Positions 1 to 64,000 of a DNA stretch of 64,000 nucleotides are shown here, one piece after another (the first letter of the stretch is position 1; every line of letters begins with the position of its first letter). This DNA comes from a phage. Below the pieces are notes generated by a model. It searched no databases. It was not told the origin of the DNA and was given only the letters and a program-made list of their open reading frames with translations. The stretch lies in the sequence record PX068454.1. The stretch is one strand, 5' to 3'. The translations under genes and the position numbers were made by a program.

Positions 1-788
1 TCCACGCAGATTGCAGGGTAATCGGTCAATGTCTCCAGGAACTTGGAGCGGTAAGGTTGGTGACCCATCACAACACGGCTCTCATCAGAACTGGTATAAC
101 CTTTCAGGATGGTCATTTTCCAGCCATCCTTCTCGTAATGATACTGTGCCTCAACCTTGTCACCTTCTAACATCTTACTGGTCATGGGATCGGTGACAGT
201 GAACGGAAATTTTGCATAGCGCAGGCATGATGCAATAGCGGTGCGATATTTCAGAACATGCTCTTTCTTAACATGAAACTGAACTTTTACCCCGTTGTGC
301 TCTTCAGTCTTCCGCTCACGGATCTTGGTGACATTTGGGATACCCTGGTCCAAGAACAATAGGTATGTGCTTTCCACACCGTTGTGCACACTGATTACAT
401 CGAAAGTGTCCACCATGCTGAACGGGGCCTTTGAACCAACACCTTTATTGCCTACCAGAGCGTTGCTGTTGCGCTTGGTCGACTCACCGAGGTTCATGAA
501 AGTGTTACGGACCATCTCTTCTGACATGCCTAATCCAACGTCCTGCACAAAGAAGTATGGTTCAAGGTCTGTAGGAGAGTGAATGATGATCGGTACATCA
601 CCTCGTCCAGACTCAACATGTGAGTCCACAGCATTGAAGATCGGTTCACGGCAGCTTGCCAGTACCTTATCTTCATAAATCCCTTTGATGATTAGCCCAA
701 AAGTCTCTTTGTTCAGAGAAATTGATCCCCTGGTTACCTCCATATTCCCAGTTAGCACCGCTTTAGTTTCATTGCTGTTTACAATCAT
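1..788 (-). CDS. rIIA: rIIA-like GHKL (Bergerat-fold) ATPase, N-terminal 262 codons only; 3' end lies beyond the window start
   Basis: Minus-strand frame open from ATG at 788-786 to position 1 (absent from ORF track because the stop is off-window); SD AAGGAG upstream; motifs REPIFNAVDS (N box), DVGLGMSEE (G1), GNKGVGSKAPFSMVDTF (G2) resemble T4 rIIA N-terminus as I recall it; start overlaps upstream stop (ATGA). Confidence 0.6.
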   Translation of the reverse strand, partial: MIVNSNETKAVLTGNMEVTRGSISLNKETFGLIIKGIYEDKVLASCREPIFNAVDSHVESGRGDVPIIIHSPTDLEPYFFVQDVGLGMSEEMVRNTFMNLGESTKRNSNALVGNKGVGSKAPFSMVDTFDVISVHNGVESTYLLFLDQGIPNVTKIRERKTEEHNGVKVQFHVKKEHVLKYRTAIASCLRYAKFPFTVTDPMTSKMLEGDKVEAQYHYEKDGWKMTILKGYTSSDESRVVMGHQPYRSKFLETLTDYPAICV

Positions 789-1285
789 TTATTGCGCTCC
801 TTGTAGTAGATATGGCTCCCGAATTGAGCTGTCCTCTGCATCTTTTTTGCCCATTTCGGTCGTACTTTTGTTGTATGGTAGTGTGTTGCTCCGCCTGTTA
901 TATCCATAGCCATGTATGCAACATGGTTGTTATTATAGACCTTTAGAAGCATCTTTGCAAGACTTTTAGCGTGATCCCATGAATCTTTTTCTGTCACCTT
1001 AAAAGTTTTGCCGTGGTTTGTCCACGAAAACTGGTTAGGTTGGTAGACAATCTTTCTTATAGTGTCTGGGTATTTGGGGTGAGATTTCCTGTTTAGTGTG
1101 GCAAATCCGGATGCCAGCATACCCATCGTGCCATCCCCTCTAGCCTCCCTGTAGATATTGCATGCTAGAATGTTTTCCTTAGTATCCGACGGCTTGCAAG
1201 TGTGATATACTTTTTGTTTTGGTGCTGCAACAACAGGCAGCGATAAAAATGCGCTCAAAATAATAGCAAAGATTTTAATTTTCAC
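785..1285 (-). CDS. SleB-type cell-wall hydrolase (Hydrolase_2-like) with N-terminal Sec signal peptide
   Basis: N-terminus MKIKIFAIILSAFLSLPVVAAP is signal-peptide-like; NIYREARGDG...QPNQFS...GGATHYHT...FGSHIYY matches SleB/CwlJ family motifs. Confidence 0.7.
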   Translation of the reverse strand: MKIKIFAIILSAFLSLPVVAAPKQKVYHTCKPSDTKENILACNIYREARGDGTMGMLASGFATLNRKSHPKYPDTIRKIVYQPNQFSWTNHGKTFKVTEKDSWDHAKSLAKMLLKVYNNNHVAYMAMDITGGATHYHTTKVRPKWAKKMQRTAQFGSHIYYKERNK

Positions 1286-1289
1286 AATA

Positions 1290-1321
1290 ACTCCAAATAG
1301 AAAATCCCCGCCGAAGCGGGG
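1290..1321 (-). terminator. rho-independent terminator, UUCG-tetraloop hairpin
   Basis: CCCCGCCGAAGCGGGG perfect hairpin followed on minus strand by T-rich tract; just downstream of stop of 1335..1715. Confidence 0.6.
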
Positions 1322-1334
1322 TGTGTCTTAGAAA

Positions 1335-1715
1335 TTAATCGTAGTGTGCCAAAATCTCTCCATCGTTGCAAGTCCCCTCTACGAAGTTGTGAAGATTCAT
1401 GCATTCATCTTGATAGAAGAATTTACCGCTTTTCAGCCGTAGACCAAACAACTCCGCATCTCCACGATGGCAAGCCTCTACAAGTTCATAGATTTCATAC
1501 GGTAATTCCCCATCGTCATGGAAGAACCCCGCTTTATCGTTGACATAGATGAAGAAATAGTCACTGCTGTCGCAAGCGTCCAGTATTTTAAACCAGATTT
1601 CATCCACATCTTTTTCTCGGATATCGATCACACAAGTGGAGCTGCATTCGTACTCCTTCTCCGGCTCCTCGGTCAATACCACCAAGTAGTTTCCCCGCTT
1701 ACCTACTTTAGCCAT
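1335..1715 (-). CDS. hypothetical protein
   Basis: 126-aa ORF, co-directional, followed by terminator. Confidence 0.55.
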   Translation of the reverse strand: MAKVGKRGNYLVVLTEEPEKEYECSSTCVIDIREKDVDEIWFKILDACDSSDYFFIYVNDKAGFFHDDGELPYEIYELVEACHRGDAELFGLRLKSGKFFYQDECMNLHNFVEGTCNDGEILAHYD

Positions 1716-1724
1716 ACAACCTCC

Positions 1725-2909
1725 TCAAGCTTTAGCTAAAATGGCGCTAAACTCTTCACCAAACTCTTTTACAATCTTCATCAGGTTTGGGTATGCTTTG
1801 ATCAGCTGAGCAACGATCTTGTCCCTGCCTTTACCAATAAGTAAGGCATTTCCTAAGGCGTTAGGTTTCATCATCGCCATAAAGACTGAGAATACAAAGT
1901 CTCGGTTCTCATCCTTGAAATTTTCCCAAAGGAAATCAAGGAAGTTTGCCACACAGCTGACGAGATCTTCGTCGGAGATACTTGCATTTTCCATCATATT
2001 ACGAATAGCGATACAACCTTCAGACCCCAGAATCCACAAGATGTCTGGCTGCTTAGGACCTACATATTCTTTGCAGCCTCCTGCCATAATCCGACCGATT
2101 TCTGGCAAGTTTCGTTTCTTGGTGTGGTAGGTCCAAATTTCTACCGCTGCAGTGTGACCAATGGCACCTTGTAGAAGGACACGGGCCATAGCGTCAGAAA
2201 TAATACCGCTGTCAAAATCGTGCAAGATGTCAGATGCAGCAACCCAAGAGCGCGGTGTAGCAAAAGATGGACAATTAATCTCAGCCATGGCCTCATAATT
2301 ATCGATGGCCGATGGGACTCTTTTCAGATATCCAATTACCGAGGAGTGCACCCCATTAAGGAATGCATAGTCCTCAATAAACACCTCTGCACTGCTTGTA
2401 ACTTCTACAATGATAAAGCGGTTAGCTAGAGGAGCTTCGAGTGCCGAAAGAACAGCACCGTCTGTAGCACGGTTACCTGCAGCTACAAAAACAGAGCCTT
2501 TAGGAAATGCATAGGTGCCGCACTTGTGGTCGAGCATAATTTGCATTGCAACCTTCTGCAGGTAGTTATCTGCATGAGTAAGCTCGTCTAGAAAGATAAT
2601 TCCGCTCCAGTCCGGATCTGCAGGCCAAAATTCTGGAATTGCAAACACTGTACGTGTAGTTCCATCTGCCTCCACAGGGATAGGCAGTCCAGATAAGTCA
2701 GCAGGATCTTTATCTGACAACCGCACGTCAACCAGGTTGTCATCTCGCTCACCGAACATATTATCAGCAATCTGCTTCATCACCTGGCTCTTCCCCACGC
2801 CCATCGGTCCTAAAATCAGGACAGATCGGTTATGACGCTGGGCAAATTGAACAATGGCTGGCAACTCGCGGACAGTGATTTGACCACTTTCGAATACGTT
2901 TCTCGACAT
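1725..2909 (-). CDS. MoxR-like AAA+ ATPase (AAA_5 type)
   Basis: Walker A GPMGVGKS, Walker B IIFLDELTHA, arginine-containing sensor region AAGNRATDG; 394 aa. Confidence 0.8.
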   Translation of the reverse strand: MSRNVFESGQITVRELPAIVQFAQRHNRSVLILGPMGVGKSQVMKQIADNMFGERDDNLVDVRLSDKDPADLSGLPIPVEADGTTRTVFAIPEFWPADPDWSGIIFLDELTHADNYLQKVAMQIMLDHKCGTYAFPKGSVFVAAGNRATDGAVLSALEAPLANRFIIVEVTSSAEVFIEDYAFLNGVHSSVIGYLKRVPSAIDNYEAMAEINCPSFATPRSWVAASDILHDFDSGIISDAMARVLLQGAIGHTAAVEIWTYHTKKRNLPEIGRIMAGGCKEYVGPKQPDILWILGSEGCIAIRNMMENASISDEDLVSCVANFLDFLWENFKDENRDFVFSVFMAMMKPNALGNALLIGKGRDKIVAQLIKAYPNLMKIVKEFGEEFSAILAKA

Positions 2910-3178
2910 TAGTAAAAGTCCTCTACTTGTGTGTAAGTGTTTTCAAAGTTTTCCAAAACAGACATCACATCGGATCTGTCAATATCATACGCAACTCTCC
3001 AGCCATATGCAACCCTTTCTGCTGTTGCCTCTTCTGGCGCTAGTCGTCTGCTGGCATAAAAGAGTGTTGGAGTACACTTTCTTGCTTGCCCTCTAACTTT
3101 CCCATAATAATATCTGTGAATATCTTTGTCAAAATTTAATTCTTTTTCTGCACGAAGTTCGTACTGCTGGTATAACAT
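2909..3178 (-). CDS. hypothetical protein
   Basis: 89-aa ORF abutting MoxR gene. Confidence 0.45.
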   Translation of the reverse strand: MLYQQYELRAEKELNFDKDIHRYYYGKVRGQARKCTPTLFYASRRLAPEEATAERVAYGWRVAYDIDRSDVMSVLENFENTYTQVEDFY

Positions 3179-3222
3179 CTCTACTGCTCCTTAAGCAGCA
3201 TCCTTGCTGCCATCCATACCCA

Positions 3223-3603
3223 CTAAAATGCAGTCCGAATCCAGACAAGGTTCTTATCCGCCCAATCATAGAGGCAAGTCATTGCACTATTGAATTGCTC
3301 ACACGGAGGATAATCTTCTTCCATCTTGCGCATAGCAGAGCCTTGTGGGTAAAGCTCCCGTGCTGCAAACCACGCGTCGTAGTCATCAACGGTATCGAAG
3401 TAGTATACAACATCCTCCAACTCAGGATCGAACTTTGAACTATCAGGATCCAGCTGTTCAGGGAACTTGGAGCGTAACTTGCCAGCCACAATACTTGCCA
3501 ACTCGCTAACATGCTTGTTGTCCCACTCTACCAGTTTCCCGTCTTCAGTTATGCGTCCTAACCACTGATCATGAAGGTCAACTGTTGTCTTCCACTGGGC
3601 CAT
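3223..3603 (-). CDS. hypothetical protein
   Basis: 126-aa ORF in minus-strand early operon. Confidence 0.55.
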   Translation of the reverse strand: MAQWKTTVDLHDQWLGRITEDGKLVEWDNKHVSELASIVAGKLRSKFPEQLDPDSSKFDPELEDVVYYFDTVDDYDAWFAARELYPQGSAMRKMEEDYPPCEQFNSAMTCLYDWADKNLVWIRTAF

Positions 3604-3605
3604 TA

Positions 3606-3857
3606 TCAGTCTACCTCTTCTTCTCGTTGCAGTTCAAGATACCCATAGGTCTGGATATCTTCAAGGGTGTGGAACTCTCCATCTGCTGCTAAGGCACGGA
3701 CAACCTGGCATAGAGTTTTATAAGGTACTTTCTCCAAACCCAGATTCAGCGCAGGAAAAAACTTATCTAAGTCAACAAAATATACAAACTGTAGCTCACC
3801 AGTTTCAAAAGGCGTATCTTCGATAAACATCTTCTCGGCATTAGTCAAGATCTGCAC
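3606..3857 (-). CDS. hypothetical protein
   Basis: 83-aa ORF, tight spacing to neighbours. Confidence 0.5.
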   Translation of the reverse strand: MQILTNAEKMFIEDTPFETGELQFVYFVDLDKFFPALNLGLEKVPYKTLCQVVRALAADGEFHTLEDIQTYGYLELQREEEVD

Positions 3858-3862
3858 TTTTA

Positions 3863-4219
3863 TTATTCTACCCCCTCTTCTTTTTCTTCAGCATTAGTTT
3901 CAGTGCTACCCCACTCTGGAGTTTCCACCTCGATAGTGAACTCACGCACTACACGGTAATTGCCCATGAAGCGCTCCACTTCTTCAAGGCTTATGGAGAG
4001 GCCATTGGCAACCAAATCTGCAGCACCCTTCTCTACCAGGTAGTCCAGATTGGCTTCCAAGGCTTCAGGCTCAAACCCTGTCAATGCAATCATATAACCT
4101 TCCCCTTCATCAAGGAGGGCAATACAGCCCAACTGATTTTCTTTAAAAAAGCAGTGACCATCACTATTGATTGGTTGCTCATTGCAGTAAATAGCTGCAC
4201 GATAAGTAACTTTAGACAT
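3863..4219 (-). CDS. hypothetical acidic protein
   Basis: 118-aa ORF, acidic C-terminus. Confidence 0.55.
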   Translation of the reverse strand: MSKVTYRAAIYCNEQPINSDGHCFFKENQLGCIALLDEGEGYMIALTGFEPEALEANLDYLVEKGAADLVANGLSISLEEVERFMGNYRVVREFTIEVETPEWGSTETNAEEKEEGVE

Positions 4220-4231
4220 TGGTAGGCCTCC

Positions 4232-4510
4232 TTAGGCAACTGTCATTTTACATTCTTGAAATTTTAGCACAAGACGGTGATTGTGTCTAGTGTCTAAAAA
4301 GATTTTTTCAACCATCAGGCACACGGTGTAACCGTCCATCTTGTTGACAACAAAATCCTCAGGGTGAGGGAGAATGTCCCCAGGATTGGGGAAACATAAC
4401 CCGCTCAAGAAGGCATCATCGGTGGTGGACCTGATGGATTTCCACACACTATCTGCCTGGACACTCTCACCAACATAATATACACTACCACATGCCTTCA
4501 TCATAGTCAA
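4232..4510 (-). CDS. hypothetical protein
   Basis: 92-aa ORF, overlaps upstream gene by 4 nt. Confidence 0.5.
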   Translation of the reverse strand: MTMMKACGSVYYVGESVQADSVWKSIRSTTDDAFLSGLCFPNPGDILPHPEDFVVNKMDGYTVCLMVEKIFLDTRHNHRLVLKFQECKMTVA

Positions 4511-5406
4511 ATCTCCGCGTAAATTAAACTGGAATCAGTATACTTCTTTAGTGGGTAAATATCCTGTCCATAGATGCCGTCATTAAACACCTCATCTACC
4601 CAAAGGCTACACTTATATCCCATCATCTCTAAAACACCCATCTCTTCTTCGGTAAACTTATCACCGCTCTTGCAAGATGTCAACACCTCATTCTGTACTC
4701 TTGCTACCTCGAAGCGATTATTGGCAATATCGCTATTAGCGATCAAATACTCACCCAAAGGGTGTGCGGCATTAAAGATGCACAGTGGACGGTTGACGTA
4801 ATAGTCTCCAGGTGTATAAAAATTATTGAGGTCTTTCACTAGAACATTCTTATCAGTCACTTCATTTATAACATCATGCATATCGCACATCTTTATATGT
4901 TTGAGGATTCCATCCCCCATCACAAAATAAAAACTTGCTGAAACACTTTCGGCATAGATCTTACTAGATCCGTTGTAGTTGTATTTTACTCGGATGCTAA
5001 CGGGGGTTTTTCCTGTCGCGTTAGCCATCATCCAAAGAAATGGCAGCTCATACTTCTCCTCTGAGGAAACAAAAGGTGAAGTAGCCAGAGATCGAAAACC
5101 TCCAGAGAAGTTGAAAGTTACAGAACCGCTCCGGCGGTATGATACTGCGTATTCTACTTTTATATCAACGTATCCGTTGGAGTAAGTATGCCCTCCATTA
5201 TCAAGGTATGTCCACTTATCAGACCCGGATACCAACCTCCGCTCAATTACCTTCATCACCATAGGAATTAGCGGATTAGTACAAACCGATCTTGAAGTAG
5301 CTTTATCATCCAAAGCCTCGTAAATTGCAGAAAGGATATCTCCAGCTGAAAGATTGGTTGTTATATCCTGTTGCCACCTGGTGCTAAAACTGTTAAGATT
5401 TGCCAT
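4507..5406 (-). CDS. hypothetical protein, first gene of minus-strand early operon
   Basis: 299-aa ORF; SD AGGAG 8 nt before ATG at 5406; promoter immediately upstream. Confidence 0.65.
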   Translation of the reverse strand: MANLNSFSTRWQQDITTNLSAGDILSAIYEALDDKATSRSVCTNPLIPMVMKVIERRLVSGSDKWTYLDNGGHTYSNGYVDIKVEYAVSYRRSGSVTFNFSGGFRSLATSPFVSSEEKYELPFLWMMANATGKTPVSIRVKYNYNGSSKIYAESVSASFYFVMGDGILKHIKMCDMHDVINEVTDKNVLVKDLNNFYTPGDYYVNRPLCIFNAAHPLGEYLIANSDIANNRFEVARVQNEVLTSCKSGDKFTEEEMGVLEMMGYKCSLWVDEVFNDGIYGQDIYPLKKYTDSSLIYAEI

Positions 5407-5445
5407 GAATAAGTGCTCCTATGTTAGTTTTCTTTCGAATGGGTG

Positions 5446-5475
5446 CACTATATCGGAGATTTAGAGTAAAGTCAA
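5446..5475 (-). promoter_or_regulatory. sigma70-like promoter (minus strand): TTGACT - 17 nt - TATAGT
   Basis: Read on minus strand: TTGACT ttactctaaatctccga TATAGT, about 40 nt upstream of ATG at 5406. Confidence 0.6.
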
Positions 5476-5488
5476 CACGTTTTTGAGG

Positions 5489-5517
5489 TTGACATCTCCC
5501 CAGGCTCTTGGTAAGAT
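5489..5517 (+). promoter_or_regulatory. sigma70-like promoter (plus strand): TTGACA - 17 nt - TAAGAT, A/T-rich upstream
   Basis: TTGACA at 5489-5494, TAAGAT at 5512-5517; -35 hexamers of the two divergent promoters form inverted repeat GTCAAC/GTTGAC 13 bp apart. Confidence 0.6.
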
Positions 5518-5548
5518 TTCTCCACCCACAGAGAACAAGAGACAACTC

Positions 5549-6538
5549 ATGAATCTTGAAAAATATTATACACCAGAAGAGTTAGAGCGCTTGCTCAAAA
5601 AATACAGACGCAAACAGAATAACGCACGGAAACGGGATATAGAGTTCAACCTGTCATGGGAAGAATATCTCCTATTTGGTAAAAAACTTTTAGGAGAGGG
5701 AGTATGCGACTATACCCTTATACCTTTCGACATGCACACAGATGAAAACGGACTGGGAAATCCTTTCTACCCATCTCTGGAGCGGATAGATGATGAAGGT
5801 CCTTATGCGGTTGATAATTGTTGTGTGGTGGGATTGAGATGCAACTCCCTAAAGGACTGCCTGGTAGATAAAAAGACCGCAGTCTTGATTAAAGACAAAA
5901 CTGATCGAAAAATTGTCCAGCAGATGATGCTCCACCTGAGCGAAGAGCGTATGGAGAAATTGAAAGGTGATTACACTTTTGAAGATTTCATCTTGCAATA
6001 TGGAACGGAAGAGGATAAACTGGCACTCTTTGACGAAGAATGGGAGGAAGATATGTCACCAATGCAGGATTTTAAAAACTTCATGGCTAATCGTGGAGCC
6101 AACAAGCACATTTCTGACATTGTAAACGAGCCTGTAGTAGAGGAGATTGAAGAGATGACGCAACAGGCTTACGAAGAGGAAAAAGAGCCTCAAGGGGTCG
6201 AAGAAGAGCTTACAGAAGAGGTTCCTGCACTGCCTGACGATGTTGAGATTGCCAAAGCTTACACTTTCTATTGCCAGACGTTCTACGATGCAGGTATGAA
6301 AGTTGATCTGTCCTTCAGCCAGTTTAAGAGCACATACATTCGAAAATGTTGTGCTTTAACTGGTGAGCGTCTCGGGGCCGGACTTAAACCACTATTAGTT
6401 ACCGACTGGAACAAAGGTTTCACCAAAGGTAACTTCATGGTAGTATCTCCAATCATGGAAAAGGCTATGACAGACCTTATGAAGACCACTCGCATGACAA
6501 TGACCGAGTTGGCTGGTATTTTCAAGCACGTTAAATAA
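5549..6538 (+). CDS. early protein with internal duplication and central acidic linker; function unknown
   Basis: ORF-track start 5483 lies upstream of the promoter -35, so start moved to in-frame ATG 5549; N-terminal segment (FNLSWEEY...GEGVCDY...) and C-terminal segment (DLSFSQF...CCALTGERLG...) look like repeats flanking an E/D-rich linker. Confidence 0.55.
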   Translation: MNLEKYYTPEELERLLKKYRRKQNNARKRDIEFNLSWEEYLLFGKKLLGEGVCDYTLIPFDMHTDENGLGNPFYPSLERIDDEGPYAVDNCCVVGLRCNSLKDCLVDKKTAVLIKDKTDRKIVQQMMLHLSEERMEKLKGDYTFEDFILQYGTEEDKLALFDEEWEEDMSPMQDFKNFMANRGANKHISDIVNEPVVEEIEEMTQQAYEEEKEPQGVEEELTEEVPALPDDVEIAKAYTFYCQTFYDAGMKVDLSFSQFKSTYIRKCCALTGERLGAGLKPLLVTDWNKGFTKGNFMVVSPIMEKAMTDLMKTTRMTMTELAGIFKHVK

Positions 6539-6542
6539 TGAC

Positions 6543-6568
6543 AGGGGCCATTGGCCCCTTCTGGAGTT
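6543..6568 (+). terminator. intergenic hairpin AGGGGCCATTGGCCCCT, attenuator or terminator-like
   Basis: Perfect 7-bp GC stem between 5549..6538 and next gene; near-identical palindrome recurs at 12562. Confidence 0.35.
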
Positions 6569-6571
6569 TTA

Positions 6572-8032
6572 ATGGATAGCAGAAGTTCAGAAATCATTAC
6601 CGCACAAAAAGATGATGCCTTGCGAATGCTGCAGGCCGCTCGCATGTACCTTCTTGAAAAGCTGCCGTTTTATGGCACACTGTTGTCAGGGTTGCAGTTC
6701 GTAGAAAACCACACATGGTGCTCCACTATGGCAACAGACCATAAACGCATCTACTACAGCCCTGAGTTCATTATGGGGTTGGCAGATGAGCGTAAAACCA
6801 TTCTTAAAGCATCTCTGACTGACAAGCAGTTTGAGATGGCTGAGGTTTTCTATTCCCCAAAATCTGTGAAAGAGGTGGCCTTTCTTCTGTCACATGAGGT
6901 GGGGCATATTATCTGTGATCATCTGGTCCGTGGTAAAAGCTTTGAGCCGGAACTGTTCAATATTGCTTGTGATCACGTTATCAACACAGGTCTTGTGGTT
7001 GACTTTAGCAAGCCTCCTTGTGTTTTCTTCCCGAAGGGGAAAAGCACTGAGTTCGTAAAAGGTAAGCCTTTTGGCTTCTTAGCTAGTTGCTACTGTGACA
7101 TGAAGTTTCATGGATGGATTGCTGAGAACGTCTATGCAGTTCTTGATAAACAAAGAGATCAGAATGGCGGTAAAAGTAAGAACGGTAAAGGTGAGAACTC
7201 CCAAGGAGATAAACGACAAACCGATGATCACATGAGGGGGAACGGTGGCACCAGTGATGATCTTGGAAAGGCTATGGGGTATGATCAGCCGCAACCAGTA
7301 ATCAGTCAATCTGATAAAGATCAGGCCATGCAGGACTCTGGTGACATGTTGGAAGCAGCAATGCAAGCTTCAGGAGGTCGTTGCCCTGAGGCGGTGCGCG
7401 AGTTTGTCAAAAACAAAGGCAAGCCTGTAATCAACTATATAGATATTATTAAGCAACGTATGTTGTCTAAACGAAAGGCCGAGCTAACCTACAGAAAACC
7501 TGGTCGCCGATCTGGGTCTTTGACCACCACAATGCGAAAAGTTGGAGCTATAAACAAGAATCAACACGTTATTGTTCCTGGTCGTAATCCGGAAAACACC
7601 ATAGATATTGTAGTGGCTTTGGACGTTTCTGGATCGATCTCGCAAAGAACTTTAAAGAAAATGTTCAATGAGATCACCGGGTTGTGCAATTTGTATAAAG
7701 AGTTTAAGGTTACGATGTTCTGTTGGTCAACCGAGGTTGGAGAGGTTAAAGTATACACTCGCGGTAACATCGATGAGATGATCAACTATGAGGTCCACTC
7801 AACATGGGGCACAACAGCCGCCTGCGTGTTCGAGTATCTGGATGCTAACATACCGAATGCAAAAGATGTCATCGTCCTTACCGACCTCTACTTTGAGCAT
7901 AACTTTGAACAAAAGGCTGTTGACAACAAGTGGAAAAAGTACGATACTTTATGGGTTCTCACCGAAGGGTATAATAAAAATTATATCCCGAGCTTTGGGA
8001 AAACTGTGGAATTAATCGAGTATGCTAAGTAA
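6572..8032 (+). CDS. VWA-domain protein with N-terminal HExxH metallopeptidase-like domain (DUF2201-type architecture)
   Basis: HEVGHIICDH zinc-binding-like motif in N-terminal half; MIDAS motif VALDVSGSIS in C-terminal half; start taken at ATG 6572 (SD GGAG) rather than 6551 inside hairpin. Confidence 0.7.
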   Translation: MDSRSSEIITAQKDDALRMLQAARMYLLEKLPFYGTLLSGLQFVENHTWCSTMATDHKRIYYSPEFIMGLADERKTILKASLTDKQFEMAEVFYSPKSVKEVAFLLSHEVGHIICDHLVRGKSFEPELFNIACDHVINTGLVVDFSKPPCVFFPKGKSTEFVKGKPFGFLASCYCDMKFHGWIAENVYAVLDKQRDQNGGKSKNGKGENSQGDKRQTDDHMRGNGGTSDDLGKAMGYDQPQPVISQSDKDQAMQDSGDMLEAAMQASGGRCPEAVREFVKNKGKPVINYIDIIKQRMLSKRKAELTYRKPGRRSGSLTTTMRKVGAINKNQHVIVPGRNPENTIDIVVALDVSGSISQRTLKKMFNEITGLCNLYKEFKVTMFCWSTEVGEVKVYTRGNIDEMINYEVHSTWGTTAACVFEYLDANIPNAKDVIVLTDLYFEHNFEQKAVDNKWKKYDTLWVLTEGYNKNYIPSFGKTVELIEYAK

Positions 8033-8047
8033 GAGAGGATAGTATTT

Positions 8048-8305
8048 ATGGCAACAGAGGTAGTAATTAAAGCTGAACGCCCAGTTAAAAAAGCTATCAA
8101 CACGTTCCCTGTAGGAACCATTGTGAGCATGATTACAGAGTCAGGCCGTGTATCTACACTGCTAATCGTGAAATCTGCATGCTCATCTTGTGTGTGGGCA
8201 TACGATCTTGACGAGAAAGAACTGAAAGATTTTGTCGGGGAGCTGAAAGCAACAGAGCTTGACGCTCGTATCGAAGTATTTGGTGAAACTATGGAGGAAG
8301 AGTAA
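8048..8305 (+). CDS. small early protein, tandem paralogue 1
   Basis: 85-aa ORF; sequence pattern shared with next two ORFs. Confidence 0.5.
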   Translation: MATEVVIKAERPVKKAINTFPVGTIVSMITESGRVSTLLIVKSACSSCVWAYDLDEKELKDFVGELKATELDARIEVFGETMEEE

Positions 8306-8568
8306 TGACTACAAAAATCACCATTGCAGAACCAAAAGCTAACACGCAACCTATCGAAAAGTTTAAATGCGGTGAGGTGGTAACATTCACACCAGATAAT
8401 GAAGATGCCAAGATTTTTGCCATGGTTACAGCCGAGTGGATGTGTGACAATACCACACAGGTGCTGCGTTTTGACACCTATCTTACAGATGAAATCAGGA
8501 ACGACAAGATCGTGACTGGTGTGGATACTGAGATTATTTTCTACAAGAGCTTTTTAGAGGGTTTCTGA
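8305..8568 (+). CDS. small early protein, tandem paralogue 2
   Basis: 87-aa ORF; TAATG overlap with previous gene. Confidence 0.5.
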   Translation: MTTKITIAEPKANTQPIEKFKCGEVVTFTPDNEDAKIFAMVTAEWMCDNTTQVLRFDTYLTDEIRNDKIVTGVDTEIIFYKSFLEGF

Positions 8569-8569
8569 T

Positions 8570-8803
8570 ATGGCAAAAATTCGTAAATTATCCAGCAATC
8601 AGGTTGTGAAAGACTTTGAATCTGGAGAGATCTTGTATGTCCGTGATGCAGATGATGAATGTGAAGATCTTGTTATGCTGGTAGGGTACGCTGAAGACGG
8701 ATGCATCCAGGCTGTTTTTCTTGAAACAGCGATGGTGCACTGGATAGAGCTGGACCTGAAAGCACGAAAACCTAAAGCAGAAATCATTATTTACGAAGAT
8801 TAA
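8570..8803 (+). CDS. small early protein, possible tandem paralogue 3
   Basis: 77-aa ORF, 1-nt spacing. Confidence 0.45.
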   Translation: MAKIRKLSSNQVVKDFESGEILYVRDADDECEDLVMLVGYAEDGCIQAVFLETAMVHWIELDLKARKPKAEIIIYED

Positions 8804-8819
8804 CAAGAAGGAGAGAGCC

Positions 8820-9269
8820 GTGTTGAGCAAACGTGAATGCGACAGCATTAGCCTGAATTCTTATAAAAAACAATGGTTTGGGGTAGAAGTTTGCCGACTA
8901 CGGCTGGGCTCCTACTTGAACTTCGTCCATTATGAGAGTGACAGTCGTATCGTTTCTTATGAAGTGTTCTACACTAAGAATACATTCGAGCTGAGACGTA
9001 AGGTGGATGGCGGGAGATCTGCCGCCCAGAATAATTGGGAAACTATTCTGCCTCCAGATGTTATAGGAAGTCCCCTGAATGTATCTGAAGATGAAAATCT
9101 TATGGTTCATGCTATGATGGGACTTGACAGCTTAGAGCTGGCGATCTATGATATGTCCATCGAAGCAGTTAAGTTGGACTACATCGAAAACACTTTAGAG
9201 GAAGGTATCAAGAAGTTTCTCGGTGAGAAATTGAAAGCCCACTTTCATAAGGAGCTATATCTGTTATGA
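8820..9269 (+). CDS. hypothetical protein
   Basis: 149-aa ORF, GTG start with SD AAGGAGAGAG. Confidence 0.5.
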   Translation: MLSKRECDSISLNSYKKQWFGVEVCRLRLGSYLNFVHYESDSRIVSYEVFYTKNTFELRRKVDGGRSAAQNNWETILPPDVIGSPLNVSEDENLMVHAMMGLDSLELAIYDMSIEAVKLDYIENTLEEGIKKFLGEKLKAHFHKELYLL

Positions 9270-9511
9270 AGACCCGTAAAGAACGTAACAAGATTTTACC
9301 TGGCGCTCTCGAACACATGATGAAGTGCAGATCTATCTGGCACTCTGCCAAGGAGGGCCAGCATGTGGTCGTGGTTAGTGATAATGTCAACCCGTTCGGT
9401 GATTATGTCACCATGATGACTCCATACATCCGCGACGGTGTTGTGGAAGTGGTTCCTTATAACGGTCTGCATGAGAGGCATTTTGAGAGCACTTTGCTAG
9501 TGGAGCTATAA
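9266..9511 (+). CDS. hypothetical protein
   Basis: 81-aa ORF, ATGA overlap. Confidence 0.5.
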   Translation: MKTRKERNKILPGALEHMMKCRSIWHSAKEGQHVVVVSDNVNPFGDYVTMMTPYIRDGVVEVVPYNGLHERHFESTLLVEL

Positions 9512-9513
9512 TT

Positions 9514-9834
9514 ATGGCGGTCAATGTGGCTTACAACACAGGAAAGCTTGACAGAGACATTGGGTGTCTTGTCCTTTCAGATACAGAGGAGTATTGGGGT
9601 TATGGGTTGCTGTCAGACCCACACCCGAGCAACCTTGTATCAACGGTGCTCTATCGCTACGACCCTGTACCAACGGTGCACGACAAAGATATTCACGACC
9701 TTCGGATCAAGTGTCTGGAAGATCTTCTGAACAATGGCTGCAACGATCTGCGGGTAGCCAAGGAGAAGCTTACAAACATTCACAAAGAGGAAGTGATGAG
9801 CACCCTCAGTAAGAGGTCAGTGCACAAAAGATGA
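9514..9834 (+). CDS. hypothetical protein
   Basis: 106-aa ORF. Confidence 0.5.
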   Translation: MAVNVAYNTGKLDRDIGCLVLSDTEEYWGYGLLSDPHPSNLVSTVLYRYDPVPTVHDKDIHDLRIKCLEDLLNNGCNDLRVAKEKLTNIHKEEVMSTLSKRSVHKR

Positions 9835-10079
9835 TGTTAAACTTTGCGATGGGTATCTACATGGATGGGTATAAGGGAGGGGATCCGATCCTCAAGCTTC
9901 GCTGCCCAACACTGTGGGAAAGAGTGGTTGACAGTAAAGACGGTACTGCCCTGCTAGAACTCCACACTGCAGGTTGGATTTGGCGGTATGTAGACGGATA
10001 CCCTCTGTGGGCATGTGGGCCTGGGGAATTTGTTGACAGACCTAGCGCGGTAGTGGATTTGCTATTGCAGTTTGAATAA
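9831..10079 (+). CDS. hypothetical protein
   Basis: 82-aa ORF, ATGA overlap. Confidence 0.45.
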   Translation: MMLNFAMGIYMDGYKGGDPILKLRCPTLWERVVDSKDGTALLELHTAGWIWRYVDGYPLWACGPGEFVDRPSAVVDLLLQFE

Positions 10080-10135
10080 AAGGTGAGTTATAAAGCATTC
10101 ATACACCTATCAACAATACAACAAGAGAGACTGAG

Positions 10136-10411
10136 ATGACGAAAGAAGAAGCTGACGTATTAGACTTTGCACTGGAGGCTACGCAGGAGGCTTTGGTGTT
10201 AGCTTGGAAAATGAACCAGCGTGCTGCAGAATGCAACCGCCGCATCAATGAGATCCTGGGTATGTCTATGTATGATTTCACCATGCATGCTGGAGAGATT
10301 CCTGAATTAACTGCTGAGATGAATGATCTTGACAATAAAATTAATATCATTCTGAAGACAGCAGAAACAACTCACCAAACCGCCCGTAAATTTATCAACG
10401 AGAAGGTGTGA
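10136..10411 (+). CDS. hypothetical helical protein
   Basis: 91-aa ORF. Confidence 0.5.
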   Translation: MTKEEADVLDFALEATQEALVLAWKMNQRAAECNRRINEILGMSMYDFTMHAGEIPELTAEMNDLDNKINIILKTAETTHQTARKFINEKV

Positions 10412-10878
10412 ATATGGACTACAGCTACTGCGGAGAAGAAGTACCTTTTAACTACAGCAATCTCACCACGAGTAATCCATATGAGACTCGTCACGGCACA
10501 CACATCATTGCTATTGACTTTGATGGAACGTTTAATGCGAGCCCTTTCATCTTCTCCCGCCTTATTAAGGACCTGAAGAAGGAAGGGTGGACAGTCTATC
10601 TTGTGACTTCCCGATTTATCACTCAAGACAACGTGGACATCGAATACTGGCGCAAGGAGCTTGATGTTGGTGTGTTTTATACTGGGGGTGTTCAGAAGGC
10701 AGCCTATCTGGCGCAGTTTGATATCTACCCAGATATCTGGATTGATGATTCTCCGGCATGTATTCCGGCTAAGAATCAGTTAGAGTTTGCAATGAAGGAG
10801 ATCGAGTATAAGTCTGAGGCTAAGCGGAACGGATGGCCCTTTATTATTGAAGATTACCCAGATCCTGAACCGGAGTAA
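10408..10878 (+). CDS. HAD-superfamily phosphatase (nucleotidase-like)
   Basis: Motif I HIIAIDFDGTF (DxDGT), later S/T motif LVTSR and C-terminal IWIDDSP acidic motif. Confidence 0.6.
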   Translation: MNMDYSYCGEEVPFNYSNLTTSNPYETRHGTHIIAIDFDGTFNASPFIFSRLIKDLKKEGWTVYLVTSRFITQDNVDIEYWRKELDVGVFYTGGVQKAAYLAQFDIYPDIWIDDSPACIPAKNQLEFAMKEIEYKSEAKRNGWPFIIEDYPDPEPE

Positions 10879-10883
10879 GAGCC

Positions 10884-11054
10884 ATGAGGCGAAGATATTA
10901 TTACCTGATGTGGAAGTTATATCAAAATGCTGCCAAAGCCTATCATACCATGTTTGGCAATGACGATCACTACATCATGTTACATCTCACCGCTATTAAG
11001 CATCACAATGAGTGGATTCATGCAATCGTGGCAGGTGATAAAGACTTTAAGTAA
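10884..11054 (+). CDS. small ORF (56 aa), basic/aromatic, not in ORF track
   Basis: ATG at 10884 preceded by GGAGTAAG; below the 60-aa track cut-off. Confidence 0.3.
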   Translation: MRRRYYYLMWKLYQNAAKAYHTMFGNDDHYIMLHLTAIKHHNEWIHAIVAGDKDFK

Positions 11055-11180
11055 AATATGCCTTAAAACGCAACAGGAGTCCCTGTAGCGCACTTAACTC
11101 ACCGCAGGCATAAGATTGCATTGCTAGGTAGTTTTGTGCATCATTTTAGTTACAGAGCTTTCTAGACGGAGACTGATTAA

Positions 11181-11561
11181 ATGTGCAAGTGTAAATCCTA
11201 TAATTGGAAAGTGAAAGGTGCCAAGCATCCAAATGTTATCGTTGATGTGCCTAAAAAACTTCGAGACGGCAAAAAACGTGTGTGCCTTGATAAGTGCATG
11301 GCTAAGCCTATCATGAGTCTATGGGCGGCAGGATTGAAAACTCTAAACTGCTGCTGTGGTCATAACAAAGATGTTCCAAGCATCATTATCCCAGAGGATG
11401 CAGACCCTAAAGCTTATGCCAAAATATTGACCCGCTACCCCAGCACCTTTCTGATCGGAAAATGGTGTCACGATGAACTTCAATGGTGGATAGCGTACGG
11501 CAGTGTAGGTGCTGCTTTTGGCTTCCCAGCTTTGTCAGAGCGCTACGTCAAAGCATCATAA
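11181..11561 (+). CDS. cysteine-rich protein, probable zinc-binding
   Basis: 126-aa ORF with CKCK...CLDKC...CCCGH clusters; SD GGAG. Confidence 0.55.
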   Translation: MCKCKSYNWKVKGAKHPNVIVDVPKKLRDGKKRVCLDKCMAKPIMSLWAAGLKTLNCCCGHNKDVPSIIIPEDADPKAYAKILTRYPSTFLIGKWCHDELQWWIAYGSVGAAFGFPALSERYVKAS

Positions 11562-11666
11562 TCTGTTTTAAGGCCTCAAACGAGGCCTGTGCCTTCAATA
11601 ACTCTACCCTCTCTTGTGATTACACTCACCTTTCAAAAAACTTCCCCAAAACGCTTAAAAATGTTG

Positions 11667-11696
11667 TTGACAGCAAACACCCCAGTTTGCTATTCT
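11667..11696 (+). promoter_or_regulatory. sigma70-like promoter TTGACA - 18 nt - TATTCT with palindromic spacer
   Basis: Spacer contains inverted repeat GCAAAC...GTTTGC; SD GGAG and ATG 11730 downstream. Confidence 0.4.
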
Positions 11697-11729
11697 CATT
11701 ATCACAGATACAGAACGGAGTAACAAAAA

Positions 11730-12059
11730 ATGGCACATGTGAATATTAAACTACATTATCATGGTAGAAAACCAAAATATCCAATGCATAAAGTATTTTG
11801 GGGGTTGCATATCCAAGAAAAAGAAGGTATTGGTTACTGGTTTTGTGACCACGATAGACAATGGCATACCCATGAAGAAGTGTGCACTATGATGGAGCAG
11901 GGTATTAAATTTAATTTCTCAAACTATGATCATGGTGTTAATTGCATTCGAAAATTGAAACGATTTCTTAGAAAGAATCCTGAACTTAAAGGGCTTACAT
12001 TCTTTATGTCTCATAACTACATGGGGTATAGCGCTACTGTAACTGCAAGGATTAAGTAA
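11730..12059 (+). CDS. hypothetical protein
   Basis: 109-aa ORF. Confidence 0.55.
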   Translation: MAHVNIKLHYHGRKPKYPMHKVFWGLHIQEKEGIGYWFCDHDRQWHTHEEVCTMMEQGIKFNFSNYDHGVNCIRKLKRFLRKNPELKGLTFFMSHNYMGYSATVTARIK

Positions 12060-12060
12060 T

Positions 12061-12279
12061 ATGAGCAAAGTAAAATTTGTTAAATTTAAAAATCCTAACG
12101 GAATAACAGCCCTTATGATGGGTGTACACTTTACACCGGGCAAAGAGTATGAGGCAGATGTATACAATGGGATAGATGGTAAAGTTGGGATAGGTGTGTG
12201 GACAAACCGTGGAGAAAGATACTTTATCAAGGATATGGATGCTCACTGGGGTATTTGGGAAGTTGTTGGAGATCTGTGA
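12061..12279 (+). CDS. hypothetical protein
   Basis: 72-aa ORF. Confidence 0.5.
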   Translation: MSKVKFVKFKNPNGITALMMGVHFTPGKEYEADVYNGIDGKVGIGVWTNRGERYFIKDMDAHWGIWEVVGDL

Positions 12280-12348
12280 TGATGAAATGAAATACTGTTT
12301 CTTCGGCAATATGTAATATAGATTGGTTAAATATGGAGACTGATAGAG

Positions 12349-12549
12349 ATGGCTGATTTTTGTAAAGACTGTTCTGAAGAGTTGTTTGGTTTTGACTGCA
12401 AAGATTTGGAAGGTCTGATCACTGAGGATCAGTGGAAGGAAGGCTATGCAGCACCTGTTATTTGTGAAGGTTGTGGCTATACCTATGTTGACCATAAAGG
12501 TAAGCGCGTCAAGCCGTCTGAAGATGGGGCATGTTGGGAGTATTACTAA
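12349..12549 (+). CDS. small zinc-ribbon-like protein
   Basis: 66-aa ORF with CKDC ... CEGC pairs. Confidence 0.5.
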   Translation: MADFCKDCSEELFGFDCKDLEGLITEDQWKEGYAAPVICEGCGYTYVDHKGKRVKPSEDGACWEYY

Positions 12550-12553
12550 CTAT

Positions 12554-12587
12554 AAAAAGAAAGGGGCCATTTGGCCCCCTTTTTTAT
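12554..12587. terminator. bidirectional rho-independent terminator
   Basis: AGGGGCCATTTGGCCCCT hairpin flanked by A-run upstream and T-run downstream, between convergent genes. Confidence 0.7.
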
Positions 12588-12597
12588 CTACTCCTTG

Positions 12598-15500
12598 TTA
12601 AAGAGAGAAAGTCGCGTAGGCTCCCAGACGATACTGCTGGTCACCAGGGAACATAACACCTATAGAGGCTGTCCCTAGAATCCTGCCTTCCTTTCCAGAC
12701 TCCATTCTGAACCCTACCCATCCTGAACTCCTTGCAGCCTCGATGTTGTCGCTATACCCGAAAGTGGCAAGATCGTCAACACCAGCCCCAAACAGCAACT
12801 GAAGCTGACTTCTCGGAAGCCCTATAATTTCAGGAATATACGCACCAAAGTACACCATCTGCCCTACCTTAGGACCGCTGCCGTACTCCATCGGTTTGCT
12901 TGTAGAGAAAGTCTTCATACCAGAAGTACCTGCCGGATTAGGGTATGCCCCGTTTGTTGCTGTACCTATCCACATTCTCCACTGTGGTGCCATCTGTTTG
13001 ACAGTAAAAGATGTTGAAGACGTTTTGCGACCTGCATCATCAGTAGCTACAAACGTTATAGTGACATTACCAGGAGCTTTAAATGTTACCAGCCCTGTGG
13101 TAGCATCCACTGTTGCAATGTTGGTATTACTGCTTTCCCAAGTCTTTCTAATCCCAGACACATTGGAAGGGGTAATAGAAGGTTCCTGCATCTGCAGTTT
13201 ACCACCTACAATCCCTATGCCGTTACCGGGGTTATACAACACACCAACTTCATCTATAATGTTACCTGCCTTGAGACTATACTTCCTTGAGAAGTTGTAA
13301 GTTCCGTTATAAGTGTGTGTCCCTGAGAAGGTGACATCTGCTTTTCCGTAAGAGATGCAAACCAAAGCATACTTCCTGTCAGGCAACGTTTCTCCAGTCT
13401 CTGGGTGAGTTTTACCTACCTGGAACACACCCGGGTCAGTGGAGTCGTGGCTATCACTAACGGAGCTTGGACCACCCATCAGCTGTGACAAGCAATTCCT
13501 TACCCATGTCCAGTTATTATCGCTGGAGAAGTCCACAGTCAAATCAAACACAACCCACTCATTTGGCTTCCACACAGGTGTTGTAATGGACTTGCCTACG
13601 CCACCCCCTTGGAGTGTTGCCGACTGTTCGGTGATCAGGGCTGCATAGGCCAGAGTCCCTAAACTCAGAGTCTGGCTTGCTGTCCTTACTACCTTAGAAT
13701 CAGCATCTGTGAAGTTGTTGATTATTTGGAATGTGCCATAAGTGTTTTTACAGGTAATTCTGGCGTTCAGTGTGTCAATCTTCCTCACATCTGCCATAGC
13801 AGCGTTAGACACAGAGAAGTCAGAAGCTTTAGCTGAGTTTGCCGCAACAGCAGGATCAACGTTAAGAGTTGCGTTGAACTGACAGGCAGGGGTAACCAGC
13901 AGCTTGTTATCACCTATTTGCTTCCATGAAACACTTTGAACAGGAAGATTCCATTTAATACCTGAGAAAACTTTAGCAACCCTTGGCCCCAAAGCTCCAG
14001 TCCTGTTGTCTTTACAGCACATAGACATGGTGATCGTTGACGGAGCGGCTTGACCAAACAATTGCTGCGCTTTTGCAGAGGACATAGTGTAGAAATTGTC
14101 CTTAACAAACTCATCAGCAGCTAGAGATCCGTCAGCCCTCCACCACTGAACCTGATACCCTGTTTTATCCCAGCCTCCGACCTGCTTCAAGTCCTCCCAA
14201 GAGATTTCCAGATCCCCCGTGGTCGGGTTGATTGCAGCGGTCCCTGGTGTACCGGATGACCACAATGGGATATCAAACCACGCAGGTTTAACAGATTGCA
14301 CTGCATTAGGACCTATTGCAGCAGCAAGTTGTTGACCCATCAGCACGCGAGCATCTTTCACCAGGCCCCATTCTATCATAGATCCAGAGTAACCTTCTTT
14401 CTTGTAGGCAGAGGATCCGTTCAAATGGATGAGCCTGCTGCAGTCGAAGCCATACGCTCCACCACCGTTAGGATCTGCAAAGTTGGTTATGATTCTATCC
14501 CTAATATTTTTCCATGCCCTACCTCCAATCTCGTAGTCATGGTCATAACATCTTTGCAACGTTGTCCAGCAAATGATTGCCATTCTTCTGCCACCTGTGA
14601 ACCCGAAAGCGCCGTCATTCAGCTCTTTCCACAGGTAACAGTTGGTTGTCCACATAGCCCTGTGGATATTGAACCAGTTTATAGATTTAGCGGAGTTGTT
14701 CCACTGAGTTCCGGGTAATTCAGGCCACACTGCATTGACTAGCATGTCCTCTGTACCGGCATCCATTAAGAAACCTCTTACCTTCTTGCCCATACCTGCC
14801 CTGTCTTTAGCAATCCAATTGCCAAACAGTCTCAGTTTTGGACCATAAACAACATCCTCTGGGTGCTCAAAAGAGACATACTTTAAGTAGATTGTTGGGT
14901 CACCGTGGGTGCCATCACAAACACTTTTGTGCATGTTTTCGCCAAGGTCTAGACGAAGCCCCGTCACTACTTTAGACGTGTCGGTGAATTTGTCTGTTAA
15001 GTCAAATTCATACCACCACCACCCACCACCTAGCATAAATTTCTTGCATCGCACAGCGTCTGTGTCAGATATTCTCTTATCCCCTGCAAAAGGTGAATCA
15101 GCAAACTGATAGTGCAGAGCAGTCTCAAATAGGTGGGTGGAAGTTCCGTTCTCTGCAAGAACTTGCTTACCTATCAGATCGCACTTAATGATCATCACAA
15201 CACGCTTGTATCCGTTTGTTACCGGAACTTGCATAGATATGGATGTTCCATCCATGTTCGATCTTAGATCACTCATGATGATATAGGGGTCGACAGCGTT
15301 ACCTAAAGTTTCAGGCCCTGGAATTATCTTGTATTTCTTGACCTGGCCCATAAATCTGTCACTGGCGTAAGTTGCAGCCTCAAAACAAGAGCCACCACCA
15401 GGTAATTCTCCGGGTCCCCAGAAAAATGCCCCATAGCAGTTATAGAACCACTTATTAGGGTCGTATTTGTTCTTGAAGGTCTGGACCTCGTTGGCCTGTT

Positions 15501-18234
15501 TTGTCAAGAAAACCTGCGTATCTGTAAAGATTGCAGGATTTACCCTTGCCTGACGCGGAGGGTAACCTGTAGTTTGGTTAAACCACAAATTACAAGAGTA
15601 ATCCCTCATATAGTCATAATCAGAGTATTTGTTTACATCTTCGTTCCAACACATGTTTAGGTTGGTACCTCCCATGCATACAATATATTCTGCGACATAC
15701 TTATCACTTCTGGTAGGAATACCTATGAACCATCTGTTAACAGGCTCATCCCAAGCTGTGCGCTCATCTTTAACGCAGATAGCAATCCAGTCATGTGTTC
15801 CTGTTTTCTTGCACACATCTCGCTTCATACCATAGTAGAACTCTTTAGTATTTGGCTCAGGTGCATTTATCAGGTAACTCCATGCCTGATTTGCATAAGT
15901 CCCATTGGTGCGCGGATCATGGTCAAAGGCATACATGATGATCCTTTCCCCACCAAGATGTTCGCCAAGAGTAACTTTGACATTCACATCGCCGTAACCG
16001 TTGCGAACAACATCCATATTGTCAATAGAGATGCCTCTAGGGGTATAGGCAATTTTCAGTGAGTTATCCTCACTAGTGCCACCAAGAGTGATCCCTATGT
16101 TGTTTGTTGTCCCGTCGGCATATCTTACTGTAGCTTCCCAGCGTATTCCGAAATATCCTACATCATGGCTGACAATTTTCAATGTACGAGCGCCAGGGTG
16201 AGGTTTTCCAGGATCAGGCCAAGGGTCTGGGTGTTCGTGGACAGTCAACGACGTTCCGTTTTGCTCGTTAACCTGCAACATTTTACCACCTCTACCGTTA
16301 GGGTTGAACTCCCATACGGCCTGTGTCTGCACCAAGTTGTTGTAGGTATTTCGTCTCTGATCATAAATCTCTTGGGTAACATCATAAGTGACTGATCCAG
16401 CATCCATTCTGTGGAGTCGGACCATATACGATGTATCCCCTTCTACTGCAGGCTGAGTCCCATTCAGTCCGAAGTATACAGTATCGTTAACATGGAACTG
16501 CTTGTTTCTGCCAACGGTATGCCACTTGCCGTTGGACGGATACGCAGGAACTATGGTGTTCCAGTTCAAAGTCCTTGTCGTGTGAGTTCTGCCTGTGCCA
16601 TGCTTGTCATGATAGGTTATTTTTACAGAGTACAGGCCACGTCTGTTAACATTTCTGTTATACTGGGTAACAACAACTTCGTTGGCCCCGCCGTGGTTCC
16701 AGTTGGCGGAGAATTGGTAATTTGCATCTGTAACAACCGTACCTGCAGCATTCACCAGTTCAATCTTGTCAATAATGAACGTAGCCCCATCTGGCTGAGG
16801 CTTCAATTTCATCTTGACCGTGTCACCAATGTAGATATTGCTAACACTGCTAACACCATTAACGTCAAAAATATCCTCAACACCCCAACTGTCTACTGGG
16901 ACATTTTTATACCAATTCTCAGGAACCTCTGTGAACCCCTGACTGTTAAGTCTGCCGCCAAACAGGTTGTTAGAGCCTGCAAAACTTCCCCTTGGGACTC
17001 CTGACCACCAAAGTTTACCATTAACAACAGTGAAGGTTCCTAAGAAACCTTCCCTGTGGATGCCTTGGAAATAAACACTCTCTGTCCAGCTAACTGGCAG
17101 GCGTTGCTCAACATATTTAGCTGTAGCAAGAGCTTGATAGTGGATAAAATCGGCCCTAGGACTATTGTTTGCAGATTGTGCACCAATATCATTGCATAAG
17201 TTGCGAGAGAACCCACGATACTGCTTAGTGCCATTATTGAAGAAAATGCCACTTGTGCCGTACCCACGAGCCATTATTACCTCATGGGTGTAGGTGATAT
17301 TCAGTTCCCGCCATGTATCATCTCCCCAAATGTTTTGACCATAAAATACGTTAACAAGCTGCTGGTCATCGGGTCTGTGCATCCTCTGTGTGGCAATTAT
17401 TGCCCCGTTAGGACCGCACATAAACCCTTTCCACTCCTCATCTGCAGGAATGCCCCTCAAATCGTTACGAGTAATCTGCACAGGAGGCCAAACAAGGTCG
17501 TTTCTACTGTTATTTCTCAGAAAGTCATATCCAGCAATCCAGAAACCTCTAGGACCACCGAAAATAACAGAGTTGTCATGCACCTCGCAGTTGATGCTTG
17601 GGTTTTTCCAAGGACCTGTTTCAGGATTTTCCGATGTTTCACCAATCTTTACAGGGGTTGCATGCTGATTTTTATCTACATGCAAAGATCCGTAGGTGTT
17701 GTTACCAGATCCATACAGGTTAAGTATGCCAGTGCCTTCTGCCTCTGCAATAACCCAGACAGTGTTGTTAATACCACCCATCACCTCAATAAGGCGCTCT
17801 GGGTGGGTGTCAAGGTGCAACCCTTTAACGATCTGTTCAGGAAGAGGTGTCCACTCTCTTACACAAACATCATTACCGCCTGCAGCATCAGACCCAATAA
17901 GCCCTGCAGTGCAGCCGATGTAGAAAAACTGGTTATCAAAAGTTCGGATCACAAACGCACGGTCTGCTCTCCACACATGATCAACGTTCCAGGCAGCCTC
18001 GTTGGGATAGTTTATCGTGTCAAGATCCCCAGTGCGGCACTCTCCGAACCTGTTATAGCCTGTGATATTAAGTTGACCATCATCAAAAAGTATAGCTAAG
18101 CTATTTACATAGGATACTGTAGTGCTTGTGCCATCACTGTTGTCTATTGGGTATGACAGAACAGCAAGTTCCTTAATTCCACCCCTCTTATCGAGGAAAT
18201 GACGACCAAGTTTTAGCAAAGGGATTGGAAGCAT
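12598..18234 (-). CDS. giant virion/tail-fibre-like protein (1878 aa) with Ig-like Big_2-type domain
   Basis: Single uninterrupted ORF; Big_2-like segment NIATVDATTGLVTFKAPGNVTITFVATD near C-terminus; sits at distal end of tail-fibre block. Confidence 0.8.
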   Translation of the reverse strand: MLPIPLLKLGRHFLDKRGGIKELAVLSYPIDNSDGTSTTVSYVNSLAILFDDGQLNITGYNRFGECRTGDLDTINYPNEAAWNVDHVWRADRAFVIRTFDNQFFYIGCTAGLIGSDAAGGNDVCVREWTPLPEQIVKGLHLDTHPERLIEVMGGINNTVWVIAEAEGTGILNLYGSGNNTYGSLHVDKNQHATPVKIGETSENPETGPWKNPSINCEVHDNSVIFGGPRGFWIAGYDFLRNNSRNDLVWPPVQITRNDLRGIPADEEWKGFMCGPNGAIIATQRMHRPDDQQLVNVFYGQNIWGDDTWRELNITYTHEVIMARGYGTSGIFFNNGTKQYRGFSRNLCNDIGAQSANNSPRADFIHYQALATAKYVEQRLPVSWTESVYFQGIHREGFLGTFTVVNGKLWWSGVPRGSFAGSNNLFGGRLNSQGFTEVPENWYKNVPVDSWGVEDIFDVNGVSSVSNIYIGDTVKMKLKPQPDGATFIIDKIELVNAAGTVVTDANYQFSANWNHGGANEVVVTQYNRNVNRRGLYSVKITYHDKHGTGRTHTTRTLNWNTIVPAYPSNGKWHTVGRNKQFHVNDTVYFGLNGTQPAVEGDTSYMVRLHRMDAGSVTYDVTQEIYDQRRNTYNNLVQTQAVWEFNPNGRGGKMLQVNEQNGTSLTVHEHPDPWPDPGKPHPGARTLKIVSHDVGYFGIRWEATVRYADGTTNNIGITLGGTSEDNSLKIAYTPRGISIDNMDVVRNGYGDVNVKVTLGEHLGGERIIMYAFDHDPRTNGTYANQAWSYLINAPEPNTKEFYYGMKRDVCKKTGTHDWIAICVKDERTAWDEPVNRWFIGIPTRSDKYVAEYIVCMGGTNLNMCWNEDVNKYSDYDYMRDYSCNLWFNQTTGYPPRQARVNPAIFTDTQVFLTKQANEVQTFKNKYDPNKWFYNCYGAFFWGPGELPGGGSCFEAATYASDRFMGQVKKYKIIPGPETLGNAVDPYIIMSDLRSNMDGTSISMQVPVTNGYKRVVMIIKCDLIGKQVLAENGTSTHLFETALHYQFADSPFAGDKRISDTDAVRCKKFMLGGGWWWYEFDLTDKFTDTSKVVTGLRLDLGENMHKSVCDGTHGDPTIYLKYVSFEHPEDVVYGPKLRLFGNWIAKDRAGMGKKVRGFLMDAGTEDMLVNAVWPELPGTQWNNSAKSINWFNIHRAMWTTNCYLWKELNDGAFGFTGGRRMAIICWTTLQRCYDHDYEIGGRAWKNIRDRIITNFADPNGGGAYGFDCSRLIHLNGSSAYKKEGYSGSMIEWGLVKDARVLMGQQLAAAIGPNAVQSVKPAWFDIPLWSSGTPGTAAINPTTGDLEISWEDLKQVGGWDKTGYQVQWWRADGSLAADEFVKDNFYTMSSAKAQQLFGQAAPSTITMSMCCKDNRTGALGPRVAKVFSGIKWNLPVQSVSWKQIGDNKLLVTPACQFNATLNVDPAVAANSAKASDFSVSNAAMADVRKIDTLNARITCKNTYGTFQIINNFTDADSKVVRTASQTLSLGTLAYAALITEQSATLQGGGVGKSITTPVWKPNEWVVFDLTVDFSSDNNWTWVRNCLSQLMGGPSSVSDSHDSTDPGVFQVGKTHPETGETLPDRKYALVCISYGKADVTFSGTHTYNGTYNFSRKYSLKAGNIIDEVGVLYNPGNGIGIVGGKLQMQEPSITPSNVSGIRKTWESSNTNIATVDATTGLVTFKAPGNVTITFVATDDAGRKTSSTSFTVKQMAPQWRMWIGTATNGAYPNPAGTSGMKTFSTSKPMEYGSGPKVGQMVYFGAYIPEIIGLPRSQLQLLFGAGVDDLATFGYSDNIEAARSSGWVGFRMESGKEGRILGTASIGVMFPGDQQYRLGAYATFSL

Positions 18235-18244
18235 TGTGTTCTCC

Positions 18245-18275
18245 AGATAAGAAAACCGCCCCGTCAGGAGCGGTT
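18245..18275 (-). terminator. rho-independent terminator-like hairpin
   Basis: AACCGC...GCGGTT stem then T-rich run on minus strand, between 18283..20028 and giant gene. Confidence 0.4.
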
Positions 18276-18282
18276 AGATATA

Positions 18283-20028
18283 TTAACGTTGTGCAATTAC
18301 CACGTCTACGATATCACCAACACCGCAATACGTTAATTGCAGCAAGGTAACACTGTTAGCCTTGTTGTTAATAACAGGTGTTGCCGACAGGATAGCATAC
18401 TTATCGTGCAAAGTCACGTTGTGACCTACAGCATCCTGAATTACATAGATAACTGCAGTGAATGGATAAGGTTTATCTTCCGCTGATGTACCAGGCCATT
18501 GTCCTATTGTAAAATCCCCTTTCGCGTGGACAACATACATACTGGCCTGCCCGTTAGGTGTCCATGTCCCACTGGACGCGTCAACCTCCTCTAAATCAAA
18601 ATCTACCTTTCCTGCGTGGAAAGTAGGGGCAGTAATGGTTTTACCCGCCTCAATTTCTTGAGAGGTGGTTATCTTGCCACTGGAGTTAATGCCATTACAA
18701 ACAAAGTTGACATTGGAGAAGTCTGGCAGCCACCCAGTCACTGTGCCGGATATTTCAAGGTTGTGAAGGTGGGTGGTGCCCGTCCCTGCTGCGTTTAAAC
18801 TAACATCTCCATCTACCTGCAAGTTTCTGGTAACGTTGCAGTTTTCAGAGTTTGCAGTTGTTGCAGTTAAAGTAGTGGTTGTCAGCTCGGTAATTACACC
18901 TTTGTTGGCTGTAAGCCCTTCCCCTTCAAAAGTTGCACGCTCATTGACTCTTAGGGTATTCAGAGCTATGTTTTGGATAGAGGCTGTACCTCGAATAACT
19001 ACAGATCCGCCAACTTCTAAATCACCATTTATTAATGCGTCCCCCGTGCTTTCAATATAGCTAGGGTAAATCATGGTGCCATCGACAGAGTAGGTTATCC
19101 CTGTAACAGTACCTGTCACCTCAAGGTTCTTAACCCTGGTGGTCCCATCTACCTGCAATGTCGGTTCGGTTGCTGCCTTCATGGCATTACCACGAATGTA
19201 CACGTAGTCAAAAAAGTTATTACCTAGACCATCAAAATGCACATCGTTGTTATTAGCCACTGGTTTCCCAGAAGTTATAGTGTCAGCTATAACTCTGTGA
19301 GTTGATACTTCATGAGGTTGCAGCTCTGTGCTTCTCCAGTCTGCATGCTTAGGATCGCTCCACGCAAAAGTTAGTGTAGAAGTATTTGCCGTAAGGATTA
19401 GGTTCCTGAAGCGTGCAGTAGAATCTGCTCCATTAACAGGTCCGTGTAAGGTAAGGGTGCCCCCAACTATGGTGTTGGCAAGTTCTGTAAGACCTTTTAC
19501 CACCAAAGATCCTACAGTAACTTTCATCCCCTCCATGGCTTTAAATATGCTATCCACATAGTCAACAACAAACTCTGTGTTTGCTATAGATTCGGACTTA
19601 TCGTCCATTGGAGGTGTAGGTACTCTCGGGTCACCTTCGAACCTTGGACTGTTAAGTTTTGCGTAGTATTTTGCCATTACTGCAGAATCGGTATATAATC
19701 TCCAGTTCGGAGATTGTGAAGGATCTGCTGGCATCCTAACCGGGTTAGATTTTGATGCTGCTGGGGCGTACCACCACTGAGTGCCTGTATCCCCTTTAAA
19801 CTCGTACAACTGGTTAAAAACTGTTGTGGATGCACCATACGCCCAAGGGATTGGTGGCGTTTTAAAATAAAGGGTGTCAAGCATGGCTTTTCGTACCGTA
19901 GGGATAGTGGTCCCATCCTCTACGACAACTTCATCCACAGCGTTACCGTTGACAATCAAGTGCAAACGTTCAGAATCAACAATTACTTGATCTACCGCCT
20001 GCTCGAAGCTTGTCATGTCTTGCGCCAT
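18283..20028 (-). CDS. tail fibre / tailspike-like protein
   Basis: 581 aa, Gly/Thr/Asn-rich beta-type repeats (LEVTGTVTG, LEISGTVTG). Confidence 0.65.
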   Translation of the reverse strand: MAQDMTSFEQAVDQVIVDSERLHLIVNGNAVDEVVVEDGTTIPTVRKAMLDTLYFKTPPIPWAYGASTTVFNQLYEFKGDTGTQWWYAPAASKSNPVRMPADPSQSPNWRLYTDSAVMAKYYAKLNSPRFEGDPRVPTPPMDDKSESIANTEFVVDYVDSIFKAMEGMKVTVGSLVVKGLTELANTIVGGTLTLHGPVNGADSTARFRNLILTANTSTLTFAWSDPKHADWRSTELQPHEVSTHRVIADTITSGKPVANNNDVHFDGLGNNFFDYVYIRGNAMKAATEPTLQVDGTTRVKNLEVTGTVTGITYSVDGTMIYPSYIESTGDALINGDLEVGGSVVIRGTASIQNIALNTLRVNERATFEGEGLTANKGVITELTTTTLTATTANSENCNVTRNLQVDGDVSLNAAGTGTTHLHNLEISGTVTGWLPDFSNVNFVCNGINSSGKITTSQEIEAGKTITAPTFHAGKVDFDLEEVDASSGTWTPNGQASMYVVHAKGDFTIGQWPGTSAEDKPYPFTAVIYVIQDAVGHNVTLHDKYAILSATPVINNKANSVTLLQLTYCGVGDIVDVVIAQR

Positions 20029-20037
20029 GATTTCTCC

Positions 20038-20304
20038 TTAAGCTTTTTGCTCTTCGTTTTTAACGTGGTCAGGGTGCTGGCAACCCCACCGGAGCGAGAT
20101 GAATTTGCTAATAAGCTGGGGGCAAGCTACCGAAGGTGCGTATATCCACGCATACCATTCAGGAAGCGTATCATTATACCCCATATGAATAAACACCCCA
20201 GTCATCACTGCCATGCCTATGTTTGACCATAGCTTAGATTGGGACACTTTCGTAGGGTCATCAGATGCCGCAACCAACCCCCATAAAAACTGAGTTAATT
20301 TCAT
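20038..20304 (-). CDS. small hydrophobic protein (membrane or fibre-assembly candidate)
   Basis: 88-aa ORF with hydrophobic segment NIGMAVMTGVFIHMG. Confidence 0.45.
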   Translation of the reverse strand: MKLTQFLWGLVAASDDPTKVSQSKLWSNIGMAVMTGVFIHMGYNDTLPEWYAWIYAPSVACPQLISKFISLRWGCQHPDHVKNEEQKA

Positions 20305-20313
20305 TTACCCTCT

Positions 20314-21360
20314 TTAAGCATAAGATATCGTGATCCATTGACCGTTTACAAATTTTTGAATAGCACCAGTCCAATAGTCACCTTGATACGGGTGTTTATA
20401 GGCGTAATTGCCGGAGCACATTACATGCCCAGGGTATACTCTTGATTCTCTGTAGGTGGTTCTGAAACGGTTTGCTATCCTTACATCTTCAACACCCCTA
20501 CTAGGCATAGGGATAGTAAGGTTACCACTGCTATCTGCGCTACTACCATTTACCCTGCGGACCACGTTTCTCCCACCAACTGTTGCATATTGACCTCTGG
20601 CGGTTTTATCGTTACAATCTACTCTTCCACCTATTTGAGCGCTGCCGCAGGATTGTTGTCCATTAACAGTGGCTCTTGGTATCGTTACCGCATTGGCATT
20701 TGCAGAGGAGCTTTTTGCATCATTGCATTCAAGATTTCCTTGGATAGCCAGTCTTGCACGGTTGGCAGTTATAGCATTGAGCTTCATAGCCGAAAACACA
20801 GGCTGCCCACCAGAAGGTTGAAATCTCCAACGGAAACCGTCTATTTGGTGAGAAGGATCATCAAGGTCTGTGCCGTCAGCGCCACCGATGTTGTCCATAA
20901 TCCAGAAATCCATCATCGTCTTGTCTGGAGTTATGGTGGTGTATATCGCCGCATTGTCTGTTGACGCAGATGCAAACTCAATTCTTTGAAGACCTAAAGT
21001 TTGAGTCTGGATCATTGTGTCTCCAGTCTTGTCAACATAAAGGTCATCCATTTCTTCAGGCGAGTATACATTGAGGACTTTACGTGCAGCAGCTTTGTCT
21101 GGAACGTCTGCCAGATTATTAGTGACCCTTAAGAATCTATTGTCCCATCCGGGGACAACATCTTCTGTTAAATGCTTTAGCCACGCAGAGAGCATGTGGA
21201 GTTCAAAGTTAACAACTTCACATGCTATCCTTTGTGTCATATCCCAACCTTTCAATCTCTCTTCTTTGTTCGGTTGAGACTTGTTCAACTCTCCTGTATT
21301 TTCAAGCACAACATCCTGATTGGCCCAAATATCAAGAGGGATAACTGGTTTAGTCATCAC
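20314..21360 (-). CDS. tail fibre / receptor-binding protein, paralogue A
   Basis: 348 aa; shares N-terminus (PLxIWAxxD, KGWD) and C-terminus (VNGQWIT.SYA) with 22373..23413. Confidence 0.7.
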   Translation of the reverse strand: MMTKPVIPLDIWANQDVVLENTGELNKSQPNKEERLKGWDMTQRIACEVVNFELHMLSAWLKHLTEDVVPGWDNRFLRVTNNLADVPDKAAARKVLNVYSPEEMDDLYVDKTGDTMIQTQTLGLQRIEFASASTDNAAIYTTITPDKTMMDFWIMDNIGGADGTDLDDPSHQIDGFRWRFQPSGGQPVFSAMKLNAITANRARLAIQGNLECNDAKSSSANANAVTIPRATVNGQQSCGSAQIGGRVDCNDKTARGQYATVGGRNVVRRVNGSSADSSGNLTIPMPSRGVEDVRIANRFRTTYRESRVYPGHVMCSGNYAYKHPYQGDYWTGAIQKFVNGQWITISYA

Positions 21361-21447
21361 GTTCTCCTGAGAAAATTCCTTAAGGACTATTTTAACACTT
21401 TAGAGAACAAAATGCAAGAACGGCATCCTTGCCGTTCTGGCCTTTGT

Positions 21448-21762
21448 TTACCTTTTACTATGCTCTACAAGCATGTGTAAAATCTTTTGCACATCAGCTC
21501 TGATACCGGAGACATCTGTCCTGACATCTTGCTTAAGGTCGTTAATATCGGCCTCTAGCTTACTTAACCGGGTCTCGATAATGGAATCAAGTCTATCTTT
21601 TGTAACCATGCTATTTTTCACTAAAATGAGGTCTTTCTCCAGCTCATCCAACCTCTTGGAAATGCCTTTCCATTTGGTGTGCCACTGGTTGAAAGCCCAT
21701 ACACAGATCGGGACAACGGTACCCATGCAGATACCGTACAATGCCGCCAAATCCAACTCCAC
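21448..21762 (-). CDS. membrane-anchored coiled-coil protein
   Basis: 104 aa, N-terminal hydrophobic helix LYGICMGTVVPICVWAF then heptad-rich region. Confidence 0.5.
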   Translation of the reverse strand: MELDLAALYGICMGTVVPICVWAFNQWHTKWKGISKRLDELEKDLILVKNSMVTKDRLDSIIETRLSKLEADINDLKQDVRTDVSGIRADVQKILHMLVEHSKR

Positions 21763-21773
21763 AACACCTCCTC

Positions 21774-22358
21774 TTAGAGGGTAGGTCGTTCCGGGAAGAA
21801 AATGTCAGGGGCTTTAGATGTATCTATTTCAAGAAGTTTTACCCTGTACATTTTCAAATCTCTGATGTTGCGTTTTTGGTCATCAGTAAGATCGTATTCA
21901 AGGTCAATCATGTCTTGATAGGCACCAATTCTAGCAGTAGCCCAAGCAAGTTCTGTCTCTATGACACCCTCTGCCTGTTGAACAAAGAATTCATTGTCTG
22001 TGACAAATTCATCACCAACTAAACGCAAAGCGTCGTGGTGGAGCATAATGTTTTCTGGTACCTCTTCTTTTTTGGCGATAACCACACGAAGACCTGGAGC
22101 AGGCCACAAGGCATCAGGTTCTTCTGTAGATGTCTTAAGAATACCCTTCTCGTCAACAAGTAAGAAGATACAGCCTGGATTTTCTTGTCGCAGTGTTCGT
22201 GATTGCACATACCAATCGCCATCATCATTACGTAAAAAATATCCAGTGTATGCTGTGTAATCCTCAACCTCCTGAGGAGTCAGCTCCTTGGTCTCCTTGT
22301 TGGTGTAGTATTCGCCAGATCCCGGCTGGTAAAGTTTAAACTCTTGAAGTATTTTCAT
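21774..22358 (-). CDS. hypothetical protein between fibre paralogues
   Basis: 194-aa ORF. Confidence 0.55.
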   Translation of the reverse strand: MKILQEFKLYQPGSGEYYTNKETKELTPQEVEDYTAYTGYFLRNDDGDWYVQSRTLRQENPGCIFLLVDEKGILKTSTEEPDALWPAPGLRVVIAKKEEVPENIMLHHDALRLVGDEFVTDNEFFVQQAEGVIETELAWATARIGAYQDMIDLEYDLTDDQKRNIRDLKMYRVKLLEIDTSKAPDIFFPERPTL

Positions 22359-22372
22359 GCTAGTCCTCCGAT

Positions 22373-23413
22373 CTACGCATAATTAACAGTGATCCATTGA
22401 CCATTTACAAGTTTTTGTAAAGGTCCTGCCCAGTAGGTTGAACCACGCATCTCTTTTTTATCACCAAAATGCCAACCTGTGACAACGTAGCCGTTGCGAA
22501 CTGGAGATTCAGAAACACCATCAACAAGTCTTGCACCGATTCTGATATCCTGTACCCCTGTCTGCGGGATGGTGATCGTTACATCGCCGTTACCGTTAGC
22601 CGTCACTCCATTCACAGAGCGCACCACATTTCTGTTACCGACAACACAATGCTGGCTTCTTACAACCATACTGTCACAACTTGCGCCGCCATTAACATAT
22701 ACGGACCCAGCTGTCAACTGACTAGCCACATTACAGTTGGTGAATGTTGCTGTGCTGCTAATGGTAAGGTTGTTACACCGCATGTTATCGACAACTTCAA
22801 CATTACCTACCACTTTCAACAGCGCACGGTTAGCCGTGATCGCGTTCAGGTACATCAAAGTGAACTCTGGATTAATGTCTGGCTGAGTTGGCTGGAATCT
22901 CCAACGAAACGCATCTACTGTAGATGTGCCACCATCATCAAACGCCCCAGTGTTATCACTTAACCCAAAGTCGAGAGTTGTCTTATCTGGACCAATAGTT
23001 GTCTCTATCCAAGCCTTATCTGTCTCGGCAGCTTTAAAGTTGATACGCTGCAAACCTAAGGGGCCTGTCATTGTATCGCCTGTAACTTTTACATACCTGG
23101 CGTCTGCCTCTTCCTTAGTAATAATCCCAAGGTTTCTACGGGCAACAGGAATGTTCAAAAGATCGCTCAGGTTATTATCACGTACCAGATAACGGCCCTC
23201 TTGGGCAGGGATCTGCTCGTCAGCAATATATTTTGCCCAAGTCCCGAGCATATTGAAAATATAGTTAAGTTCTTCACATGACGGCTTTTGACCAAGATCC
23301 CAACCTTTTCTCCACAAATCATCAATCGGGCGTAGCCTGTTCTGTCTGTGGGTGTTAGGCAGAACCTGATCCTCCTCTGCCCAAATCTCTAATGGAAAAC
23401 TAGGTTTTGACAT
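22373..23413 (-). CDS. tail fibre / receptor-binding protein, paralogue B
   Basis: 346 aa; conserved ends with paralogue A, divergent centre. Confidence 0.7.
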   Translation of the reverse strand: MSKPSFPLEIWAEEDQVLPNTHRQNRLRPIDDLWRKGWDLGQKPSCEELNYIFNMLGTWAKYIADEQIPAQEGRYLVRDNNLSDLLNIPVARRNLGIITKEEADARYVKVTGDTMTGPLGLQRINFKAAETDKAWIETTIGPDKTTLDFGLSDNTGAFDDGGTSTVDAFRWRFQPTQPDINPEFTLMYLNAITANRALLKVVGNVEVVDNMRCNNLTISSTATFTNCNVASQLTAGSVYVNGGASCDSMVVRSQHCVVGNRNVVRSVNGVTANGNGDVTITIPQTGVQDIRIGARLVDGVSESPVRNGYVVTGWHFGDKKEMRGSTYWAGPLQKLVNGQWITVNYA

Positions 23414-23425
23414 TTTATCTCCTGA

Positions 23426-25498
23426 TTATGAGAAGTCTGGCGGAACAACATCTTCTACATACCCTTTCAGAGCAACCTGCCCCATATGCAGAACAGTAGA
23501 ATCTCTGGCGGTAACAGTGATGCTGTCAGACATTACTTGCGGGTATGCCCACACATACTGTTTTACCTCAGGGTATCTATACTCTATGGTTGCCATGTTT
23601 CCGCAAATACATCTCCATAAAAATTCTTGGTAATTCCTGGTTGGGTCGTAGCCATATACCGGAGCAAGCTCTTTGCTAGGAACGAACCCTGCAAGGTATT
23701 GTATTTCAGACGGTTTCCAACCTAACTTAACGATAGGTATGTTTACAGACTCTTTTGCCTTTTCAATACCTCCCTGCATCACCCAATCGTAGCACTCAGT
23801 GCAGAAGAAATCAAGAGCACCTGCTTCCTTTTTATATTGGTCAGCAAGGTTCAGTTTTTGCGTAAGCTCGGTTTCCATAATAGTGGGGAAAAACAGTAAA
23901 GCTGTCATCTGAGCTGATGCAGCGTGTGCTTTTATTGCCTTTGAAATAGCTGCAATACGAGCGCCAAGCTTACCACGACAAAATGCTACATACTTGTCAT
24001 AAACACCGCCAGTTTTAGGATCGTCAATAGTCCCAATGTCTAGTGCATATTCACCAGTCTCATCATAAAACGCCTGCTTTGTAGGGTAGTCATAAATACA
24101 AGGCTTACGAGTATCGGTATTGAACCACCACCACGGTTCACCAATCTGCATAATCACTGGCAGGTTGTTTCTCATAGCGGCTGATGCAAAATTCTTAAAT
24201 ACTGCAGTAAGGAAATTCATGCCCTCTTCAATGGTTGGAGACAGGAGGTAACTACAAGGCGTATAGCCTGTTTTAGCATAGTTATCGTTCCAGTCTCTCT
24301 GGGTCCATTCCAACGGACAGGCATCGCTATAAAGCTCAAAGCTTACAGACTGCATAACGTCGAAGTCATGCCGTTTGGCGTTGTACATAAAATCATCATG
24401 CCATTTATAAGCTGCAGCGTTTAGAGCTCCTGTTTTGTTTATAGACCATTGGGTTCCTGACCATGTGTAGTCATAATAATGGCTCATACCAACATAATGG
24501 TTTATGGTTCCTGTATAGCCCAGACGCTTGATATTACTCAACACCCTTAAAGGGGATACGTTCCACATATCGTCATATGCTGTGCAGATCCCAACATCGT
24601 GTTCTTTCACCTGAATATTGTTAAGTTGCATCATTTTCCAGCCTGTGTCCGGCTGAAGAAGATCTAGACGCAACTCACATTCTACATTTTCCGTTCTCGG
24701 GTCTGTACTATTACCTACCCAATCTTTAGGCATAAGTGGTATTAGAATCCTTCTCACCTGCCGAGGATCAACACCCATCATGTTGTTGTTCTGGTCCATC
24801 CCGACGCAGTCCTCGAAATCAATATGAATTTCTGCAACATTCTTATCCTCTGAGATGCTGACAGCATATTGAGCTAAAGGAACATAGATGATTGTACCAT
24901 CAACAAGGTCTACAGTCATAATCATCTTTTCAGGGGTGGAGAAGTTGCTGGCATTGGTTATTGACATTCTGAACCAAAGCTTGGTGTTTCTCATCTCGTA
25001 GTGATCATCAAATCCAATGCCGAAATGGTCATACTTGTCAACTGTTTCCCAAATGCACCCAGCCATGCCTCCATATGTTCTTGACACTAAACGGTTAATA
25101 CAGCAGTTATTATCCGCAACAATACAGGTGCTTTCAGTCTGCTGTGTGGTTGTAACCCAGTATCTTGGGTGAAACATTCTCTCCTCAACGGTATCCCAAG
25201 ATATTCTGTCAAGATTCTCATCTGAAACTATTGTACATTTCGCTCTTTGTGTTCCAATCATAACCCCTTGGGAGTTTGATGAAAACTCCATAAAGAAGCT
25301 TCTTGGCAACCTGTTTGGCAATTTGTCAACAATTTCTACAGGGATCTCAATACTGGTTGCCCCAACCGGGATAGTTACATCGCCCTCAACATGATCATAA
25401 TCCCTACCCGGAACTGCAGTATCCTGAACTGTGCGGTAATGAAACCGTGCAGCCATTGTAGAGTAATCACGGTAAGGTTTAAAAACAGCTGTTGCCAT
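23426..25498 (-). CDS. tail-associated protein with N-terminal Calx-beta-like domain
   Basis: 690 aa; DYDHVEGDVTIPVGATSIEIPVEIVD resembles Calx-beta motif. Confidence 0.65.
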   Translation of the reverse strand: MATAVFKPYRDYSTMAARFHYRTVQDTAVPGRDYDHVEGDVTIPVGATSIEIPVEIVDKLPNRLPRSFFMEFSSNSQGVMIGTQRAKCTIVSDENLDRISWDTVEERMFHPRYWVTTTQQTESTCIVADNNCCINRLVSRTYGGMAGCIWETVDKYDHFGIGFDDHYEMRNTKLWFRMSITNASNFSTPEKMIMTVDLVDGTIIYVPLAQYAVSISEDKNVAEIHIDFEDCVGMDQNNNMMGVDPRQVRRILIPLMPKDWVGNSTDPRTENVECELRLDLLQPDTGWKMMQLNNIQVKEHDVGICTAYDDMWNVSPLRVLSNIKRLGYTGTINHYVGMSHYYDYTWSGTQWSINKTGALNAAAYKWHDDFMYNAKRHDFDVMQSVSFELYSDACPLEWTQRDWNDNYAKTGYTPCSYLLSPTIEEGMNFLTAVFKNFASAAMRNNLPVIMQIGEPWWWFNTDTRKPCIYDYPTKQAFYDETGEYALDIGTIDDPKTGGVYDKYVAFCRGKLGARIAAISKAIKAHAASAQMTALLFFPTIMETELTQKLNLADQYKKEAGALDFFCTECYDWVMQGGIEKAKESVNIPIVKLGWKPSEIQYLAGFVPSKELAPVYGYDPTRNYQEFLWRCICGNMATIEYRYPEVKQYVWAYPQVMSDSITVTARDSTVLHMGQVALKGYVEDVVPPDFS

Positions 25499-26184
25499 TA
25501 ACCCTCCTGTCTAGTTGCGTTTACTGTAATACTTTCACAATAAATAGTTGTGGTATCCCAATCAGGTCTTACGTCAGGAACATATAACAAAGTAGCCAGC
25601 CCACCAACCCCGAACTGGTTTTCTTCCCACACTGATCCGAAGCCGAGAGCTGTAGAGTCTCCTTCAAAACCAAAAGCTTGCCCTTGCGACTCCGTAAGAC
25701 GCAAATGACAAGGCAATGGCAGCATATCTAAGATCTGGTCGATAGACTGCAATATGTCAAAGCAAGTTTTTCTAATGTTTATGTCAAACCTGAAATTGTC
25801 ACCTTTCCACGTATCGAAATTGTCTCTTCCGAACAATTGTCGCAAGGTGGAGATGACATCTTCGCGAGTCCCACCCCTTGATGCTGCTGCTTGCTGAATA
25901 ACCAGGGTAGCACGAAAATCCGCATCTGAAAGCCCATTCCGAAGAATACCGAGTTGATTACCAACTTCGTCAAGGTATCTCCCGCTGGCATTGTTAAGCA
26001 ATCTTCCTTCAGCCAAGCCTACCAGCATTTTATCAACATTCTCCAACCTTTTAAGGTACACGGTTAAGAATGTGACTAAATTAACCTTCTCAGCCAGAAA
26101 ATCTCCAGGCAGGTAATCAAGACCTCCCTGAACAAAATCTGGCAGAGTGTGGATGTGGTTGACATCCGACTTAATCTCTGCCAT
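25498..26184 (-). CDS. structural (baseplate or fibre-associated) protein
   Basis: 228-aa ORF, start overlaps upstream stop. Confidence 0.55.
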   Translation of the reverse strand: MAEIKSDVNHIHTLPDFVQGGLDYLPGDFLAEKVNLVTFLTVYLKRLENVDKMLVGLAEGRLLNNASGRYLDEVGNQLGILRNGLSDADFRATLVIQQAAASRGGTREDVISTLRQLFGRDNFDTWKGDNFRFDINIRKTCFDILQSIDQILDMLPLPCHLRLTESQGQAFGFEGDSTALGFGSVWEENQFGVGGLATLLYVPDVRPDWDTTTIYCESITVNATRQEG

Positions 26185-26195
26185 ATCTCACCGCC

Positions 26196-27686
26196 TTAAA
26201 TAGTTTGTTGGAAAGTTATATTACTTTCGTCTAGGTCAAACACCTCAGTCATGTTTGCAACAATATCGTTTGTAGTGTAAGCCTCATCAGAGGCTCCCAC
26301 AGGTTTGACTTGAATTACAAGTCTGTTAAATCTGCCTATTGACACAGCAGCCGATGCAGCACCAACCAATTGGATATTGTACAACGTATCTGCAACATCC
26401 AGTCCGTTAACAACCTGCAAAAGAGCCTCTACAATGGCATCTTTTTCGGTTGTGGAAAGCGCAGCACCTGAGTAGGTAATTCTTACATCTAGGCGGTAGG
26501 TATTTGCCTTGGAGTAATAAATCCTTTCAGTCTGACCGTCTGATGTGGTAATATCGTAGAAGATATTCCCATAAGTTCTGTTTGTGCAAGCTATGGTTTG
26601 ATACAGCGCCTGACAGATATCCTCTGTTGCACCACCAAACACCACCACTTGAAACTTATAAGGTGGTATACCTTTCGCATCCGTTTTATCGGTGTTGTTG
26701 GAGAACACTCTTACTTTCTCAACACCTTTCACCTCGCTTACAGCGCTAAGGATTGCAGGACGGGTAGCTTTAGATGTCAGCTGTTTAGTGCTGGAAGCTC
26801 TTAAGCGATACTCAGAGTCTTTCTCAACATCCCTACCCTCATTGAATCTTTCTCGGTTGGTAAGCTTGATAAATCCACTGGGAGTAGGTGACATTGTTGT
26901 CACGGTTTCTGCCTCTCTTGACAGCTCACCAGCCTCGTTAGCGATAACATCTAGGGTGATAGTTCTTTCACCTACAATCGGGGATACTCTGAAATCTACT
27001 CTGCTATTAAGCCCAACTTGATCAAGATTTGAATTGTATCCTATCCACAACGTTCCTGTCAACATATCTATCTGAATTAAATCGTCGTTCAACAGGGTTG
27101 TATTATCTACAATGAATTGCTTAATCTCTCCGTAAAAGCTTGGTAAATCAGAAGAGTCCAGAGACTTATCGGTTAAAACCAGACTTTTTGTTTTGATACT
27201 TCCATCTGTCTGGTTAGTAATTTGAAAGTTGTATTTACCGATTCTTAGGTCTGGAGCGTTTATTCTGTGAGCAATAAGATTTCCCGCCACCTGCACGTCA
27301 CTGCTAAGAACAAAGTTACCACTATCCAGCGTGTAGGTTTTGGAATCATAAATCATATTGTACGGCACAGTTGTGTTAATTGTCAACTGGCAAGTACCTG
27401 ATGATTTAGAACGGCCTCTTCGATAAATACCTTGCCTTCCAAGAAGTTCATCAAGGTAAATACCTTCTGCCCCATAAAGCGTCTGCGATGCGTATACAGA
27501 TGCTGCCATAAGAATAAGTTGATACTCTCGCTCGTTGAAGATAGTGGTCAGCTTATCTGCAACGGAGTTACTTTGTACGTTGAAGTTTTCGCCAAAAGCA
27601 CGGATCAGGCTTTGCTTAGTTTCAACGATTAGGTCATTTAGAGTTGGTATAACGAAACCAGCCTCTGTCAATCCATACTTAGCCAC
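26196..27686 (-). CDS. structural protein, possibly baseplate J-like
   Basis: 496-aa ORF; assignment by position and size only. Confidence 0.55.
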   Translation of the reverse strand: MAKYGLTEAGFVIPTLNDLIVETKQSLIRAFGENFNVQSNSVADKLTTIFNEREYQLILMAASVYASQTLYGAEGIYLDELLGRQGIYRRGRSKSSGTCQLTINTTVPYNMIYDSKTYTLDSGNFVLSSDVQVAGNLIAHRINAPDLRIGKYNFQITNQTDGSIKTKSLVLTDKSLDSSDLPSFYGEIKQFIVDNTTLLNDDLIQIDMLTGTLWIGYNSNLDQVGLNSRVDFRVSPIVGERTITLDVIANEAGELSREAETVTTMSPTPSGFIKLTNRERFNEGRDVEKDSEYRLRASSTKQLTSKATRPAILSAVSEVKGVEKVRVFSNNTDKTDAKGIPPYKFQVVVFGGATEDICQALYQTIACTNRTYGNIFYDITTSDGQTERIYYSKANTYRLDVRITYSGAALSTTEKDAIVEALLQVVNGLDVADTLYNIQLVGAASAAVSIGRFNRLVIQVKPVGASDEAYTTNDIVANMTEVFDLDESNITFQQTI

Positions 27687-27754
27687 GTCACTCCTCCGGT
27701 ATGAAAATCTCTACAAGGTATTTTACCAAATTTTGTAACAATAGTCAATCTGAG

Positions 27755-27782
27755 CATAAAAATAAACCCCGCCGAAGCGGGG
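27755..27782 (-). terminator. rho-independent terminator, UUCG-tetraloop hairpin
   Basis: CCCCGCCGAAGCGGGG then T-rich tract on minus strand, downstream of 27791 stop. Confidence 0.6.
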
Positions 27783-27790
27783 CTTTACTG

Positions 27791-30700
27791 TTAGTCATGA
27801 GACTCGTTCCAAGGTCCCTGGAAGCTAGAGTTTGAACGACTAACTATTACGGTTGGACAAGATATTGTAACCCCTGTCACACTTGACGTTGACCATGGTG
27901 TGTAAATCTCGACGATAATGTCTATAGTTTGTTCACCAAGACCTGTTATCCCTACCGCACACATGCCGTTGTTGTCGTTTCCGTACTTCTTGCCTGCAAG
28001 GATTTGATGTCCGGCTATCCAAACGTTAAGCTGGGAGCTGGCAAGAGTACCATTCAGTTTAAAGAAGAATGTTACGTTCTTACCCTGACCTGAAACGTTA
28101 TCTACATATCTCCACCTCCAACGGCAAACCCTTTGCTGGGAGTTGTATACTGGAGCACAATCTCCGTAAGTCCTGTGTGCAACAATCGCACCTTCGAACT
28201 GGTTAGCACGGATAACGGAAGCTTCTACACGTCCACGGAATGTACCTCCTGTTGCATCTATGGTTCCTCTAAAGCTACCATTGTTGGCATAAACATCTCC
28301 ACGGAAGGTGCCACTGGTAGCGTTAACTGCCCCTGTGAAGTTACCTGCACTAGCGTTGATGTTACCTTTCACCCACACATCCATAAACTGGGCGTGCCCG
28401 TTCTTGTTAATATACCAACCGTATTTGTGGTACCCATTGCCATCGTAGTTGTTTGACGAAATTTCTTGTGCGATCTTGGCAGATGAAATCGTCCCGTTCT
28501 CTATAAAAGCATCTTTCAAGAACGCTTGGTTGTTCTTGATTGCGAAAGCAAGGGTTGCTGTTCCATTTCCAGGGTTGTATACCGCAAAATTGTTTGCACT
28601 AACCATGAAGTAGGATTGAACTTGGCCTCCAGACCCTTCCATCCCCAACTGGATACCTGCAACATATTTATTCCCTGCGGAGTCTACCTGTATTTTTGTG
28701 CCCCATTGAGCATTTACTTTACCCTCTAAGTCGGTTACAGCCTTAGATGTTGTAGCTACTGCAGCCCTGATCTCGGACACATCCCCAACATCATCAATGA
28801 TCTCCTGCTTAGCAACAGCAAGTTCTTGACGAATAGCTGACGCTGTGCCGTTGATAAGGTCCACAGTAGCTTTGTTGGTATCGGAAATTGTAGCATCCAG
28901 CGCTGTTTTTGTGGAAGTCAGTTTTCCATCCAAAGCATCAATCGCCTGCTTGTTGGTAGAAATCTCCCCACGTGCAGAAGTTATCTGCTCTGACAGTGCA
29001 GATGTTTTCTGATTCAACAAGTCAGTGGTGGCCTTGTTGGTATTGGCAATCAAGGTGTTGAGGTCAGTTTTTGCGGTGGTTATCTTGCCATCCAGGGTGG
29101 TATAGTTTTTAGATACCGTCGCGTTTGTCTGACTGATCTTTTGATCCAGAGTTTCAGATGTCCTGTTCAAAAGATCCACAGTTGCCTGGTTAGTGCTCAA
29201 GATGCTTGCGTCAAGTTCTGTTCTCTGAGTATTGATCTTACCATCCAGAGTTTTATCTCCGGCTAAATACCCGCTCTCAACTCCCTCTATCTGCTCTACC
29301 AGCTCACCTTTGGCGGCAACCAATTTCTCATCTAAAGCCTCTGTCTTTTTGTTCAGAAGATCAGCAGTTGCTTTATTGGTTGTCTCGATCAGAGATGCCA
29401 GTCTGCCACTTTCAGTGTTCAGATCGTTGGTGAATTTGTTCTGTGCAGCAACAAGTTTCCTATCCAGCGCTGTAATGTTACCATTGACATCTTCAAACTT
29501 CTGAGTTGTTTCTGTAACTACCGCACCTATTCTGTCCCCAAGTTGTTGGAACGCTTCATCTACCCTACCATCCATGTACCTGTTAAGTTCTGTGACACGA
29601 TTTTCAACCTCTTCAATAGAGGAATCCAAAGTGCTCATCAACTCTTTATAAGTTTCTGTCTTTTTGAATTCAGCATCTATCTGAGGCATCAAATCCTCAA
29701 TAGAGGTATAGCAGCGTGCAGCGCATTCTACAAACTGAGAGCTACCAAAAGCGTTTGTGGTTCGAATATACCAATAATAAACCTTATCGTTCTGCAGACC
29801 TTCAGATGTCCAAGTCGAACCAACACCCATACGGGTGGCTTCTGAAGTAACGGTTGCATCACTAGTGTCTGGCAACCTTGTCATACCAGATGTCCAAAAG
29901 TCATACTGGGTGCTTACACTTGCTAAATCCCTGCTGTGTGGAATCAAGGTGATAGCAAAGTATCCTTGCTTAACCTCTACAGAAACAGGAGCTTCAGGTG
30001 CCTGAATGTTAAACTCGCAGTACGCTTCTGGAGATACACCACCTTTATAAGATGTTGCAACCACGGTTGCTGTGTATGACCCTTTGGTCAAGCCTTCTAC
30101 TCTGACAAACTGCTCAACTGTCTGTGCTGTCCAAACAATCTCTCCGTTCTTTCTTACCTGCACAATATTTTGAGCGTAAGTTCCAACGTTGTCCCAAGCC
30201 AAAACACCGTGAGTTACTTCCCCAGCTTGGAGAACGGAGTATCTGAAGTTTTGCGGTTGAGCTACACCGGATGGGGATATCGGAATATCTACATCGCCGG
30301 AATCCGGAAGTTGCCCTGTGGCATCATTCCACTCTTTAGCATCTTGACGAAGTTTTACCTTGACACCGCCCTTTTTGGTGAACTCCCATTCAAGAACCCT
30401 CATTTCTTGGCCCACTATACCAATACTTGGGAGATTCATTGTAACGTAACGGCCAGGTTTAAATTTAAAACCTCGCATATTGCAGGTGACTTCAATAATC
30501 CTGCCAGCTCTAGCACGTCTTAAAAATATTGCAGAAACACGCTGAGCTTGATAAGGGCTGGTAACAAAGCGGTAGTCTATATCGATTATCTTTCTTTCTC
30601 CATCCTTCTCTATCCACTCTGGGACAAACACTGATGGAAAATCTGTTTCAGAATACCCTTTGGTCGGACTGGTGAATCTGCCAGTTATTGTGTTGGATCT

Positions 30701-31630
30701 TTTGTCAAACGAGGCTTCCGGATAGATCTTAACCTCACCACAGACACAGTCCTCACTCAGTGTCATTGTTGCCGGACCATAATATGCACCTACCAGCAGT
30801 CCATACTTACCAGCTACATAGCTGAGATCTGCACCACAAGCTTTCAGCATTTCTGCCATAATACTTGCTGGGGCCTCATCCATATCGAACTCGCCATTAA
30901 TGGTGTAACGGCGCTCACTAGTTCCGTCCGCGTTTCTTACCGCCTCATCGCATATGTTAGCAGCCTCCTTGAAGGACTCCCAGTTGATGGTTTCGTCAGG
31001 ACATTTAAGGTACGTTCTTAAATAGTCTAGAATCACCAAGGCCGCGTTATTGGTATACACCTCTTTACTGATACGAGGATCATAGCATTTTTTACCAACC
31101 TTGACGAGTGTAACGTTTGGCAACCCAAAAGGGAACTTGTTAGGGTCAAACCTGAAGCTGGCACGTAGCCAACTGATCCCTCTACCTATCATGTCTGGTG
31201 ACCACGACGGGCAGTGTGTACCCATGAAAGGATCAGATGTTTTTCTGTCGTTATGTAGCTCCCACGATATCAAATCTCCATACGAGGAAATAGGATTACC
31301 GTCGATGAGTATATCTTCTATACCTTCCAGGGGATGATTGGCAAGAACAATAGCACAATGGAGGGTCCTGTCCCTGTCCTGCTCCAAAAACGCAAGTAAT
31401 CCAGATGTGCGTGTCTTCCCATACACTACAGAGCAAGGTGCAGCAGAAGATCTGAGAAGCTTTTGTCTATCTTGCTGACTTCTGTAAGATTTGTTGCCCT
31501 CAAAAATCTTATCCAGAGTTCTGGTGGTAACAGTGTTCAGGCTGTCAGCCAGAGCTGCCTTGGATGCGTTCCAGTCATAACTTGAAGATCTTGCAGAAGC
31601 AACGATGTTATCAATCATTGCAATTGGCAT
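27791..31630 (-). CDS. central tail fibre / host-specificity J-like protein with coiled-coil repeat region
   Basis: 1279 aa; N-terminal region resembles tip-attachment J-type proteins; tandem repeats LDGK...TNKAT.DLLN; C-terminal G(T/S)FRG repeats. Confidence 0.7.
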   Translation of the reverse strand: MPIAMIDNIVASARSSSYDWNASKAALADSLNTVTTRTLDKIFEGNKSYRSQQDRQKLLRSSAAPCSVVYGKTRTSGLLAFLEQDRDRTLHCAIVLANHPLEGIEDILIDGNPISSYGDLISWELHNDRKTSDPFMGTHCPSWSPDMIGRGISWLRASFRFDPNKFPFGLPNVTLVKVGKKCYDPRISKEVYTNNAALVILDYLRTYLKCPDETINWESFKEAANICDEAVRNADGTSERRYTINGEFDMDEAPASIMAEMLKACGADLSYVAGKYGLLVGAYYGPATMTLSEDCVCGEVKIYPEASFDKRSNTITGRFTSPTKGYSETDFPSVFVPEWIEKDGERKIIDIDYRFVTSPYQAQRVSAIFLRRARAGRIIEVTCNMRGFKFKPGRYVTMNLPSIGIVGQEMRVLEWEFTKKGGVKVKLRQDAKEWNDATGQLPDSGDVDIPISPSGVAQPQNFRYSVLQAGEVTHGVLAWDNVGTYAQNIVQVRKNGEIVWTAQTVEQFVRVEGLTKGSYTATVVATSYKGGVSPEAYCEFNIQAPEAPVSVEVKQGYFAITLIPHSRDLASVSTQYDFWTSGMTRLPDTSDATVTSEATRMGVGSTWTSEGLQNDKVYYWYIRTTNAFGSSQFVECAARCYTSIEDLMPQIDAEFKKTETYKELMSTLDSSIEEVENRVTELNRYMDGRVDEAFQQLGDRIGAVVTETTQKFEDVNGNITALDRKLVAAQNKFTNDLNTESGRLASLIETTNKATADLLNKKTEALDEKLVAAKGELVEQIEGVESGYLAGDKTLDGKINTQRTELDASILSTNQATVDLLNRTSETLDQKISQTNATVSKNYTTLDGKITTAKTDLNTLIANTNKATTDLLNQKTSALSEQITSARGEISTNKQAIDALDGKLTSTKTALDATISDTNKATVDLINGTASAIRQELAVAKQEIIDDVGDVSEIRAAVATTSKAVTDLEGKVNAQWGTKIQVDSAGNKYVAGIQLGMEGSGGQVQSYFMVSANNFAVYNPGNGTATLAFAIKNNQAFLKDAFIENGTISSAKIAQEISSNNYDGNGYHKYGWYINKNGHAQFMDVWVKGNINASAGNFTGAVNATSGTFRGDVYANNGSFRGTIDATGGTFRGRVEASVIRANQFEGAIVAHRTYGDCAPVYNSQQRVCRWRWRYVDNVSGQGKNVTFFFKLNGTLASSQLNVWIAGHQILAGKKYGNDNNGMCAVGITGLGEQTIDIIVEIYTPWSTSSVTGVTISCPTVIVSRSNSSFQGPWNESHD
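28825..29473 (-). repeat. in-frame tandem repeats encoding about four coiled-coil units of roughly 50 aa
   Basis: Protein residues about 720-935 of the J-like gene; DNA shows matching periodic similarity. Confidence 0.5.
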
Positions 31631-32067
31631 TAATACCTCCAGACATCAACAACAATAGAATCTTTCATGTCGAACATAAAGACCCCTTTATCACCTTTCG
31701 CCCAAATCTGGTTGTTCCAGAACACACCCGCGGTGAGTCCGTTCAGTCCTTCGAAAATAACAATATCCCCACGCTGAACCTGTTTAGGAGTGTCCAGTCG
31801 AGTCATAAAGAAATCAAAAATAGTAGGCAGGTGTGTGGTTTTGAAATGAAGCATGCACCATCTCTTGCTTTCCAACTCTGTTTTATACGTTCCTTCGAAG
31901 TTAGAAAGAAAATCTGTTCCGTATTGGGCATCAACACACTTAGCCGCAAAGGTGCAACAATCGTGGAATCCCCATTCAAAAGGTATGGTGGCCTCTTCGT
32001 CAAACACTTTCCACAACCTTTCTTGCCAGTCCACTAGACGAGGATGTGTGCTCATTAAACCTCCCAA
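31630..32067 (-). CDS. tail assembly protein, possible papain-like (NlpC/P60-type) fold
   Basis: 145 aa; GFHDCCTF candidate catalytic Cys, later His residues; immediately upstream of J-like gene. Confidence 0.4.
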   Translation of the reverse strand: MGGLMSTHPRLVDWQERLWKVFDEEATIPFEWGFHDCCTFAAKCVDAQYGTDFLSNFEGTYKTELESKRWCMLHFKTTHLPTIFDFFMTRLDTPKQVQRGDIVIFEGLNGLTAGVFWNNQIWAKGDKGVFMFDMKDSIVVDVWRY

Positions 32068-32621
32068 ATGATCGGGCGGCTCGCCACCTGATCCACATAT
32101 TTAAAAAATCTGTCGTTATCGTTTCTTGAGCTGTGGCTTTCCTCCGTGTACCGATAAGGAAAACCTCTTAACCAGCTGTTGAAGATGGAAGAGATGGATA
32201 TGGACAAAGCACTATTCTCTCCTGTCTGGATAGCCATATCTGTTATAAGGCCGTCAAACAAGCCATTAGTTGTGACAGGCAGACCATTCTCCATAGCGGT
32301 AATGTACAACGTGGCACGACAACCAGAATACTCCGTCTTCAGCAGATCACCCACATACTTAGGATCAAACCCGTTCAATGTTGCTACCACAGATCCGAAG
32401 TTGGTGGCATCTTTCTCAGACACAGCGGTCAATGTTGCTGATCCGCCTATCCCTATAAAATGTTGACCCTCAATTACTACAACACCAGTGCCTGAGCACA
32501 CCCTGACAGTACCTGTCGGTAGCTCCAGCTTTGCAGCAATTAAGATCTCAACACCATCAAGCTCTAGCTTTTCAAGAAATAAATTATCTAATGGCGCTCT
32601 GATCATCTTAGAAATCCTCAA
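32055..32621 (-). CDS. tail tip/assembly protein
   Basis: 188-aa ORF, overlapping junctions in tail operon. Confidence 0.5.
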   Translation of the reverse strand: MRISKMIRAPLDNLFLEKLELDGVEILIAAKLELPTGTVRVCSGTGVVVIEGQHFIGIGGSATLTAVSEKDATNFGSVVATLNGFDPKYVGDLLKTEYSGCRATLYITAMENGLPVTTNGLFDGLITDMAIQTGENSALSISISSIFNSWLRGFPYRYTEESHSSRNDNDRFFKYVDQVASRPIIWEV

Positions 32622-33198
32622 AGAAGTTGATAACTATATTATCACCTTTTTGCATAGCATCGACTTTTTGCTTAATTTTATAAATATCTCTGATATGGAA
32701 CCTACCCTTCGGGGATTGAGTTATTATCTTCATAGTGTCCCCTGCGGCAATAGGTTTTCTAAGTCTTGGAGATATGCTTATAACAGCAGACCCAACACCA
32801 TCACTACGCACTGGAGCTGTTACCACTTTCAATTCATCATTGACAGATATTTTATCCCCAGCTCTGGCTATGTCTCTGTTTGGCTCCCATCCGACCGTAT
32901 TCAAAAAATCGTCGTTGCCAGTAGGCCCAAGGGCGATTGGCTCATTAGCTGTTACTGAGTGACCGTAAGTTTTAATGAGAAAGATGTTCCCATCTTTATA
33001 CACCTGATCAACAAAGCTTTTAAGCTCTAGCAACTGTGACTCGCTGATATTGGAGACCGTCAAAGTGCCTTTCCAGTTAGGTGTGGCATAGGTTACTTTT
33101 TGCGTCTTACCTGTAAACGGACTTTTAAACGTAACAATATCTGCCAGCAGCTCCAATCTAATATCTGGAAGGTATCTAGGCCTTTCCCATAAAAACAT
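32608..33198 (-). CDS. tail protein
   Basis: 196-aa ORF. Confidence 0.5.
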   Translation of the reverse strand: MFLWERPRYLPDIRLELLADIVTFKSPFTGKTQKVTYATPNWKGTLTVSNISESQLLELKSFVDQVYKDGNIFLIKTYGHSVTANEPIALGPTGNDDFLNTVGWEPNRDIARAGDKISVNDELKVVTAPVRSDGVGSAVISISPRLRKPIAAGDTMKIITQSPKGRFHIRDIYKIKQKVDAMQKGDNIVINFFEDF

Positions 33199-33260
33199 TG
33201 TGCCTCCAGGTTAAACAATCATGATAGTTATTTTACCAGATTTTGAGTTAATACGCAATA

Positions 33261-33290
33261 CAAACAAAAAGCCCCCGCCGAAGCGAGGGC
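33261..33290 (-). terminator. rho-independent terminator, GAAG/UUCG-loop hairpin variant
   Basis: GCCCCCGCCGAAGCGAGGGC hairpin then T-rich tract on minus strand after fibre gene stop. Confidence 0.55.
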
Positions 33291-33297
33291 AAAACAG

Positions 33298-36200
33298 TTA
33301 CTTCAATTTCTCTTGCAATCCAGTAACAACCTCTGTCAATTTTTTAACCTGCTCCTCAAGGGCGGTTATTTTATCGTCCTGTTCCCTGCAAACCTGGACA
33401 AGCAAGCCTGTTACAGCTGCGTAGTCAACGTTATAGAACCTTTCCTCAGTCATTAAAGGAATGCCGTCTTGAGTAGGACCTTCTATTTCCTTCCTTTTCA
33501 CGAAAGATCCTACTGCCTCTGGCAATGCTTCCATAACCTCTTGAGCAATCACGCCTGCATAAGGCATACCATTCTCTTTCAAGGTGTAGGTATAGCCTTT
33601 CATCTTTCTAATTGCTTCCAGAGCGTTAGGTATGACCTCTATGTTATCCTTCAGGTCCCTATCGGAACTTTGACTAACAGTAGTACATTCTACCGTGCCG
33701 TTGACAGCAAAATATCTTGATTTAGCCTCATCTGCCTTAGCACCACAGTGGAATACCCAGCTGGCGACTGTTGAGTTATCACTTATCTGAAACTCCAGCA
33801 CATTCTTCCTATCTGCGCCATTACCCCAATAGTACAACCTACCTGTATTAGAAGGCATGTTGGAAGTGTTGGTAACATCCGTACCACCACCTGTGTGTAT
33901 TGTGAACTCCGGTTCAAGATTGGATCCTTGAGTTTTTAAAGTGATACCTTTACCACCAAGCTGCTGCCAATGGCCCCATGTGAAAACACCACCTATCGTT
34001 GTTCCATAACGCAGGAATTTTTCTCCAAGATATGTCGTATATTCCTGTACGCAACTCTCTGGAACGTTGGCATAGTTTCTGTAGACAACGAGAGTACCTG
34101 CCTGGGAGCATGGGTAGTTTTTATCAAGTGCGGCCTGAGCATTAGCCTCCTGATGATAAAAACCCTCTCTATCCCCTTTGTAGTCGTTAAGGTCATTAGT
34201 CCCCAGCCCTTGACCACGGTGCTGAATAACTTTGTTCCATGCCCTATGGTTACCACCCTCGATAGATCTGGTGTATAGCTGATCAAGGCGACCAGCCATT
34301 TGGAAGGCATAGTTTCCAGAAAACGCCACAGACAGCCCACCAACAACCATCGAACCTTCAGGTCCGTTGACATTGCCTGCCATTATTTTAGAAGGGTTGT
34401 TAGGACCAAACTGGTTGTTCCAGTCTGCACCAGTATGGCATACAAAACCACCTGGAGCTGAGAAAGTACCATCCTTGTTGAAGTTGTAGAATCTATGAGC
34501 TGTGCCTACAACATCGCGAACAATAACTTGACCAGCTTCCGGAGTAGATCTGAACTCTGCCTGGCCTTTGAGACCAGCACCATTACCGCATTTAGAGGTA
34601 AACGTACCGTTAGTCAGATCCTCTGTCCCATCAGATGCACACTGGAATCCTGCATTAGAGAATAACGCCTTTCTAGGACTGCCGTAGCACAAATAGTCAA
34701 GACCGTCTGCCCATAGCTCGACTTTTGGCATATTCATTTTGCTCATCACAGCATAGCGTTCAGCAGTGCCTATATAGTGCCACTGTGTGCCGCCGCCAGT
34801 GTAGAACCCTGAAGTACCTTTAAAATCAACAATAGGTCTGGTATTGGTGTTGTTATCTCCAAGAATGGCAAGATTCAAATCTGCTGACTGAAGAGGTGCA
34901 ACGAACTTAACCCCATCCTGATTGTCTGTTACAGAGCCAACCTGGTAATCTTGCTCTCTGGTAAACACTTCGACAACATTTCTACTTGCGTATATGCTGA
35001 CAGGGAAAGCACGAGCCTCTACATAGAAAGCAACATACTCTTGTTTACCCCTTGTTGGAGCAACCATCCCAAGAAGTGCTTTTTCATTCTGGTAGAAATT
35101 TACTACCCCGTAGAAAGCGTCCCCTCTGTCTGTCCAACCACCAGTTCTATAGTGACACTGTAAGGTAGCACAGTTCATAGGGTCACCGCCGGATGACGAT
35201 CTGGTAACTATGGTAATATCAGTGCCAGTTGCTGGAGCATAGTACGGATCTGTTCTAACGATAATTGGGTAGTATTTCCCATCTTCCATCCCTGCGGTTC
35301 TTGGCAGTGTTAAGAAGTCTTTTACACCTGCTGCTATAGGAACTTTGAACAGATTCTGAGCATCTGCTAAAGTTGTGGCTCCAGTACCACCTGCGGCGTG
35401 AGGTAAAGGTTCCCACTTGGCCTTCCGGTTGTTATAAACACCCCATTCCAAACTGCCGTTACCGGATTCGTCCATCCCGCCATCCCAGATAACCATCTTG
35501 GCGGCTTTCTTGGACCCCCAAAAGCCTCTTTCTGCTCCTGAACTACGGATCCACTCCCCAAGTCCCCAGTTTGTCAGCTGACCAGTAAGATCCCCAACCT
35601 GCATATATTTAGGACAGTCTAATACACCGTCCTCGCGGAAACCTAAATATCTATGAGTTTCAGATCCTTTTGCACCTTTGTGGAGGTGGATTGTCAACCA
35701 AGCCTTATTGTCGTTTCTTACCTCAGAATAGATCCTATAACCATGCTCAAGAATACCATCAGTATTATATTTATCTCCATGGAGAATACCTGAGGCCGAT
35801 TTAACATCTCCAGAGTATTGAGCTAAGTAAAGGTGCCCGAAGGCTGGCGAGTTGTTTTTACCAAGGCCGATATGAGATCTGAAAGTATCATCGTTACGAG
35901 GTCTGACCATCGGCTGCCATGCAGTCCACTGGTTTGTGTTGGCCTGATAGGTTCTCAAATACCAAACATCTACGTTAGAAAATGGATAGTATTCCTGACG
36001 ACAACCTGTACCGCCGTTAGCATTGTTCTGCCAAACAATCAAGTGACCAGCACCAGAACCTGCAGGGTAACCATTTGCCTCAGTTGCATAAGCAGTCATC
36101 GGCTGGTAGTATACGCCATCCTGATTACCAGTCAAGTTATTGATATTGAAATTTGGCTCAAGGGCTGCACGTTGCTTATAGAAAGCACCGATATTGATAC

Positions 36201-37098
36201 GGACTCCAGCGGCATCTCTAGCCCCTGTGCCGCCTTGCTCTATAGCAAGAGGTTGCCACGAAGCTGTTTGTTGGTTCCACATACCCCAACGGCCTGTTGC
36301 GTCAAGCTGCAAGTACCCTGCCGTGTTTAAATCATCTCCAGCACGGATAACTGTTCTTGTTGGGTTATTTGCCTCTAGGCGTTTAAATTCATCACGAAGT
36401 GCTATTCTTTTTGTTGTTGCTACACCGTTGGTTACTGCAATGGTATACATAGCTCCTGAGGTAGCGCCACGGAAAATACCATCAACAGTTGTAGTATCAC
36501 GACGAGATACCACACCGTTCAGAAATTTTTCACCAGCTGCTACAGAAGGGTAGTTGGTGGTTCTTCCCTCTTCAATAACTGCAGGGCCAACAAAGTTATC
36601 AAGGTGAATAACATCGCCTACGGTGTGCACTGTACCAAAATCTACACGCTGTGCAAGTGCTTTAGCATCGTTAGCTGTCTGAACAGTAACATCCATTACA
36701 TCCTGGACAGACTGCCCTTCGGCTGTCATGATCATAGATGCGCCAATGGTAGATTCCAGCTCCTCCCTTAAGGACGGGTCAGTATATACCATCCATGCAG
36801 CGTCAGTAATCCCACCATCGGAGTACGGTGAAGACAGTGCAGGAACAGTGTGTGGAAATTCGCCTTTCCAACGCAGGTAGAGGTCTTCCTCTTCGAAGTA
36901 GGCAAAATCCATTGGGCCGTTTAACTTACCACCTTCCTTAAAGGAGATTACATGAGAAACAGTCCCATCAACATGGACAACATCGCCAATTTTTACACGA
37001 CGGGTCAGGTCTGGTTGTTGAACAACCAGGTAATCATCCTCTGTCACTGCGGTAGTGGCAGGAAGAGATTCAATTCTGACAACTTTAATATCAGCCAT
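33298..37098 (-). CDS. long tail fibre with C-terminal S74-type intramolecular chaperone (self-cleaving) domain
   Basis: 1266 aa; C-terminal SDRDLKDNIEVI...GYTYTLKENG...GVIAQEV matches peptidase S74 auto-chaperone signature; N-terminus paralogous to 39734..40402. Confidence 0.8.
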   Translation of the reverse strand: MADIKVVRIESLPATTAVTEDDYLVVQQPDLTRRVKIGDVVHVDGTVSHVISFKEGGKLNGPMDFAYFEEEDLYLRWKGEFPHTVPALSSPYSDGGITDAAWMVYTDPSLREELESTIGASMIMTAEGQSVQDVMDVTVQTANDAKALAQRVDFGTVHTVGDVIHLDNFVGPAVIEEGRTTNYPSVAAGEKFLNGVVSRRDTTTVDGIFRGATSGAMYTIAVTNGVATTKRIALRDEFKRLEANNPTRTVIRAGDDLNTAGYLQLDATGRWGMWNQQTASWQPLAIEQGGTGARDAAGVRINIGAFYKQRAALEPNFNINNLTGNQDGVYYQPMTAYATEANGYPAGSGAGHLIVWQNNANGGTGCRQEYYPFSNVDVWYLRTYQANTNQWTAWQPMVRPRNDDTFRSHIGLGKNNSPAFGHLYLAQYSGDVKSASGILHGDKYNTDGILEHGYRIYSEVRNDNKAWLTIHLHKGAKGSETHRYLGFREDGVLDCPKYMQVGDLTGQLTNWGLGEWIRSSGAERGFWGSKKAAKMVIWDGGMDESGNGSLEWGVYNNRKAKWEPLPHAAGGTGATTLADAQNLFKVPIAAGVKDFLTLPRTAGMEDGKYYPIIVRTDPYYAPATGTDITIVTRSSSGGDPMNCATLQCHYRTGGWTDRGDAFYGVVNFYQNEKALLGMVAPTRGKQEYVAFYVEARAFPVSIYASRNVVEVFTREQDYQVGSVTDNQDGVKFVAPLQSADLNLAILGDNNTNTRPIVDFKGTSGFYTGGGTQWHYIGTAERYAVMSKMNMPKVELWADGLDYLCYGSPRKALFSNAGFQCASDGTEDLTNGTFTSKCGNGAGLKGQAEFRSTPEAGQVIVRDVVGTAHRFYNFNKDGTFSAPGGFVCHTGADWNNQFGPNNPSKIMAGNVNGPEGSMVVGGLSVAFSGNYAFQMAGRLDQLYTRSIEGGNHRAWNKVIQHRGQGLGTNDLNDYKGDREGFYHQEANAQAALDKNYPCSQAGTLVVYRNYANVPESCVQEYTTYLGEKFLRYGTTIGGVFTWGHWQQLGGKGITLKTQGSNLEPEFTIHTGGGTDVTNTSNMPSNTGRLYYWGNGADRKNVLEFQISDNSTVASWVFHCGAKADEAKSRYFAVNGTVECTTVSQSSDRDLKDNIEVIPNALEAIRKMKGYTYTLKENGMPYAGVIAQEVMEALPEAVGSFVKRKEIEGPTQDGIPLMTEERFYNVDYAAVTGLLVQVCREQDDKITALEEQVKKLTEVVTGLQEKLK

Positions 37099-37134
37099 TC
37101 TTTCTCCTGAAAGGGGGCAAACAGCCCCCCTATG

Positions 37135-39732
37135 TTAAAGGTACAATCCACGGTATTGAGCATAAAGGCCCAGACCGCGAAGGATTTCGCCAGAGTGATA
37201 GCCAACCGGATCAGAAACTGCCCAGCAGCCGTTTAAAATATTATCCCCATTAATGAAGTGGTGCTTTTGCAGTAGCTTCACACAGGCTTCCACAACAATA
37301 TCTATTTGAGGTATTGTCTCTGAATACCCGCACAGACCTAGCCAGCAGCAACCTGCAAGCCATTCACCTACCACCCACATCCTGTCTCCTCTGTCCTGAT
37401 AAGAATATCCCCCCGAGGTGTTAAAGTCTGTAGGCAGATTTCCTGAATGAGATGACTGGAATCTGTTGAGGAACCATGCCCATTTCTGGCAGAACAGGAA
37501 TAGTCTTTCATCAACAGGTTCTTTATGTTTCTTGAGCTCATATATTGTGCGGCACGCAGCAACAAAAGATCTTGACTGGAGCTTAGAGTTATCTACCATC
37601 TCCCACCAACCAGTCAACCCTTCATTACCTCTTTGCCATACATAACGTGAGGCAACTGGACCCTCTGTCTTAAATGTATTATTATACCAGACTTGAGCGT
37701 CATACAGAAAGCCTATTGTATTTGACAATCTATGGCGATCTATGTTTTCTGCACCCATGCAGTAGACTGCTGGGTATTGCATGCCTGGGTAGGGCCAATT
37801 TGGCCTTTCCTCTAAGAGATAGTTTTCCTTATCTATCACCTTTCCGGCAGGGAACACACCTGGTGTGTGCCTGTATGCACCTTGCTTGTAGTTTCTGACA
37901 TAGCAATCGCCAACCTTAGCGGTTGATTCTGTCTTGCTTGCCATCCACACGCTAAACCAGATTAGATAAGCATCCCTATCTGCAATATAGAATTGCGGCA
38001 GCGTGTTGACGCAATACAGATCAAACAAGCCATTACCTATCTGCCTGTCGCTTAGGCTGAAATCTACAGAGGTGAGTCCCTTAGGATTAGCAAAGAAAGG
38101 TTTAATCTCTTCTTCAGTGTGATGAGGTTGTGTCGGATCTAGTTTGAAATCTCCTAGAGTAAGAGTTTCTGTTATCCATTGTCCATTAGTGGCATATAGA
38201 TCAGCATACCATAACCACCTGTCTTTGTCAAGAAATTTGACCCTTACCATCTCATCATCTGATCGATAAGTTACTGAGTTTAAAGAAATCTCTCTTCCAA
38301 AATTGAAAGTTACTTTGCCTCTTGCTATATTACAACGGGTGAAGTTGTCAGAGTGGTTGTAAATGTCAGTATCGTACTGCATACTAACACTGGCACCACC
38401 GCTCACGGCAATATTTTCCTCTTTAGGTAAGAGGTACGGATTACCGTCTTTACCAACTACCTCTACGAAATCAGTAACCTTGGCAACTATTTCTGTTACC
38501 TCTGCCCCTCCAAAAGGAACCCCTATCCTGTACTGTTTTTTGTTATTGTTGCCATCATTAAGGATGAAATGTGGCTGGAACAGAACCCCTTCTCCTCCGA
38601 AATTCATAACAATTTCAGCATCTCTGCCTATTTTATATGTAGTCCCTTTTTGAATTATTTCGCAAGGCTGGCGTGCGTTCATCCTAAAATTGATATACCC
38701 GTCACTGTCCCTACTCATGACAGGAACTGTTCCTGCAACAAGACAAGTACCATCTGTGAACGGTGCCTTAATCAACGTGGTCTTTCTAAACAGTTTGTCG
38801 TAGGCGTTTATGTCACTGAAATTAAGCAACTTGTTGTAAGACTGTTTAAACGCGGTGTAATACTTTTCTTCACCTGTCAAGGTGTAGAGTTGATAACAAG
38901 CGTCACACCACATTTCTTCCCCGTCCAACTCTGGGGCCTGATTATCTGCAACCACGTTTATAGGATTTACAATTACAGGGGATCCAGCAGGTATCACCGA
39001 TCCACCCTGCTCTTGAGGTAATCTCACACAATAGGTTACCTTGTGGCTGCCTGTAACACCCTTATCTTGTAATTGGATTGTGCCGAACTCTATAGACGTA
39101 TGCCCACTGTCGGCTATGCTCCCGTTAGCCCAATAGCGGTTACCATCCCATGCTATGTACCACTCAACCCACCAACTTAATCCGGATGTTGTCCAATCTG
39201 GGTTAGCATCTGTGCCACCGTAAACATCAGAGTCTACAGTGTTTCTTCCTAACACACCGTTATACGCTTGGAATGCCTTGTCCAGGTATTCCCCCCATGT
39301 CGGAGCTCCCGCTGGGATTTTTCCTCTACCGTTGGTAAAAGACACCACCACATCTTTAAACCCACCGTGTGATGGAACCCCATCTGTGGATAGAGGGTAG
39401 TGGGACAATCTTTGCATTTTACTTTCTACGGCATATGCACCCAGAAGATGACTATTGTAAGCTTCCCAAGCATCTTTTGCCCTATCCAGATAGAAATCGC
39501 TTTTCGATGCCCTGTATGCTTCAATGTATCCCAGAATCAACACAGCTTGGGACTCATGCATTGCCCAATCGTTATTTATCTTATTACCTGCCCACCCTGC
39601 AGCTATAAGACCATCAGGGTTTACTAGCTTATTTTGTGTAGGTGTGTTGGTAATACCTGTGTTGTTATCGAGGCACTTCCTGTGCCCCTCAATCATCTGA
39701 AATACGTTATCAATGTTGTGTTGAATACGCAT
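37135..39732 (-). CDS. tail-associated protein, candidate polysaccharide-degrading (alpha/alpha-toroid-like) enzyme
   Basis: 865 aa; helical N-terminal region; own SD AGGAG; follows anchor-domain gene by 1 nt; enzymatic assignment is tentative. Confidence 0.6.
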   Translation of the reverse strand: MRIQHNIDNVFQMIEGHRKCLDNNTGITNTPTQNKLVNPDGLIAAGWAGNKINNDWAMHESQAVLILGYIEAYRASKSDFYLDRAKDAWEAYNSHLLGAYAVESKMQRLSHYPLSTDGVPSHGGFKDVVVSFTNGRGKIPAGAPTWGEYLDKAFQAYNGVLGRNTVDSDVYGGTDANPDWTTSGLSWWVEWYIAWDGNRYWANGSIADSGHTSIEFGTIQLQDKGVTGSHKVTYCVRLPQEQGGSVIPAGSPVIVNPINVVADNQAPELDGEEMWCDACYQLYTLTGEEKYYTAFKQSYNKLLNFSDINAYDKLFRKTTLIKAPFTDGTCLVAGTVPVMSRDSDGYINFRMNARQPCEIIQKGTTYKIGRDAEIVMNFGGEGVLFQPHFILNDGNNNKKQYRIGVPFGGAEVTEIVAKVTDFVEVVGKDGNPYLLPKEENIAVSGGASVSMQYDTDIYNHSDNFTRCNIARGKVTFNFGREISLNSVTYRSDDEMVRVKFLDKDRWLWYADLYATNGQWITETLTLGDFKLDPTQPHHTEEEIKPFFANPKGLTSVDFSLSDRQIGNGLFDLYCVNTLPQFYIADRDAYLIWFSVWMASKTESTAKVGDCYVRNYKQGAYRHTPGVFPAGKVIDKENYLLEERPNWPYPGMQYPAVYCMGAENIDRHRLSNTIGFLYDAQVWYNNTFKTEGPVASRYVWQRGNEGLTGWWEMVDNSKLQSRSFVAACRTIYELKKHKEPVDERLFLFCQKWAWFLNRFQSSHSGNLPTDFNTSGGYSYQDRGDRMWVVGEWLAGCCWLGLCGYSETIPQIDIVVEACVKLLQKHHFINGDNILNGCWAVSDPVGYHSGEILRGLGLYAQYRGLYL

Positions 39733-39733
39733 C

Positions 39734-40402
39734 TTAGATAGCTCCTGCGATAATCAGTGCCCCGTACCAAGTTAACCCGTTGTCGTAGGTTTCCAACTTG
39801 AAAATGTCTGTTGCACCAGCTGTAAATGTTAGGATAGGATCTCTTCCGTAGGACCATTTAACATTACCAGGCCAATAGACTTTGTTGCCGCCAGAGGTCT
39901 GAGTAATGCATACGGTTATAGTTCTCGCCACCCCTTCAAGACCTTCTGTTTGATTTTCAAAAGAGATTGTGGTATTTGAAGTTAGTCGAACCTTAAAGGT
40001 ATCCGCAACTTCAAGATCCATATCAAGCTGACCACCGATAGATCCGTAATCAACTATTCTGCCAGAAGAAGTTGCAGCAAGCTCACCAAAAACAGACCAG
40101 GCGTTTGCAGACACACCCCCAGCACCCTCTACAGTGGAGTCTGGGAGGATTATTTTAGGATAATCCCCGTTCCACGTGTAGTAGCGCTTAGTTTCTGGAT
40201 CATAAGCAAAGTCCTTCTTGCTCTTAAGATAACCACCCTCTGTGAAATAGACTATCTTAGTAATGCTAAGATCGTTGACAACATCGTCAATCTTAGCCTT
40301 TCTTGTCCCATCAGTCTGGTTGACAACCAAGAAGTCATCACTCAGGACTGTTTCTGCATCTTCAAGATCTGGAATTGGTATTGTAGGATAAGCTACAGCC
40401 AT
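39734..40402 (-). CDS. fibre N-terminal anchor-domain protein
   Basis: 222 aa; N-terminus (DDFLVVNQTDGTRKAKIDDVV...FTEGG...DFAY) aligns with N-terminus of the 1266-aa fibre. Confidence 0.6.
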   Translation of the reverse strand: MAVAYPTIPIPDLEDAETVLSDDFLVVNQTDGTRKAKIDDVVNDLSITKIVYFTEGGYLKSKKDFAYDPETKRYYTWNGDYPKIILPDSTVEGAGGVSANAWSVFGELAATSSGRIVDYGSIGGQLDMDLEVADTFKVRLTSNTTISFENQTEGLEGVARTITVCITQTSGGNKVYWPGNVKWSYGRDPILTFTAGATDIFKLETYDNGLTWYGALIIAGAI

Positions 40403-40411
40403 GATTTCTCC

Positions 40412-41128
40412 TTAGTTAACATCAATAGCACGACCAGACTGGTTGGCAATAGCCTCATCATTGGAGGTAGCAATAACACCAGAGTATTCGCGCTCATCTG
40501 GAGCAAGAGTCCAGGTATTGCGGTTAATGGTTTGTTCTGCATCGGTCATCAGCAGATCTTTATCCTGAGTCAACAGAGAGCCTACAGGGATAGGGTTTTC
40601 CATCTCAGGACCAGCATACTGGTTCCACCATGTGGCATCTCCGGTTCTAGGCAATCTGAAGTTGATCAGGTAGTACAGTTTATTGGCCCACTTAATCCAA
40701 CCTTCATCATCACAGAGAGAGGTTGTCCCAGAATCAGGCTGTGGGTAGGTAAACTGATCAAGACCTACGAAAGCCAGCCTTACAATCTCGTTCTCTTTGG
40801 TAACAACCTCAAAGAACGCTTGGTATGTTCTCGATCTTCGATCCATGGTAGACTGGAAGTTTACGATGTTTAGCACATCCGGCTCTTGTCTTGCCACTTC
40901 CATAATCTTGTTATCAAGAACAGTCTTCATGACCTTCTTACTGAGAAAGTCCATATAAGGGAAGCCAAACAACTCGTCAAAGTACCAGCTCCCCTTCCAC
41001 GTATTAAACCTCATCCACAAGCGCTGGCGCAGACTTACCTGGTTTGAATCTATCAACTCAAGACCTTTGTCTATCGCCAAATCGCCTGTCTGTGGGTCCA
41101 TCAATATATCACTATAAAGCGTAGCCAT
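40412..41128 (-). CDS. baseplate protein
   Basis: 238-aa ORF in baseplate block; position-based. Confidence 0.5.
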   Translation of the reverse strand: MATLYSDILMDPQTGDLAIDKGLELIDSNQVSLRQRLWMRFNTWKGSWYFDELFGFPYMDFLSKKVMKTVLDNKIMEVARQEPDVLNIVNFQSTMDRRSRTYQAFFEVVTKENEIVRLAFVGLDQFTYPQPDSGTTSLCDDEGWIKWANKLYYLINFRLPRTGDATWWNQYAGPEMENPIPVGSLLTQDKDLLMTDAEQTINRNTWTLAPDEREYSGVIATSNDEAIANQSGRAIDVN

Positions 41129-41140
41129 GAAAGCCCTCTA

Positions 41141-41818
41141 TTAGTGCGGTCCACTTGTCTCGCCATCAGGGCAAGAGTGGGTATGACCTTTATATTCTGC
41201 ATAGAATGAATCCAAATCCACACCAGCAGCAGTTATAATTCTACCAGATGGGTCTATTGTGGCACCATTCATTCTGATATTTCCATCCACAGCAGCTCGC
41301 AAATTGGCAGCACCGTTAGTGAAAGAAAACTCCCCGCTGCTGTCGCACCGTAATGTCCCACCCGGTGTTTGAAGCTCAAAATCTCCAGAAGGTGTCAGTT
41401 TAAAATAGACCTTATCATTCCATAACTCTACGTTATCAGGATCGATCTGTAAAGCGTTTGAGTCTGAATGAACAGAGGTTATTGCCCACCCCGGAAACAG
41501 ACCGTGAGTTTGTTGATCGTCGTTATTGTTTTCATTTCTCTCTGAAAACTGCAATCCTACAACATCTCCAGCCTTAATAGGGAGTGTTAACCTTGCCTTT
41601 CCGCTGTTTGCAGACATCACCTGAATTGGAACGTCATAGATAAGAGGGTATCTCTCTACATCCCCGTCATCAAACGTGGTTTCAGCAATTGGCTGCACGG
41701 CTGCAGAAGGGATACTGTAGTCTACACTGACAACTCTGGCCCTGATACTGGTGTGATAGTCCCTCATTATTTTTTCTATGAAGGATCTTACAGCAGCATC
41801 TTTCCTATTTATTGCCAT
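41141..41818 (-). CDS. baseplate spike protein (P2 gpV / Mu gp45-like)
   Basis: 225 aa; C-terminal KGHTHSCPDGETSGP resembles the HTH...PGG.T..P tip motif. Confidence 0.55.
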   Translation of the reverse strand: MAINRKDAAVRSFIEKIMRDYHTSIRARVVSVDYSIPSAAVQPIAETTFDDGDVERYPLIYDVPIQVMSANSGKARLTLPIKAGDVVGLQFSERNENNNDDQQTHGLFPGWAITSVHSDSNALQIDPDNVELWNDKVYFKLTPSGDFELQTPGGTLRCDSSGEFSFTNGAANLRAAVDGNIRMNGATIDPSGRIITAAGVDLDSFYAEYKGHTHSCPDGETSGPH

Positions 41819-42822
41819 TATACCTCCTCAGTTTTGTCAACAACTCCACCCACTGTTTCCCCAAGGCCAAGCTCTGTAGTGTAATCACCTCCTTCTATGG
41901 TGCCCTTATGATGCACCGTGATCACCTTATAGAATCCTGTATATTGCTTGCTTTTAAGATAAATAGTGGACTCTGGGAGGATAGCTCCGTTAAGGCATGT
42001 GGTTACAGTAAGGCCAACATCCTCTCTCGGGTTTTTCTTTTTCTTTTTAGATGTCGAACCACCTTTGGCAGCAGCTTTAGCTTTTCGTTTTTTAGCAGGT
42101 TCTGGATTTTTAGGGGTAGGAGATCCATGCATCCCAGACTCTGCACTTATTTCAAACACAGAGTCCTTGAACCTTTTTCCAACCTTGGTCCAATATAAAG
42201 CTCCGTCCTGAACGCTAAATGTGGAGTTGGTCAGCCTTGCAAACCTGCGGAGGTTCTCTGCAGTGTTTCCGGAGAAAGCCATAGAGTATTGCAAAGTCTG
42301 GTTTCCAAAACCAACAACCCTACCTTTTGGCAAGTTCATATCCTTCAGTAGGTCATTAAGCACAGAGTTCAGAGGTGTGCCTTTCTGATAAGATCTTGTG
42401 CTTTGGCACTTAATGATGTTCTCAGTGCCATCCCCAAAGATGAACTTAGTTTTTCTGGTCGGACCTTCCCATCTGTCTTCAACAAACTCCACAGTTCCGG
42501 AGAATATCAACTGGTTCTCATTATCATAGCCAGCTTCAAACATAACTGCAAGGGCATCAGCCTGATGCATATCCAAATAGTTAACTGTATCGTCAGACAG
42601 GTTGTAAACTGTCACATAACCTTTGTTTGGCTCTTTGGTATTGTCCTTTTGTATGTCAAACTCTATATTGGCAGCACCAGTGTCCGAGCTAACTTCATAA
42701 ACTCCGGAATCACTCTCCCCTTTCTTTTCAACAGATTTTGGGATATTGGTTTTTGATTTGCCGCCATGTTCTACAGGACGACCAAACAATAATCGCCATG
42801 TTCTACGTCTGTACTCTGCCAT
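41818..42822 (-). CDS. tail/baseplate protein with Lys-rich linker
   Basis: 334-aa ORF, overlapping junctions. Confidence 0.55.
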   Translation of the reverse strand: MAEYRRRTWRLLFGRPVEHGGKSKTNIPKSVEKKGESDSGVYEVSSDTGAANIEFDIQKDNTKEPNKGYVTVYNLSDDTVNYLDMHQADALAVMFEAGYDNENQLIFSGTVEFVEDRWEGPTRKTKFIFGDGTENIIKCQSTRSYQKGTPLNSVLNDLLKDMNLPKGRVVGFGNQTLQYSMAFSGNTAENLRRFARLTNSTFSVQDGALYWTKVGKRFKDSVFEISAESGMHGSPTPKNPEPAKKRKAKAAAKGGSTSKKKKKNPREDVGLTVTTCLNGAILPESTIYLKSKQYTGFYKVITVHHKGTIEGGDYTTELGLGETVGGVVDKTEEV

Positions 42823-43202
42823 TATTCTAACCCTTGCTGTTCCTTGTAAAGATCAACCGGGGTGCCGTATACAAGTTGTAGCTCAGATCTTGCCCCAAGG
42901 TTATATCTTCCAACCCTGCCCCAATATTGATCGTCTTTAAACGACAGCGCCATCAGTCTACCTTTCGGTAAATCATCTCTGTAATGCAGTCCGTCTAAAA
43001 TATCTTGACAAGCTGTTACTTTTCTGGTTACTAAAGGGCTATCACCTACTGGACCAAGAGATAACCACCAGGACTCATCCCTCTCATTCCATTGCATACG
43101 CATTTCATACGTTTCATTGTCTAAAACAACACGCATGGTTTGATCAGGAAAGCCGTCAATGTCCCACACAAAGGTGATTATGCACCAATCTTTAAGCTCC
43201 AT
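42822..43202 (-). CDS. tail protein
   Basis: 126-aa ORF. Confidence 0.5.
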   Translation of the reverse strand: MELKDWCIITFVWDIDGFPDQTMRVVLDNETYEMRMQWNERDESWWLSLGPVGDSPLVTRKVTACQDILDGLHYRDDLPKGRLMALSFKDDQYWGRVGRYNLGARSELQLVYGTPVDLYKEQQGLE

Positions 43203-43214
43203 TATACGCTCCCC

Positions 43215-44099
43215 TTATTTCCCGTTAACTTTGTTGTAGTTTCCCTGCTCAGATGGGACTATGGTAGAAGGTCTTCCATATTCCTGATAATACCAATCCG
43301 CAGCCGATTGGGTAACACCGTTTTCATCTGTCCACATCATAGATTTGTATGGCTGCCACTCCTCTGCAGCGTTTGTGGATGCAGTGTCTGCGAATGCTCC
43401 TGTGTCCCTCTTGTTACCTACGTTACTACCATTCTTACAGTCGTTGACAGCGCCTTTTTGTTGGGTCTTGCCTACTTTCTTAGGATTGCTGTATACAGTT
43501 GCATTAACAACCTTATTCAAGTAGAATGTGCGGAACTCTGTAAGTTCTACATCAAACACCATTGCAGCGCCTTCACCAACAGACTTGTTGGCAGAAAGAC
43601 TGGTTATGATGTAGTTCTCAAGAAGTCTCTCCTCGGTAACCAAAGAAACCAACTGGCGCTTATTAATGATCTCAGTCAAAGCCTCCAGTGCAGCGCCCGG
43701 TCGCATAGATGCTGCAGGGTTTTTAGAGTCAGTATTCCTGTCAATGTAGTTTTGCTCATAGATTATATGTGGTGATGTATTTACCCTACCAGTAAAAGAA
43801 AATACACCATCTTTAATTACAGCGTGGTCTGACAGGGTAGATTTATCTTCCACCGCAAACCCAGTCTTATCAACAGAATGTTTGAAAGAGTAATTCTCAA
43901 CCTGATCGAAGATAATGGCAAGATCGTTAGTAAAGTTTTTACCCTTCATCTCCGTATTGCGACCACCATAGTTAAGACCGCTGACAAACATAGTATACTT
44001 TACATCGCTTTCAGTTTGCTGCTCTGCCTTTTCAGCCTTTGGAGATTTAACCTCTTGAGGCTTGTACAGGTCTTTTTCATCAACTATATTGCTTGGCAT
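43215..44099 (-). CDS. tail protein
   Basis: 294-aa ORF directly downstream of tape-measure terminator. Confidence 0.55.
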   Translation of the reverse strand: MPSNIVDEKDLYKPQEVKSPKAEKAEQQTESDVKYTMFVSGLNYGGRNTEMKGKNFTNDLAIIFDQVENYSFKHSVDKTGFAVEDKSTLSDHAVIKDGVFSFTGRVNTSPHIIYEQNYIDRNTDSKNPAASMRPGAALEALTEIINKRQLVSLVTEERLLENYIITSLSANKSVGEGAAMVFDVELTEFRTFYLNKVVNATVYSNPKKVGKTQQKGAVNDCKNGSNVGNKRDTGAFADTASTNAAEEWQPYKSMMWTDENGVTQSAADWYYQEYGRPSTIVPSEQGNYNKVNGK

Positions 44100-44164
44100 A
44101 ACCTCTCCAGGACACTCCTATACCATCTAGATATTGTATCATAAAATAGCCGTTTTTACAACAC

Positions 44165-44192
44165 CGATAAAATAAAGGGGGCCGGAGCCCCC
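44165..44192 (-). terminator. rho-independent terminator
   Basis: GGGGGC(CGGA)GCCCCC hairpin then TTTATTTTAT on minus strand. Confidence 0.55.
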
Positions 44193-44203
44193 TGCACAGT
44201 TTA

Positions 44204-46540
44204 TTACCAAAGGTCGGTAGACATGAAGTTGATATCTTTATTGTTCTCCCACTCAAGTTTTGCATCAAATATTTTGTTAAACTCGCCCTCATCTATTGAA
44301 ATCGTGATTTTCCCATCACTGATCTCTAAAGGTAGCATTTCCATAGTTCTTAATTGAGAAGCAAAACCAGAGCCACCCGGCAACGGAAGAGTCCCGCCCG
44401 GTAAGGTGTCCAAAGGATTAACAAACCCGTTACCTCCCGATATGATATCTTTGCGAATCATATCGCTGATAGTATCCAGCTGCTGATTTCTTTCACTTAG
44501 TGGGTTGTAACGGTCATTAAATAATTCCCCGGCGCTTAGTATTGTACCGATAATGCCCAGCTTACCGAGCAGACCAACTTTGCCACCAGGTGTCTTGAGG
44601 CCACCCCCACCTTTTCCTGCCGGAGCTCCACCACCAGATCCTTCTGTAGTAGCGGCACCCGCTGCTCCAGCTGCACCCCTTAGAGAGTTAAGGAATTTAA
44701 AGGTTTTTACAAGCATGGATGCCATGACAAAACCTTTTGTTAGGGCATTGACTACCAGTATGATGGCAGCAGCAAACCCTGCCCATTTAGCATAGCTAAA
44801 GGTGTCATGAAGCTCTTCAGAATATTCCTTCGTCTTAGCTGTTATGAATCCCCATTTAATCCCCCATTCAAGGAAAAACATGCGGATCTTGACTATGGTG
44901 TTGTTTAGCTCACCAACTACCCAGTTAAGGCCTCTCACAAACCCGCTAACAAAATCACCAGAGGCATCCCACACAAATTGCAGAGTCTCACCAGTGCGGA
45001 TTAGTGTATAATAGAACTCTGTTAGTTCGTCGGACCAACGGGTGAACAGTTTCTGACGAGTCAGTTCGATGAAGGTTTTCAGTCTGTTTTCTGCCAGCAC
45101 GTTAGACTTCTGCATTCTTTCATAACCAGCTGCAGATGCCTCGTTCATGTACTTAGCCACATACTTCATGATCTTGGCTGTTTTAACCTCACCTTTCTTC
45201 ATCATGTCCATGAACTGATCCATGGAGAGTTCAGAAAGACCAAAAGCCTCTTTGGTGGCCTTGATAAAAGGTTCGTATGCACCGGGCAATGCTTCAGCAA
45301 GTTGTTGCTTCAGTTCTTCGGACATTACTTGTCCCTTGCCAAGCATCTGTTGGATAGCCATAATACCGCGCTGGTATTTTACCTCATCGGCACCATAAGC
45401 AGCAGCATACTGTGAGTATGCAGAAAACAGCTCATGCACTTCCTGATTTGTCATCTGGTTTTTGGCGTTTACCGACATCTGGGCGTAACCTTGAAGACCA
45501 GATTTGAGATCAAAACCAAGACGCATAGCCTCTTGCTGGACAAACGCAACCTCACTGTTGGCTTTGTTTGGATCTCCAGTAACAGCAGTAAGAGCAGCAC
45601 TTGCCCCCTCCATCATGTGACCGGATCTGTTAACCGCAGCAAATCCAGAAAAAGCCGTATACGCAGCTGTTGCATTAATAACAGATCTACGTAAGTCTCT
45701 CATGGCATCGCCTAGTGTAAGCGTTTGGCTGGTGGCGCTTTTAAACCCAGACTGCAGCGCTGACAGGTGGGCGTTAAAGGTTGACTTCTTCATCTCCCCG
45801 CGAGCAAACCTGGACTCTAACTCTGAGTATCCTGGCAAGCTTCCACGGAATCCGGCCCCATACTTGGCAGAAAGTCTTATCGCGGAGTTGTAGAGGTGGG
45901 TTCTCCTTGCCTCACGATCCGACATAAGCTTATTATCCATACCAGCTTTACTGTCTCTTCTTAGCTGTCTATGATAACGATTCATAGCGGCTGTCTGAGC
46001 TTTCACAAGGTTAGGGTCGGAAGCCACACCACCCATATTAGGGTTACCGGGGATATACTTGAAAGATTTGGCATTAGCCAAAACTCTTGCCTTAGGTGCC
46101 TTATAACCACCGTAAGACACTGGTGCAGATTTGGCAGCCTTTTTGGCCTCTTTAGCTTGCTGCTGGTAGAACTTACGCATCCTAGCCATTTCTGGATTTT
46201 TAGCGGTAAGATTACCTACAGCTTGTTTACGTCTCGCATTCTCCCTACGTTCTATTGCAGCCCTTACTGCAGCCTCTTTCTTGGCCTGTGCTACGCTCTC
46301 TCTGTGCAGTTTAGCATTTGCCTGAGATTGCTGTCTGGCAACCCGCTGCATTGTCTGCTGGGTTTTAACAGCTACCGCCTGCCATCTGCTCATGGGGTTG
46401 GCTGAGTTAAAATCTTCGCCCAGTTTCCTGAACTCCCTCCCAATACTGCGAATTTTCTCTACAGCTTTTTTGTAGGAGGAGTTCTCTATCTCAAAGCCAA
46501 TCTTGTTGACTGTTGTGGCAACTATTTTGTTTGTAGCCAT
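44204..46540 (-). CDS. tail tape measure protein
   Basis: 778 aa, A/Q/K/R-rich helical, Gly-rich C-terminal segment, downstream of chaperone pair. Confidence 0.7.
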   Translation of the reverse strand: MATNKIVATTVNKIGFEIENSSYKKAVEKIRSIGREFRKLGEDFNSANPMSRWQAVAVKTQQTMQRVARQQSQANAKLHRESVAQAKKEAAVRAAIERRENARRKQAVGNLTAKNPEMARMRKFYQQQAKEAKKAAKSAPVSYGGYKAPKARVLANAKSFKYIPGNPNMGGVASDPNLVKAQTAAMNRYHRQLRRDSKAGMDNKLMSDREARRTHLYNSAIRLSAKYGAGFRGSLPGYSELESRFARGEMKKSTFNAHLSALQSGFKSATSQTLTLGDAMRDLRRSVINATAAYTAFSGFAAVNRSGHMMEGASAALTAVTGDPNKANSEVAFVQQEAMRLGFDLKSGLQGYAQMSVNAKNQMTNQEVHELFSAYSQYAAAYGADEVKYQRGIMAIQQMLGKGQVMSEELKQQLAEALPGAYEPFIKATKEAFGLSELSMDQFMDMMKKGEVKTAKIMKYVAKYMNEASAAGYERMQKSNVLAENRLKTFIELTRQKLFTRWSDELTEFYYTLIRTGETLQFVWDASGDFVSGFVRGLNWVVGELNNTIVKIRMFFLEWGIKWGFITAKTKEYSEELHDTFSYAKWAGFAAAIILVVNALTKGFVMASMLVKTFKFLNSLRGAAGAAGAATTEGSGGGAPAGKGGGGLKTPGGKVGLLGKLGIIGTILSAGELFNDRYNPLSERNQQLDTISDMIRKDIISGGNGFVNPLDTLPGGTLPLPGGSGFASQLRTMEMLPLEISDGKITISIDEGEFNKIFDAKLEWENNKDINFMSTDLW

Positions 46541-46594
46541 GGTTTCCTCATAATAAAAAGGGCCAGATCCCAGAAAAGGAATCCGGCCCTTAGA

Positions 46595-46843
46595 TTATCC
46601 TCTCCTGCGCTTAGCTTTCGCAGCAGCTGCGGCAGCCTTCTGCTCCCGCTCCATTTCCCTGTTTTGGACGGTATCTAGGAATTCTTCGATATCAAGATAC
46701 TCGCAGAGCTTCAGGAAATACGCCATATCTGCAAGATTTAGCGATTCAAAATTTTCCCCTTTGAAATTCTTGAGCACCCTGCACCAAAGAAAGTCGAACC
46801 AGTTGAGTGAACTGTTCTTGGCTGCCCACTCACTGGCCCTCAC
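46595..46843 (-). CDS. tail assembly chaperone, -1 frame extension ORF
   Basis: Frame is -1 relative to 46855..47328 and stays open through the overlap; G/GT-like arrangement. Confidence 0.4.
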   Translation of the reverse strand: MRASEWAAKNSSLNWFDFLWCRVLKNFKGENFESLNLADMAYFLKLCEYLDIEEFLDTVQNREMEREQKAAAAAAKAKRRRG

Positions 46844-46854
46844 AACAACCTTAC

Positions 46855-47328
46855 TTATTCCTGCTCTTCCGGAGTCTGATCCAGGTTGTTCACCTGCTGA
46901 ATCATACCCATCTGCTGTAACATCTCCAGAAGGCTTCCTAAACCGTCTTGTGTGAAAAAACAGCCGTAGTTAACCTCCAGAACCTTACCTGCCAGCTTAA
47001 TCATCTCCAGCAGATGCCCTGCAAACACAACATCCGGGTTAAGCTTATCCACACCATCTACGGTAATATCTTCGAACAAAATTTTAAATAACTCTTCAAT
47101 AGAGTTATCATCAAGTTCTTGGAACAGGTAAGCCAGAGCAGTAGGAAGGACCTCTGCCATGTTTTGACCGCCTGAGATAATAGATCCACCTATAGCACCT
47201 AGCGGGACAGCCACAATCTTACCGATTTTAGGCATGTTTTTCATTGCTTTCATCGGTCCCCAGTGGGTGATCACAAAGTTGTGCCCTGCTAAATCAATCT
47301 CTGTTGTAGGTCTAAAGTTTATAGCCAT
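46855..47328 (-). CDS. tail assembly chaperone
   Basis: 157 aa, acidic C-terminus, between tube and tape measure. Confidence 0.5.
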   Translation of the reverse strand: MAINFRPTTEIDLAGHNFVITHWGPMKAMKNMPKIGKIVAVPLGAIGGSIISGGQNMAEVLPTALAYLFQELDDNSIEELFKILFEDITVDGVDKLNPDVVFAGHLLEMIKLAGKVLEVNYGCFFTQDGLGSLLEMLQQMGMIQQVNNLDQTPEEQE

Positions 47329-47492
47329 TTTATAGCATCCTTATTAGTCATGTTGTGCACCATATTTGTGTATTTTACCATGATTATGGTGCATTGTCAA
47401 TTTAACCTTTCAAGCAATTCAAGAACGTGTGTCAAAACCATAAAAAGCAAAAAAGCCCCACCCGAAGGTGAGGCTTATGCTAAAGTGTGCCC

Positions 47493-47966
47493 TTAGATAA
47501 TACCTGCAAGACCTGCGAGGCCAGTGAGAGCACCAGTGATGTTGTCACGGTTGAGCCATGCATCCAGAATACCGATATCCCAGTCCAGTTGACCTACTTC
47601 GGTTCCGTAAGTCAGGTCAGGCTGTTTCTGGATCCAACCGATTGTGGAAATACCAGGGCCCTGGCTACCTTCCAGCAGAACCGGGAAGAACACCAGGCCA
47701 GTAATCGATGCCTGTTTCTGCCAGTCAGAAAGGTAAGCGTTCCATACAGAAGTGTTCTGCAAAGACACAGTCATAACACCAGATTGGTTACGAGACAGAG
47801 CCGCAGACATTTCACCATCCACACCGACGTGAGGATAAATGTTGTCTTCGTTTCTTGAAACAACAATCTTGGTGTCAGCAGCGAAGCCAGTGACACGCTG
47901 CTGCATCAGATACAGTTTGACCTTTTTAGGGTCATACGCATAAGGAGTTAAAATTTGAGTTTCCAT
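47493..47966 (-). CDS. putative tail tube protein
   Basis: 157 aa; position between 458-aa protein and chaperones. Confidence 0.45.
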   Translation of the reverse strand: METQILTPYAYDPKKVKLYLMQQRVTGFAADTKIVVSRNEDNIYPHVGVDGEMSAALSRNQSGVMTVSLQNTSVWNAYLSDWQKQASITGLVFFPVLLEGSQGPGISTIGWIQKQPDLTYGTEVGQLDWDIGILDAWLNRDNITGALTGLAGLAGII

Positions 47967-47976
47967 CTAGGCTTCC

Positions 47977-49353
47977 TTATTCAGTCATTGCAACAGCATT
48001 GGTGGATTTAGAACCAACTTTGTCCAGAAGGACGTTGATCCGGATACGAACGAAGTGCAGGGCGTTATTATACACCAGTTCTACTTTCACACCTTCCAGA
48101 ACACGAGCAGCCAACTGATTGGTTGGGATTTCTGCACGTTTAGGAACTGTGATGATCGGGTCGTAGAACACATTATTGTCTTCGTCGAAACCTGTCAGGA
48201 TCGCACCATTCTTAATGCCAGTGTTGATTGGGTTGTTCATCAGGACAGACTTGATAACCGGAAGATCATCATCAGACATCTTCATGCTTAAACCCATATT
48301 GGAGCGACGATGCATGTACCCAAACATGGACTCTTCAGATCTGAACTTGATCCAGTGTGCAAAACGAATAGCGTCTGCATACTGACCTGAAGCACACTTA
48401 CCTTCCCAGAAAGCACCAACACCGTTGATTGTTCTGTAGAAGTTAATGTTGTTCTCCCAAATCGCCATGCGCTGGGTCAAGGTCAGGGATGGTGCAAGAA
48501 CACCAGGCATCTGTTTTAAGTGTAAGCTGTCGCCGTATGACGGATCGTTGGATGCCATAGCACCGATAATACCGCCCTCTGGGAAGTCTTTGTCTGCGCG
48601 AGGGTCGTACATACCAACACTGTCATATTTTGCAGCTTTCAGTTTAGTGGCAATATTGCTGTCTTTACCAGTCACATCTTCTGCAGTAGAGTAGACATGC
48701 AGTTTGTAGTTAGCCTGAGCCCACTTAGCACACGCTTCAATGTCCGTGTGGTCTTCATGACACAGGAAGTACCAATTATCCTGCTCAGCGTTGATCTTGT
48801 CGATCACGGTAGAAGGTTTTTCACTATTAGCAATGTTTTTGATCGTATAGTTACCAGTATGATAACCAACAGTACAATCACCAGTGATGGTGATAACACC
48901 TTCTTCGGCCTGCACGGTGATACCGTCTAAGCTATCATCAGCCTCAATTTTTTCCTTCATTGCCTCTGCGATCTGAGTTGCCCCTGTTCCACCAGAGATA
49001 GGGACTATCAAGGCAGTATTGTAGTCACCTTTTGCAATAGTCATTACAACATCGGTATCAGCTGCGGCAGCAATACCTTTAAAATCTACAGTGGTCTTTT
49101 CTTTGGCCTGTCTGCCGATCATAACGTATTGTGGAGGGAATACACCACCAAAAGCTTTTGCTGCAAACTCATACGCTGCAGAGCCTTGTGCGAAACCATC
49201 TTCCACCATCTGATCCAGCTCCGCATATACGCGAGCTCGCTCAGTAAAGTTATTGTGGATAGCGATGAACAGGGGAGTTTCGAAACCTACAGTGTCAATA
49301 GGCTGGGTTCCGAGGTTAACTGTAACATCTACCACTTTATCTAAATATGGCAT
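47977..49353 (-). CDS. putative tail sheath protein
   Basis: 458 aa; precedes tube gene as in contractile-tail operons; position-based. Confidence 0.4.
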   Translation of the reverse strand: MPYLDKVVDVTVNLGTQPIDTVGFETPLFIAIHNNFTERARVYAELDQMVEDGFAQGSAAYEFAAKAFGGVFPPQYVMIGRQAKEKTTVDFKGIAAAADTDVVMTIAKGDYNTALIVPISGGTGATQIAEAMKEKIEADDSLDGITVQAEEGVITITGDCTVGYHTGNYTIKNIANSEKPSTVIDKINAEQDNWYFLCHEDHTDIEACAKWAQANYKLHVYSTAEDVTGKDSNIATKLKAAKYDSVGMYDPRADKDFPEGGIIGAMASNDPSYGDSLHLKQMPGVLAPSLTLTQRMAIWENNINFYRTINGVGAFWEGKCASGQYADAIRFAHWIKFRSEESMFGYMHRRSNMGLSMKMSDDDLPVIKSVLMNNPINTGIKNGAILTGFDEDNNVFYDPIITVPKRAEIPTNQLAARVLEGVKVELVYNNALHFVRIRINVLLDKVGSKSTNAVAMTE

Positions 49354-49425
49354 TTGTTTCCTCTTAATATCTGTGCACGGATATCAAACACGCAGTGTAA
49401 TCATTACACTACACAATTATAACGA

Positions 49426-49977
49426 TTACTGACCACTGTCTGTAACCGCTTTACCAGAATTGGGTGAAGGGAAGTGTGTGGTTATTTCAGCCTTAATTCC
49501 CTGAAGATCCTCAAAAGCCCCAATGTCTGTTTCAACAAACCTTACGTTAAATGTCAGCATCACAGTGGCTCTATTTTCATACGTCTGCTTATTCAACGGC
49601 ACTCTTTGGGATGAGATTGTTGAATTGTTAGAGTAGGCAAAGCACGATCCCAGAGGGAAATACTTGTCATAAAACATTGGAAGGTTTATTGCTTGCAATA
49701 CTCTGCTAAGTGCAGCATATGCTCTGCCACGATAAGCTGTTAACATATAAGTAACAGTGTAGCTGTGGGTGACGTAAGCATTACCCTCCGCATCTTGAAA
49801 CTCATTATCTTCCCAAGTGGTGGGATTGATCGCCAAGGTTTGTAAAAGTACAAACTCACCTTCCGGCTTCGGTATGGTAGAGCTTTCTGCCAGAACTACA
49901 GTTCTTCCTGTGGCAACCTTGACGAGCTTAGCAATGGTTGTTTCAAGATCAGAAAAAACTTTTTCGAAAGCTTCCAT
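49426..49977 (-). CDS. head-tail joining/completion protein
   Basis: 183-aa ORF between capsid and tail genes. Confidence 0.5.
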   Translation of the reverse strand: MEAFEKVFSDLETTIAKLVKVATGRTVVLAESSTIPKPEGEFVLLQTLAINPTTWEDNEFQDAEGNAYVTHSYTVTYMLTAYRGRAYAALSRVLQAINLPMFYDKYFPLGSCFAYSNNSTISSQRVPLNKQTYENRATVMLTFNVRFVETDIGAFEDLQGIKAEITTHFPSPNSGKAVTDSGQ

Positions 49978-50402
49978 TAGTTTTCTCCTTCAGGCTCTTC
50001 TACCACAAAAAATCTATATCTCCCACCACCAGAGGTAACATATGCATCGCATTTTAAAACGGTAAACCATTTCAAGTCACCACGGATGTCAGGAAGTTGA
50101 ATTTGATCAGCCATTGCATATGTTCCTTCATCCGGACTATACAACTTGGTTGAGGAGTAAACTGTAAAAGCCTCGTACTGTCTGTCACCTTCAGGGTTTA
50201 TTTGAGAGGAGTAATCTTTGGCTGCCCTTCCTGTCAACGGCTGCACAACACACTCTAAGACATCAAACTCTTCATACTCAAGTTCTAACCCCTCGTTGGC
50301 AAAAGGGCCACCAACTGTTTTGTTATACACTCTGTGGCGACCTTTGAATGTTTTACGAGGTATTAGTCTGTTCTTTCCTATCAGCTTATAACCTGCTGCC
50401 AC
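49977..50402 (-). CDS. head-tail joining protein
   Basis: 141-aa ORF. Confidence 0.5.
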   Translation of the reverse strand: MAAGYKLIGKNRLIPRKTFKGRHRVYNKTVGGPFANEGLELEYEEFDVLECVVQPLTGRAAKDYSSQINPEGDRQYEAFTVYSSTKLYSPDEGTYAMADQIQLPDIRGDLKWFTVLKCDAYVTSGGGRYRFFVVEEPEGEN

Positions 50403-50417
50403 TCAACCCCCTTATTT

Positions 50418-50888
50418 TTACTGTCCGATTTTAAAGGTTGCAGATTCAAGCAGCACATCGTAATGCCGCATAGCCTCGTTGAAGCCCTTTTCTTGTGCCC
50501 ACTGCTCACTAACAGTAGGATTACTAAACTGACCAGCCTCAATAACAAACTGGATAGCTTTGGCCCCTGTGTCCCCCATCTGCTTAAGAATAGCCTCTGC
50601 ACTTGATCCTCTAGCCATAGCTCTCAACAATTTTTCTGTCAAGGTCTGTAGTTGAGTGCTGTGAAATGCAAAGGCTGTCTCCATGAAATTGCGAACAGGC
50701 AGCCCGTTCCAACCGAAGTTGTGAATGGCTGCCAATGTTGCCATATTTAAGCCTGACGGGTGAGGTTCGTCATAAAAGCCGTAGGTTATTGTTTTACTTT
50801 CAAGTCTCACAAGTTCTTTGTAGAAGCGATCTAAACGCTTTAGGTTGAACCTTGTTTGACATTTAACCTTTAGCATTATATCCCTCAC
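50418..50888 (-). CDS. head-tail joining / morphogenesis protein
   Basis: 156-aa ORF. Confidence 0.5.
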   Translation of the reverse strand: MRDIMLKVKCQTRFNLKRLDRFYKELVRLESKTITYGFYDEPHPSGLNMATLAAIHNFGWNGLPVRNFMETAFAFHSTQLQTLTEKLLRAMARGSSAEAILKQMGDTGAKAIQFVIEAGQFSNPTVSEQWAQEKGFNEAMRHYDVLLESATFKIGQ

Positions 50889-50929
50889 TAATGTATTTTA
50901 CCACAAAGATACATCAAAAGCAACAATTT

Positions 50930-51550
50930 TTAAAAACTGCGTTTGCGTCTTGGGTGGCGAGGAGGTTGGTTATTTAGACCACTGATAGGTGTAATACCCT
51001 GGACATCGAACGGCCCGTTGCTGTTTTCATTAAATTTAACCCGAATTCCTTCATCTACACGAACACCACCAATGATAATCATTCTGCTGTAAGCATCTAG
51101 CTCAGAATCTACATAGTCGGGGTGTGCCAGCAGCCAATCAAGGAAATCTTTCCATTGAGCGTAGGAAGATCCACCACGAATCTCTATGGTCTCATCACCT
51201 ATTTTTTCCAGACGGGAAGTTATACTTGCATTACCGCTGGACACTTCCTGCATCATCAGCCACCGCACAAGTTGCACAAGCACATTGTATTTAAGTAGAG
51301 GTAGCTTATCAGGATCTGCCGGATAATTTAGTTTCAACTTCTCCATGTCAAGGAATGTTTTAATTACCTCATCAGGGAGAGTTTCCTCATCAACATTGCC
51401 GAGCAACAACCTCATAATATTAATAAGAGGTTGGTCTGGATCAGGTTCTGGAGGTACAGGATCTTCTTTTGGTGGCTCTTCTGGGGTATCGACTACACCA
51501 TCATGGTTAGGCGGTGACGGGATAATCTCTTCATCTTCATACCATGCCAT
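50930..51550 (-). CDS. structural protein with Pro/Glu-rich N-terminus
   Basis: Start moved to ATG 51550 (MAWYEDEE, SD GAGG); the track start at 51607 is a TTG upstream of a hairpin. Confidence 0.5.
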   Translation of the reverse strand: MAWYEDEEIIPSPPNHDGVVDTPEEPPKEDPVPPEPDPDQPLINIMRLLLGNVDEETLPDEVIKTFLDMEKLKLNYPADPDKLPLLKYNVLVQLVRWLMMQEVSSGNASITSRLEKIGDETIEIRGGSSYAQWKDFLDWLLAHPDYVDSELDAYSRMIIIGGVRVDEGIRVKFNENSNGPFDVQGITPISGLNNQPPRHPRRKRSF

Positions 51551-51609
51551 TTGAAAATACCTCGTAAAAATAAAGCCCCATTCCTGATTTGGAAGGGGCC
51601 TTAACAAAA

Positions 51610-52437
51610 TTATGCCAGTGCAGCCTCAAAATCTTTCATCATATTTTGGAAAGTTTTTGCCTTACTTAAGGTAACACCGTACTCTTTAGCGAAGGTTTGG
51701 AGTGCATCTTTTGAACCACTTTTGTCATCTTCGTTGTTAAGAGCTGCGGCCTGTTTAAGGATTTCATCCTTATTCTCAATGGCTACAAATGAGGAAGATG
51801 ATACAGTCACATCTTGCGGATCTGCTACAGTAACTTCACCGTCACCACCAGGTTCAGTAGGACCTACAGGCGGCTCCGGCTCTGGTTCAGGCGGTGGAGC
51901 TATCGTAGAGACCAGTCCAAGATTTACAACCTGAGAACGTTTCTTAGGCCACTCAATGGTGAAAGTTTGGGTATCTTCTTCATAAACAATGTTGCATTGC
52001 TCATCGTTTATGGTCACTTTTTTAGGCATCCCTACAGGGTCCCATAAATGGCCCTCTGCCACGGAAACTTGGAAAGCAGCATCTACCTCTTTAAACACTG
52101 ACGGAGTGAGTGTGATATTGACATCCCCGCTTTGCAGTGTTAAAGTGCTTTCATCAAGGTTCTCTGTGAAGAACAGAAGAATAACACCCATACGGATAGT
52201 TGAAATACCAGTATCAATTGGCAGGCCTGTATGTTTTGCAATCTTCTCGAAGAAGTCTACAATAGTTCTGCATGGATAGCGAACACTGCCAATAACGAAT
52301 TCTGTTGGTGGCAGCAGGGCTGATAAACCAACATTGATTTCTGGGTTATATTGTGCTAAAAATTGATAGAAACTTAACTGATTGTTGAAAACTCTTAATA
52401 GAGGATCATACTCAACTGGATATACGGCTCTCTTCAC
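51610..52437 (-). CDS. structural protein with PEPEPEPP linker
   Basis: 275-aa ORF directly downstream of capsid gene terminator. Confidence 0.55.
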   Translation of the reverse strand: MKRAVYPVEYDPLLRVFNNQLSFYQFLAQYNPEINVGLSALLPPTEFVIGSVRYPCRTIVDFFEKIAKHTGLPIDTGISTIRMGVILLFFTENLDESTLTLQSGDVNITLTPSVFKEVDAAFQVSVAEGHLWDPVGMPKKVTINDEQCNIVYEEDTQTFTIEWPKKRSQVVNLGLVSTIAPPPEPEPEPPVGPTEPGGDGEVTVADPQDVTVSSSSFVAIENKDEILKQAAALNNEDDKSGSKDALQTFAKEYGVTLSKAKTFQNMMKDFEAALA

Positions 52438-52458
52438 GGGACACTCCTGTTAAACCCT

Positions 52459-52494
52459 AATAAATAAAAAGGGGAGGGGGAGAACCCCCTCCCC
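52459..52494 (-). terminator. strong rho-independent terminator
   Basis: GGGGAGGGGG(AGAA)CCCCCTCCCC 10-bp hairpin then TTTTTATTTA on minus strand after capsid gene. Confidence 0.7.
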
Positions 52495-52518
52495 ATATGG
52501 GATGAATCACCTTAGTGA

Positions 52519-53526
52519 TTATTCACTTTTCAGAGTTGCTTTAACAACCAGCTCTGGACGGGTGTTAACTGCCAGCATGGAAGTTTCAGATTCAATCTTC
52601 TCTTCACGCAGGTATGCAGAGTGTTTATACCACATGTACAGTTCCTGTGCTGGAGTGTTTGCTTCGTTAACATCGTCTGCCGGAGCAAAGTGCAGCTGGA
52701 ACATCTGATCAATACCCATCGGCAGAATGCGAGCTTCTTTCGTAGGAATATTACCAGAGATATCTTCGATAAAGGTGATACCTTTATGTTCAAACACACG
52801 GTATACGCTGTCTTGACCGCCAGCACCCAGACGGCGACGCAGAGGTTCCTGAGCAGAGCCGTAGTAGGTGTATGCCAGTTCTACCAGCGGGTGATGAGTA
52901 ACAGCACTGAAGAACTCCGGTGAGCACAGGGCTACGATGCGATAGCCAGCTGCGTTATCACCAGCTTGCAGCGCGATGTGCAGACGAGCTTCTTCCAGAA
53001 CCTCCATAGGATCCTGATCTGCTTTTGCAGGGTCAATCTCAACAGACTTCTGAGACACACCCCACAGAGTGTAGTAGTCATACTGACAGGTGGTGTCACC
53101 AGGTGCATAGGATTTACCCAGAATAGCCTGGAACAGTGCTTTCTCACGCAGTGCTTCATGAGAAACACGGATACGGCGAACAACGCGGGTTACTACATCC
53201 TGAACAGTTTTCGGAGCATCAGGGGTGAAGTAACGACGGAAGTTCTGAACATCTGCGGCGGTGATGCCTTTGTCCAGAGGGAAGAACGGGATGTTCAGGT
53301 TTTTAACCTGAGCACGTTCATTACCAACGTAGTTACGCTCACCACCACGACGGCGTGCCGGAATGTCGGTTACAACTTCATCAACACGCTCAATCTGAGC
53401 AATTGTTGAGGTGCCGAGACGAGTTTCGAACAGATCCATACCGGTGATCAGGCGAAATTGACGCGGAACAAGGTCCAGAGTAGCACCTAAATCAACAATG
53501 CCAAATTCATCTTTACGAGTAATCAT
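52519..53526 (-). CDS. major capsid protein
   Basis: 335 aa; position after scaffold-like gene; followed by strongest terminator in window; lambda gpE-like resemblance is from memory only. Confidence 0.6.
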   Translation of the reverse strand: MITRKDEFGIVDLGATLDLVPRQFRLITGMDLFETRLGTSTIAQIERVDEVVTDIPARRRGGERNYVGNERAQVKNLNIPFFPLDKGITAADVQNFRRYFTPDAPKTVQDVVTRVVRRIRVSHEALREKALFQAILGKSYAPGDTTCQYDYYTLWGVSQKSVEIDPAKADQDPMEVLEEARLHIALQAGDNAAGYRIVALCSPEFFSAVTHHPLVELAYTYYGSAQEPLRRRLGAGGQDSVYRVFEHKGITFIEDISGNIPTKEARILPMGIDQMFQLHFAPADDVNEANTPAQELYMWYKHSAYLREEKIESETSMLAVNTRPELVVKATLKSE

Positions 53527-53574
53527 TTATTTCTCCAAAGTAAAACTTAAATATTTTCCCGAACAATTTAGGGC

Positions 53575-53964
53575 TTACTCTTCACCAAGAGTCTGGACGT
53601 GAACTTTGTTACCCAGAGCTTCCAGCTTTTCAAGAACAGCCTGCTTAGCTGCTTCACCGTTAGACCCCAGCAGCTTATCTTTTGCAAAGGTAACACCGTG
53701 AACTGCAACAACCAGTTTATATTTCTGACCTGTTTGCAGAGGCTCAGCTAGATGAACTTTTCCTGCATCTTTTACCAGAGCTCGGTCTACAAGAACACCA
53801 TAAACATCTGAGCCATCATCGTTAGCGATAGTGCCAGTTTTTGTTACAACAGTACCAGCATGATGGTGCTCTGTCAGTGTAATTTCCATCTCTTTAAAAT
53901 TGTAGCCAGCATCGCTAGAATCAACTTTGCCGAGCACGATATCAGAATATTGAGCGGTAATCAT
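53575..53964 (-). CDS. putative head decoration or capsid-associated protein
   Basis: 129 aa between scaffold-like and capsid genes (lambda D position); position-based. Confidence 0.4.
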   Translation of the reverse strand: MITAQYSDIVLGKVDSSDAGYNFKEMEITLTEHHHAGTVVTKTGTIANDDGSDVYGVLVDRALVKDAGKVHLAEPLQTGQKYKLVVAVHGVTFAKDKLLGSNGEAAKQAVLEKLEALGNKVHVQTLGEE

Positions 53965-53984
53965 TTATTTCCCCCGTTAATGTC

Positions 53985-54962
53985 TTATTTAGTAGATTCT
54001 GCACGTGCACGAGCAAGTGCTTTTGCAACGTTTTCAGCAAGAATTTCTTCTGCGGATTTTGCAATATCATCCACAACAGGTTCGCCATCATTACCATGTT
54101 CAGTGGTGGCAAACTCTTCTTTGGTTTTATGCACCTCTGCTTCCAGCTCTTTAATTTTGGCTTGAGCTTTCTCCAGCATAGCTACAATAGGTTCGTTAGC
54201 TTTTTCCAGCATGAAGTCAACCAGGGTTGCATGATCTTCTTCACCAACAAAGCTTAAAGCTTGAGCTTTAGTCAGCATTTTAGCTTTTTCAACTTCAACC
54301 TGGGCCTTGATGATTTCTTCAGCTTTGCTCTGGGTTGCTTTCAGCTCTTCTACTTGCTTCAGCAGATCCAGATACTCTTTAGTTTTGGTTACGTCCACCG
54401 GATTCTCCTCGGTATTTGCGGATTTTGCAACATCATCTACCTCGGTAGTTTTATCCACCTCAGTAGGTTCCTGTACCGCCTTGATCAGGTTCCCTTCTTT
54501 ATCGAAGAGATCAGCGGTTACTTGTTCAAAAATCTGTTGTGTTTTTAACAGGCTGTACTGATCTACCACACTAAGCTGCTTGCCTTCTTTTGCAGCTTTA
54601 TGAATGGTCACGTTATCACAACGCTCTTCCAGCCATGCAATGCAAGACTCTGCGTCAGCTTGCGCCCATTCCCAATCAGGATGCTCTTTAGCCCAAGCTT
54701 CCTCTTCAATCTCAAAACCAAGCATGTGTGCGAGTGCTTTGGCATCGTCATACCACATATCGAAGAAACGACGCAGGTATTCTTCAAAACTCAGCTCCAC
54801 AGTAACTTGGCGAAGTGCCTTAACAATATCGTCTGTTAACTGCTCAGGCTGAAGATCACTCTTCATCAAAAGAGATACAGGTCTGTTGTTAGCGCTATAG
54901 CCTTGCGCCTTATGGCACAGGGCAATCCCCTTCTCTTTAATAGTGATTGTTTTTTCAGACAT
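53985..54962 (-). CDS. putative scaffolding protein
   Basis: 325 aa, E/K/A-rich coiled-coil composition, between portal and capsid. Confidence 0.5.
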   Translation of the reverse strand: MSEKTITIKEKGIALCHKAQGYSANNRPVSLLMKSDLQPEQLTDDIVKALRQVTVELSFEEYLRRFFDMWYDDAKALAHMLGFEIEEEAWAKEHPDWEWAQADAESCIAWLEERCDNVTIHKAAKEGKQLSVVDQYSLLKTQQIFEQVTADLFDKEGNLIKAVQEPTEVDKTTEVDDVAKSANTEENPVDVTKTKEYLDLLKQVEELKATQSKAEEIIKAQVEVEKAKMLTKAQALSFVGEEDHATLVDFMLEKANEPIVAMLEKAQAKIKELEAEVHKTKEEFATTEHGNDGEPVVDDIAKSAEEILAENVAKALARARAESTK

Positions 54963-55393
54963 TATTCATTGCCCTCTTCTACAACACTGATCCCGAAATT
55001 TACGTTGGTAATTTCGCCCGTCTCTTCATCAACATTGCCTGTTGCCTGAATGCTTAGGCCACCAACAATGCCAGCCTTCTTAGCTTCCCATAATTCAGGA
55101 TTATTGTATTTAACTTTAGCAACCCAAGAGCCAGCCTTGATGACCTGCTCAGTACCAATTACTACAACATCAAACTCTTCTTGAATCCACGTCTTTTCAA
55201 TAGTGAAAGCATCTGTAGAGGTCAAGTGGAAAAGGTTTTCAGAAACTAGGCCTGCGGCGTATGCTGCGTCCCAATTATCTTTAGCCTTTTTGATGGTGTC
55301 TTTACTCATCCACTCACCGTGAGCGTCTTTAGTGTCCGGTTCGTAGATGATTTCGTAGGAAATCATTTCTTCCTGTGGCATATTATTCCCCAT
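54962..55393 (-). CDS. hypothetical head-assembly protein; start uncertain
   Basis: ORF-track version (to 55537) overlaps portal C-terminus; first ATGs after portal stop are 55393 and 55381; no clear SD. Confidence 0.4.
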   Translation of the reverse strand: MGNNMPQEEMISYEIIYEPDTKDAHGEWMSKDTIKKAKDNWDAAYAAGLVSENLFHLTSTDAFTIEKTWIQEEFDVVVIGTEQVIKAGSWVAKVKYNNPELWEAKKAGIVGGLSIQATGNVDEETGEITNVNFGISVVEEGNE

Positions 55394-55448
55394 GTGGATT
55401 ATTTTATCACGCCAAAGGAGGTTTTGCAACCCCCTGTGTTGATAATTT

Positions 55449-57005
55449 TTAATTTTCCATGTTGGATATGGAATTATCTCTGGTTGATGACATCTTAGAA
55501 GTGCCGTTGCCAGTGGATCCTGCAGCCATACCATCACCAGCCCTGCTGATATCCTGGCCCAAAAGCTTCATCAGCTCTTCTTGATCCATGTCTTCGTCAA
55601 ATCTTTCATCAAACCCGCCTACTTCAAGAATCTTATTAATTACTGCAGGAGTTTTTGGCAAGTAACCTACAGCACCGATCCTCTGGACAAACTTGGAGAA
55701 GCTCTCCATGTCCACTTCTTCAATCAGACCAGGTTTCAGTTTAGGCATATCATCATCTTCAAGGATGATACCATTCAATGCCAGAAGCTGTGGAATAAGA
55801 TCTTTATTGAAGGCCTCAGTGATAATATCTATATCACGCTGAACAAAATGCCCATGGATGGATTGTTTTGACTCAGACAGAGAGAAGGACCCAACGTTAT
55901 CGTTACCAAGGTTAATAAAGCCAGCACCGAAACGGTCAAGAATCGCCTTCTTACGGGCATCAATCAAATCTTTAGTGGAATACTGCTTACCCATACCATC
56001 AACCCCCTTCAGGGTCATGGAGTAAAGCTCTTTACCAGACTTATCTCTATCAGACGGAAGTATAAAGAAACTTTGCTCCCCACTATGGGCGTTTGCTGCG
56101 TCCAACATAAGATCTGCAACCATTCTCCCTTCCATCGAATTCGGGTCAATGCTGGCCTTGTTCAAAATATTGGAAGGAATTTTCAGCTCAAGCACACCAC
56201 CAAGGTCTTTGGAGCAGCCAACAACCTCAAGGTTTTCAATCAAAACTTTCTCACGGAAAGATCTGTAGCAACCTATCATCGGTGACACACCTGCAGGATT
56301 AGATTCTGTTCCTGACAGAGTCATGAGCATAAGCTTTTTAGCAGGGATGAAAATTTCAGGCTCATTAAAGCCTTTTGAAGGCATTGCAGCGAGAGGTCCA
56401 GCCCAGCGTGCATTCTGAGTGTTTAGAAATGCATTAGGTGACTGATAAATACCTGTCAGTGTTCTGCTATTCTTGTCAAAGACAAACGGCTCTGATCTGG
56501 ACAAACTGGCCTGTGGTCGGAATGCAATTTTATCAATAAGAAGCATCCCGGCATATTTACCTTCTTTCTCTCTGCGGTATACTTTCTCAAACAGTGAAAA
56601 ACCATACTCGTTAAAGGTAGCTGCGCTTCTTGCAATATCTCGAAGAGTTTGTTGGTTTGCCAAATTACGCAAAGAATACTCTATAAGCTCGGCGGCTTTC
56701 TTAGAGTCTTCACTTTTAACATTATAAAGGATCTTAAAATCATTGAATGCTTTCGTGATGAAAACATATTTTGTATCTAAGGCAGTAGCAACTGTGGAAT
56801 CACATTTCATAGTCTCCACTGTGGCAATCAGCTGAGGCCAACGCAATTCCTCAACCATCATAGATTGTGATTCTGCCATAATTTGGGAAAGTGCGCCAGA
56901 ACCGATCTCACTCATACGAACATTATGAGTTGGTGCGCCTGCGTTCCCAGATTTATTCACAGTTTTGGCTGTGGCGTTGTGTTTCCTGCGGTTCTTTTTG
57001 GACAC
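55449..57005 (-). CDS. portal protein
   Basis: 518 aa immediately downstream of large terminase; acidic C-terminus. Confidence 0.6.
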   Translation of the reverse strand: MSKKNRRKHNATAKTVNKSGNAGAPTHNVRMSEIGSGALSQIMAESQSMMVEELRWPQLIATVETMKCDSTVATALDTKYVFITKAFNDFKILYNVKSEDSKKAAELIEYSLRNLANQQTLRDIARSAATFNEYGFSLFEKVYRREKEGKYAGMLLIDKIAFRPQASLSRSEPFVFDKNSRTLTGIYQSPNAFLNTQNARWAGPLAAMPSKGFNEPEIFIPAKKLMLMTLSGTESNPAGVSPMIGCYRSFREKVLIENLEVVGCSKDLGGVLELKIPSNILNKASIDPNSMEGRMVADLMLDAANAHSGEQSFFILPSDRDKSGKELYSMTLKGVDGMGKQYSTKDLIDARKKAILDRFGAGFINLGNDNVGSFSLSESKQSIHGHFVQRDIDIITEAFNKDLIPQLLALNGIILEDDDMPKLKPGLIEEVDMESFSKFVQRIGAVGYLPKTPAVINKILEVGGFDERFDEDMDQEELMKLLGQDISRAGDGMAAGSTGNGTSKMSSTRDNSISNMEN

Positions 57006-57020
57006 AAGCTTTACCCCTCA

Positions 57021-57057
57021 AAACAGTATAACAAAATAGCCCTCTGACACGAGGGCT
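57021..57057 (-). terminator. hairpin plus T-tract between terminase and portal (attenuator or processing site)
   Basis: AGCCCTC(TGACAC)GAGGGCT stem followed by ATTTTGTTAT on minus strand. Confidence 0.4.
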
Positions 57058-57107
57058 AGTATCTCCGATTACTCTATTCTACCACATCTAATTAAGATTG
57101 GCAACAC

Positions 57108-58655
57108 TTAGATAAAACGCTTGAACATAGAAGGTGATGAGATTGATGGAATCACACAAGGCAGCGCTACCTCCTCTTTCTCCAGGAAATTAATCGCAGA
57201 AGCTACACAGTCGGCCCAGTCGTCTTTTCTGTTAAATGTTGATCTTTCCCCGTTGAACTTTTCAAGTTCAGTTAGAAATGCTTCCAGAGTGTCAGGATGG
57301 AAACTGGATTTTACAATCCTCACCATTCCTTGTTGGGCAAGATTGGCAAAGGGTGAGAACCTTGTCAGTTTAGATTTGTTGGAAGGCATTGGATCTTCTT
57401 CAACCCTGAACCCTTCGGCGAGCAAGGATCTGGACGAGGTTAAGAACTCGCTCTTACCTGCCTGACCGGGGTCCACAGAAAATACGATTATGCAATCATC
57501 TCCATCAAACTGCGCCTGTTTCCTGATGATCACATCTCGTTCCCCAGCCTTTTTACAGAACTTTCCTTCCAGACCTGTGGAATACCTACCGTCATCCACG
57601 TTCTCAGGACAATAATCCCCGGACAGGTAATAAAAGCCGTCGCTATCTTTACTTACCTTAACACTGGCGGTAAAGTCAGGAAATTTATTACCGGAAGTTC
57701 TCTCGGTTCCTGCTTTATCCCATGCCCTGCAAGATACTGATCCAAGAGGTACTCTATCGGCATCACGAAGGAAAGATCTTTGGAAATAGTTTGCACCTTC
57801 AGGTTTGGCAAACCAGTTGCCATGAAGAAGCTGGGCTTTTTCAAGCTCGGGTAGACCTTCAAGGAAAGCAAGGTATTCTGGGTTATCCCTCAAGCATACA
57901 GGATTATCGAAAATTGTTGCGCCTATAAACGAGAATGACAACGGTCTTGGCTTGATTTCCACACCCAGTCCATTGACCGTGGTGTATTTCTCTATCAACT
58001 CTTCTTTAGAGTCTCCCCAGATAAATTCACCGTCGCGTCGGATAAAATATCTTTTCTTACCACATTTCTCCGGATCTGGATACCCTTCATCGTCCAACCA
58101 CCACCTAACCAGTTTGGCAAGCATGTGTTCTGAGTCGGGGTTACAGCTGATAACCATTCTTGACGGATATTTTGACTGAGATCGCAGACGCGACATCAAA
58201 TAGTCTATCTGCTCCCATTCGAACTGTGTTCCCTCATCGAAGCAAACCATGGTATACTCAAGCCCTTGATGGTTGAGCTTATCTTGGACATATTCCATGT
58301 GACAGTATTTTACAACAGCGCCTTTTTTGCTCCTGTCCCACTTACCGGTGCTCGGATCAAACCGTGGAAAAATAAATTTATGATCCTTCTCTCTGAATTT
58401 TGGTTTGATGTTCTCAGGGAGATCGCTGTAGATAGCCACTGCTTTAGGCCATAGGCCTCCTTCACCCTCCAGCTGCGGGGTTGTTCTTCGGAACATAACC
58501 ACAGAGCTGTGCGGGTCATCAATAATTTTAAGCGGCATCAGCTGCAGGAGGAACGACTTACCTGATCCCGCTGCACCACCAATGACAAGAATGTCTGCAT
58601 CGTTTTCAAGGATCATCTTCTGCTTTTCAGAACACGGTCCGTAAATCTTAGACAT
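57108..58655 (-). CDS. terminase large subunit
   Basis: Walker A GGAAGSGKS, Walker B MVCFDE, C-terminal nuclease-like IVFSVDPG; 515 aa. Confidence 0.85.
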   Translation of the reverse strand: MSKIYGPCSEKQKMILENDADILVIGGAAGSGKSFLLQLMPLKIIDDPHSSVVMFRRTTPQLEGEGGLWPKAVAIYSDLPENIKPKFREKDHKFIFPRFDPSTGKWDRSKKGAVVKYCHMEYVQDKLNHQGLEYTMVCFDEGTQFEWEQIDYLMSRLRSQSKYPSRMVISCNPDSEHMLAKLVRWWLDDEGYPDPEKCGKKRYFIRRDGEFIWGDSKEELIEKYTTVNGLGVEIKPRPLSFSFIGATIFDNPVCLRDNPEYLAFLEGLPELEKAQLLHGNWFAKPEGANYFQRSFLRDADRVPLGSVSCRAWDKAGTERTSGNKFPDFTASVKVSKDSDGFYYLSGDYCPENVDDGRYSTGLEGKFCKKAGERDVIIRKQAQFDGDDCIIVFSVDPGQAGKSEFLTSSRSLLAEGFRVEEDPMPSNKSKLTRFSPFANLAQQGMVRIVKSSFHPDTLEAFLTELEKFNGERSTFNRKDDWADCVASAINFLEKEEVALPCVIPSISSPSMFKRFI

Positions 58656-58942
58656 TAACCTCTCTCCTTTGGAAACAGTGTTCTAATATAGTCTTGCAAA
58701 ATGATCAATTTAGCCCTATCATTACTGCAAGACAGGTTATTATCCCTCATAATGCCAGAATTCACCGCATCAGGCGCACCTTTCTTTAAAGGTATAGCTT
58801 TAGCAGGAGGCTTCATAGCACCTTCGGGCGGTTTAACAATCAATCTTCCCACATCCGGAGGATCAATCTTATATTCTTTTTCGACACTTGTCGCACATCC
58901 GCACAGCAGCAAGCAAGTAACTAACAATACGGCGGCTCTCAT
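58655..58942 (-). CDS. o-spanin (outer-membrane lipoprotein, Rz1-like)
   Basis: Lipobox-like LLLCGC, proline-rich mature region, C-terminus KERG like lambda Rz1 SERG; TAATG overlap with terminase start. Confidence 0.7.
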   Translation of the reverse strand: MRAAVLLVTCLLLCGCATSVEKEYKIDPPDVGRLIVKPPEGAMKPPAKAIPLKKGAPDAVNSGIMRDNNLSCSNDRAKLIILQDYIRTLFPKERG

Positions 58943-59337
58943 CTACCCTCCTGATTAATGCTCTCGTTATAAATATCTATAAGCTGGTCAGGTAGTGTTG
59001 ACTTCTTACCCTCAGGCGACTGAAGGTAGATAATCTGCTTTTCTTTACCTGCCATCTTAGCTGCCTCCAGCTTATCCTGTAAGTCAGAAAGGGATTTTTC
59101 AAGGTTTTTCACCTCCTCGGCATGTCCCATTTTAATCCTGTCGGCTCGCTTTTGTTGCTGGTCAAGGATCTGCTCCCACTTCAACTCTGTTGCTGTTACA
59201 CCTTCCTGATAAGCAGCGTTAAGCTTAGAGTTAAACCAATACACGGCCCCCAGGTATGCTGTGCCTAGAGCAGCTGCAAAAACTAAACCTTTTATGATCC
59301 CTCTATACCTACTCAGCCATGTTAAAAATGAAATCAT
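58939..59337 (-). CDS. i-spanin (inner-membrane, Rz-like)
   Basis: N-terminal TM helix GLVFAAALGTAYLGAVYWF then coiled coil; ATGA overlap with o-spanin. Confidence 0.65.
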   Translation of the reverse strand: MISFLTWLSRYRGIIKGLVFAAALGTAYLGAVYWFNSKLNAAYQEGVTATELKWEQILDQQQKRADRIKMGHAEEVKNLEKSLSDLQDKLEAAKMAGKEKQIIYLQSPEGKKSTLPDQLIDIYNESINQEGR

Positions 59338-59350
59338 TTTAAGGCTCCAG

Positions 59351-59390
59351 AAACGAAAAAACCCCGCAGCTATACAGCTAACGGGGCGGG
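59351..59390 (-). terminator. rho-independent terminator
   Basis: CCCCG...CGGGG hairpin with inner AGCT palindrome, then TTTTTTCGTTT on minus strand. Confidence 0.65.
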
Positions 59391-59442
59391 TTAAAATTGA
59401 GTAACCTAAATAGATCGAAACTAACTAAAAGGAGACTAATAC

Positions 59443-59712
59443 TTATCGCGGCACTCGGTGGATGATTCTAACAGTAACTGCATTTTCATTCATCAAGTAT
59501 GCATCTACATCTCTGTAAATATAAAACTTCTGCTCACTATCGACAACACAAGCTACCGCCCCTTCAGAGTTGTCTTCAAAAAAGACCACCACTGCATCGC
59601 AGCTGAGTTCATGATATGACTCTCGAAGATTTACAGCCAGAGGATTGAAATCGTCACGAAAATCTACAGTATGGGTTGGATTTACACGCTCTACAATTTT
59701 AAGTGTATACAT
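59443..59712 (-). CDS. hypothetical protein co-transcribed with tRNA cluster
   Basis: 89-aa ORF, SD AAGGAA. Confidence 0.5.
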   Translation of the reverse strand: MYTLKIVERVNPTHTVDFRDDFNPLAVNLRESYHELSCDAVVVFFEDNSEGAVACVVDSEQKFYIYRDVDAYLMNENAVTVRIIHRVPR

Positions 59713-59758
59713 TTTAAAGGTTCCTTTTGTGTGTATATGTTTAAAGTATAACTAAAGG

Positions 59759-59835
59759 TGGTCTCCACGGAGTGATTCGAACACTCGACCTCCTGATCCC
59801 AAATCAGGCGCTCTACCAAGCTGAGCTACGCGGAG
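59759..59835 (-). tRNA. tRNA-Pro (anticodon UGG)
   Basis: Manual cloverleaf: 7-bp acceptor with one G-U, T-arm GAGTG/TTCGAAT/CACTC, anticodon loop UUUGGGA, encoded CCA. Confidence 0.7.
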
Positions 59836-59846
59836 TATTTATAATT

Positions 59847-59921
59847 TGGTGGCCCTGGGTGGAATTGAACCACCGTCTGGCGATTATGAGTCGCTTGCTT
59901 GAACCTTCCAGCTACAGGGCC
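59847..59921 (-). tRNA. tRNA-Met or tRNA-Ile2 (anticodon CAU)
   Basis: T-arm GGTGG/TTCAATT/CCACC, anticodon loop CUCAUAA, encoded CCA. Confidence 0.65.
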
Positions 59922-59922
59922 A

Positions 59923-59998
59923 TGGTGCTGATGGCAGGACTTGAACCTGCAACCTATTGATTACAAATCAATTGCACTGCCAATTGTGCTACATCAGC
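59923..59998 (-). tRNA. tRNA-Thr (anticodon UGU)
   Basis: T-arm GCAGG/TTCAAGT/CCTGC, anticodon stem ATTGA/TCAAT, loop UUUGUAA, encoded CCA. Confidence 0.7.
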
Positions 59999-60002
59999 AA
60001 AA

Positions 60003-60102
60003 AGGTGCTAGGTGGTGGAATCGAACCACCTATGTATTCAACGACTACCTCGTCTATTTTCAGGATTAAAAATCCTCGCCCTTGCCAAAGGGCTTACCTA
60101 GC
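60003..60102 (-). tRNA. atypical tRNA-like gene (about 100 nt; UUU in anticodon-loop position; about 31-nt variable region; no encoded CCA)
   Basis: Perfect 7-bp acceptor GCTAGGT/ACCTAGC, D-arm GCCC/GGGC, T-arm GGTGG/TTCGATT/CCACC, only 4-bp anticodon stem, extra hairpin GACGA-GGTAG-TCGTT. Confidence 0.4.
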
Positions 60103-60200
60103 GCAATATGTTGACCATGTGGCTAGTCGGCGATGACGACTGTAACATTTGGTAATCCGGTTCTGCTTCCGGCTTTCGCTTAATTACATAGTCAACAATA

Positions 60201-60291
60201 TGGAGGAGGGTAATGGAATCGAACCATCATCGAGTCATCCTCAACGGGACGGTTTTCAAGACCGCTTGAGCACCATTGCTCCCTACCCTCC
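60201..60291 (-). tRNA. tRNA-Ser (anticodon UGA), class II
   Basis: Anticodon arm GCGGT/CUUGAAA/ACCGT, long variable arm, T-loop TTCGATT, encoded CCA; 91 nt. Confidence 0.75.
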
Positions 60292-60405
60292 TTTATAAAC
60301 AATACTGATAATGACACTGATTTTCGAGCAGTTAGTGACTAGTATAAACGACGATAAATATCAATGCCATTATCTGTATGATTTATGCATTTAAAAATAT
60401 AAATT

Positions 60406-60492
60406 TGGTGGGGAGTGGTGGAGTCGAACCACCCGAGTCGCAATGACAATAGATTTACAGTCTACACCGCTACCTCTACGGGATAACTCCCC
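60406..60492 (-). tRNA. tRNA-Tyr (anticodon GUA), class II
   Basis: Anticodon arm GTAGA/CUGUAAA/TCTAT, long variable arm, T-arm GGTGG/TTCGACT/CCACC, encoded CCA; 87 nt. Confidence 0.75.
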
Positions 60493-60496
60493 AATT

Positions 60497-60571
60497 TGGC
60501 ACCCCGTACTGGACTCGAACCAGTGTCAACGGCTTAGAAGGCCGCTGCTTTATCCACTAAGCTAACAGGGC
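60497..60571 (-). tRNA. tRNA-Arg (anticodon UCU)
   Basis: T-arm ACTGG/TTCGAGT/CCAGT, anticodon loop CUUCUAA, acceptor with two G-U pairs, encoded CCA. Confidence 0.65.
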
Positions 60572-60629
60572 ACTGGGTGGCTTTCTTTTACACCTGAGCC
60601 GCCAGAAAAGGTGGGAGACCATGTTTACA

Positions 60630-60658
60630 ATATTACATTGTTAAGCAAAGTTTGTCAA
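60630..60658 (-). promoter_or_regulatory. sigma70-like promoter for tRNA cluster: TTGACA - 17 nt - TAATAT
   Basis: Read on minus strand about 50 nt upstream of tRNA-Arg 5' end. Confidence 0.6.
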
Positions 60659-60667
60659 GAAAATATT

Positions 60668-61006
60668 TTAACTATTGCCAACAGGCTGTATCTCTGTGGT
60701 AAATGGCATAAAAGGTGCTGGTTTTTCAGCCTCTTCTACTACCACCTCTTCCTCTTCACCAAACATCTCATCATATTCTTCCTGCATTCGGTCTGCCTTA
60801 TCAAGGACATACTCTGCAATGCTTTGACGAATATTTTGCTTGGTTTTCGGATCCAACATCAGCTCTCTTAAAACTTTGTGAGCTTCTGGAACCATCGCTA
60901 TAAAAGATTCCTTCATATCAAGAATGTTCTTCTCTAGCTGAATGGCGTTGGACTCCTCTTTCAGAGGTCTGCCTCTACGGCGACGCTTTTTAGTTGTATC
61001 CGCCAT
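60668..61006 (-). CDS. small DNA-binding-like protein (Arg/Lys-rich N-terminus, acidic C-terminus)
   Basis: Start set at ATG 61006 (SD GGAGGA), not track start 61063; N-terminal KKRRRRGRP. Confidence 0.55.
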   Translation of the reverse strand: MADTTKKRRRRGRPLKEESNAIQLEKNILDMKESFIAMVPEAHKVLRELMLDPKTKQNIRQSIAEYVLDKADRMQEEYDEMFGEEEEVVVEEAEKPAPFMPFTTEIQPVGNS

Positions 61007-61021
61007 GTTTCCTCCATTATC

Positions 61022-61063
61022 ACGTGATAGGTGGATTTTATCACGGCAAATACTGATTGTCAA
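61022..61063 (-). promoter_or_regulatory. sigma70-like promoter TTGACA - 17 nt - TAAAAT with overlapping inverted repeat (operator-like)
   Basis: -35 at 61058-61063, -10 at 61035-61040 (minus strand); palindrome CGTGATA...TATCACG (61022-61046) overlaps -10 and start site. Confidence 0.55.
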
Positions 61064-61090
61064 GTTCGCCGCAGGGTGGTATTCCCTGCG

Positions 61091-61351
61091 ACTTGCCTAG
61101 CGTCCTAGACCAACAAGACCCAACAAGTGGGTTACCAGATACCCATTACCGCGCTCTGGCTCGACCTTATTACAGGTTGGCTGGGGTCACATCGTCATGT
61201 GCTGGCTGCCCCTACCATTTTAAGTGTGGTGCACTATCAAGCCCTCTAAGGGGAACTCAGACTTCTCCGAACCCTGTTTCAAAGCATCCGGAGATAAAGC
61301 CATCAAACTCATCTTTAAATTGGATATTCATCATGATACACGAAAACAACC
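61091..61351. other. GC-rich structured intergenic element A (candidate small RNA)
   Basis: About 260 bp with no ORF of 60 aa or more, locally GC-rich in an AT-rich genome, several stem-forming segments; adjacent 7-bp-stem hairpin at 61070-61090. Confidence 0.25.
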
Positions 61352-61594
61352 TCATTGTAAAGCACAAATAAATAAAACATACTTAATTTGTTTGTTATCG
61401 GGCTCAGGGTAGAAGTAGAAGATCTTGCTATCACCAATCTGAACACCACCATCCCAACAACATAAACCATAACCCGTATTCATACAAGCTAAGTCGTTGG
61501 CAAAATCTATTGCATCATCTAGTGCACGAAATTCACCTTCATCTTCTAAATAATCCTCATTCATGGAACGGAAAACGAGCTTAACCTTAAACAT
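61352..61594 (-). CDS. hypothetical protein
   Basis: 80-aa ORF. Confidence 0.45.
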   Translation of the reverse strand: MFKVKLVFRSMNEDYLEDEGEFRALDDAIDFANDLACMNTGYGLCCWDGGVQIGDSKIFYFYPEPDNKQIKYVLFICALQ

Positions 61595-61670
61595 AGCATT
61601 ACCTGTAGACCTCGTAAGTTAAAATTGTATCACATCATATTGCAGATCTTATCAGGTAACATTATTTTTG

Positions 61671-61859
61671 TCAACAGATTCCGGCCTTATCCCTCCTGTC
61701 TGCGTATTCTTTAATCGCAACCTCACCTGCATTGGTAACCAGATCTTCAAAGTAATTCTCAAGCTCCTCGTCAATGTCCGGTGACCAGCTCTTTTTCCTG
61801 TCAGTGTGAATTGCAGACTTGTTGAACTTATTACAGTTCTTTGCTACCGGATTGTTCAT
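61671..61859 (-). CDS. hypothetical protein
   Basis: 62-aa ORF. Confidence 0.4.
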   Translation of the reverse strand: MNNPVAKNCNKFNKSAIHTDRKKSWSPDIDEELENYFEDLVTNAGEVAIKEYADRRDKAGIC

Positions 61860-61869
61860 TAAGCTCTCC

Positions 61870-62448
61870 TCAACGTTCGTAGTAAATCTTATTCAACATT
61901 ACCTCATCGTTTGCAGAAAGGATATCAAGATATGCATCACCAAATCTGCCTGCAACAACCTCTGCATGATACATCACTTCGTTAACATCGTCAAGAGTGA
62001 TAACCGGATGACCATATCTTTCTGAATATTGCCTCAGGGTGCGATGTAACGAGTCGTCATCATATGCAGACTTTTTAATATCACAAACACGACGAATGGC
62101 CTTGATGTCGAAAAAACCTGTGCGATACCACCCAAGAAAAAAGTTCCGTGTAGTGTCAACATCTACATCAATACCATTAAGAACCTTATCTACAAGATAG
62201 CTGTCATCCTTTGGACTAGCGTCCTTAGTGCGAATGTAGTTGCCATCTTTTCCAGGTGATAGCTCCTTCTCATCACCAACCTGCATGCCATCATTTGGCG
62301 GTGTTAGCCACTTATCCGGATGCTTACGATCACTAGCGTTAGAATGATTACGCTGGAAACCTGGCTTCCACTTGAAAGTTTTCTCCATCTGTTCTTCATT
62401 CTGATAACGTTTTGCAATCTTTTCACTGGCATCTTTGCGTGAACTCAT
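61870..62448 (-). CDS. hypothetical protein
   Basis: 192-aa ORF with strong SD AGAGGAGG. Confidence 0.6.
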   Translation of the reverse strand: MSSRKDASEKIAKRYQNEEQMEKTFKWKPGFQRNHSNASDRKHPDKWLTPPNDGMQVGDEKELSPGKDGNYIRTKDASPKDDSYLVDKVLNGIDVDVDTTRNFFLGWYRTGFFDIKAIRRVCDIKKSAYDDDSLHRTLRQYSERYGHPVITLDDVNEVMYHAEVVAGRFGDAYLDILSANDEVMLNKIYYER

Positions 62449-62559
62449 AGCAGCCTCCTCTTCAAGTTATAGAAAAACTCACTGTATCGCTTTGTAACGA
62501 GCTTTTCTATCAAACTGGTGCGATTGCCTTACTTGGTATAGTTTATATAGCTGTGGAGC

Positions 62560-62815
62560 GATTTAGGGGCCTTCTTGTCAGTTTCCACACATAAACTTTA
62601 TCCGAACTCGCGCGGGAGGCTCTCAACCGACTCCTTCCGGCGCTGGCAAGCTTTCGTCGGTGGTCCACATTAGTGCTCGGCCTTTGGCCTGCGCTATCGC
62701 TTCGCTCCCACACATGTTAACAGGCCTGCATGTATGCACTTCTGTCATTGTGTGCACTACGGAGGCCCGGCATCTCGCCCCTCGTAGGCGAGTGCCAATG
62801 AAGGGCCGACACTAC
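62560..62815. other. GC-rich structured intergenic element B (candidate structured RNA or cis-element)
   Basis: No ORF; nested hairpins e.g. GGCCC-GCA-CTCGCC(CCTCGTA)GGCGAG-TGC-GGGCC at about 62752-62800, and GTGCAC...GTGCAC palindrome. Confidence 0.3.
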
Positions 62816-62839
62816 CAATAATAAGTAATAAATTTAAAA

Positions 62840-62915
62840 CATGGTACTTAGGATCTAGTATATTCTACATAAGTTAAGTATATGTACTTTAGTACCATAA
62901 GTACTAGATCTTTTA
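62840..62915. repeat. AT-rich block with inverted repeats (GATCTAGTA / TACTAGATC; GGTAC / GTACC)
   Basis: Direct reading; extreme AT content next to palindrome array. Confidence 0.45.
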
Positions 62916-62952
62916 TTTTTTATTATTTAGTTATTTTAGTTATATTCTTTAT

Positions 62953-63035
62953 GTGTCCGTATCACGGACAGTTAGTGTCCGTATTACGGACAGATGTGTC
63001 CGCGTGACGGACAGTAGTGTCCGTATCACGGACAG
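62953..63035. repeat. array of four 17-bp palindromic sites TGTCCGT-nnn-ACGGACA at 21-22 bp phasing (iteron/operator-like)
   Basis: Sites at 62954-62970, 62976-62992, 62997-63013, 63018-63034; first and fourth identical, others differ only in the central 3 nt or by one half-site position. Confidence 0.7.
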
Positions 63036-63109
63036 TTACTAACCTCTGTTCCATAGTGAACATAAAACATACAAATCCTTATAGTACAGATGTTTAAGTT
63101 TTTACTGGT

Positions 63110-63460
63110 CTAACCAGTTGTTGACATTCGAATAACTTCTTCTGGTGGCAAAACTTTGGAAAATGTGCATCTTTTACCTCTCCCTTGTGTGGATATTTCA
63201 ACCACTCCTGCACATTCTAAAGTTTTAACGCACGCTGCTGCTTTTGTTTTCTTTATCCCAACATCTGCTGCAATTTTCCTTGTGCTGGGTGTGAAGCGTG
63301 AATTTTCTCCAAGCTTATACCAGTTGTGCAGGTAGCAGTATACGATCTTGTCATATAAGTCAAGAACAACAACCTCCCCAGTTGTGTCATTCAAAACTTT
63401 TGACATAGACAGTATTTCAAGGGGGACTTTAAGATATAGCAGCTTATCCCCATCTTTCAT
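63110..63460 (-). CDS. winged-helix / HTH DNA-binding protein
   Basis: 116 aa; HTH-like TRKIAADVGIKKTKAAACVKTLECAGVVEI; SD AGGAG; adjacent to palindrome array. Confidence 0.6.
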   Translation of the reverse strand: MKDGDKLLYLKVPLEILSMSKVLNDTTGEVVVLDLYDKIVYCYLHNWYKLGENSRFTPSTRKIAADVGIKKTKAAACVKTLECAGVVEISTQGRGKRCTFSKVLPPEEVIRMSTTG

Positions 63461-63507
63461 ATCTCCTGATTCTCCTTGTGTGGCAATTTTCTTTAAAATA
63501 GCAGGGA

Positions 63508-64000
63508 TTACTCCCCGCTGTCAATAGCAAGACTCATTGCAATACGGTATGCCTCTTCTAATGGTAAGAGTCTCCCCCACACATCCCAACCGACATCAAA
63601 CTGCCTGCCAAACAACTGCTGTGTGGTTCCGTGAGCATGACCGAACAGTTGGACTGATCCGTGAGGCTTTCTGTTCCACTTTGCAAACTGGTAATGGCTC
63701 ATACAGATCAAATTCTTGTTGTGGCGAAGCTCGTAATAATCTACAACCTCATGACCGAACTCTTTCATAATTCTGACAGTCGTCCTTGTGTCATGGTTAC
63801 CACGAACAAGAATAATATGTCCGTTCAACATATTTAGAACATCTGGAAGCAATTTGTTGATATTCTTATCATTAGTGCACGCAATATCCCCCAAGTGAAA
63901 CACAGTGTCTGCAGGTGACACAACAGAGTTCCACTTGGTGATGATTCCCGCATTCATACTGTCAAGATTGTGATCATACTGAGATCTGTGTTTTTGACAT
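63508..64000 (-). CDS. metallophosphoesterase (calcineurin-like), 5' end beyond window
   Basis: FHLGDIA and VRGNHD motifs; reading frame stays open upstream of the track start 63957 to the window edge. Confidence 0.6.
   Translation of the reverse strand, partial: CQKHRSQYDHNLDSMNAGIITKWNSVVSPADTVFHLGDIACTNDKNINKLLPDVLNMLNGHIILVRGNHDTRTTVRIMKEFGHEVVDYYELRHNKNLICMSHYQFAKWNRKPHGSVQLFGHAHGTTQQLFGRQFDVGWDVWGRLLPLEEAYRIAMSLAIDSGE

Follow-up and report, generated by a model that had tools for sequence, protein, structure and literature searches.

The locus occupies positions 20,038 to 23,413 of the window, which is the whole 64,000-nucleotide stretch of phage DNA that was analysed (PX068454.1), and all of its genes and elements lie on the minus strand. 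In the direction of transcription it begins with the gene for a short tail fibre, copy B (STF-B; 22373..23413, 346 aa), which matches PHROG 4465 "tail fiber protein" with an E value of 4.5e-171. This is followed by the gene for a tail fibre assembly chaperone (Tfa; 21774..22358, 194 aa) and by the gene for a 104-aa protein (21448..21762) that has an N-terminal transmembrane helix and a coiled coil and belongs to PHROG 5345 (unknown function, E = 1.1e-48). An intrinsic-terminator-like hairpin (21417..21438; a stem of 9 bp with 5 GC pairs, a loop of 4 and the tail TGCATTTTGT) and a late-promoter-like motif, TGTTAAAATA (21388..21397, pattern TGBTAAAATA), precede the gene for the second short tail fibre, copy A (STF-A; 20314..21357, 347 aa; PHROG 4465, E = 4.7e-163). 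The last gene encodes an 88-aa protein (20038..20304) that contains two hydrophobic segments and ends in a charged C-terminus; it matches PHROG 1322 "membrane protein" with an E value of 2.7e-32. The 194-, 104- and 88-aa reading frames lie between and after the fibre genes as the initial annotation described them, and both fibre reading frames that it listed are present on the minus strand, but the start that it gave for STF-A probably needs correction, from the GTG at 21360 (348 aa) to the ATG at 21357 (347 aa). An AGGAG precedes this ATG by 6 nt, and the start agrees with the deposited annotations.

Over 8 kb the window is 96-98% identical in DNA to FV3, ECP32 and related Vequintavirus phages, and 111 records cover at least 80% of the 8-kb query at an identity of at least 90%. 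Judged from its sequence, the source phage is a Vequintavirus, an rV5-like myovirus of E. coli. ORFs 28-36 of rV5 are matched gene by gene in the window, nine genes in identical order, so that the 88- and 104-aa proteins correspond to gp29 and gp31. STF-B is the orthologue of gp33 (ORF 33; 98.8% amino acid identity, 4 positions differing), Tfa of gp32 (ORF 32; 99.0%) and STF-A of gp30 (ORF 30; 96.0%, 14 scattered positions differing); these are direct orthologues that show no material difference from the rV5 proteins. The study of rV5 by Kropinski et al. in 2013 described gp30 and gp33 as virion proteins that are 42.3% identical and put forward the idea that they serve two LPS chemotypes (PMC3606486). 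Mass spectrometry of rV5 virions detected gp30, gp32 and gp33 (PMC3606486), so the two fibres are not the non-virion proteins that the initial annotation had allowed for. A fibre of this class was also observed by cryo-EM at the baseplate of Bas49 and Bas54 (PMC12143355). Additionally, Maffei et al. (2021) annotated the Vequintavirus members of the BASEL collection as having "two paralogous short tail fibers plus chaperone", homologues of Mu GpS/GpU, and found the short tail fibres to be without large allelic variation (PMC8594841). A locus of two short tail fibres and one chaperone is real but ordinary, and it has been published already. In the searchable literature we found no experiment that separates the roles of gp30 and gp33.

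When STF-A and STF-B are compared by BLASTP they align from the first to the last residue with 153/356 identities (43%, E = 5e-95), and shuffled-sequence controls give an identity of 13% with a maximum of 18%. Chance similarity is ruled out by these values, and the paralogy that had been proposed for the two proteins is confirmed. The proposal that they have conserved ends and a divergent centre does not hold. In 30-column sliding windows the identity peaks in the centre, at 60-63% in columns 106-150 and 50-53% in columns 181-225, and in an eight-sequence alignment it reaches up to 68% there, so that the centre (60-68%) is the best conserved part. The identity is lowest in columns 46-90 (27-30%), 211-270 (27-30%) and 301-345 (30-33%), the last of which directly precede the conserved final 12 residues. 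Conserved ends with a different middle are found across phi92, Phapecoctavirus and Justusliebigvirus, not between the window copies. The motifs PLxIWA...KGWD and VNGQWIT occur in both proteins, but the longer form VNGQWIT.SYA fits one copy only, the two C-terminal tails being VNGQWITISYA and VNGQWITVNYA. Profile comparison identifies VNGQWIT as a family-wide hallmark of fibres of the Mu gpS type, including Mu S and the phiTE short tail fibre.

Both proteins are tail fibres with an N-terminal attachment domain, which agrees with the receptor-binding-type reading of the initial annotation: residues 1-82 of the fibre profile match the phiTE short tail fibre (9cuy) with E = 1.9e-37. As single sequences, residues 1-108 of STF-B match 9cuy_c with E = 1.5e-19 and STF-A does so with E = 2.2e-8. 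At the other end, residues 286-343 of STF-B match Mu gpS (5yvq; E = 1.4e-6). STF-A is linked to Mu gpS only through the profile, since its single sequence gives no match to 5yvq in the PDB at E <= 1. Profile positions 282-351 match residues 436-503 of 5yvq_A (E = 3.1e-12), shaft positions 75-203 are matched as well, and the profile also finds the Mu S/S' chimera 8ju3 (2.9e-5). An AlphaFold2 monomer model was of low confidence (pLDDT 60.5, pTM 0.29) and does not establish the tip geometry or the position of the variable loop; in Foldseek the sole significant match of this low-confidence model was 5yvq_A (E = 4.4e-6, probability 1.00). We show here by profile and sequence matching that each fibre has an N-terminal domain of ~80-100 residues that is homologous to the wedge-docking part of the phiTE short tail fibre, followed by a conserved shaft and a C-terminal tip of ~65 residues that is homologous to the tip of Mu gpS. 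The products of 228 and 496 aa are taken as the wedge proteins.

Several known fibres can be compared with this architecture. Like the window fibres, Mu GpS (5yvq) has a C-terminal tip with a Q-K-x-[VI]-N-G-x-W-Y strand and alignable shaft motifs (GDTxxG, TDxAxI and FxWR), and as in the Mu GpS/GpU arrangement a Caudo_TAP gene lies immediately downstream of STF-B. Unlike Mu GpS (504 aa), the window fibres are ~160 residues shorter and have an N-terminus of the phiTE/Vequintavirinae type, and the window has no invertible G segment and no S'/U' genes but two tandem full-length fibre genes with one chaperone. The glucose of the K-12 core that Mu targets is also a different one (PMC8594841). The short tail fibre of phiTE (phiTE_236; 9cuy/9mjn) is homologous over the N-terminal 82 and last ~90 residues, and its whole locus is syntenic, running from baseplate J and a baseplate protein through the fibre, Tfa and three membrane proteins to the phiTE_241 fibre. 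Residues 3-92 of this fibre dock on the wedge 1 protein (PMC11972413). It differs in being a single 554-aa protein with a long coiled coil and Ig-like domains in a flagellotropic phage, whereas the window has two fibres of ~347 aa; phiTE also carries the 157-aa phiTE_239, which has no homologue in the window. The phi92 gp147 fibre and its Phapecoctavirus and Justusliebigvirus counterparts share homologous N- and C-terminal parts with the window fibres (in tblastn two end pieces, 47-48% identical, together cover 38% of the query), but they are single-copy and have a different central part. In phi92, gp147 has been assigned to fibre III, which points downward on the wedge protein gp145, and it is similar to the fibre of Mu (PMC13450770). 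T4 gp12 is a functional analogue, as it is a baseplate-attached trimer with the LPS core as its terminal receptor. Similarity of rV5 gp30 and gp33 to T4 gp12 was reported from HHpred by Kropinski et al. (PMC3606486); single-sequence and profile searches of the PDB returned no T4 gp12 chain at E <= 1.

Tfa is assigned to Caudo_TAP (PF02413) through residues 121-192, which match positions 60-130 of the 131-position model at E = 1e-11 and 45.5 bits (Pfam gathering cut-off, 22.1 bits), and to PHROG 136 "tail fiber assembly protein" with E = 9.7e-37. Its gene lies directly downstream of STF-B. The window has no second Tfa gene, tblastn with the 194-aa protein returning itself only, and STF-A has no Tfa gene of its own there. 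A phmmer search of the PDB with Tfa gave no meaningful match and no Mu Tfa chain. In Mu, Tfa is stated to occur in the virion, in a passage of PMC9608196 that cites North et al. 2019. The suggestion that the smaller proteins could be dedicated chaperones or membrane factors is thus right for the 194-aa protein, which is a Caudo_TAP chaperone; for the two membrane proteins no link to chaperoning could be detected. The 104-aa gene directly follows Tfa throughout the Vequintavirinae (Av-05, SEW_6S, GAP31, BIS47, Hena1 and phiTE_238), and its product has sub-threshold Pfam matches only. The 88-aa gene lies just upstream of a ~580-aa fibre gene across the Vequintavirinae; the protein is 100% identical in rV5, Bas59 and HMD-6, has homologues in Av-05, SEW_6S, GAP31, BIS47 and Hena1, and matches nothing in Pfam or NCBIfam. 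None of the three small membrane proteins searched has a Pfam match above threshold, and none of the seven proteins searched has a match in NCBIfam.

The two fibre genes are separated by signals that point to different transcription units. The 87-nt intergenic RNA that contains the terminator-like hairpin folds at -27.6 kcal/mol (z = -3.6), and the hairpin would close a unit extending from the baseplate genes via STF-B and Tfa to the 104-aa gene. The element TGTTAAAATA beyond it matches the late-gene motif of rV5, TggTAaAAtA (PMC3606486). In the window there are 5 copies of the pattern TGBTAAAATA, always on the minus strand, compared to 0.81 expected, and 0 of 100 shuffles reached 5; one of these copies, at 27719-27728, follows a terminator and lies ahead of the baseplate J gene. 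Upstream of its second fibre gene, L015 likewise has a comparable hairpin and a TGCATTTT element, and a weaker one is found in the L010 lineage. STF-A therefore appears to head a late transcription unit of its own, with the 88-aa gene and the gene for a 581-aa fibre rather than with STF-B and Tfa. The idea of one scaffold that carries two alternative specificity domains does not fit this organization, as the copies are two complete, separately translated genes in what appear to be two late transcription units.

The order of genes in other phages indicates how the second copy arose. In six other Vequintavirinae genomes from five genera a single fibre gene is followed by the Tfa, 104-aa, 157-aa and ~88-aa genes and then by the long fibre gene. 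STF-B is the positional orthologue of that single short tail fibre, and STF-A occupies the slot of the 157-aa gene, which encodes a polytopic membrane protein in the other genera; neither the window nor any rV5-like record was found to contain a homologue of it. Identity to the single-copy orthologues of Av-05, Seunavirus and Mydovirus is 42-48% for STF-B and 37-39% for STF-A. In the tree the A clade is sister to the B clade (bootstrap 86/100), and the A branch is about three times longer. The A and B clades being sisters, an origin of STF-A by horizontal transfer from a different group of phages is unsupported. In a search of 5.8 billion proteins, which returned three matches in all, nothing besides rV5-type orthologues was nearer to STF-A than STF-B is, and the nearest outsider in the phage collection, from Enterobacter phage FENT2, is 43% identical, merely equal to STF-B. 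In 64 of 116 records STF-B shares at least 99% identity with its counterpart in the window, and for STF-A the values are mostly 95-99%; between the L010 lineage and the window STF-B is 88% and STF-A 77% identical. These comparisons show that STF-A is a duplicate that arose within the Vequintavirus lineage and is the derived copy, with a sequence that has evolved two to three times faster than that of STF-B.

The copies also differ in what they have kept at each end. The ~100 N-terminal residues, which had been taken as shared, are copy-specific in the eight-sequence alignment and are conserved as such across three lineages; the second copy of L015 is 53-63% identical to the window STF-A in this region and 27-43% to STF-B. 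The motif RPIDDLW is present in STF-B, in all single-copy orthologues and in phiTE and is absent from STF-A, where this segment reads QPNKEER. In the tip, a 14-residue loop of STF-A reads CSGNYAYKHPYQGD in place of the ancestral TGWxFGxKKExRGxT (the counterpart loop is TGWHFGDKKEMRGST), and this replaced loop is conserved between the window and L010 lineages. Between the STF-A proteins of these lineages the tip is 80-97% conserved and the shaft falls to 57-70%.

We consider the locus to be a short-tail-fibre locus in which one Caudo_TAP chaperone is encoded between two paralogous fibres of the Mu gpS type, with a probability of about 0.8; the functional steps are inferred. Both fibres would form homotrimers and start to fold at the C-terminus, assisted by the single Tfa, which may recognise a C-terminal strand found across the family and kept by both copies, Y-W-x-x-x-[IL]-Q-K-x-V-N-G-Q-W-I-T. 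A homotrimer that carries Tfa on its distal tip, as in fibres of the Mu gpS type, has indirect support in that rV5 gp32, like the Tfa of Mu, occurs in virions. That one Tfa would serve both fibres is suggested by a single observation, the presence of only one Tfa gene in the window. The terminal receptor of both fibres would be the LPS core, since waaC and waaG mutants resist every member of the Vequintavirinae in the BASEL collection (PMC8594841). The derived tip loop could give STF-A a different sugar specificity and so extend the phage to a wider range of E. coli core types, and its altered N-terminus, which lacks RPIDDLW, could direct it to a different baseplate site or give it a different affinity for the same site. 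A more specific history is possible, though less likely than not: STF-A would have displaced the membrane protein gene, gained a late promoter and altered its wedge-docking N-terminus so as to take a separate baseplate site, and in the rV5 lineage only it would have acquired a new tip loop for a different LPS core.

It is also possible, though doubtful, that both fibres bind the same LPS-core receptor and that the duplicate fills a second attachment position, which would put more fibres on each baseplate and contribute avidity or the geometry for triggering contraction and add no specificity. The copy-specific N-terminal ~100 residues and the loss of RPIDDLW from STF-A are consistent with this. 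The dependence on LPS seen with the waaC and waaG mutants is the same for phages with one fibre and with two, for which Maffei et al. suggested a common secondary receptor (PMC8594841). The shared dependence counts against the two-specificity reading. L015 bears on the same question. In its last 40 codons the two copies are 85-95% identical in amino acids and only ~45% identical at third codon positions, so that nearly the same tip protein has been kept although silent sites are saturated; this codon-level test rules out a tip swap between the L015 copies and indicates ancient retention under purifying selection rather than exchange. As the second copy of L015 keeps a B-like tip, a duplicate has been retained there without a new tip, which argues against a second specificity as the sole reason for having two copies. 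However, the 14-residue loop of STF-A was replaced and yet is conserved between the window and L010, which has the look of a distinct selected binding surface. Two docking sites are seen in no structure, and the cryo-EM maps at 7-9.5 A resolve only three fibre types near the baseplate (PMC12143355).

STF-A could instead have given up receptor binding and become a structural connector in the fibre network, for example by bracing the 581-aa fibre of its transcription unit. Its apparent co-transcription with the 88-aa protein and this phiTE_241-type fibre rather than with STF-B and Tfa would suit such a role, as would its altered and faster-evolving N-terminus, and in phiTE the long fibre touches the short fibre (PMC11972413). 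We regard this as unlikely, since STF-A retains the full Mu-S-type tip core and the C-terminal strand, and a tip that is better conserved than the shaft between the window and L010 is typical of a functional distal domain. The specificity of Mu gpS is switched by inversion of the G segment, and the homology of the window fibres to gpS, together with the common 63-nt 3' end of their genes (76% identity), could suggest a switchable cassette of this type or ongoing gene conversion and shuffling. This is very improbable. Both genes are complete and on the same strand, and no long inverted repeats flank them (the best is 25 nt at 76%), which refutes an invertible or shufflon-type cassette for the window. 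The longest exact DNA word common to the two genes is 14 nt, third-position identity is 10-45% over most of their length and ~69% in the last 16 codons, and synonymous differences are found even inside the conserved C-terminal motif; the short common word and these synonymous differences rule out recent gene conversion as the source of the conserved ends.

In the literature searched we found no mention of the single short tail fibre of the other genera and the position of gp30 in the 157-aa slot, the terminator ahead of gp30 with its own late-promoter motif, the faster evolution of gp30, its altered docking N-terminus and derived tip loop, or the absence of both gene conversion between the copies and an invertible segment. 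The evolutionary details (slot, late unit, N-terminus and tip loop) point to concrete residues, and they leave the current picture of these phages unchanged. Phages of the rV5 type are often considered for use against E. coli, O157 among them, in therapy and biocontrol, and their terminal-receptor fibres help to determine both which hosts are infected and how resistance arises in the bacteria. If STF-A does occupy a separate site with a new tip, the short fibres of Vequintavirus virions would fall into two distinct sets, and within one phage subfamily evolution would be able to change how many terminal-receptor fibres there are and how they are arranged.

The locus contains two Mu-S-type short tail fibres with phiTE-type docking N-termini and a single tail fibre assembly chaperone (Tfa), and it combines two transcription units, a duplication within the lineage and a faster-evolving second copy. 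An 8-kb query centred on the locus matched 119 phage records in a DNA search, and 111 of these covered at least 80% of the query with 90-99% DNA identity. The matching records are nearly all Vequintavirus, the rV5-like E. coli myoviruses, such as ECP32, FV3, JES2013, and BASEL Bas59. Additionally, 16-21 GenBank records named "Campylobacter phage" with C. jejuni as the host (MG065635, MG065655, MG065661, MG065662, MG065676, MG065690, and others) share ~95% DNA identity with this locus; the host labels seem to reflect either wrong assignment or contaminating coliphages.

The genes of the region are all encoded on the minus strand and correspond one-to-one with rV5 ORFs 36 to 27. In order of transcription, they encode a baseplate J-like protein (26196-27686), a 228-residue baseplate protein (25498-26184), a 690-residue N4-gp65-like protein (23426-25498; PF23845, E = 6.7e-80), the short tail fibre STF-B (22373-23413; rV5 gp33), the 194-residue Tfa (21774-22358; gp32), a 104-residue protein (21448-21762; gp31), and, following an 87-nt gap, the second short tail fibre STF-A (20314-21357; gp30), an 88-residue protein (20038-20304; gp29), a 581-residue fibre (18283-20028; gp28), and a 1878-residue fibre (gp27). 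The mechanical ORF of STF-A begins at a GTG one codon 5' of the ATG (21357-21360, minus strand), and the ATG, which is 6 nt past AGGAG, is the start in the deposited annotations (347 residues). The 690-residue protein immediately 5' of STF-B has a Calx-beta domain as well as the N-terminal and TIM-barrel domains of N4 gp65, and its PF23845 match is to the N4 gp65 "non-contractile tail sheath protein". A 2026 preprint tied NGR polysaccharide binding to a gp65-like deacetylase fibre found in Vequintavirus and Justusliebigvirus, possibly the 690-residue protein.

The initial annotation proposed two paralogous receptor-binding proteins with conserved ends and divergent centres, and its coordinates for them are accurate. 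STF-A and STF-B share 153 identities over 356 columns (43%, E = 5e-95) in an alignment spanning the first to the last residue. Shuffled sequences aligned globally gave a mean identity of only 13% and a maximum of 18%, so the paralogy is real. The N- and C-terminal motifs quoted for the pair exist, but the C-terminal one is not peculiar to them: the family consensus (YxRPIQKLVNGxWYTV), Mu GpS (VYIRPVQKNINGTWYNV), and the short fibre of phiTE (VYYKPIQKKVNGVWVTI) all have the same strand. The proposed pattern of conservation is contradicted by the alignment: in 30-column windows the identity peaks centrally (60-63% at columns 106-150 and 50-53% at columns 181-225), with minima at columns 46-90, 211-270, and 301-345, the last directly preceding the final 12 residues.

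The interpretation was correct in outline and has been in print since 2013. Kropinski et al. (2013) gave the identity between rV5 gp30 and gp33 as 42.3% (PMC3606486), and Maffei et al. (2021) described the pair as paralogous short tail fibres accompanied by a chaperone, homologous to Mu GpS/GpU, and noted little allelic variation (PMC8594841). In the RBPseg study, cryo-EM maps of two Vequintavirinae at 7-9.5 A showed a fibre of this type at the baseplate, and its Mu-like C-terminus was remarked on (PMC12143355); the phi92 homologue gp147 has been assigned to fibre III on the wedge (PMC13450770). In view of these reports, the two paralogous fibres with their chaperone are already known, and the possibility that both are non-virion proteins is contradicted by the detection of the rV5 orthologues in virions.

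Both fibres fall in PHROG 4465 "tail fiber protein" (E about 1e-163 for STF-A and 1e-171 for STF-B). A 27-sequence fibre profile made here was run against the PDB. Over its first 82 residues the profile hits the short tail fibre of Pectobacterium phage phiTE (9cuy, E = 1.9e-37); in the phiTE cryo-EM structure, residues 3-92 form the joint by which the fibre docks on the wedge 1 protein (PMC11972413). Over the final ~70 residues the profile matches Mu GpS in complex with the chaperone (5yvq, E = 3.1e-12), and the shaft motifs align with GpS too. The AlphaFold2 monomer model is poor (pLDDT 60.5, pTM 0.29), as would be expected of an intertwined trimer; its sole significant Foldseek match in the PDB is 5yvq_A (E = 4.4e-6). 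The segment RxL..xxNLxDvxxxxxARxNL, at residues ~70-100 of both fibres, matches a motif that occurs ~6 times in gp92, the short tail fibre of Pseudomonas Pakpunavirus P7-1 (9zd7 chain AE, profile E = 9.9e-24), and 1-2 times in Mu GpS; short repeats of this kind seem to be widespread in fibre necks.

A dedicated chaperone had been suggested among the neighbours, and the 194-residue protein bears this out: its C-terminal 70 residues match Caudo_TAP at 45.5 bits (Pfam gathering score 22.1), and it is the sole gene of this type in the window. As summarized in PMC9608196, Mu-type Tfa attaches to the distal fibre through its variable N-terminal domain, and trimerisation is driven by the conserved C-terminal one; Mu Tfa remains on the mature fibre (North et al. 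2019, cited therein). A chaperone role for the 104-residue protein (N-terminal transmembrane helix and coiled coil) or the 88-residue protein (two hydrophobic segments and a charged tail) finds no support. Pfam, PHROG, and NCBIfam searches assigned no function to the small membrane proteins, and rV5 gp29 and gp31 are absent from the published list of virion proteins (PMC3606486).

Six Vequintavirinae genomes outside Vequintavirus (Avunavirus Av-05, Seunavirus SEW_6S and GAP31, Mydovirus BIS47, Henunavirus Hena1, and Certrevirus phiTE) share the order of one short fibre, Tfa, 104-, 157-, and 55-89-residue membrane proteins, and then a fibre of ~580 residues or longer. The 157-residue polytopic protein is Pfam Phage_phiTE_239 in precomputed annotations; its gene is found neither in the window nor in any rV5-like record, and its slot is the exact position of STF-A. 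The membrane trio, whose 55-89-residue member has two hydrophobic segments, lies within the tail-fibre locus of all Vequintavirinae genera examined, Vequintavirus having lost the 157-residue member (21448-21762 and 20038-20304 in the window; 5638-6701 and 7728-8805 in compared loci L003 and L019). Lysis control or superinfection exclusion are possible roles.

STF-B is 42-48% identical to the single-copy orthologues versus 37-39% for STF-A, and neighbour joining groups the A and B clades as sisters (86/100 bootstraps), the A branch being ~3 times longer. STF-A is therefore a lineage-specific, fast-diverging duplicate. A foreign origin was not supported: a search of 5.8 billion proteins returned nothing closer to STF-A than STF-B, rV5-type orthologues aside, and the closest outsider in the phage collection (43%) merely equals STF-B. 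In 64 of 116 records STF-B keeps at least 99% identity to its window counterpart, whereas STF-A is mostly at 95-99%; relative to rV5, they carry 4 and 14 substitutions. No sign of gene conversion between the copies was observed, as the two genes share no exact DNA word longer than 14 nt and synonymous differences occur even within the conserved motif. Nor was there any sign of an invertible segment, since no significant inverted repeats flank the region.

The 87-nt gap 5' of STF-A contains a terminator-like hairpin (9 bp, tail TGCATTTTGT, fold z = -3.6) followed ~20 nt later by a late-promoter-like motif, TGTTAAAATA, and the two fibre genes therefore belong to separate late transcription units. 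Two diverged lineages have a similar hairpin and motif ahead of their second fibre gene. TGBTAAAATA, which matches the published rV5 late-gene motif (PMC3606486), occurs five times in the window versus 0.81 expected by chance, always on the coding (minus) strand (21388-21397, 27719-27728, 33229-33238, 47371-47380, and 50894-50903). In two cases the motif comes 35-40 nt after a strong terminator hairpin, a repeated terminator-then-late-promoter layout.

The two-fibre arrangement is also found in two diverged uncultured lineages, the ENA metagenome contig L015 (116-5371) and the Logan contigs L010-L012. STF-B is 74% identical to the window copy in L015 and 88% in L010-L012, a sister lineage (~75% DNA identity) whose STF-A is 77% identical. 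In L015 the second fibre has 354 residues, the 88-residue homologue is lengthened to 117, and Tfa is only 45% identical to that of the window. The first 100 residues of the L015 second copy are A-type (53-63% to STF-A versus 27-43% to STF-B), but its tip differs little in protein sequence from that of the L015 first copy. Third codon positions there are only ~45% identical, so this is ancient retention under purifying selection and not tip exchange.

In the main alternative, both fibres recognise a single receptor, and position or avidity is the reason for keeping the second copy. This view gains real weight from the L015 lineage and from the finding that phages with one fibre and with two depend on waa identically; every Vequintavirinae phage tested by Maffei et al. 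needed the waaC/waaG-dependent LPS core (PMC8594841). At the tip of rV5-type STF-A, a derived 14-residue loop, CSGNYAYKHPYQGD, kept in both the window and L010, takes the position of the TGWxFGxKKExRGxT sequence seen in STF-B, L015, and the single-copy orthologues.

In rV5-type orthologues, both fibres and Tfa are in the virion (PMC3606486), and the baseplate location and LPS outer-core dependence of published orthologues probably apply here. Both fibres would be homotrimers folding from the C-terminus with the aid of the single Tfa, which would recognise the C-terminal strand common to both. Since the N-termini are copy-specific, the fibres may differ in docking site or affinity, and the derived tip loop of STF-A would provide a second glycan specificity.

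What the first reader, a model, noticed from the sequence alone, without database searches (positions are those of the whole stretch)
60003..60200. Atypical 100-nt tRNA-like gene and a 98-bp hairpin-containing spacer inside the tRNA cluster
Between canonical tRNA-Thr and tRNA-Ser lies a sequence with a perfect 7-bp acceptor stem, normal D-arm and canonical T-arm, but only a 4-bp anticodon stem, UUU in the anticodon position, a roughly 31-nt variable region with an extra hairpin, and no encoded CCA. That is too long for a type I tRNA and has the wrong anticodon for a class II tRNA. It could be a non-canonical decoder, a tRNA-derived regulatory RNA, a decoy for tRNA-targeting host nucleases, or a decaying pseudogene. 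The following 98 bp has stable hairpins but no tRNA features.
Basis: seen in the sequence. Interest (0 to 1): 0.5.

Follow-up and report, generated by a model that had tools for sequence, protein, structure and literature searches.

The report
Conserved non-decoding tRNA-like phage RNA
Inside the tRNA gene cluster of an rV5-like coliphage sits a tRNA-shaped RNA gene that is kept intact across a whole phage subfamily but almost certainly cannot read codons. The "spacer" next to it is a second conserved structured RNA element, also present in phages lambda and P7. Neither element has been described, and both are cheap to test experimentally.

Summary
Window 60006-60102 (- strand) folds as a tRNA with a 31-nt variable region, and 60103-60200 is a 98-nt structured spacer.

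The window is a Vequintavirus (rV5/FV3-like, 98% identity). The tRNA-like gene belongs to a discrete family:
- One copy per genome in Vequintavirus, Avunavirus, Seunavirus and Mydovirus (about 185 phage records). Nothing was found elsewhere, including 5,426 E. coli genomes.
- In 20 distinct sequences, 99.8% of stem positions pair. Eleven of 22 pairs show compensatory changes, including the tertiary G19:C56<->U19:A56 elbow pair. It is therefore not a decaying pseudogene.
- Covariation shows a 5-bp "anticodon" stem with a 5-6-nt loop of variable sequence. The UUU reading is specific to this genus, so decoding is unlikely.
- The variable region has invariant flanks (CCUGAAAA...AAUACAUAGG) around a free-sequence hairpin. 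Most genera encode U73-CCA.

My best reading is a processed, L-shaped tRNA mimic that binds a tRNA-recognising protein. The partner is possibly a host anticodon nuclease. The phage carries a kinase/phosphoesterase/Rnl1 RNA-repair kit upstream. The mechanism is inferred, not shown.

The spacer travels with tRNA-Ser(UGA). Its 68-nt core is 87-90% identical to lambda 44866-44934 and to P7, and each version is closed by a helix of different sequence.

The parts
60006..60102 (-). tRNA-like RNA gene, 97 nt up to discriminator A73 (60006). It is followed by CC (60005-60004) and a U run (60003-59999).
   Evidence: ARAGORN gives 'tRNA-???'. Rfam tRNA scores 37.1 bits. Fold z=-4.1. The family covariance model R1 scores 107.8 bits, against <=32 bits for all ordinary tRNAs.
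60096..60102 (-). Acceptor stem, 5' strand GCUAGGU. It pairs with 60007-60013 (ACCUAGC).
   Evidence: Seven pairs, 100% paired in 20 sequences, four of them with compensatory changes.
60078..60093 (-). D arm: stem GCCC/GGGC with loop UUUGGCAA. A8 and U14 are swapped relative to the usual U8/A14.
   Evidence: Four pairs, three with compensatory changes. D-loop G19 covaries with T-loop C56 (G:C in 12 sequences, U:A in 8).
60062..60076 (-). Anticodon-like arm: 5-bp stem AGGAU/AUCCU with a 5-nt loop UUUUA. The alternative reading is 4 bp plus a 7-nt loop UUUUUAA with 'UUU'.
   Evidence: The innermost pair covaries U-A <-> C-G and the next pair A-U <-> U-A. Loops are 5-6 nt and variable in all genera.
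60031..60061 (-). Expanded variable domain. It has a 5' flank GAAAAUA (60061-60055), a hairpin GACGA-GGUAG-UCGUU (60054-60040) and a 3' flank GAAUACAUA (60039-60031).
   Evidence: CCUGAAAA and AAUACAUAGG are invariant in 20 distinct sequences. The hairpin has at least five unrelated sequences, all folding at the same place.
60014..60030 (-). T arm GGUGG-UUCGAUU-CCACC.
   Evidence: Canonical T loop. Five pairs, 100% paired.
60103..60200 (-). 98-nt structured trailer of tRNA-Ser. It has a closing helix (60197-60186 with 60120-60109), hairpin P2 (60172-60157) and hairpin P3 (60141-60125). The conserved core is 60185-60118.
   Evidence: Fold. The core is 87-90% identical to lambda 44866-44934 and P7 72367-72434. 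In four versions the closing helix is built from different sequences. P3 shows a U-A <-> G-C compensatory change.
60201..60291 (-). tRNA-Ser(UGA). Together with the trailer it forms a cassette shared with phage P7.
   Evidence: ARAGORN. Colinear alignment with the P7 tRNA-Ser plus trailer, 85% mean column identity. ARAGORN finds the P7 tRNA-Ser, which is not annotated there.
59759..60571 (-). Whole tRNA operon: Arg(UCU), Tyr, 114-nt hairpin spacer, Ser, trailer, tRNA-like, Thr, Met/Ile(CAU), Pro.
   Evidence: Annotation of close relatives.
60630..60658 (-). Sigma-70-like promoter match TTGACA-17-TAATAT, about 60 nt upstream of tRNA-Arg. It is a candidate operon promoter.
   Evidence: Consensus scan only.
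63508..63957 (-). Metallophosphoesterase gene. It is part of an RNA heal-and-seal cluster whose polynucleotide kinase and Rnl1-type RNA ligase lie just beyond the window end.
   Evidence: PHROG and Pfam hits. Annotation of the 98%-identical phage Bas59 and Pfam PF09511 / AAA_33 / Metallophos.

Best explanation
**What it is (well supported).** Window 60006-60102 (-) is one member of an undescribed family of tRNA-shaped non-coding RNAs, present once per genome in most Vequintavirinae. It keeps the acceptor stem, the D/T elbow and, in most genera, an encoded U73-CCA end. Its 'anticodon' arm is contracted to 5 bp plus a 5-6-nt loop of non-conserved sequence. Its variable region is expanded into a domain with invariant single-stranded flanks around a hairpin of free sequence.

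**How it most likely works (inferred).**
1. It is transcribed with the neighbouring tRNAs.
2. It is cut out by RNase P and by 3' trimming with CCA repair, like its neighbours.
3. It folds into an L shape that cannot decode.
4. It acts in trans as a tRNA mimic that binds a tRNA-recognising protein through its tRNA body and its special variable/anticodon-stem junction.

The most plausible partner is a host tRNA-targeting defence nuclease, for which the RNA would be an uncleavable pseudo-substrate or decoy. In this E. coli-infecting genus the loop and its closing pairs (GA-UUUUUAA-UC) copy the anticodon loop of E. coli tRNA-Lys (GA-CUUUUAA-UC). tRNA-Lys is the target of PrrC and PARIS.

**The adjacent 98 nt.** This is a separate conserved structured element that moves with tRNA-Ser(UGA). 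It most likely acts in cis, as a processing or insulating structure in polycistronic tRNA transcripts.
For: **A discrete, conserved family**
- About 183-190 phage records, all Vequintavirinae, against about 197 records with TerL >=60% identical.
- Exact-pattern scans of viral, metagenome and genome collections found only Vequintavirinae-type members, plus one divergent metagenomic member, L316.
- Covariance model R1 separates members (95-123 bits) from all ordinary tRNAs (<=32 bits). There is one hit per genome.

**Purifying selection on the structure**
- 99.8% of 439 cells pair, versus 32-43% when partners are slid by 1-3 columns.
- 11 of 22 pairs show double changes. 0 of 500 shuffles reach the observed covariation score.
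- The tertiary pair G19:C56 <-> U19:A56 covaries.

**Not a decoder**
- The innermost anticodon-stem pair covaries, leaving loops of 5-6 nt with nine different sequences.
- Rfam's tRNA model reports only the Vequintavirus copy. The Av-05, GAP31, KB57, EspYZU15, DP and L316 copies were not reported at E<=0.01. ARAGORN left the copies in the seven Avunavirus, Seunavirus, Mydovirus and metagenomic loci scanned uncalled.

**A conserved specialised domain**
- CCUGAAAA and AAUACAUAGG are invariant, while the enclosed hairpin changes sequence completely yet still folds.

**Context of tRNA damage and repair**
- A polynucleotide kinase, a metallophosphoesterase and an Rnl1-family ligase lie 3-4.5 kb upstream.
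- PARIS and other systems cleave tRNA-Lys, and phage tRNAs counter them (PMC11464382, PMC10264068, PMC11555353). That T4 Pnkp and Rnl1 repair PrrC-cut tRNA-Lys is from my own knowledge.

**The spacer**.
Against: - There are no expression, processing, aminoacylation or binding data. Every step of the mechanism is inference.
- The resemblance to the tRNA-Lys loop is a post-hoc observation on an A/U-rich 11-mer and is confined to one genus. Other genera carry CAUCCA-type loops with no obvious target.
- The conserved variable-domain flanks are unexplained by a simple decoy model.
- At least one Vequintavirinae genus member (Certrevirus CB7) lacks the RNA at the syntenic locus, so it is dispensable for that lineage.
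- The RNA-repair genes are widespread in related myoviruses irrespective of this RNA.
- The Rfam tRNA score of the window copy is above the gathering threshold, and some annotators call it tRNA-Lys.
Confidence: 0.45

Rival explanations
1. In Vequintavirus the gene is a real, unusual tRNA-Lys(UUU). It would have a 4-bp anticodon stem, a 7-nt loop UUUUUAA, A37 and A73, be charged by LysRS, and replace host tRNA-Lys when that is cut by PrrC or PARIS. The odd stem and large variable arm would make it nuclease-proof.
For: - Rfam tRNA scores 37.1 bits, above the gathering threshold of 29.
- It is annotated tRNA-Lys (AAA) in BASEL and other records.
- U33, UUU, A37 and the A73 discriminator match what I recall as the E. 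coli LysRS identity set (my knowledge). A73 is found only in this genus.
- There is precedent: the T5 tRNA-Lys neutralises PARIS (PMC11464382).
- The RNA-repair kit nearby implies exposure to tRNA-Lys nucleases.
Against: - The pair that must open to give a 7-nt loop covaries as a Watson-Crick pair across the family.
- This reading leaves a 4-bp stem, or no nucleotide 26.
- The closest sister genus has UUAUA with U73 in an otherwise near-identical RNA. That switch would be lethal for a lysine-charged decoder.
- Orthologues in other genera have 5-6-nt loops without U33.
- ARAGORN cannot assign an anticodon.
- The invariant variable-domain flanks have no role in this model.
Confidence: 0.12
2. 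The RNA is aminoacylated through acceptor-stem and discriminator identity. G1:C72, C2:G71, U73 and NCC-type loops in most genera resemble glycine identity. It would then donate the amino acid to a non-ribosomal reaction, like the non-proteinogenic tRNA-Gly of staphylococci.
For: - An encoded U73-CCA end occurs in 13 of 20 distinct sequences, and G1:C72 and C2:G71 are nearly invariant.
- Loops CUUCCA, CAUCCA, CAGCCA and CCACCA keep N-C-C-A.
- The intact elbow and T arm are what charging and CCA-adding enzymes need.
Against: - Vequintavirus and Avunavirus have lost both U73/CCA and the NCC loop while keeping everything else, so glycine identity cannot be the conserved function.
- No isotype ancestry is detectable: 64-74% identity to many tRNAs.
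- No candidate transferase was identified near the locus.
Confidence: 0.08
3. It has no trans function. It would be a cis-acting punctuation element that supplies RNase P and 3'-processing sites and a stable fold. That would organise maturation or stability of the polycistronic tRNA transcript, and possibly partial termination at the CCUUUUU that follows it.
For: - It always lies inside the tRNA operon, 2 nt after the CCA of the preceding tRNA in Avunavirus, Seunavirus and Mydovirus.
- In Vequintavirus its T-arm/acceptor hairpin is followed by a U run that scores as terminator-like.
- The neighbouring spacer elements also look like processing structures.
Against: - Any ordinary tRNA would provide the same processing sites.
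- This does not explain the invariant 8- and 10-nt flanks, the invariant three pairs of the anticodon stem, or retention of a contracted anticodon arm over four genera.
Confidence: 0.15
4. It is a decaying tRNA pseudogene with a chance insertion in the variable loop, and the spacer is meaningless filler.
For: - It is annotated tRNA-Pseudo, tRNA-OTHER or not at all in many records.
- It is absent from Certrevirus CB7.
Against: - 99.8% pairing with 11 compensatory pairs, and a covarying tertiary pair.
- Four genera with about 67-69% TerL identity (Seunavirus and Mydovirus) still keep it.
- The spacer core is 87-90% identical in unrelated temperate phages, with covarying closing helices.
Confidence: 0.03

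Closest known systems
Phage T4 species 1 RNA (rnaC), the stable RNA of unknown function encoded in the T4 tRNA cluster
   Same: - It is encoded in a lytic coliphage tRNA operon next to canonical tRNAs.
- It has a canonical T arm (CCGGG-UUCGAAU-CCCGG) closed by an acceptor-like stem.
- An extra hairpin sits just before the T arm and is preceded by AAAAAUA. The family here has GAAAAUA or GAAAAAUA.
- It is non-decoding, and its function has been unknown for decades (my knowledge).
   Different: - The T4 RNA is 139 nt, and a long hairpin replaces the D and anticodon arms.
- There is no detectable sequence or covariance-model homology: R1 does not hit rnaC.
- Its 3' flank is UAA rather than GAAUACAUA.
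Canonical class II (long-variable-arm) bacterial and phage tRNAs (Ser, Leu, Tyr)
   Same: 7-bp acceptor stem, 4-bp D stem, G18G19/T-loop elbow, 5-bp T stem, and a hairpin in the variable region.
   Different: - The loop is 5-6 nt instead of 7.
- There is no conserved anticodon, and it is not a Ser, Leu or Tyr anticodon.
- The variable hairpin is flanked by 7 and 9 unpaired, invariant nucleotides instead of 1-2.
- A8/U14 are swapped.
Defence-evading phage tRNAs (T5 tRNA-Lys versus PARIS; T5 tRNA-Tyr versus retron effectors; anticodon-loop variants, van den Berg et al. 2023)
   Same: These are phage-encoded tRNA-cluster genes with altered anticodon stem-loops in phages exposed to tRNA-cleaving immunity (PMC11464382, PMC11555353, PMC10264068). 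The copy here resembles the tRNA-Lys anticodon loop.
   Different: Those are fully functional decoders with 7-nt loops that replace the cleaved host tRNA. This RNA appears unable to decode, so it would have to work by binding, not by replacement.
Bacterial tRNA mimics: the tmRNA tRNA-like domain and YrlA (Y RNA-like)
   Same: They use acceptor, T-arm and D-loop mimicry with a replaced anticodon region to engage tRNA-binding proteins.
   Different: Rfam models for tmRNA and YrlA do not match this locus. The only such hits are chance-level and elsewhere in the cluster. This RNA keeps a complete cloverleaf.
For the 98-nt spacer: 3' external or internal transcribed spacers of tRNA operons (such as E. 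coli 3'ETS-leuZ), and the prophage anti-sRNAs AgvB/AsxR encoded downstream of PR'
   Same: It lies between tRNAs in a polycistronic transcript. The lambda copy lies in the same 'moron' region downstream of Q/PR' where AgvB-type sRNAs occur (PMC4104026).
   Different: There is no Rfam match. It has no terminator and lacks the 51-60-nt architecture of AgvB/AsxR. No sponge target has been identified.

Membership tests
Canonical decoding tRNA | 7-bp acceptor stem, D arm and T arm forming the G18G19 / psi55-C56 elbow | tested here: met
   All pairs are present and covarying, and G19:C56 covaries with U19:A56.
Canonical decoding tRNA | 5-bp anticodon stem closing a 7-nt loop with U33 and a purine at position 37 | tested here: not met
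   The arm is 5 bp plus a 5-nt loop here and 5-6 nt in relatives. The 7-nt reading needs a 4-bp stem and opening of a covarying Watson-Crick pair. Many relatives lack U33.
Canonical decoding tRNA | Anticodon conserved among orthologues | tested here: not met
   Nine different loop sequences occur in 20 orthologues: UUU here and UAU in the sister genus.
Canonical decoding tRNA | Score above the Rfam RF00005 gathering threshold | tested here: inconclusive
   The window copy scores 37.1 bits (threshold 29). Orthologues in Av-05, GAP31, KB57, EspYZU15, DP and L316 are not reported at E<=0.01.
Canonical decoding tRNA | Aminoacylation and ribosomal use | not testable with these tools
   Needs acid-gel or periodate assays and tRNA-seq of polysomes.
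tRNA pseudogene | Relaxed constraint: broken pairs, and lineage-specific presence | tested here: not met
   99.8% of cells pair, 11 of 22 pairs are compensatory, and it is present in four genera.
T4 species-1-type stable tRNA-like RNA | Encoded within a phage tRNA operon, with a T arm plus acceptor-like stem, and non-decoding | tested here: met
T4 species-1-type stable tRNA-like RNA | Sequence or structure homology to T4 rnaC | tested here: not met
   Model R1 gives no hit on rnaC (L154 2909-3047). It hits only T4 tRNA-Thr and tRNA-Leu at 23-24 bits.
tmRNA / YrlA / tRNA-Sec / small ribozymes (Rfam) | Match to the family covariance model | tested here: not met
   cmscan at E<=10 over 58500-61500 gives only RF00005 on this locus. 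One orthologue gives a sub-threshold tRNA-Sec hit, 31.4 bits against a threshold of 47.
Anti-defence tRNA decoy or pseudo-substrate (functional class, not a sequence family) | Binds and inhibits a tRNA-targeting nuclease, and its loss sensitises the phage | not testable with these tools
   Only circumstantial evidence: a loop resembling tRNA-Lys, and the nearby Pnk/phosphoesterase/Rnl1 genes.
AgvB/AsxR prophage anti-sRNAs (for the 98-nt spacer) | 51-60-nt sRNA with a conserved 3' terminator region, and an Rfam or sequence match | tested here: not met
   No Rfam hit over the element in the window, lambda or P7. The architecture described in PMC4104026 differs.

The most novel reading that the evidence does not exclude
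The family may be a dedicated RNA inhibitor of tRNA-targeting immunity. It would be an uncleavable pseudo-substrate whose contracted loop copies positions 33-37 of the host tRNA under attack. In E. coli phages that is tRNA-Lys UUUUA. In Salmonella, Klebsiella and Cronobacter phages it is a tRNA-Gly-like (C)UUCCA or CAUCCA. The invariant variable domain would clamp or block the nuclease. This would be a counter-defence by RNA mimicry, distinct from the known 'replacement tRNA' strategy and complementary to the phage's own Pnk/phosphoesterase/Rnl1 repair kit.
Probability: 0.15. Interest if true: 0.85.

Novelty: new variant of a known kind. Interest (0 to 1): 0.55.

Why it matters
Phage tRNA clusters are now read mainly as a response to tRNA-cleaving immunity, but only replacement decoders have been shown to act. 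A tRNA-shaped RNA that cannot decode, yet is preserved with compensatory changes across a subfamily of therapeutic-candidate phages (rV5, PVP-SE1 and Klebsiella Mydovirus types), points to a second, binding-based use of the tRNA fold.

It also gives a tractable modern counterpart to the still-unexplained T4 species 1 RNA. On the practical side, the gene is annotated inconsistently across GenBank: as tRNA-Lys, tRNA-OTHER, a pseudogene, '???', a hypothetical protein, or nothing. A covariance model fixes that.

The spacer result shows that a piece of the lambda late leader, present in about 8% of complete E. coli genomes, is a conserved structured RNA element of unknown function that moves with tRNA-Ser between lytic and temperate phages.

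Tried and rejected
1. **A standard tRNA in another register.** ARAGORN in default, relaxed (-ps) and intron (-i) modes gives only a 99-nt '?(atcc)' with an all-A/U stem and 8-nt loop, or a 'Gln(ttg)' with a 5-nt intron. Rejected.
2. **Pseudogene.** Rejected by covariation.
3. **Known RNA families** (tmRNA, YrlA, tRNA-Sec, ribozymes, AgvB). No Rfam match at E<=10 on the locus, or at E<=1 on the lambda and P7 copies of the spacer. The CUGA...GAA resemblance to a hammerhead core fails at the essential G8 (read from the sequence).
4. **Host origin.** There is no blastn match in 5,426 E. coli genomes, even at E<=10.
5. **Isotype ancestry.** With the variable insert trimmed, identity to Thr, Cys, Arg, Gly and Lys tRNAs is 64-74%, which is uninformative.
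6. **Antisense target of the invariant flank.** The complement CCUAUGUAUUC is not enriched in the window: 16 matches with up to 2 mismatches against 16.9 expected.
7. **Homology to T4 rnaC by covariance model.** None.
8. **A peptide in the spacer.** A short ORF starts at the conserved ATG, but a 1-nt indel between the window and lambda/P7 shifts the frame (alignments). Not coding.
9. **A promoter inside the variable domain.** The spacing between the conserved blocks varies from 15 to 24 nt, which is incompatible with a promoter.
10. **Literature.** There is no paper on a tRNA-like RNA in Vequintavirinae, and no hit for the spacer sequence. The rV5 genome paper lists six tRNAs and does not mention this gene (PMC3606486).
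11. **A tRNA-related enzyme immediately adjacent.** The immediate neighbours are spanins, TerL, portal and small unknown ORFs. The repair genes are 3-4.5 kb away.
Full report
**Observation**

On the minus strand, ARAGORN finds seven genes at 59759-60571:
- Arg(tct)
- Tyr(gta)
- Ser(tga) at 60291-60201
- a 99-nt 'tRNA-???' at 60102-60004
- Thr(tgt) at 59998-59923
- Met(cat)
- Pro(tgg)

Rfam's tRNA model aligns 60102-60006 over its full length (37.1 bits, gathering score 29, E=1.6e-5). It needs a 26-nt insertion in the variable region, one deleted anticodon-stem position and one non-standard pair. The RNA folds as a cloverleaf plus an extra hairpin at -36.8 kcal/mol, z=-4.1, with no shuffle as stable.

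ARAGORN in relaxed and intron modes yields only other non-standard solutions. The 98 nt at 60200-60103 lie between tRNA-Ser and the tRNA-like gene. They form a 12-bp closing helix with two inner hairpins, but by energy alone the fold is only marginal (z=-2.0).

**Source of the window**

The cluster is 98% identical to Escherichia phages FV3, rV5 and the BASEL Vequintavirus isolates. In those records the tRNA-like gene is labelled tRNA-Lys, tRNA-OTHER, tRNA-Pseudo or '???(atcc)'. Sometimes it is covered by a spurious CDS or left blank. The rV5 genome paper lists six tRNAs and does not mention it (PMC3606486).

**A discrete family**

- BLAST with the window copy and with the GAP31 copy finds 183-190 phage records. 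All are Vequintavirinae: Vequintavirus, Avunavirus, Seunavirus and Mydovirus.
- About 197 records carry a TerL at least 60% identical to the window's.
- Exact-pattern scans of IMG/VR and of JGI metagenomes returned only such phages, chance coding hits, and one divergent metagenomic member, L316.
- There is no match in 5,426 complete E. coli genomes.
- Certrevirus CB7 lacks it at the syntenic tRNA locus.
- A covariance model built from 20 distinct sequences scores members at 95-123 bits and every ordinary tRNA at 32 bits or less. There is one member per genome.
- Rfam's tRNA model did not report the copies in Av-05, GAP31, KB57, EspYZU15, DP or L316 at E<=0.01. ARAGORN did not call them in the seven non-Vequintavirus loci scanned. 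This explains why the gene is largely unannotated there.

**Structure from comparison (alignments A2 and A4)**

- Across 22 proposed pairs and 20 sequences, 99.8% of cells form standard pairs. This falls to 32-43% when the 3' partners are slid by 1-3 columns.
- Eleven pairs show changes on both sides. No shuffle out of 500 reaches the observed covariation score.
- D-loop position 19 and T-loop position 56 switch together from G:C to U:A. The tRNA elbow is therefore under selection.
- The two innermost pairs of the 'anticodon' stem switch together: A-U/U-A in Vequintavirus and Avunavirus, U-A/C-G elsewhere.
- The arm is therefore a normal 5-bp stem closing only 5 or 6 nucleotides. The loops seen are UUUUA, UUAUA, CAUCA, CAUCCA, CUUCCA, CAGCCA, CCACCA, CCUCAA and AUCAA.
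The sister genus has UAU in an otherwise near-identical RNA.
- In contrast, the three outer anticodon-stem pairs plus CCUGAAAA, and AAUACAUAGG before the T stem, are invariant.
- The hairpin between those flanks has at least five unrelated sequences and 5-8 bp, yet always folds.
- Thirteen of the 20 distinct sequences encode U73-CCA. In Avunavirus, Seunavirus and Mydovirus the gene starts 2 nt after the CCA of the preceding tRNA.

These are the marks of a functional, processed RNA whose function does not lie in an anticodon.

**The spacer**

- Its 68-nt core (60185-60118) is 87-90% identical to lambda 44866-44934, which lies between orf-64 and S and has no annotation. It is equally similar to P7 72367-72434.
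- In P7 the core directly follows an unannotated tRNA-Ser(UGA) that ARAGORN detects. The tRNA-Ser plus trailer is colinear with the window at about 85% column identity, with compensatory acceptor-stem changes.
- In the window, lambda, P7 and a lambdoid variant (L202), the core is closed by helices of entirely different sequence:
  - UGUUGACUAUGU/ACAUGGUCAACA
  - GUUGUGCUG/CAGCACAAC
  - AAGAGUAUUUGGCU/AGCCAAGUGCUCUU
  - GUUGUGGUG/CACCACA
- All four fold the same way. Hairpin P3 shows a U-A <-> G-C exchange.
- The element occurs in 426 of 5,426 E. coli genomes, in lambda-like prophages and P1/P7-like plasmids, and is never annotated.
- It has no Rfam match.
- It is not an AgvB/AsxR-type anti-sRNA.
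- It is not coding, because an indel shifts the only short ORF.
- Lambda's hairpin just after tR' is also homologous to the P7 spacer just after tRNA-Thr. The lambda late leader therefore looks like the spacer scaffold of a tRNA operon without its tRNAs.

**Genomic context**

- A sigma-70-like match (TTGACA-17-TAATAT) lies about 60 nt upstream of tRNA-Arg.
- Downstream of the operon come a small ORF, the spanins, TerL and portal.
- In the 98%-identical, well-annotated phage Bas59, 3-4.5 kb upstream and in the same direction lie a polynucleotide kinase (AAA_33), a metallophosphoesterase (window 63508-63957) and an HTH protein. An Rnl1-family RNA ligase (PF09511) and a Sir2 protein are encoded divergently next to them.
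- This is a heal-and-seal kit of the kind T4 uses to repair tRNA-Lys cut by PrrC (my knowledge). Homologous ligases are widespread in related myoviruses.

**Mechanism**

Shown: a conserved, covarying, tRNA-shaped RNA gene with a contracted, variable 'anticodon' loop and a conserved expanded variable domain.

Inferred:
- co-transcription with the tRNAs
- RNase P and 3' processing
- an L-shaped product that cannot decode
- action by binding a tRNA-recognising protein

I favour a pseudo-substrate or decoy for tRNA-targeting immunity, for three reasons:
1. Such systems are common in enterobacteria, and phage tRNA genes are known to counter them (PMC11464382, PMC11555353, PMC10264068, PMC12916289).
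2. The Vequintavirus loop with its closing pairs, GA-UUUUUAA-UC, differs by one base from E. coli tRNA-Lys, GA-CUUUUAA-UC (sequence given in PMC11464382).
3. The phage invests in tRNA repair.

This remains circumstantial. The loop resemblance is post hoc, other genera have different loops, and the invariant flanks are unexplained.

Rivals, with my estimates:
- a cis-acting processing element only: 0.15
- a genuine nuclease-proof tRNA-Lys in this genus: 0.12
- an aminoacylated non-ribosomal donor: 0.08
- a pseudogene: 0.03

**Comparison with what is known**

The nearest analogue is T4 species 1 RNA (rnaC). It is also a stable tRNA-like RNA in a tRNA operon, with a T arm and an extra hairpin preceded by AAAAAUA, but it shows no model-detectable homology. 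The RNA here resembles class II tRNAs in outline but fails the defining anticodon-loop, anticodon-conservation and variable-arm features. It differs from the known defence-evading phage tRNAs, which are real decoders. I therefore class it as a new variant of a known kind (phage tRNA-like stable RNAs), not as a tRNA and not as something categorically new.

**Limits**

- There are no expression or biochemical data.
- Only part of the CB7 genome was searched.
- Covariation counts come from related sequences. The slid-partner controls keep that relatedness, and the observed structure still far exceeds them.
- The E-values of model R1 are rough.

Noticed in passing
window 60103-60200; lambda NC_001416 44866-44934 (L003 701-769); P7 NC_050152 72367-72434 (L004 1501-1568): The 'spacer' core is a conserved, unannotated structured element. 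It is shared by lytic rV5-like phages, lambda-type prophages and P1/P7-type plasmids, in 426 of 5,426 E. coli genomes. Its closing helix covaries, and it has no Rfam family.
   Followed up: partly
L003 612-705 (lambda 44777-44870) versus L004 940-1022 (P7, just after tRNA-Thr): The long hairpin that follows lambda tR' has stem strands homologous to the P7 spacer after tRNA-Thr, while the loops differ. The lambda late leader looks like the inter-tRNA spacers of a tRNA operon that has lost its tRNAs. Several CACAAC/GUUGUG-closed units occur in P7 between tRNA-Thr and tRNA-Ser.
   Followed up: partly
window 60292-60405 (-): The 114-nt spacer between tRNA-Tyr and tRNA-Ser forms a long, near-perfect hairpin (-26.4 kcal/mol, z=-4.7, 0 of 200 shuffles). 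It is found only in Vequintavirus (114 records). It may be an RNase III-type processing site.
   Followed up: partly
L008 1351-1425, L150 322-398, L006 1421-1493, L153 310-385, L007 2760-2829: In Seunavirus and Mydovirus, the tRNA just upstream of the tRNA-like gene is a GAU 'Ile'-type with aberrant anticodon loops. These loops lack U33 and a purine at position 37, or are 6 or 8 nt long. The gene is annotated variously as Arg, Ser or Ile. A further 'tRNA-???(gt)' also exists. Degenerate anticodon loops seem to be a recurrent theme in these clusters.
   Followed up: partly
window 63508-63957 (-) and beyond the window end (Bas59 MZ501061 125348-127356): A metallophosphoesterase, a polynucleotide kinase and an Rnl1-family RNA ligase form an RNA heal-and-seal cluster 3-4.5 kb upstream of the tRNA operon, with a Sir2 protein beside them.
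   Followed up: partly
window 59847-59921 (-): The CAU-anticodon tRNA is called tRNA-Met by ARAGORN and by most records, but tRNA-Ile (AUA, implying lysidine) in the BASEL annotation. Its identity is unresolved.
   Followed up: no
L155, L170, L173 and other genome-contig hits: Exact matches to the lambda element occur in assemblies of unrelated bacteria (Pseudomonas, Shewanella, Oceanobacillus, Bradyrhizobium and others). They sit on ~48.4-kb or short low-coverage contigs. This is almost certainly lambda control-DNA contamination of those assemblies.
   Followed up: no
GenBank MG0656xx 'Campylobacter phage' records: About 18-24 records labelled Campylobacter phages are 96-100% identical to E. 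coli rV5-like phages over the tRNA cluster and TerL. The host labels are probably wrong or reflect contaminants.
   Followed up: no
L002 606-947 (phage YP-6; also VB-EcoM-WM): Two relatives carry a ~345-bp insertion with a 342-nt ORF at the Pro end of the cluster, and no tRNA-Pro is annotated there. In some relatives TerL is split into 2-3 pieces by homing-endonuclease or intron insertions.
   Followed up: no
window 60009-60032 (-) followed by 59999-60005: The T-arm/acceptor hairpin of the tRNA-like gene followed by CCUUUUU scores as an intrinsic-terminator-like site. The U run is present only in Vequintavirus.
   Followed up: no
L004 1587-1702 (P7): There is a sub-threshold Rfam hit to the sRNA STnc100 (43 bits against a threshold of 47) immediately downstream of the P7 copy of the trailer element.
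   Followed up: no

Follow-up and report, generated by a model that had tools for sequence, protein, structure and literature searches.

A conserved non-coding hairpin element of rV5-like phages with counterparts on satellite-like plasmids of Escherichia coli

The window analyzed here, a 64,000-nucleotide stretch of sequence record PX068454.1, derives from an rV5-like Escherichia coli phage (Vequintavirus). Between positions 62545 and 62815 it contains a GC-rich non-coding element, here called element B, delimited by composition and conservation. Coordinates of element B, its hairpins, and the neighboring dyad and iterons are given irrespective of strand. All genes around element B lie on the minus strand, where the order is polynucleotide kinase, phosphoesterase, a gene for a 116-amino-acid winged-HTH protein, iterons, an AT-rich dyad, element B, and ORF77; beyond ORF77 follow two small ORFs, another GC-rich gap, ORF74, and seven tRNA genes, all at 59759 to 60571. 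ORF77 (61870 to 62448, minus strand) is preceded, directly upstream of its start, by a near-invariant block (62449 to 62535, minus strand), a 5' untranslated or promoter region that includes the ribosome-binding site GAGGAGG. Even in two more distant rV5-like contigs, L022 and L202, in which the ORF77 protein is 81% identical, the block retains about 95% identity. On the other side of element B lies an invariant, AT-rich long dyad with GATC sites (62817 to 62940; folding z-score, −2.5), which is far more conserved than element B itself. It is followed by four palindromic 19-bp iterons read from the sequence, GTGTCCGTATCACGGACAG (62953 to 63035; three or four copies among the phages), and by the small winged-HTH gene (63110 to 63460, minus strand), which matches HTH_36 and DUF6945; the Murica and HMD-6 records annotate it as a "replication initiation protein." Cumulative GC skew along the genome reaches its minimum 1.5 to 2 kb from element B, where transcription diverges, a position that fits a nearby origin but does not prove one. 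The rV5 paper defines no origin and does not mention element B.

The GC content of 62600 to 62799 is 0.60, versus 0.30 to 0.43 (about 0.40) on the flanks. The initial annotation, which had described a GC-rich element standing out from AT-rich surroundings, was therefore right on this point, as it was in placing the element between a protein gene (61870 to 62448, minus strand) and the AT-rich, palindrome- and iteron-bearing locus at 62817 to 63035; the GC-rich block starts at about 62545, some 15 nt ahead of the 62560 given there. The best match to the region is Escherichia phage HMD-6 (99.3% identity), and element B is matched in about 120 Vequintavirus records (119 to 125) at 89 to 99% identity.

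No ORF of 60 or more amino acids occurs on either strand of 62560 to 62815, as had been stated; the longest are of 56 amino acids (62543 to 62713, minus strand) and 53 amino acids (62660 to 62821, plus strand). The former, a small basic protein, is annotated as ORF78 in rV5, is also annotated in Bas phages, and appears as hypothetical proteins in some other records. We examined its coding capacity in the window and 16 relatives. The frame is open in all 17 sequences, and a 3-nt deletion in Murica preserves it, but stop codons are naturally scarce in GC-rich sequence and the frame is not preserved in the satellite homologues described below. Variable sites at the three codon positions numbered 9/13/10 in ORF78, compared to 25/13/66 in ORF77 and 8/12/37 in ORF79, so that the ORF78 frame showed neither a third-position excess nor codon periodicity across the 17 sequences. 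Moreover, 23 of its 31 variant codons are nonsynonymous and 8 are synonymous. ORF78 has no Pfam family match and is left unannotated in most records. It is thus very improbable that element B encodes this protein, and we reject ORF78 as a gene. Since periodicity is independent of strand, the same result argues against a coding frame on either strand; the conserved short frame that might have overturned the earlier description turned out to be spurious, and judged by these substitution patterns element B is non-coding. Element B has about 0.19 variable sites per site, whereas the value for third codon positions in the flanking genes is about 0.33. Its rate of evolution is only about 40% below that of such positions, and by this measure it is under moderate constraint.

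Element B is composed of several hairpins. The A-core hairpin (62626 to 62661) has a 6-bp stem, ACCGAC (62626 to 62631)/GTCGGT (62656 to 62661), and a 24-nt loop, TCCTTCCGGCGCTGGCAAGCTTTC, in which position 62637 is C or A among the phages. It sits within a block, 62610 to 62671, that runs from GCGCGGGAG through the A-core to GGTCCACATT and that blastn also finds in satellites. A linker motif occurs twice on the plus strand, as CCACACA at 62585 to 62591 and as CCCACACA at 62707 to 62714, the latter reading UGUGUGGG on the minus strand. Between the A-core and this second copy, two mini-hairpins, GGCC-TTT-GGCC and GCG-CTAT-CGC, were read from the sequence (62679 to 62700); they are invariant in L022 and L202, whereas L002, L008, and L013 each have one broken pair. 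The mini-hairpins resemble the mini-hairpin cassettes of the satellite arrays. Hairpin 2 (62709 to 62754) is predicted on both strands, with CACACA/TGTGTG closing an inner stem, and contains an 18-nt indel (62734 to 62751). The 18-nt deletion in rV5, Murica, and A147 produces a perfect 8-bp CACACATG/CATGTGTG stem; neither L022 nor L202 keeps the closing stem. The deletion is bracketed by the direct repeats ATGCAC (62734) and GTGCAC (62752). What had been taken for a GTGCAC...GTGCAC palindrome is this pair: GTGCAC occurs once (62752 to 62757), and its upstream partner is ATGCAC (62734 to 62739). The last hairpin, P1 (62764 to 62807), is kept in all phages and marks a homology boundary. Its nested perfect stems are exactly as first described, GGCCC (62764 to 62768) and GGGCC (62803 to 62807) enclosing GGCATCTCGCC (62769 to 62779), the loop CCTCGTA, and GGCGAGTGCC (62787 to 62796). 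In the window, P1 is not followed by a U-run, and the next bases are GACACTACCAATAAT. The composite 135-kb phage genome contains one copy each of the A-core and P1.

Folding energy did not single out the region. The minimum-free-energy z-scores of the whole region were −1.74 (minus strand) and −1.98 (plus strand), so the density of structure claimed for it is not statistically striking by this measure. RNAalifold applied within the genus found one double compensatory change and many pairs broken in single sequences, whichever strand was folded; hence, the phage set alone cannot prove a global fold, and the case for structure comes from comparison with relatives rather than from folding energy.

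Searches for known RNA classes and signals were largely negative. At gathering thresholds, Rfam 15 returned only tRNAs and nothing in element B. With E values of up to 10, element B yielded only rli43, at 26.5 bits versus a threshold of 100 and mostly over the AT-rich flank, and a scan of one satellite array gave nothing credible. The suggestion of a stable small RNA or ribozyme-like element thus found no family match in this check, nor did the searched literature hold transcript evidence for it. ARAGORN and Rfam detected no tRNA, transfer-messenger RNA, or tRNA-like fold in 62500 to 62850. No intrinsic terminator (GC-rich hairpin plus U-run) was reported in 62300 to 63200, and in the window no σ70-type promoter or terminator was predicted for either strand of element B. 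A plausible plus-strand extended −10 sequence, TGGTATAGT (62534 to 62542), is not conserved in L008, L022, or L202. Complementary sequences that element B might target in trans did not exceed chance within the window. The likeness of 62596 to 62624 to the E. coli type I-E CRISPR repeat was set aside: 19 of 29 positions match, the hairpin arm is missing, satellites lack the stretch, and no CRISPR-DR family matches. A DnaA-box reading of GTTTCCACA (62581 to 62589) was likewise dropped, with only seven of nine matches and no conservation in L022.

The two divergent contigs, L022 and L202, retain element B through P1. Homology ends a few bases later; the sequence that follows is unrelated, lacks the AT-rich dyad, and carries another initiator-like gene and other repeats. 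This switch makes P1 a module boundary and element B separable from the iteron module, and we rejected the idea that element B is a component of an iteron-type origin because these phages keep it without the original initiator, repeats, or dyad. On the plus strand of both, P1 is directly followed by CCCACAC and then by a hairpin with a long U-run; a scan of divergent phages for such terminator-like sites gave 5 matches versus 0.9 expected. Farther afield, phage homologues sought by DNA search or via ORF77 were found only within Vequintavirus. An exact 28-mer of element B is absent from IMG/VR, and a shared 23-mer occurs in one viral contig and four metagenome contigs but in no reference genome. 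Scanning a genome collection for three CCCACACA motifs spaced 35 to 65 nt apart returned mainly evenly spaced arrays that, by spacing and uninspected, look like CRISPR arrays; neither of the CCCACACA-spacing scans returned a further element-like locus.

A sensitive search over plasmids and complete E. coli genomes was more informative. Two blocks of element B, 62609 to 62671 and 62761 to 62813, have counterparts, about 86% identical, in a stretch without annotation on circular E. coli plasmids of 13.2 to 13.7 kb; by blastn, 62609 to 62671 aligns with 12387 to 12449 of one such plasmid, L017, at 85.7% identity over 63 nt. The A-core is carried by these plasmids generally and P1 by L017 as well. 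With further plasmids of the same kind and two metagenome contigs, twelve such replicons were studied. Examples of such plasmids are NZ_CP020521.1 in E. coli 190 and pE275a_13 in strain E275a. Among the plasmid products are major capsid, tape measure, and tail-completion proteins, as well as one of baseplate type that shares 54% identity with its phage counterpart and another with about 48% identity; small HTH proteins and a weak Rep/O-like protein, which has no homology to ORF77 or ORF79, are also encoded. No terminase is annotated on them (10 of the 15 L017 proteins were scanned). Judged by this gene content, the approximately 13-kb plasmids look like plasmid-borne satellites of rV5-like phages, and we found no papers describing them in the literature searched. 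When the satellites were compared with the composite whole phage genome, the A-core and P1 blocks were the strongest nucleotide matches, with 62609 to 62671 at the top, whereas the shared proteins are only about 50% identical.

In the satellites, the homologous sequence forms part of an array of 430 to 660 nt, of which 309 to 418 nt were analyzed as array cores. Each array is a series of hairpin cassettes, every one followed by CCCACACA(CA) in the plus-strand orientation of the window, and the cassette content is shuffled between plasmids. One type, a triple mini-hairpin cassette, keeps the same architecture with entirely different sequences across plasmids. Upstream of the array and in the same orientation lies a promoter-like site, TTGTCA-16-AATTAT, divergent from the promoter of a leftward operon. 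In most plasmids the array ends in an intrinsic-terminator-like hairpin followed by TTTCATTT, a U-run; in L017, the terminal hairpin is instead of the P1 type. Past the arrays come C/G-rich and AT-rich stretches and plasmid-specific iterons, so that the order of array, AT-rich stretch, and iterons is the same in satellites and phage. Four of the twelve satellites carry a different cassette, A', which has no phage match in the database. Triple-hairpin cassettes are also dispersed through the satellites, in intergenic regions, at gene 3' ends, and in frame inside the L017 Rep ORF; one is common to satellites and a second non-coding region of the phage (1.8 kb), outside the window. Part of this hairpin vocabulary may thus be mobile.

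Comparison of phage and satellite copies revealed covariation. The A-core stem changes from ACCGAC/GTCGGT in the phage to GCTGCC/GGCAGC in the satellites, amounting to three double compensatory changes, while the 24-nt loop is identical between the window and the plasmids. P1 of L017 shows two more, G-C to T-A in both cases, of which one was counted formally and the other was misaligned by MAFFT. In the formal count over the helices S2 and P1, 99.1% of cells were paired, compared to 24 to 51% in slid controls, and four pairs had changed on both sides; the misaligned pair brings the total to five compensatory double changes. All of the covariation falls on a single phage-versus-plasmid split and so reflects few independent events. 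Pairs are maintained through compensatory change, as in a conserved structured RNA, in the two helices S2 and P1. On this comparative evidence, the folded structure of the two recurring hairpins is under selection, and an unchanged loop on a replaced stem argues that pairing and loop sequence alike have been selected over the long term. The initial description of the stretch as non-coding and structured thus holds for its non-coding nature and, with compensatory changes seen against satellite-plasmid homologues, for two helices; it does not extend to the folding energy of the whole stretch, to a global fold, or to phage-only data.

Which strand would be read is indicated in conflicting ways. 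Pointing to the plus strand are the terminator-like sites of the satellites and of L022 and L202 after P1, the satellite promoter-like site, a U·G pair in the satellite hairpin GGTCCAC..GTGGGCC, and an alternative helix that requires G·U pairs. The minus strand is indicated by the direction of all flanking genes, by an A-U to G·U change at the end of S2 in L008 and L022 that fits this strand only, and by the folding energy, lower for this strand in 8 of 12 arrays, perhaps owing to G/U richness. Neither wobble pairs nor folding energy could assign the strand: beside 195 Watson-Crick pairs there are 5 G·T pairs for the plus strand and 6 for the minus strand, a symmetric distribution, and the energies are confounded by G/U content. 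Stems that are nearly purely Watson-Crick fit either a sense/antisense RNA pair or DNA hairpins. We rank the possible readings in the order of a modular RNA of the plus strand, a leader on the minus strand, hairpins acting at the DNA level, selfish palindromes, and a coding sequence.

The reading that we tentatively favor, while holding it short of an even chance, is that element B is the phage version of a hairpin-built, modular non-coding RNA, read from the plus strand, ending at P1, carrying a shared recognition loop, and lying beside an iteron/AT-rich, origin-like module. What we infer here is transcription, the strand read, action in trans, and a binding target. The transcript would run on the window plus strand, antisense to the flanking genes, from about 62545 to P1 (62764 to 62807), where its 3' end would separate the RNA from the origin-like module. 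Its hairpins would display fixed loops, most clearly in the A-core, where a 6-bp stem appears free to change as long as it stays paired and the 24-nt loop is near constant; the displayed loop might be recognized by a common partner, which could be a protein or a complementary RNA loop. Several observations are consistent with such an RNA: the GC-rich block coincides with the proposed transcript limits, promoter-like and terminator-like sites flank the satellite arrays in the same orientation, and a terminator-like site directly follows P1 in L022 and L202. The occurrence of the same A-core in satellites, with P1 in one of them, inside a predicted promoter-array-terminator unit suggests that element B is probably a regulatory RNA near a switch, one that would probably concern replication and early genes. 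Weighing against this reading are the missing σ70 promoter and terminator predictions in the window, the unconserved extended −10, the weak z-scores, the many predicted pairs broken in single sequences within the genus, the S2-end change that fits the minus strand only, wobble pairs without a strand signal, and the failure of any complementary target in the window to exceed chance.

A rather unlikely alternative, in line with the structured leader allowed for in the initial annotation, places the function on the minus strand. Element B would then lie between ORF79 and ORF77 as a structured leader or intercistronic spacer within the polycistronic message that reads leftward through rV5 genes 81 to 67. 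Hairpins and UGUGUGGG linkers rich in G and U would protect an untranslated gap of about 660 nt from Rho and RNases, and they might serve in processing or in termination-resistant transcription toward ORF77 to ORF74 and the tRNA genes. The uniformly minus-strand neighbors agree with this, as does the rV5 paper, which treats genes 27 to 81 as one leftward unit. In an unrelated phage, the ORF77 homologue (50% identical) is preceded by a gap of only 60 nt in which no such element occurs, which weighs against a leader. In L022 and L202, where the other flank has been exchanged, element B keeps its linkage to ORF77, in favor of this reading. L022 has a promoter-like site on the minus strand upstream of P1, but the leftward promoter of the satellites is downstream of the array, which puts the array outside that mRNA, and the terminator-like sites are on the opposite strand. 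The S2-end change suits the minus strand; G/U richness may by itself account for the greater stability of the minus-strand fold in 8 of 12 arrays.

The same alternative draws on a likeness to rRNA operons. The linker in its minus-strand reading, UGUGUGGG, equals the core of the enterobacterial rrn boxC, UCUGUGUGGG, as read in the rrnC leader, and such a core occurs twice on the minus strand, at 62707 to 62714 and, more weakly, at 62585 to 62591. Some satellites share 13 identical nucleotides, CAATCTGTGTGGG, with the rrnC leader, and one satellite cassette, CGCUCUUUGUGUGGG, resembles boxA followed by boxC (lambda boxA, CGCUCUUA; rrn boxA, UGCUCUUUA). Against a true leader of the boxB-boxA-boxC kind, the phage motif is repeated, is flanked by unrelated hairpins, and has neither form of boxA at the canonical 18 to 19 nt upstream; moreover, other k-mer sharing with the rrn operon is at chance level. 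Mimicry of 16S or 23S rRNA was rejected on similar grounds: the many matches of 10 to 14 nt are about as frequent as chance predicts, and only the boxC match stands out.

It is unlikely, but worth weighing, that the hairpins act as DNA beside an origin, on single-stranded or supercoiled molecules, either giving the phage primase-helicase ssi/PAS-like signals for priming or primosome assembly or marking a site for packaging recognition, which satellites copy so as to be replicated or packaged by helper enzymes. Element B adjoins the four iterons, the invariant AT-rich dyad, and the small initiator-like winged-HTH gene, in an order that the satellites repeat, and the GC-skew minimum is 1.5 to 2 kb away. 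Near-pure Watson-Crick stems, with wobble rare and symmetric, would be expected if both strands or DNA fold, and satellites on which no terminase is annotated would need some cis signal from the helper. However, L022 and L202 replace the initiator, repeat, and AT-rich module while keeping the element, which puts it outside that module; the A' cassette of 4 of the 12 satellites matches no database phage; and the promoter and terminator predicted to flank the satellite arrays speak for an RNA product. The literature searched holds no mapped origin or pac site for this phage group, and the start points of GenBank records give no hint of a terminus at element B.

GC-rich hairpin clusters that work as folded single-stranded DNA beside AT-rich or iteron origins are known from G4 oric, φX174 PAS, and RSF1010 ssiA/ssiB. 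Element B resembles them in position beside an origin-like module and in hairpin-forming ability alone; its hairpins are smaller and modular, and the promoter- and terminator-like sites of the satellite arrays point to RNA. Hairpins near origins with conserved loops and covarying stems, folding on both strands, are also found in the countertranscript systems ColE1 RNA I/RNA II and R1 CopA/CopT. Folding of both strands would explain the almost pure Watson-Crick stems of element B, but it does not lie upstream of the phage initiator gene and survives replacement of the iteron/initiator module.

Quite improbable, in our judgment, is that element B is a selfish or structural deposit of palindromes, that is, small GC-rich cassettes of the REP/BIME or Rickettsia palindromic element type, moving between phage and satellite genomes and persisting with little function, their conservation due to recent common ancestry and exchange. 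REP/BIME, the Rickettsia elements, and T4-type promoter-stem-loop cassettes are small GC-rich hairpin units that are dispersed and shuffled, and the satellite hairpin units are likewise dispersed, at module boundaries, and sometimes in frame in genes. The dispersed triple mini-hairpin cassettes, one of which lies in the second phage non-coding region, the shuffling of array cassettes between plasmids, the recombination boundary at P1, and an evolutionary rate only about 40% below that of third codon positions would all agree with such an origin. In the phage, by contrast, the A-core and P1 are single-copy, not dispersed like a mobile element, and fixed across the genus; about 120 phages keep one module order with only one 18-nt indel; and the 24-nt loop is held while its stem is replaced compensatorily, which indicates long-term selection on pairing and loop sequence alike rather than drift after transfer.

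Returning to the favored RNA of the plus strand, its closest functional parallels are untranslated structured RNAs that lie beside a genetic switch or replication region and take part in helper-satellite regulation, namely, P4 CI RNA, P1/P7 c4 RNA, and the PLE small RNA SviR. Element B shares with them short conserved sequences on hairpins near a switch or replication region. It differs in having no sequence or Rfam similarity to them, in that no complementary partner sites of the seqA/seqC type or the a'/b' type were found within the window, and in that here the virulent helper phage itself carries the module. The initial annotation had drawn its analogy instead with stable RNAs encoded by large phages near tRNA genes. 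T4 RNAs C and D are of this kind, GC-richer than the genome and beside the tRNA cluster, and element B is GC-rich and in the same genome quarter as its tRNA cluster. The proposed link holds as to position, at about 2 kb, and for nothing further: three protein genes intervene, ARAGORN and Rfam find no tRNA-like fold, and the likeness is one of description. The informative neighbors are the iteron/AT-rich, origin-like module and the satellite plasmids.

The satellites also bear on what such a module would do. Possibly, though we hold this with some doubt, element B is the helper copy of a recognition module displayed on hairpins, as RNA or single-stranded DNA, through which satellites sense, mimic, or hijack an rV5-like helper, and the cassette arrays joined by CCCACACA represent a new kind of modular regulatory locus. 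The shared module would then probably be a means of mutual recognition or mimicry between helper phage and satellite. The searched literature contains no transcript data for any rV5-like phage and nothing on transcriptomes or satellites of the rV5 group; the satellite family is undescribed in the papers covered, and its link to the helper is, from gene content and shared hairpins, probable.

For annotation, these results mean that ORF78 and similar "hypothetical proteins" are not genes, that element B is a candidate new RNA family absent from Rfam, and that approximately 13-kb "plasmids" in clinical and animal E. coli can be flagged as probable phage satellites. rV5-like phages are widely used in phage therapy and biocontrol. 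If the structured module is indeed shared for this purpose, it would offer a concrete, mutable handle on recognition between helper and satellite.

Directly 5' of the start codon of ORF77 (minus strand) lies a nearly invariant block of 85 nt (window 62449-62535, minus strand), which remains ~95% identical among phages even where identity of the ORF77 protein drops to 81%. Within 62449-62535, no sigma-70-type promoter was predicted, and the block may act as a phage-specific promoter or as a 5' UTR with a regulatory role. On the other side of element B, the GC-rich non-coding element, an invariant AT-rich dyad of 120 nt containing GATC sites (window 62817-62940) is followed by four palindromic 19-bp iterons (window 62953-63035), the copy number of which is three or four among the phages; a small winged-HTH gene also lies beside the iterons. 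Together, the iterons, the dyad, and the winged-HTH gene look like an origin or operator module of the lambda or plasmid type. In two divergent rV5-like phages (L022 and L202), the entire module, including the winged-HTH gene, is swapped out.

The linker motif of element B, the 7-mer CCACACA, occurs 25 times in the whole window against 11.3 expected, a count reached in none of 100 shuffles. In the 135-kb composite phage genome, GTGTGGG shows a strand bias of 16 versus 4 (HMD-6 orientation) that is independent of gene direction. Outside the window, phage HMD-6 (PQ505080.1) carries a second non-coding region of 1.8 kb (15330-17100; L198), flanked by divergent gene blocks, in which long inverted repeats occur alongside several families of repeats. 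Within it, at ~16176-16222, is a triple mini-hairpin cassette; the satellite cassettes are 82 to 85% identical to it, and its third hairpin shows covariation.

A second GC-rich gap (~0.52) separates the ORF74 and ORF75 homologues (window 61050-61300) and is presumably the "element A" of the initial annotation. It holds no convincing ORF, returned no Rfam match at E values up to 10, and did not match the satellites. At 60004-60102 on the minus strand, ARAGORN predicted a tRNA of 99 nt with a 4-base anticodon (atcc) and no assigned identity, which Rfam also scored as a tRNA (37 bits). In the EduardKellenberger record, the matching end of the tRNA cluster carries an annotated 97-nt tRNA-Lys; the 99-nt prediction could be an intron- or insert-bearing tRNA. 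The terminase large subunit of rV5 (DQ832317, 58027-60872; L001) is annotated as a join of three pieces, and in HMD-6 several HNH endonuclease genes split replication and nucleotide-metabolism genes, among them that of the class III ribonucleotide reductase.

Of 5426 complete genomes, 7 carried circular E. coli "plasmids" of ~13 kb; records of this kind are NZ_CP020521.1 (L017, whole record), L018 to L021, L023, L024, and L027 to L030. Their products include major capsid, tape measure, and tail-completion proteins, along with a baseplate-type protein that shares 54% identity with its phage counterpart. A Rep-like gene and iterons of their own are also present, whereas no terminase is annotated on them. 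These ~13-kb plasmids are probably plasmid-borne satellites of rV5-like phages, forming a family that is as yet undescribed.
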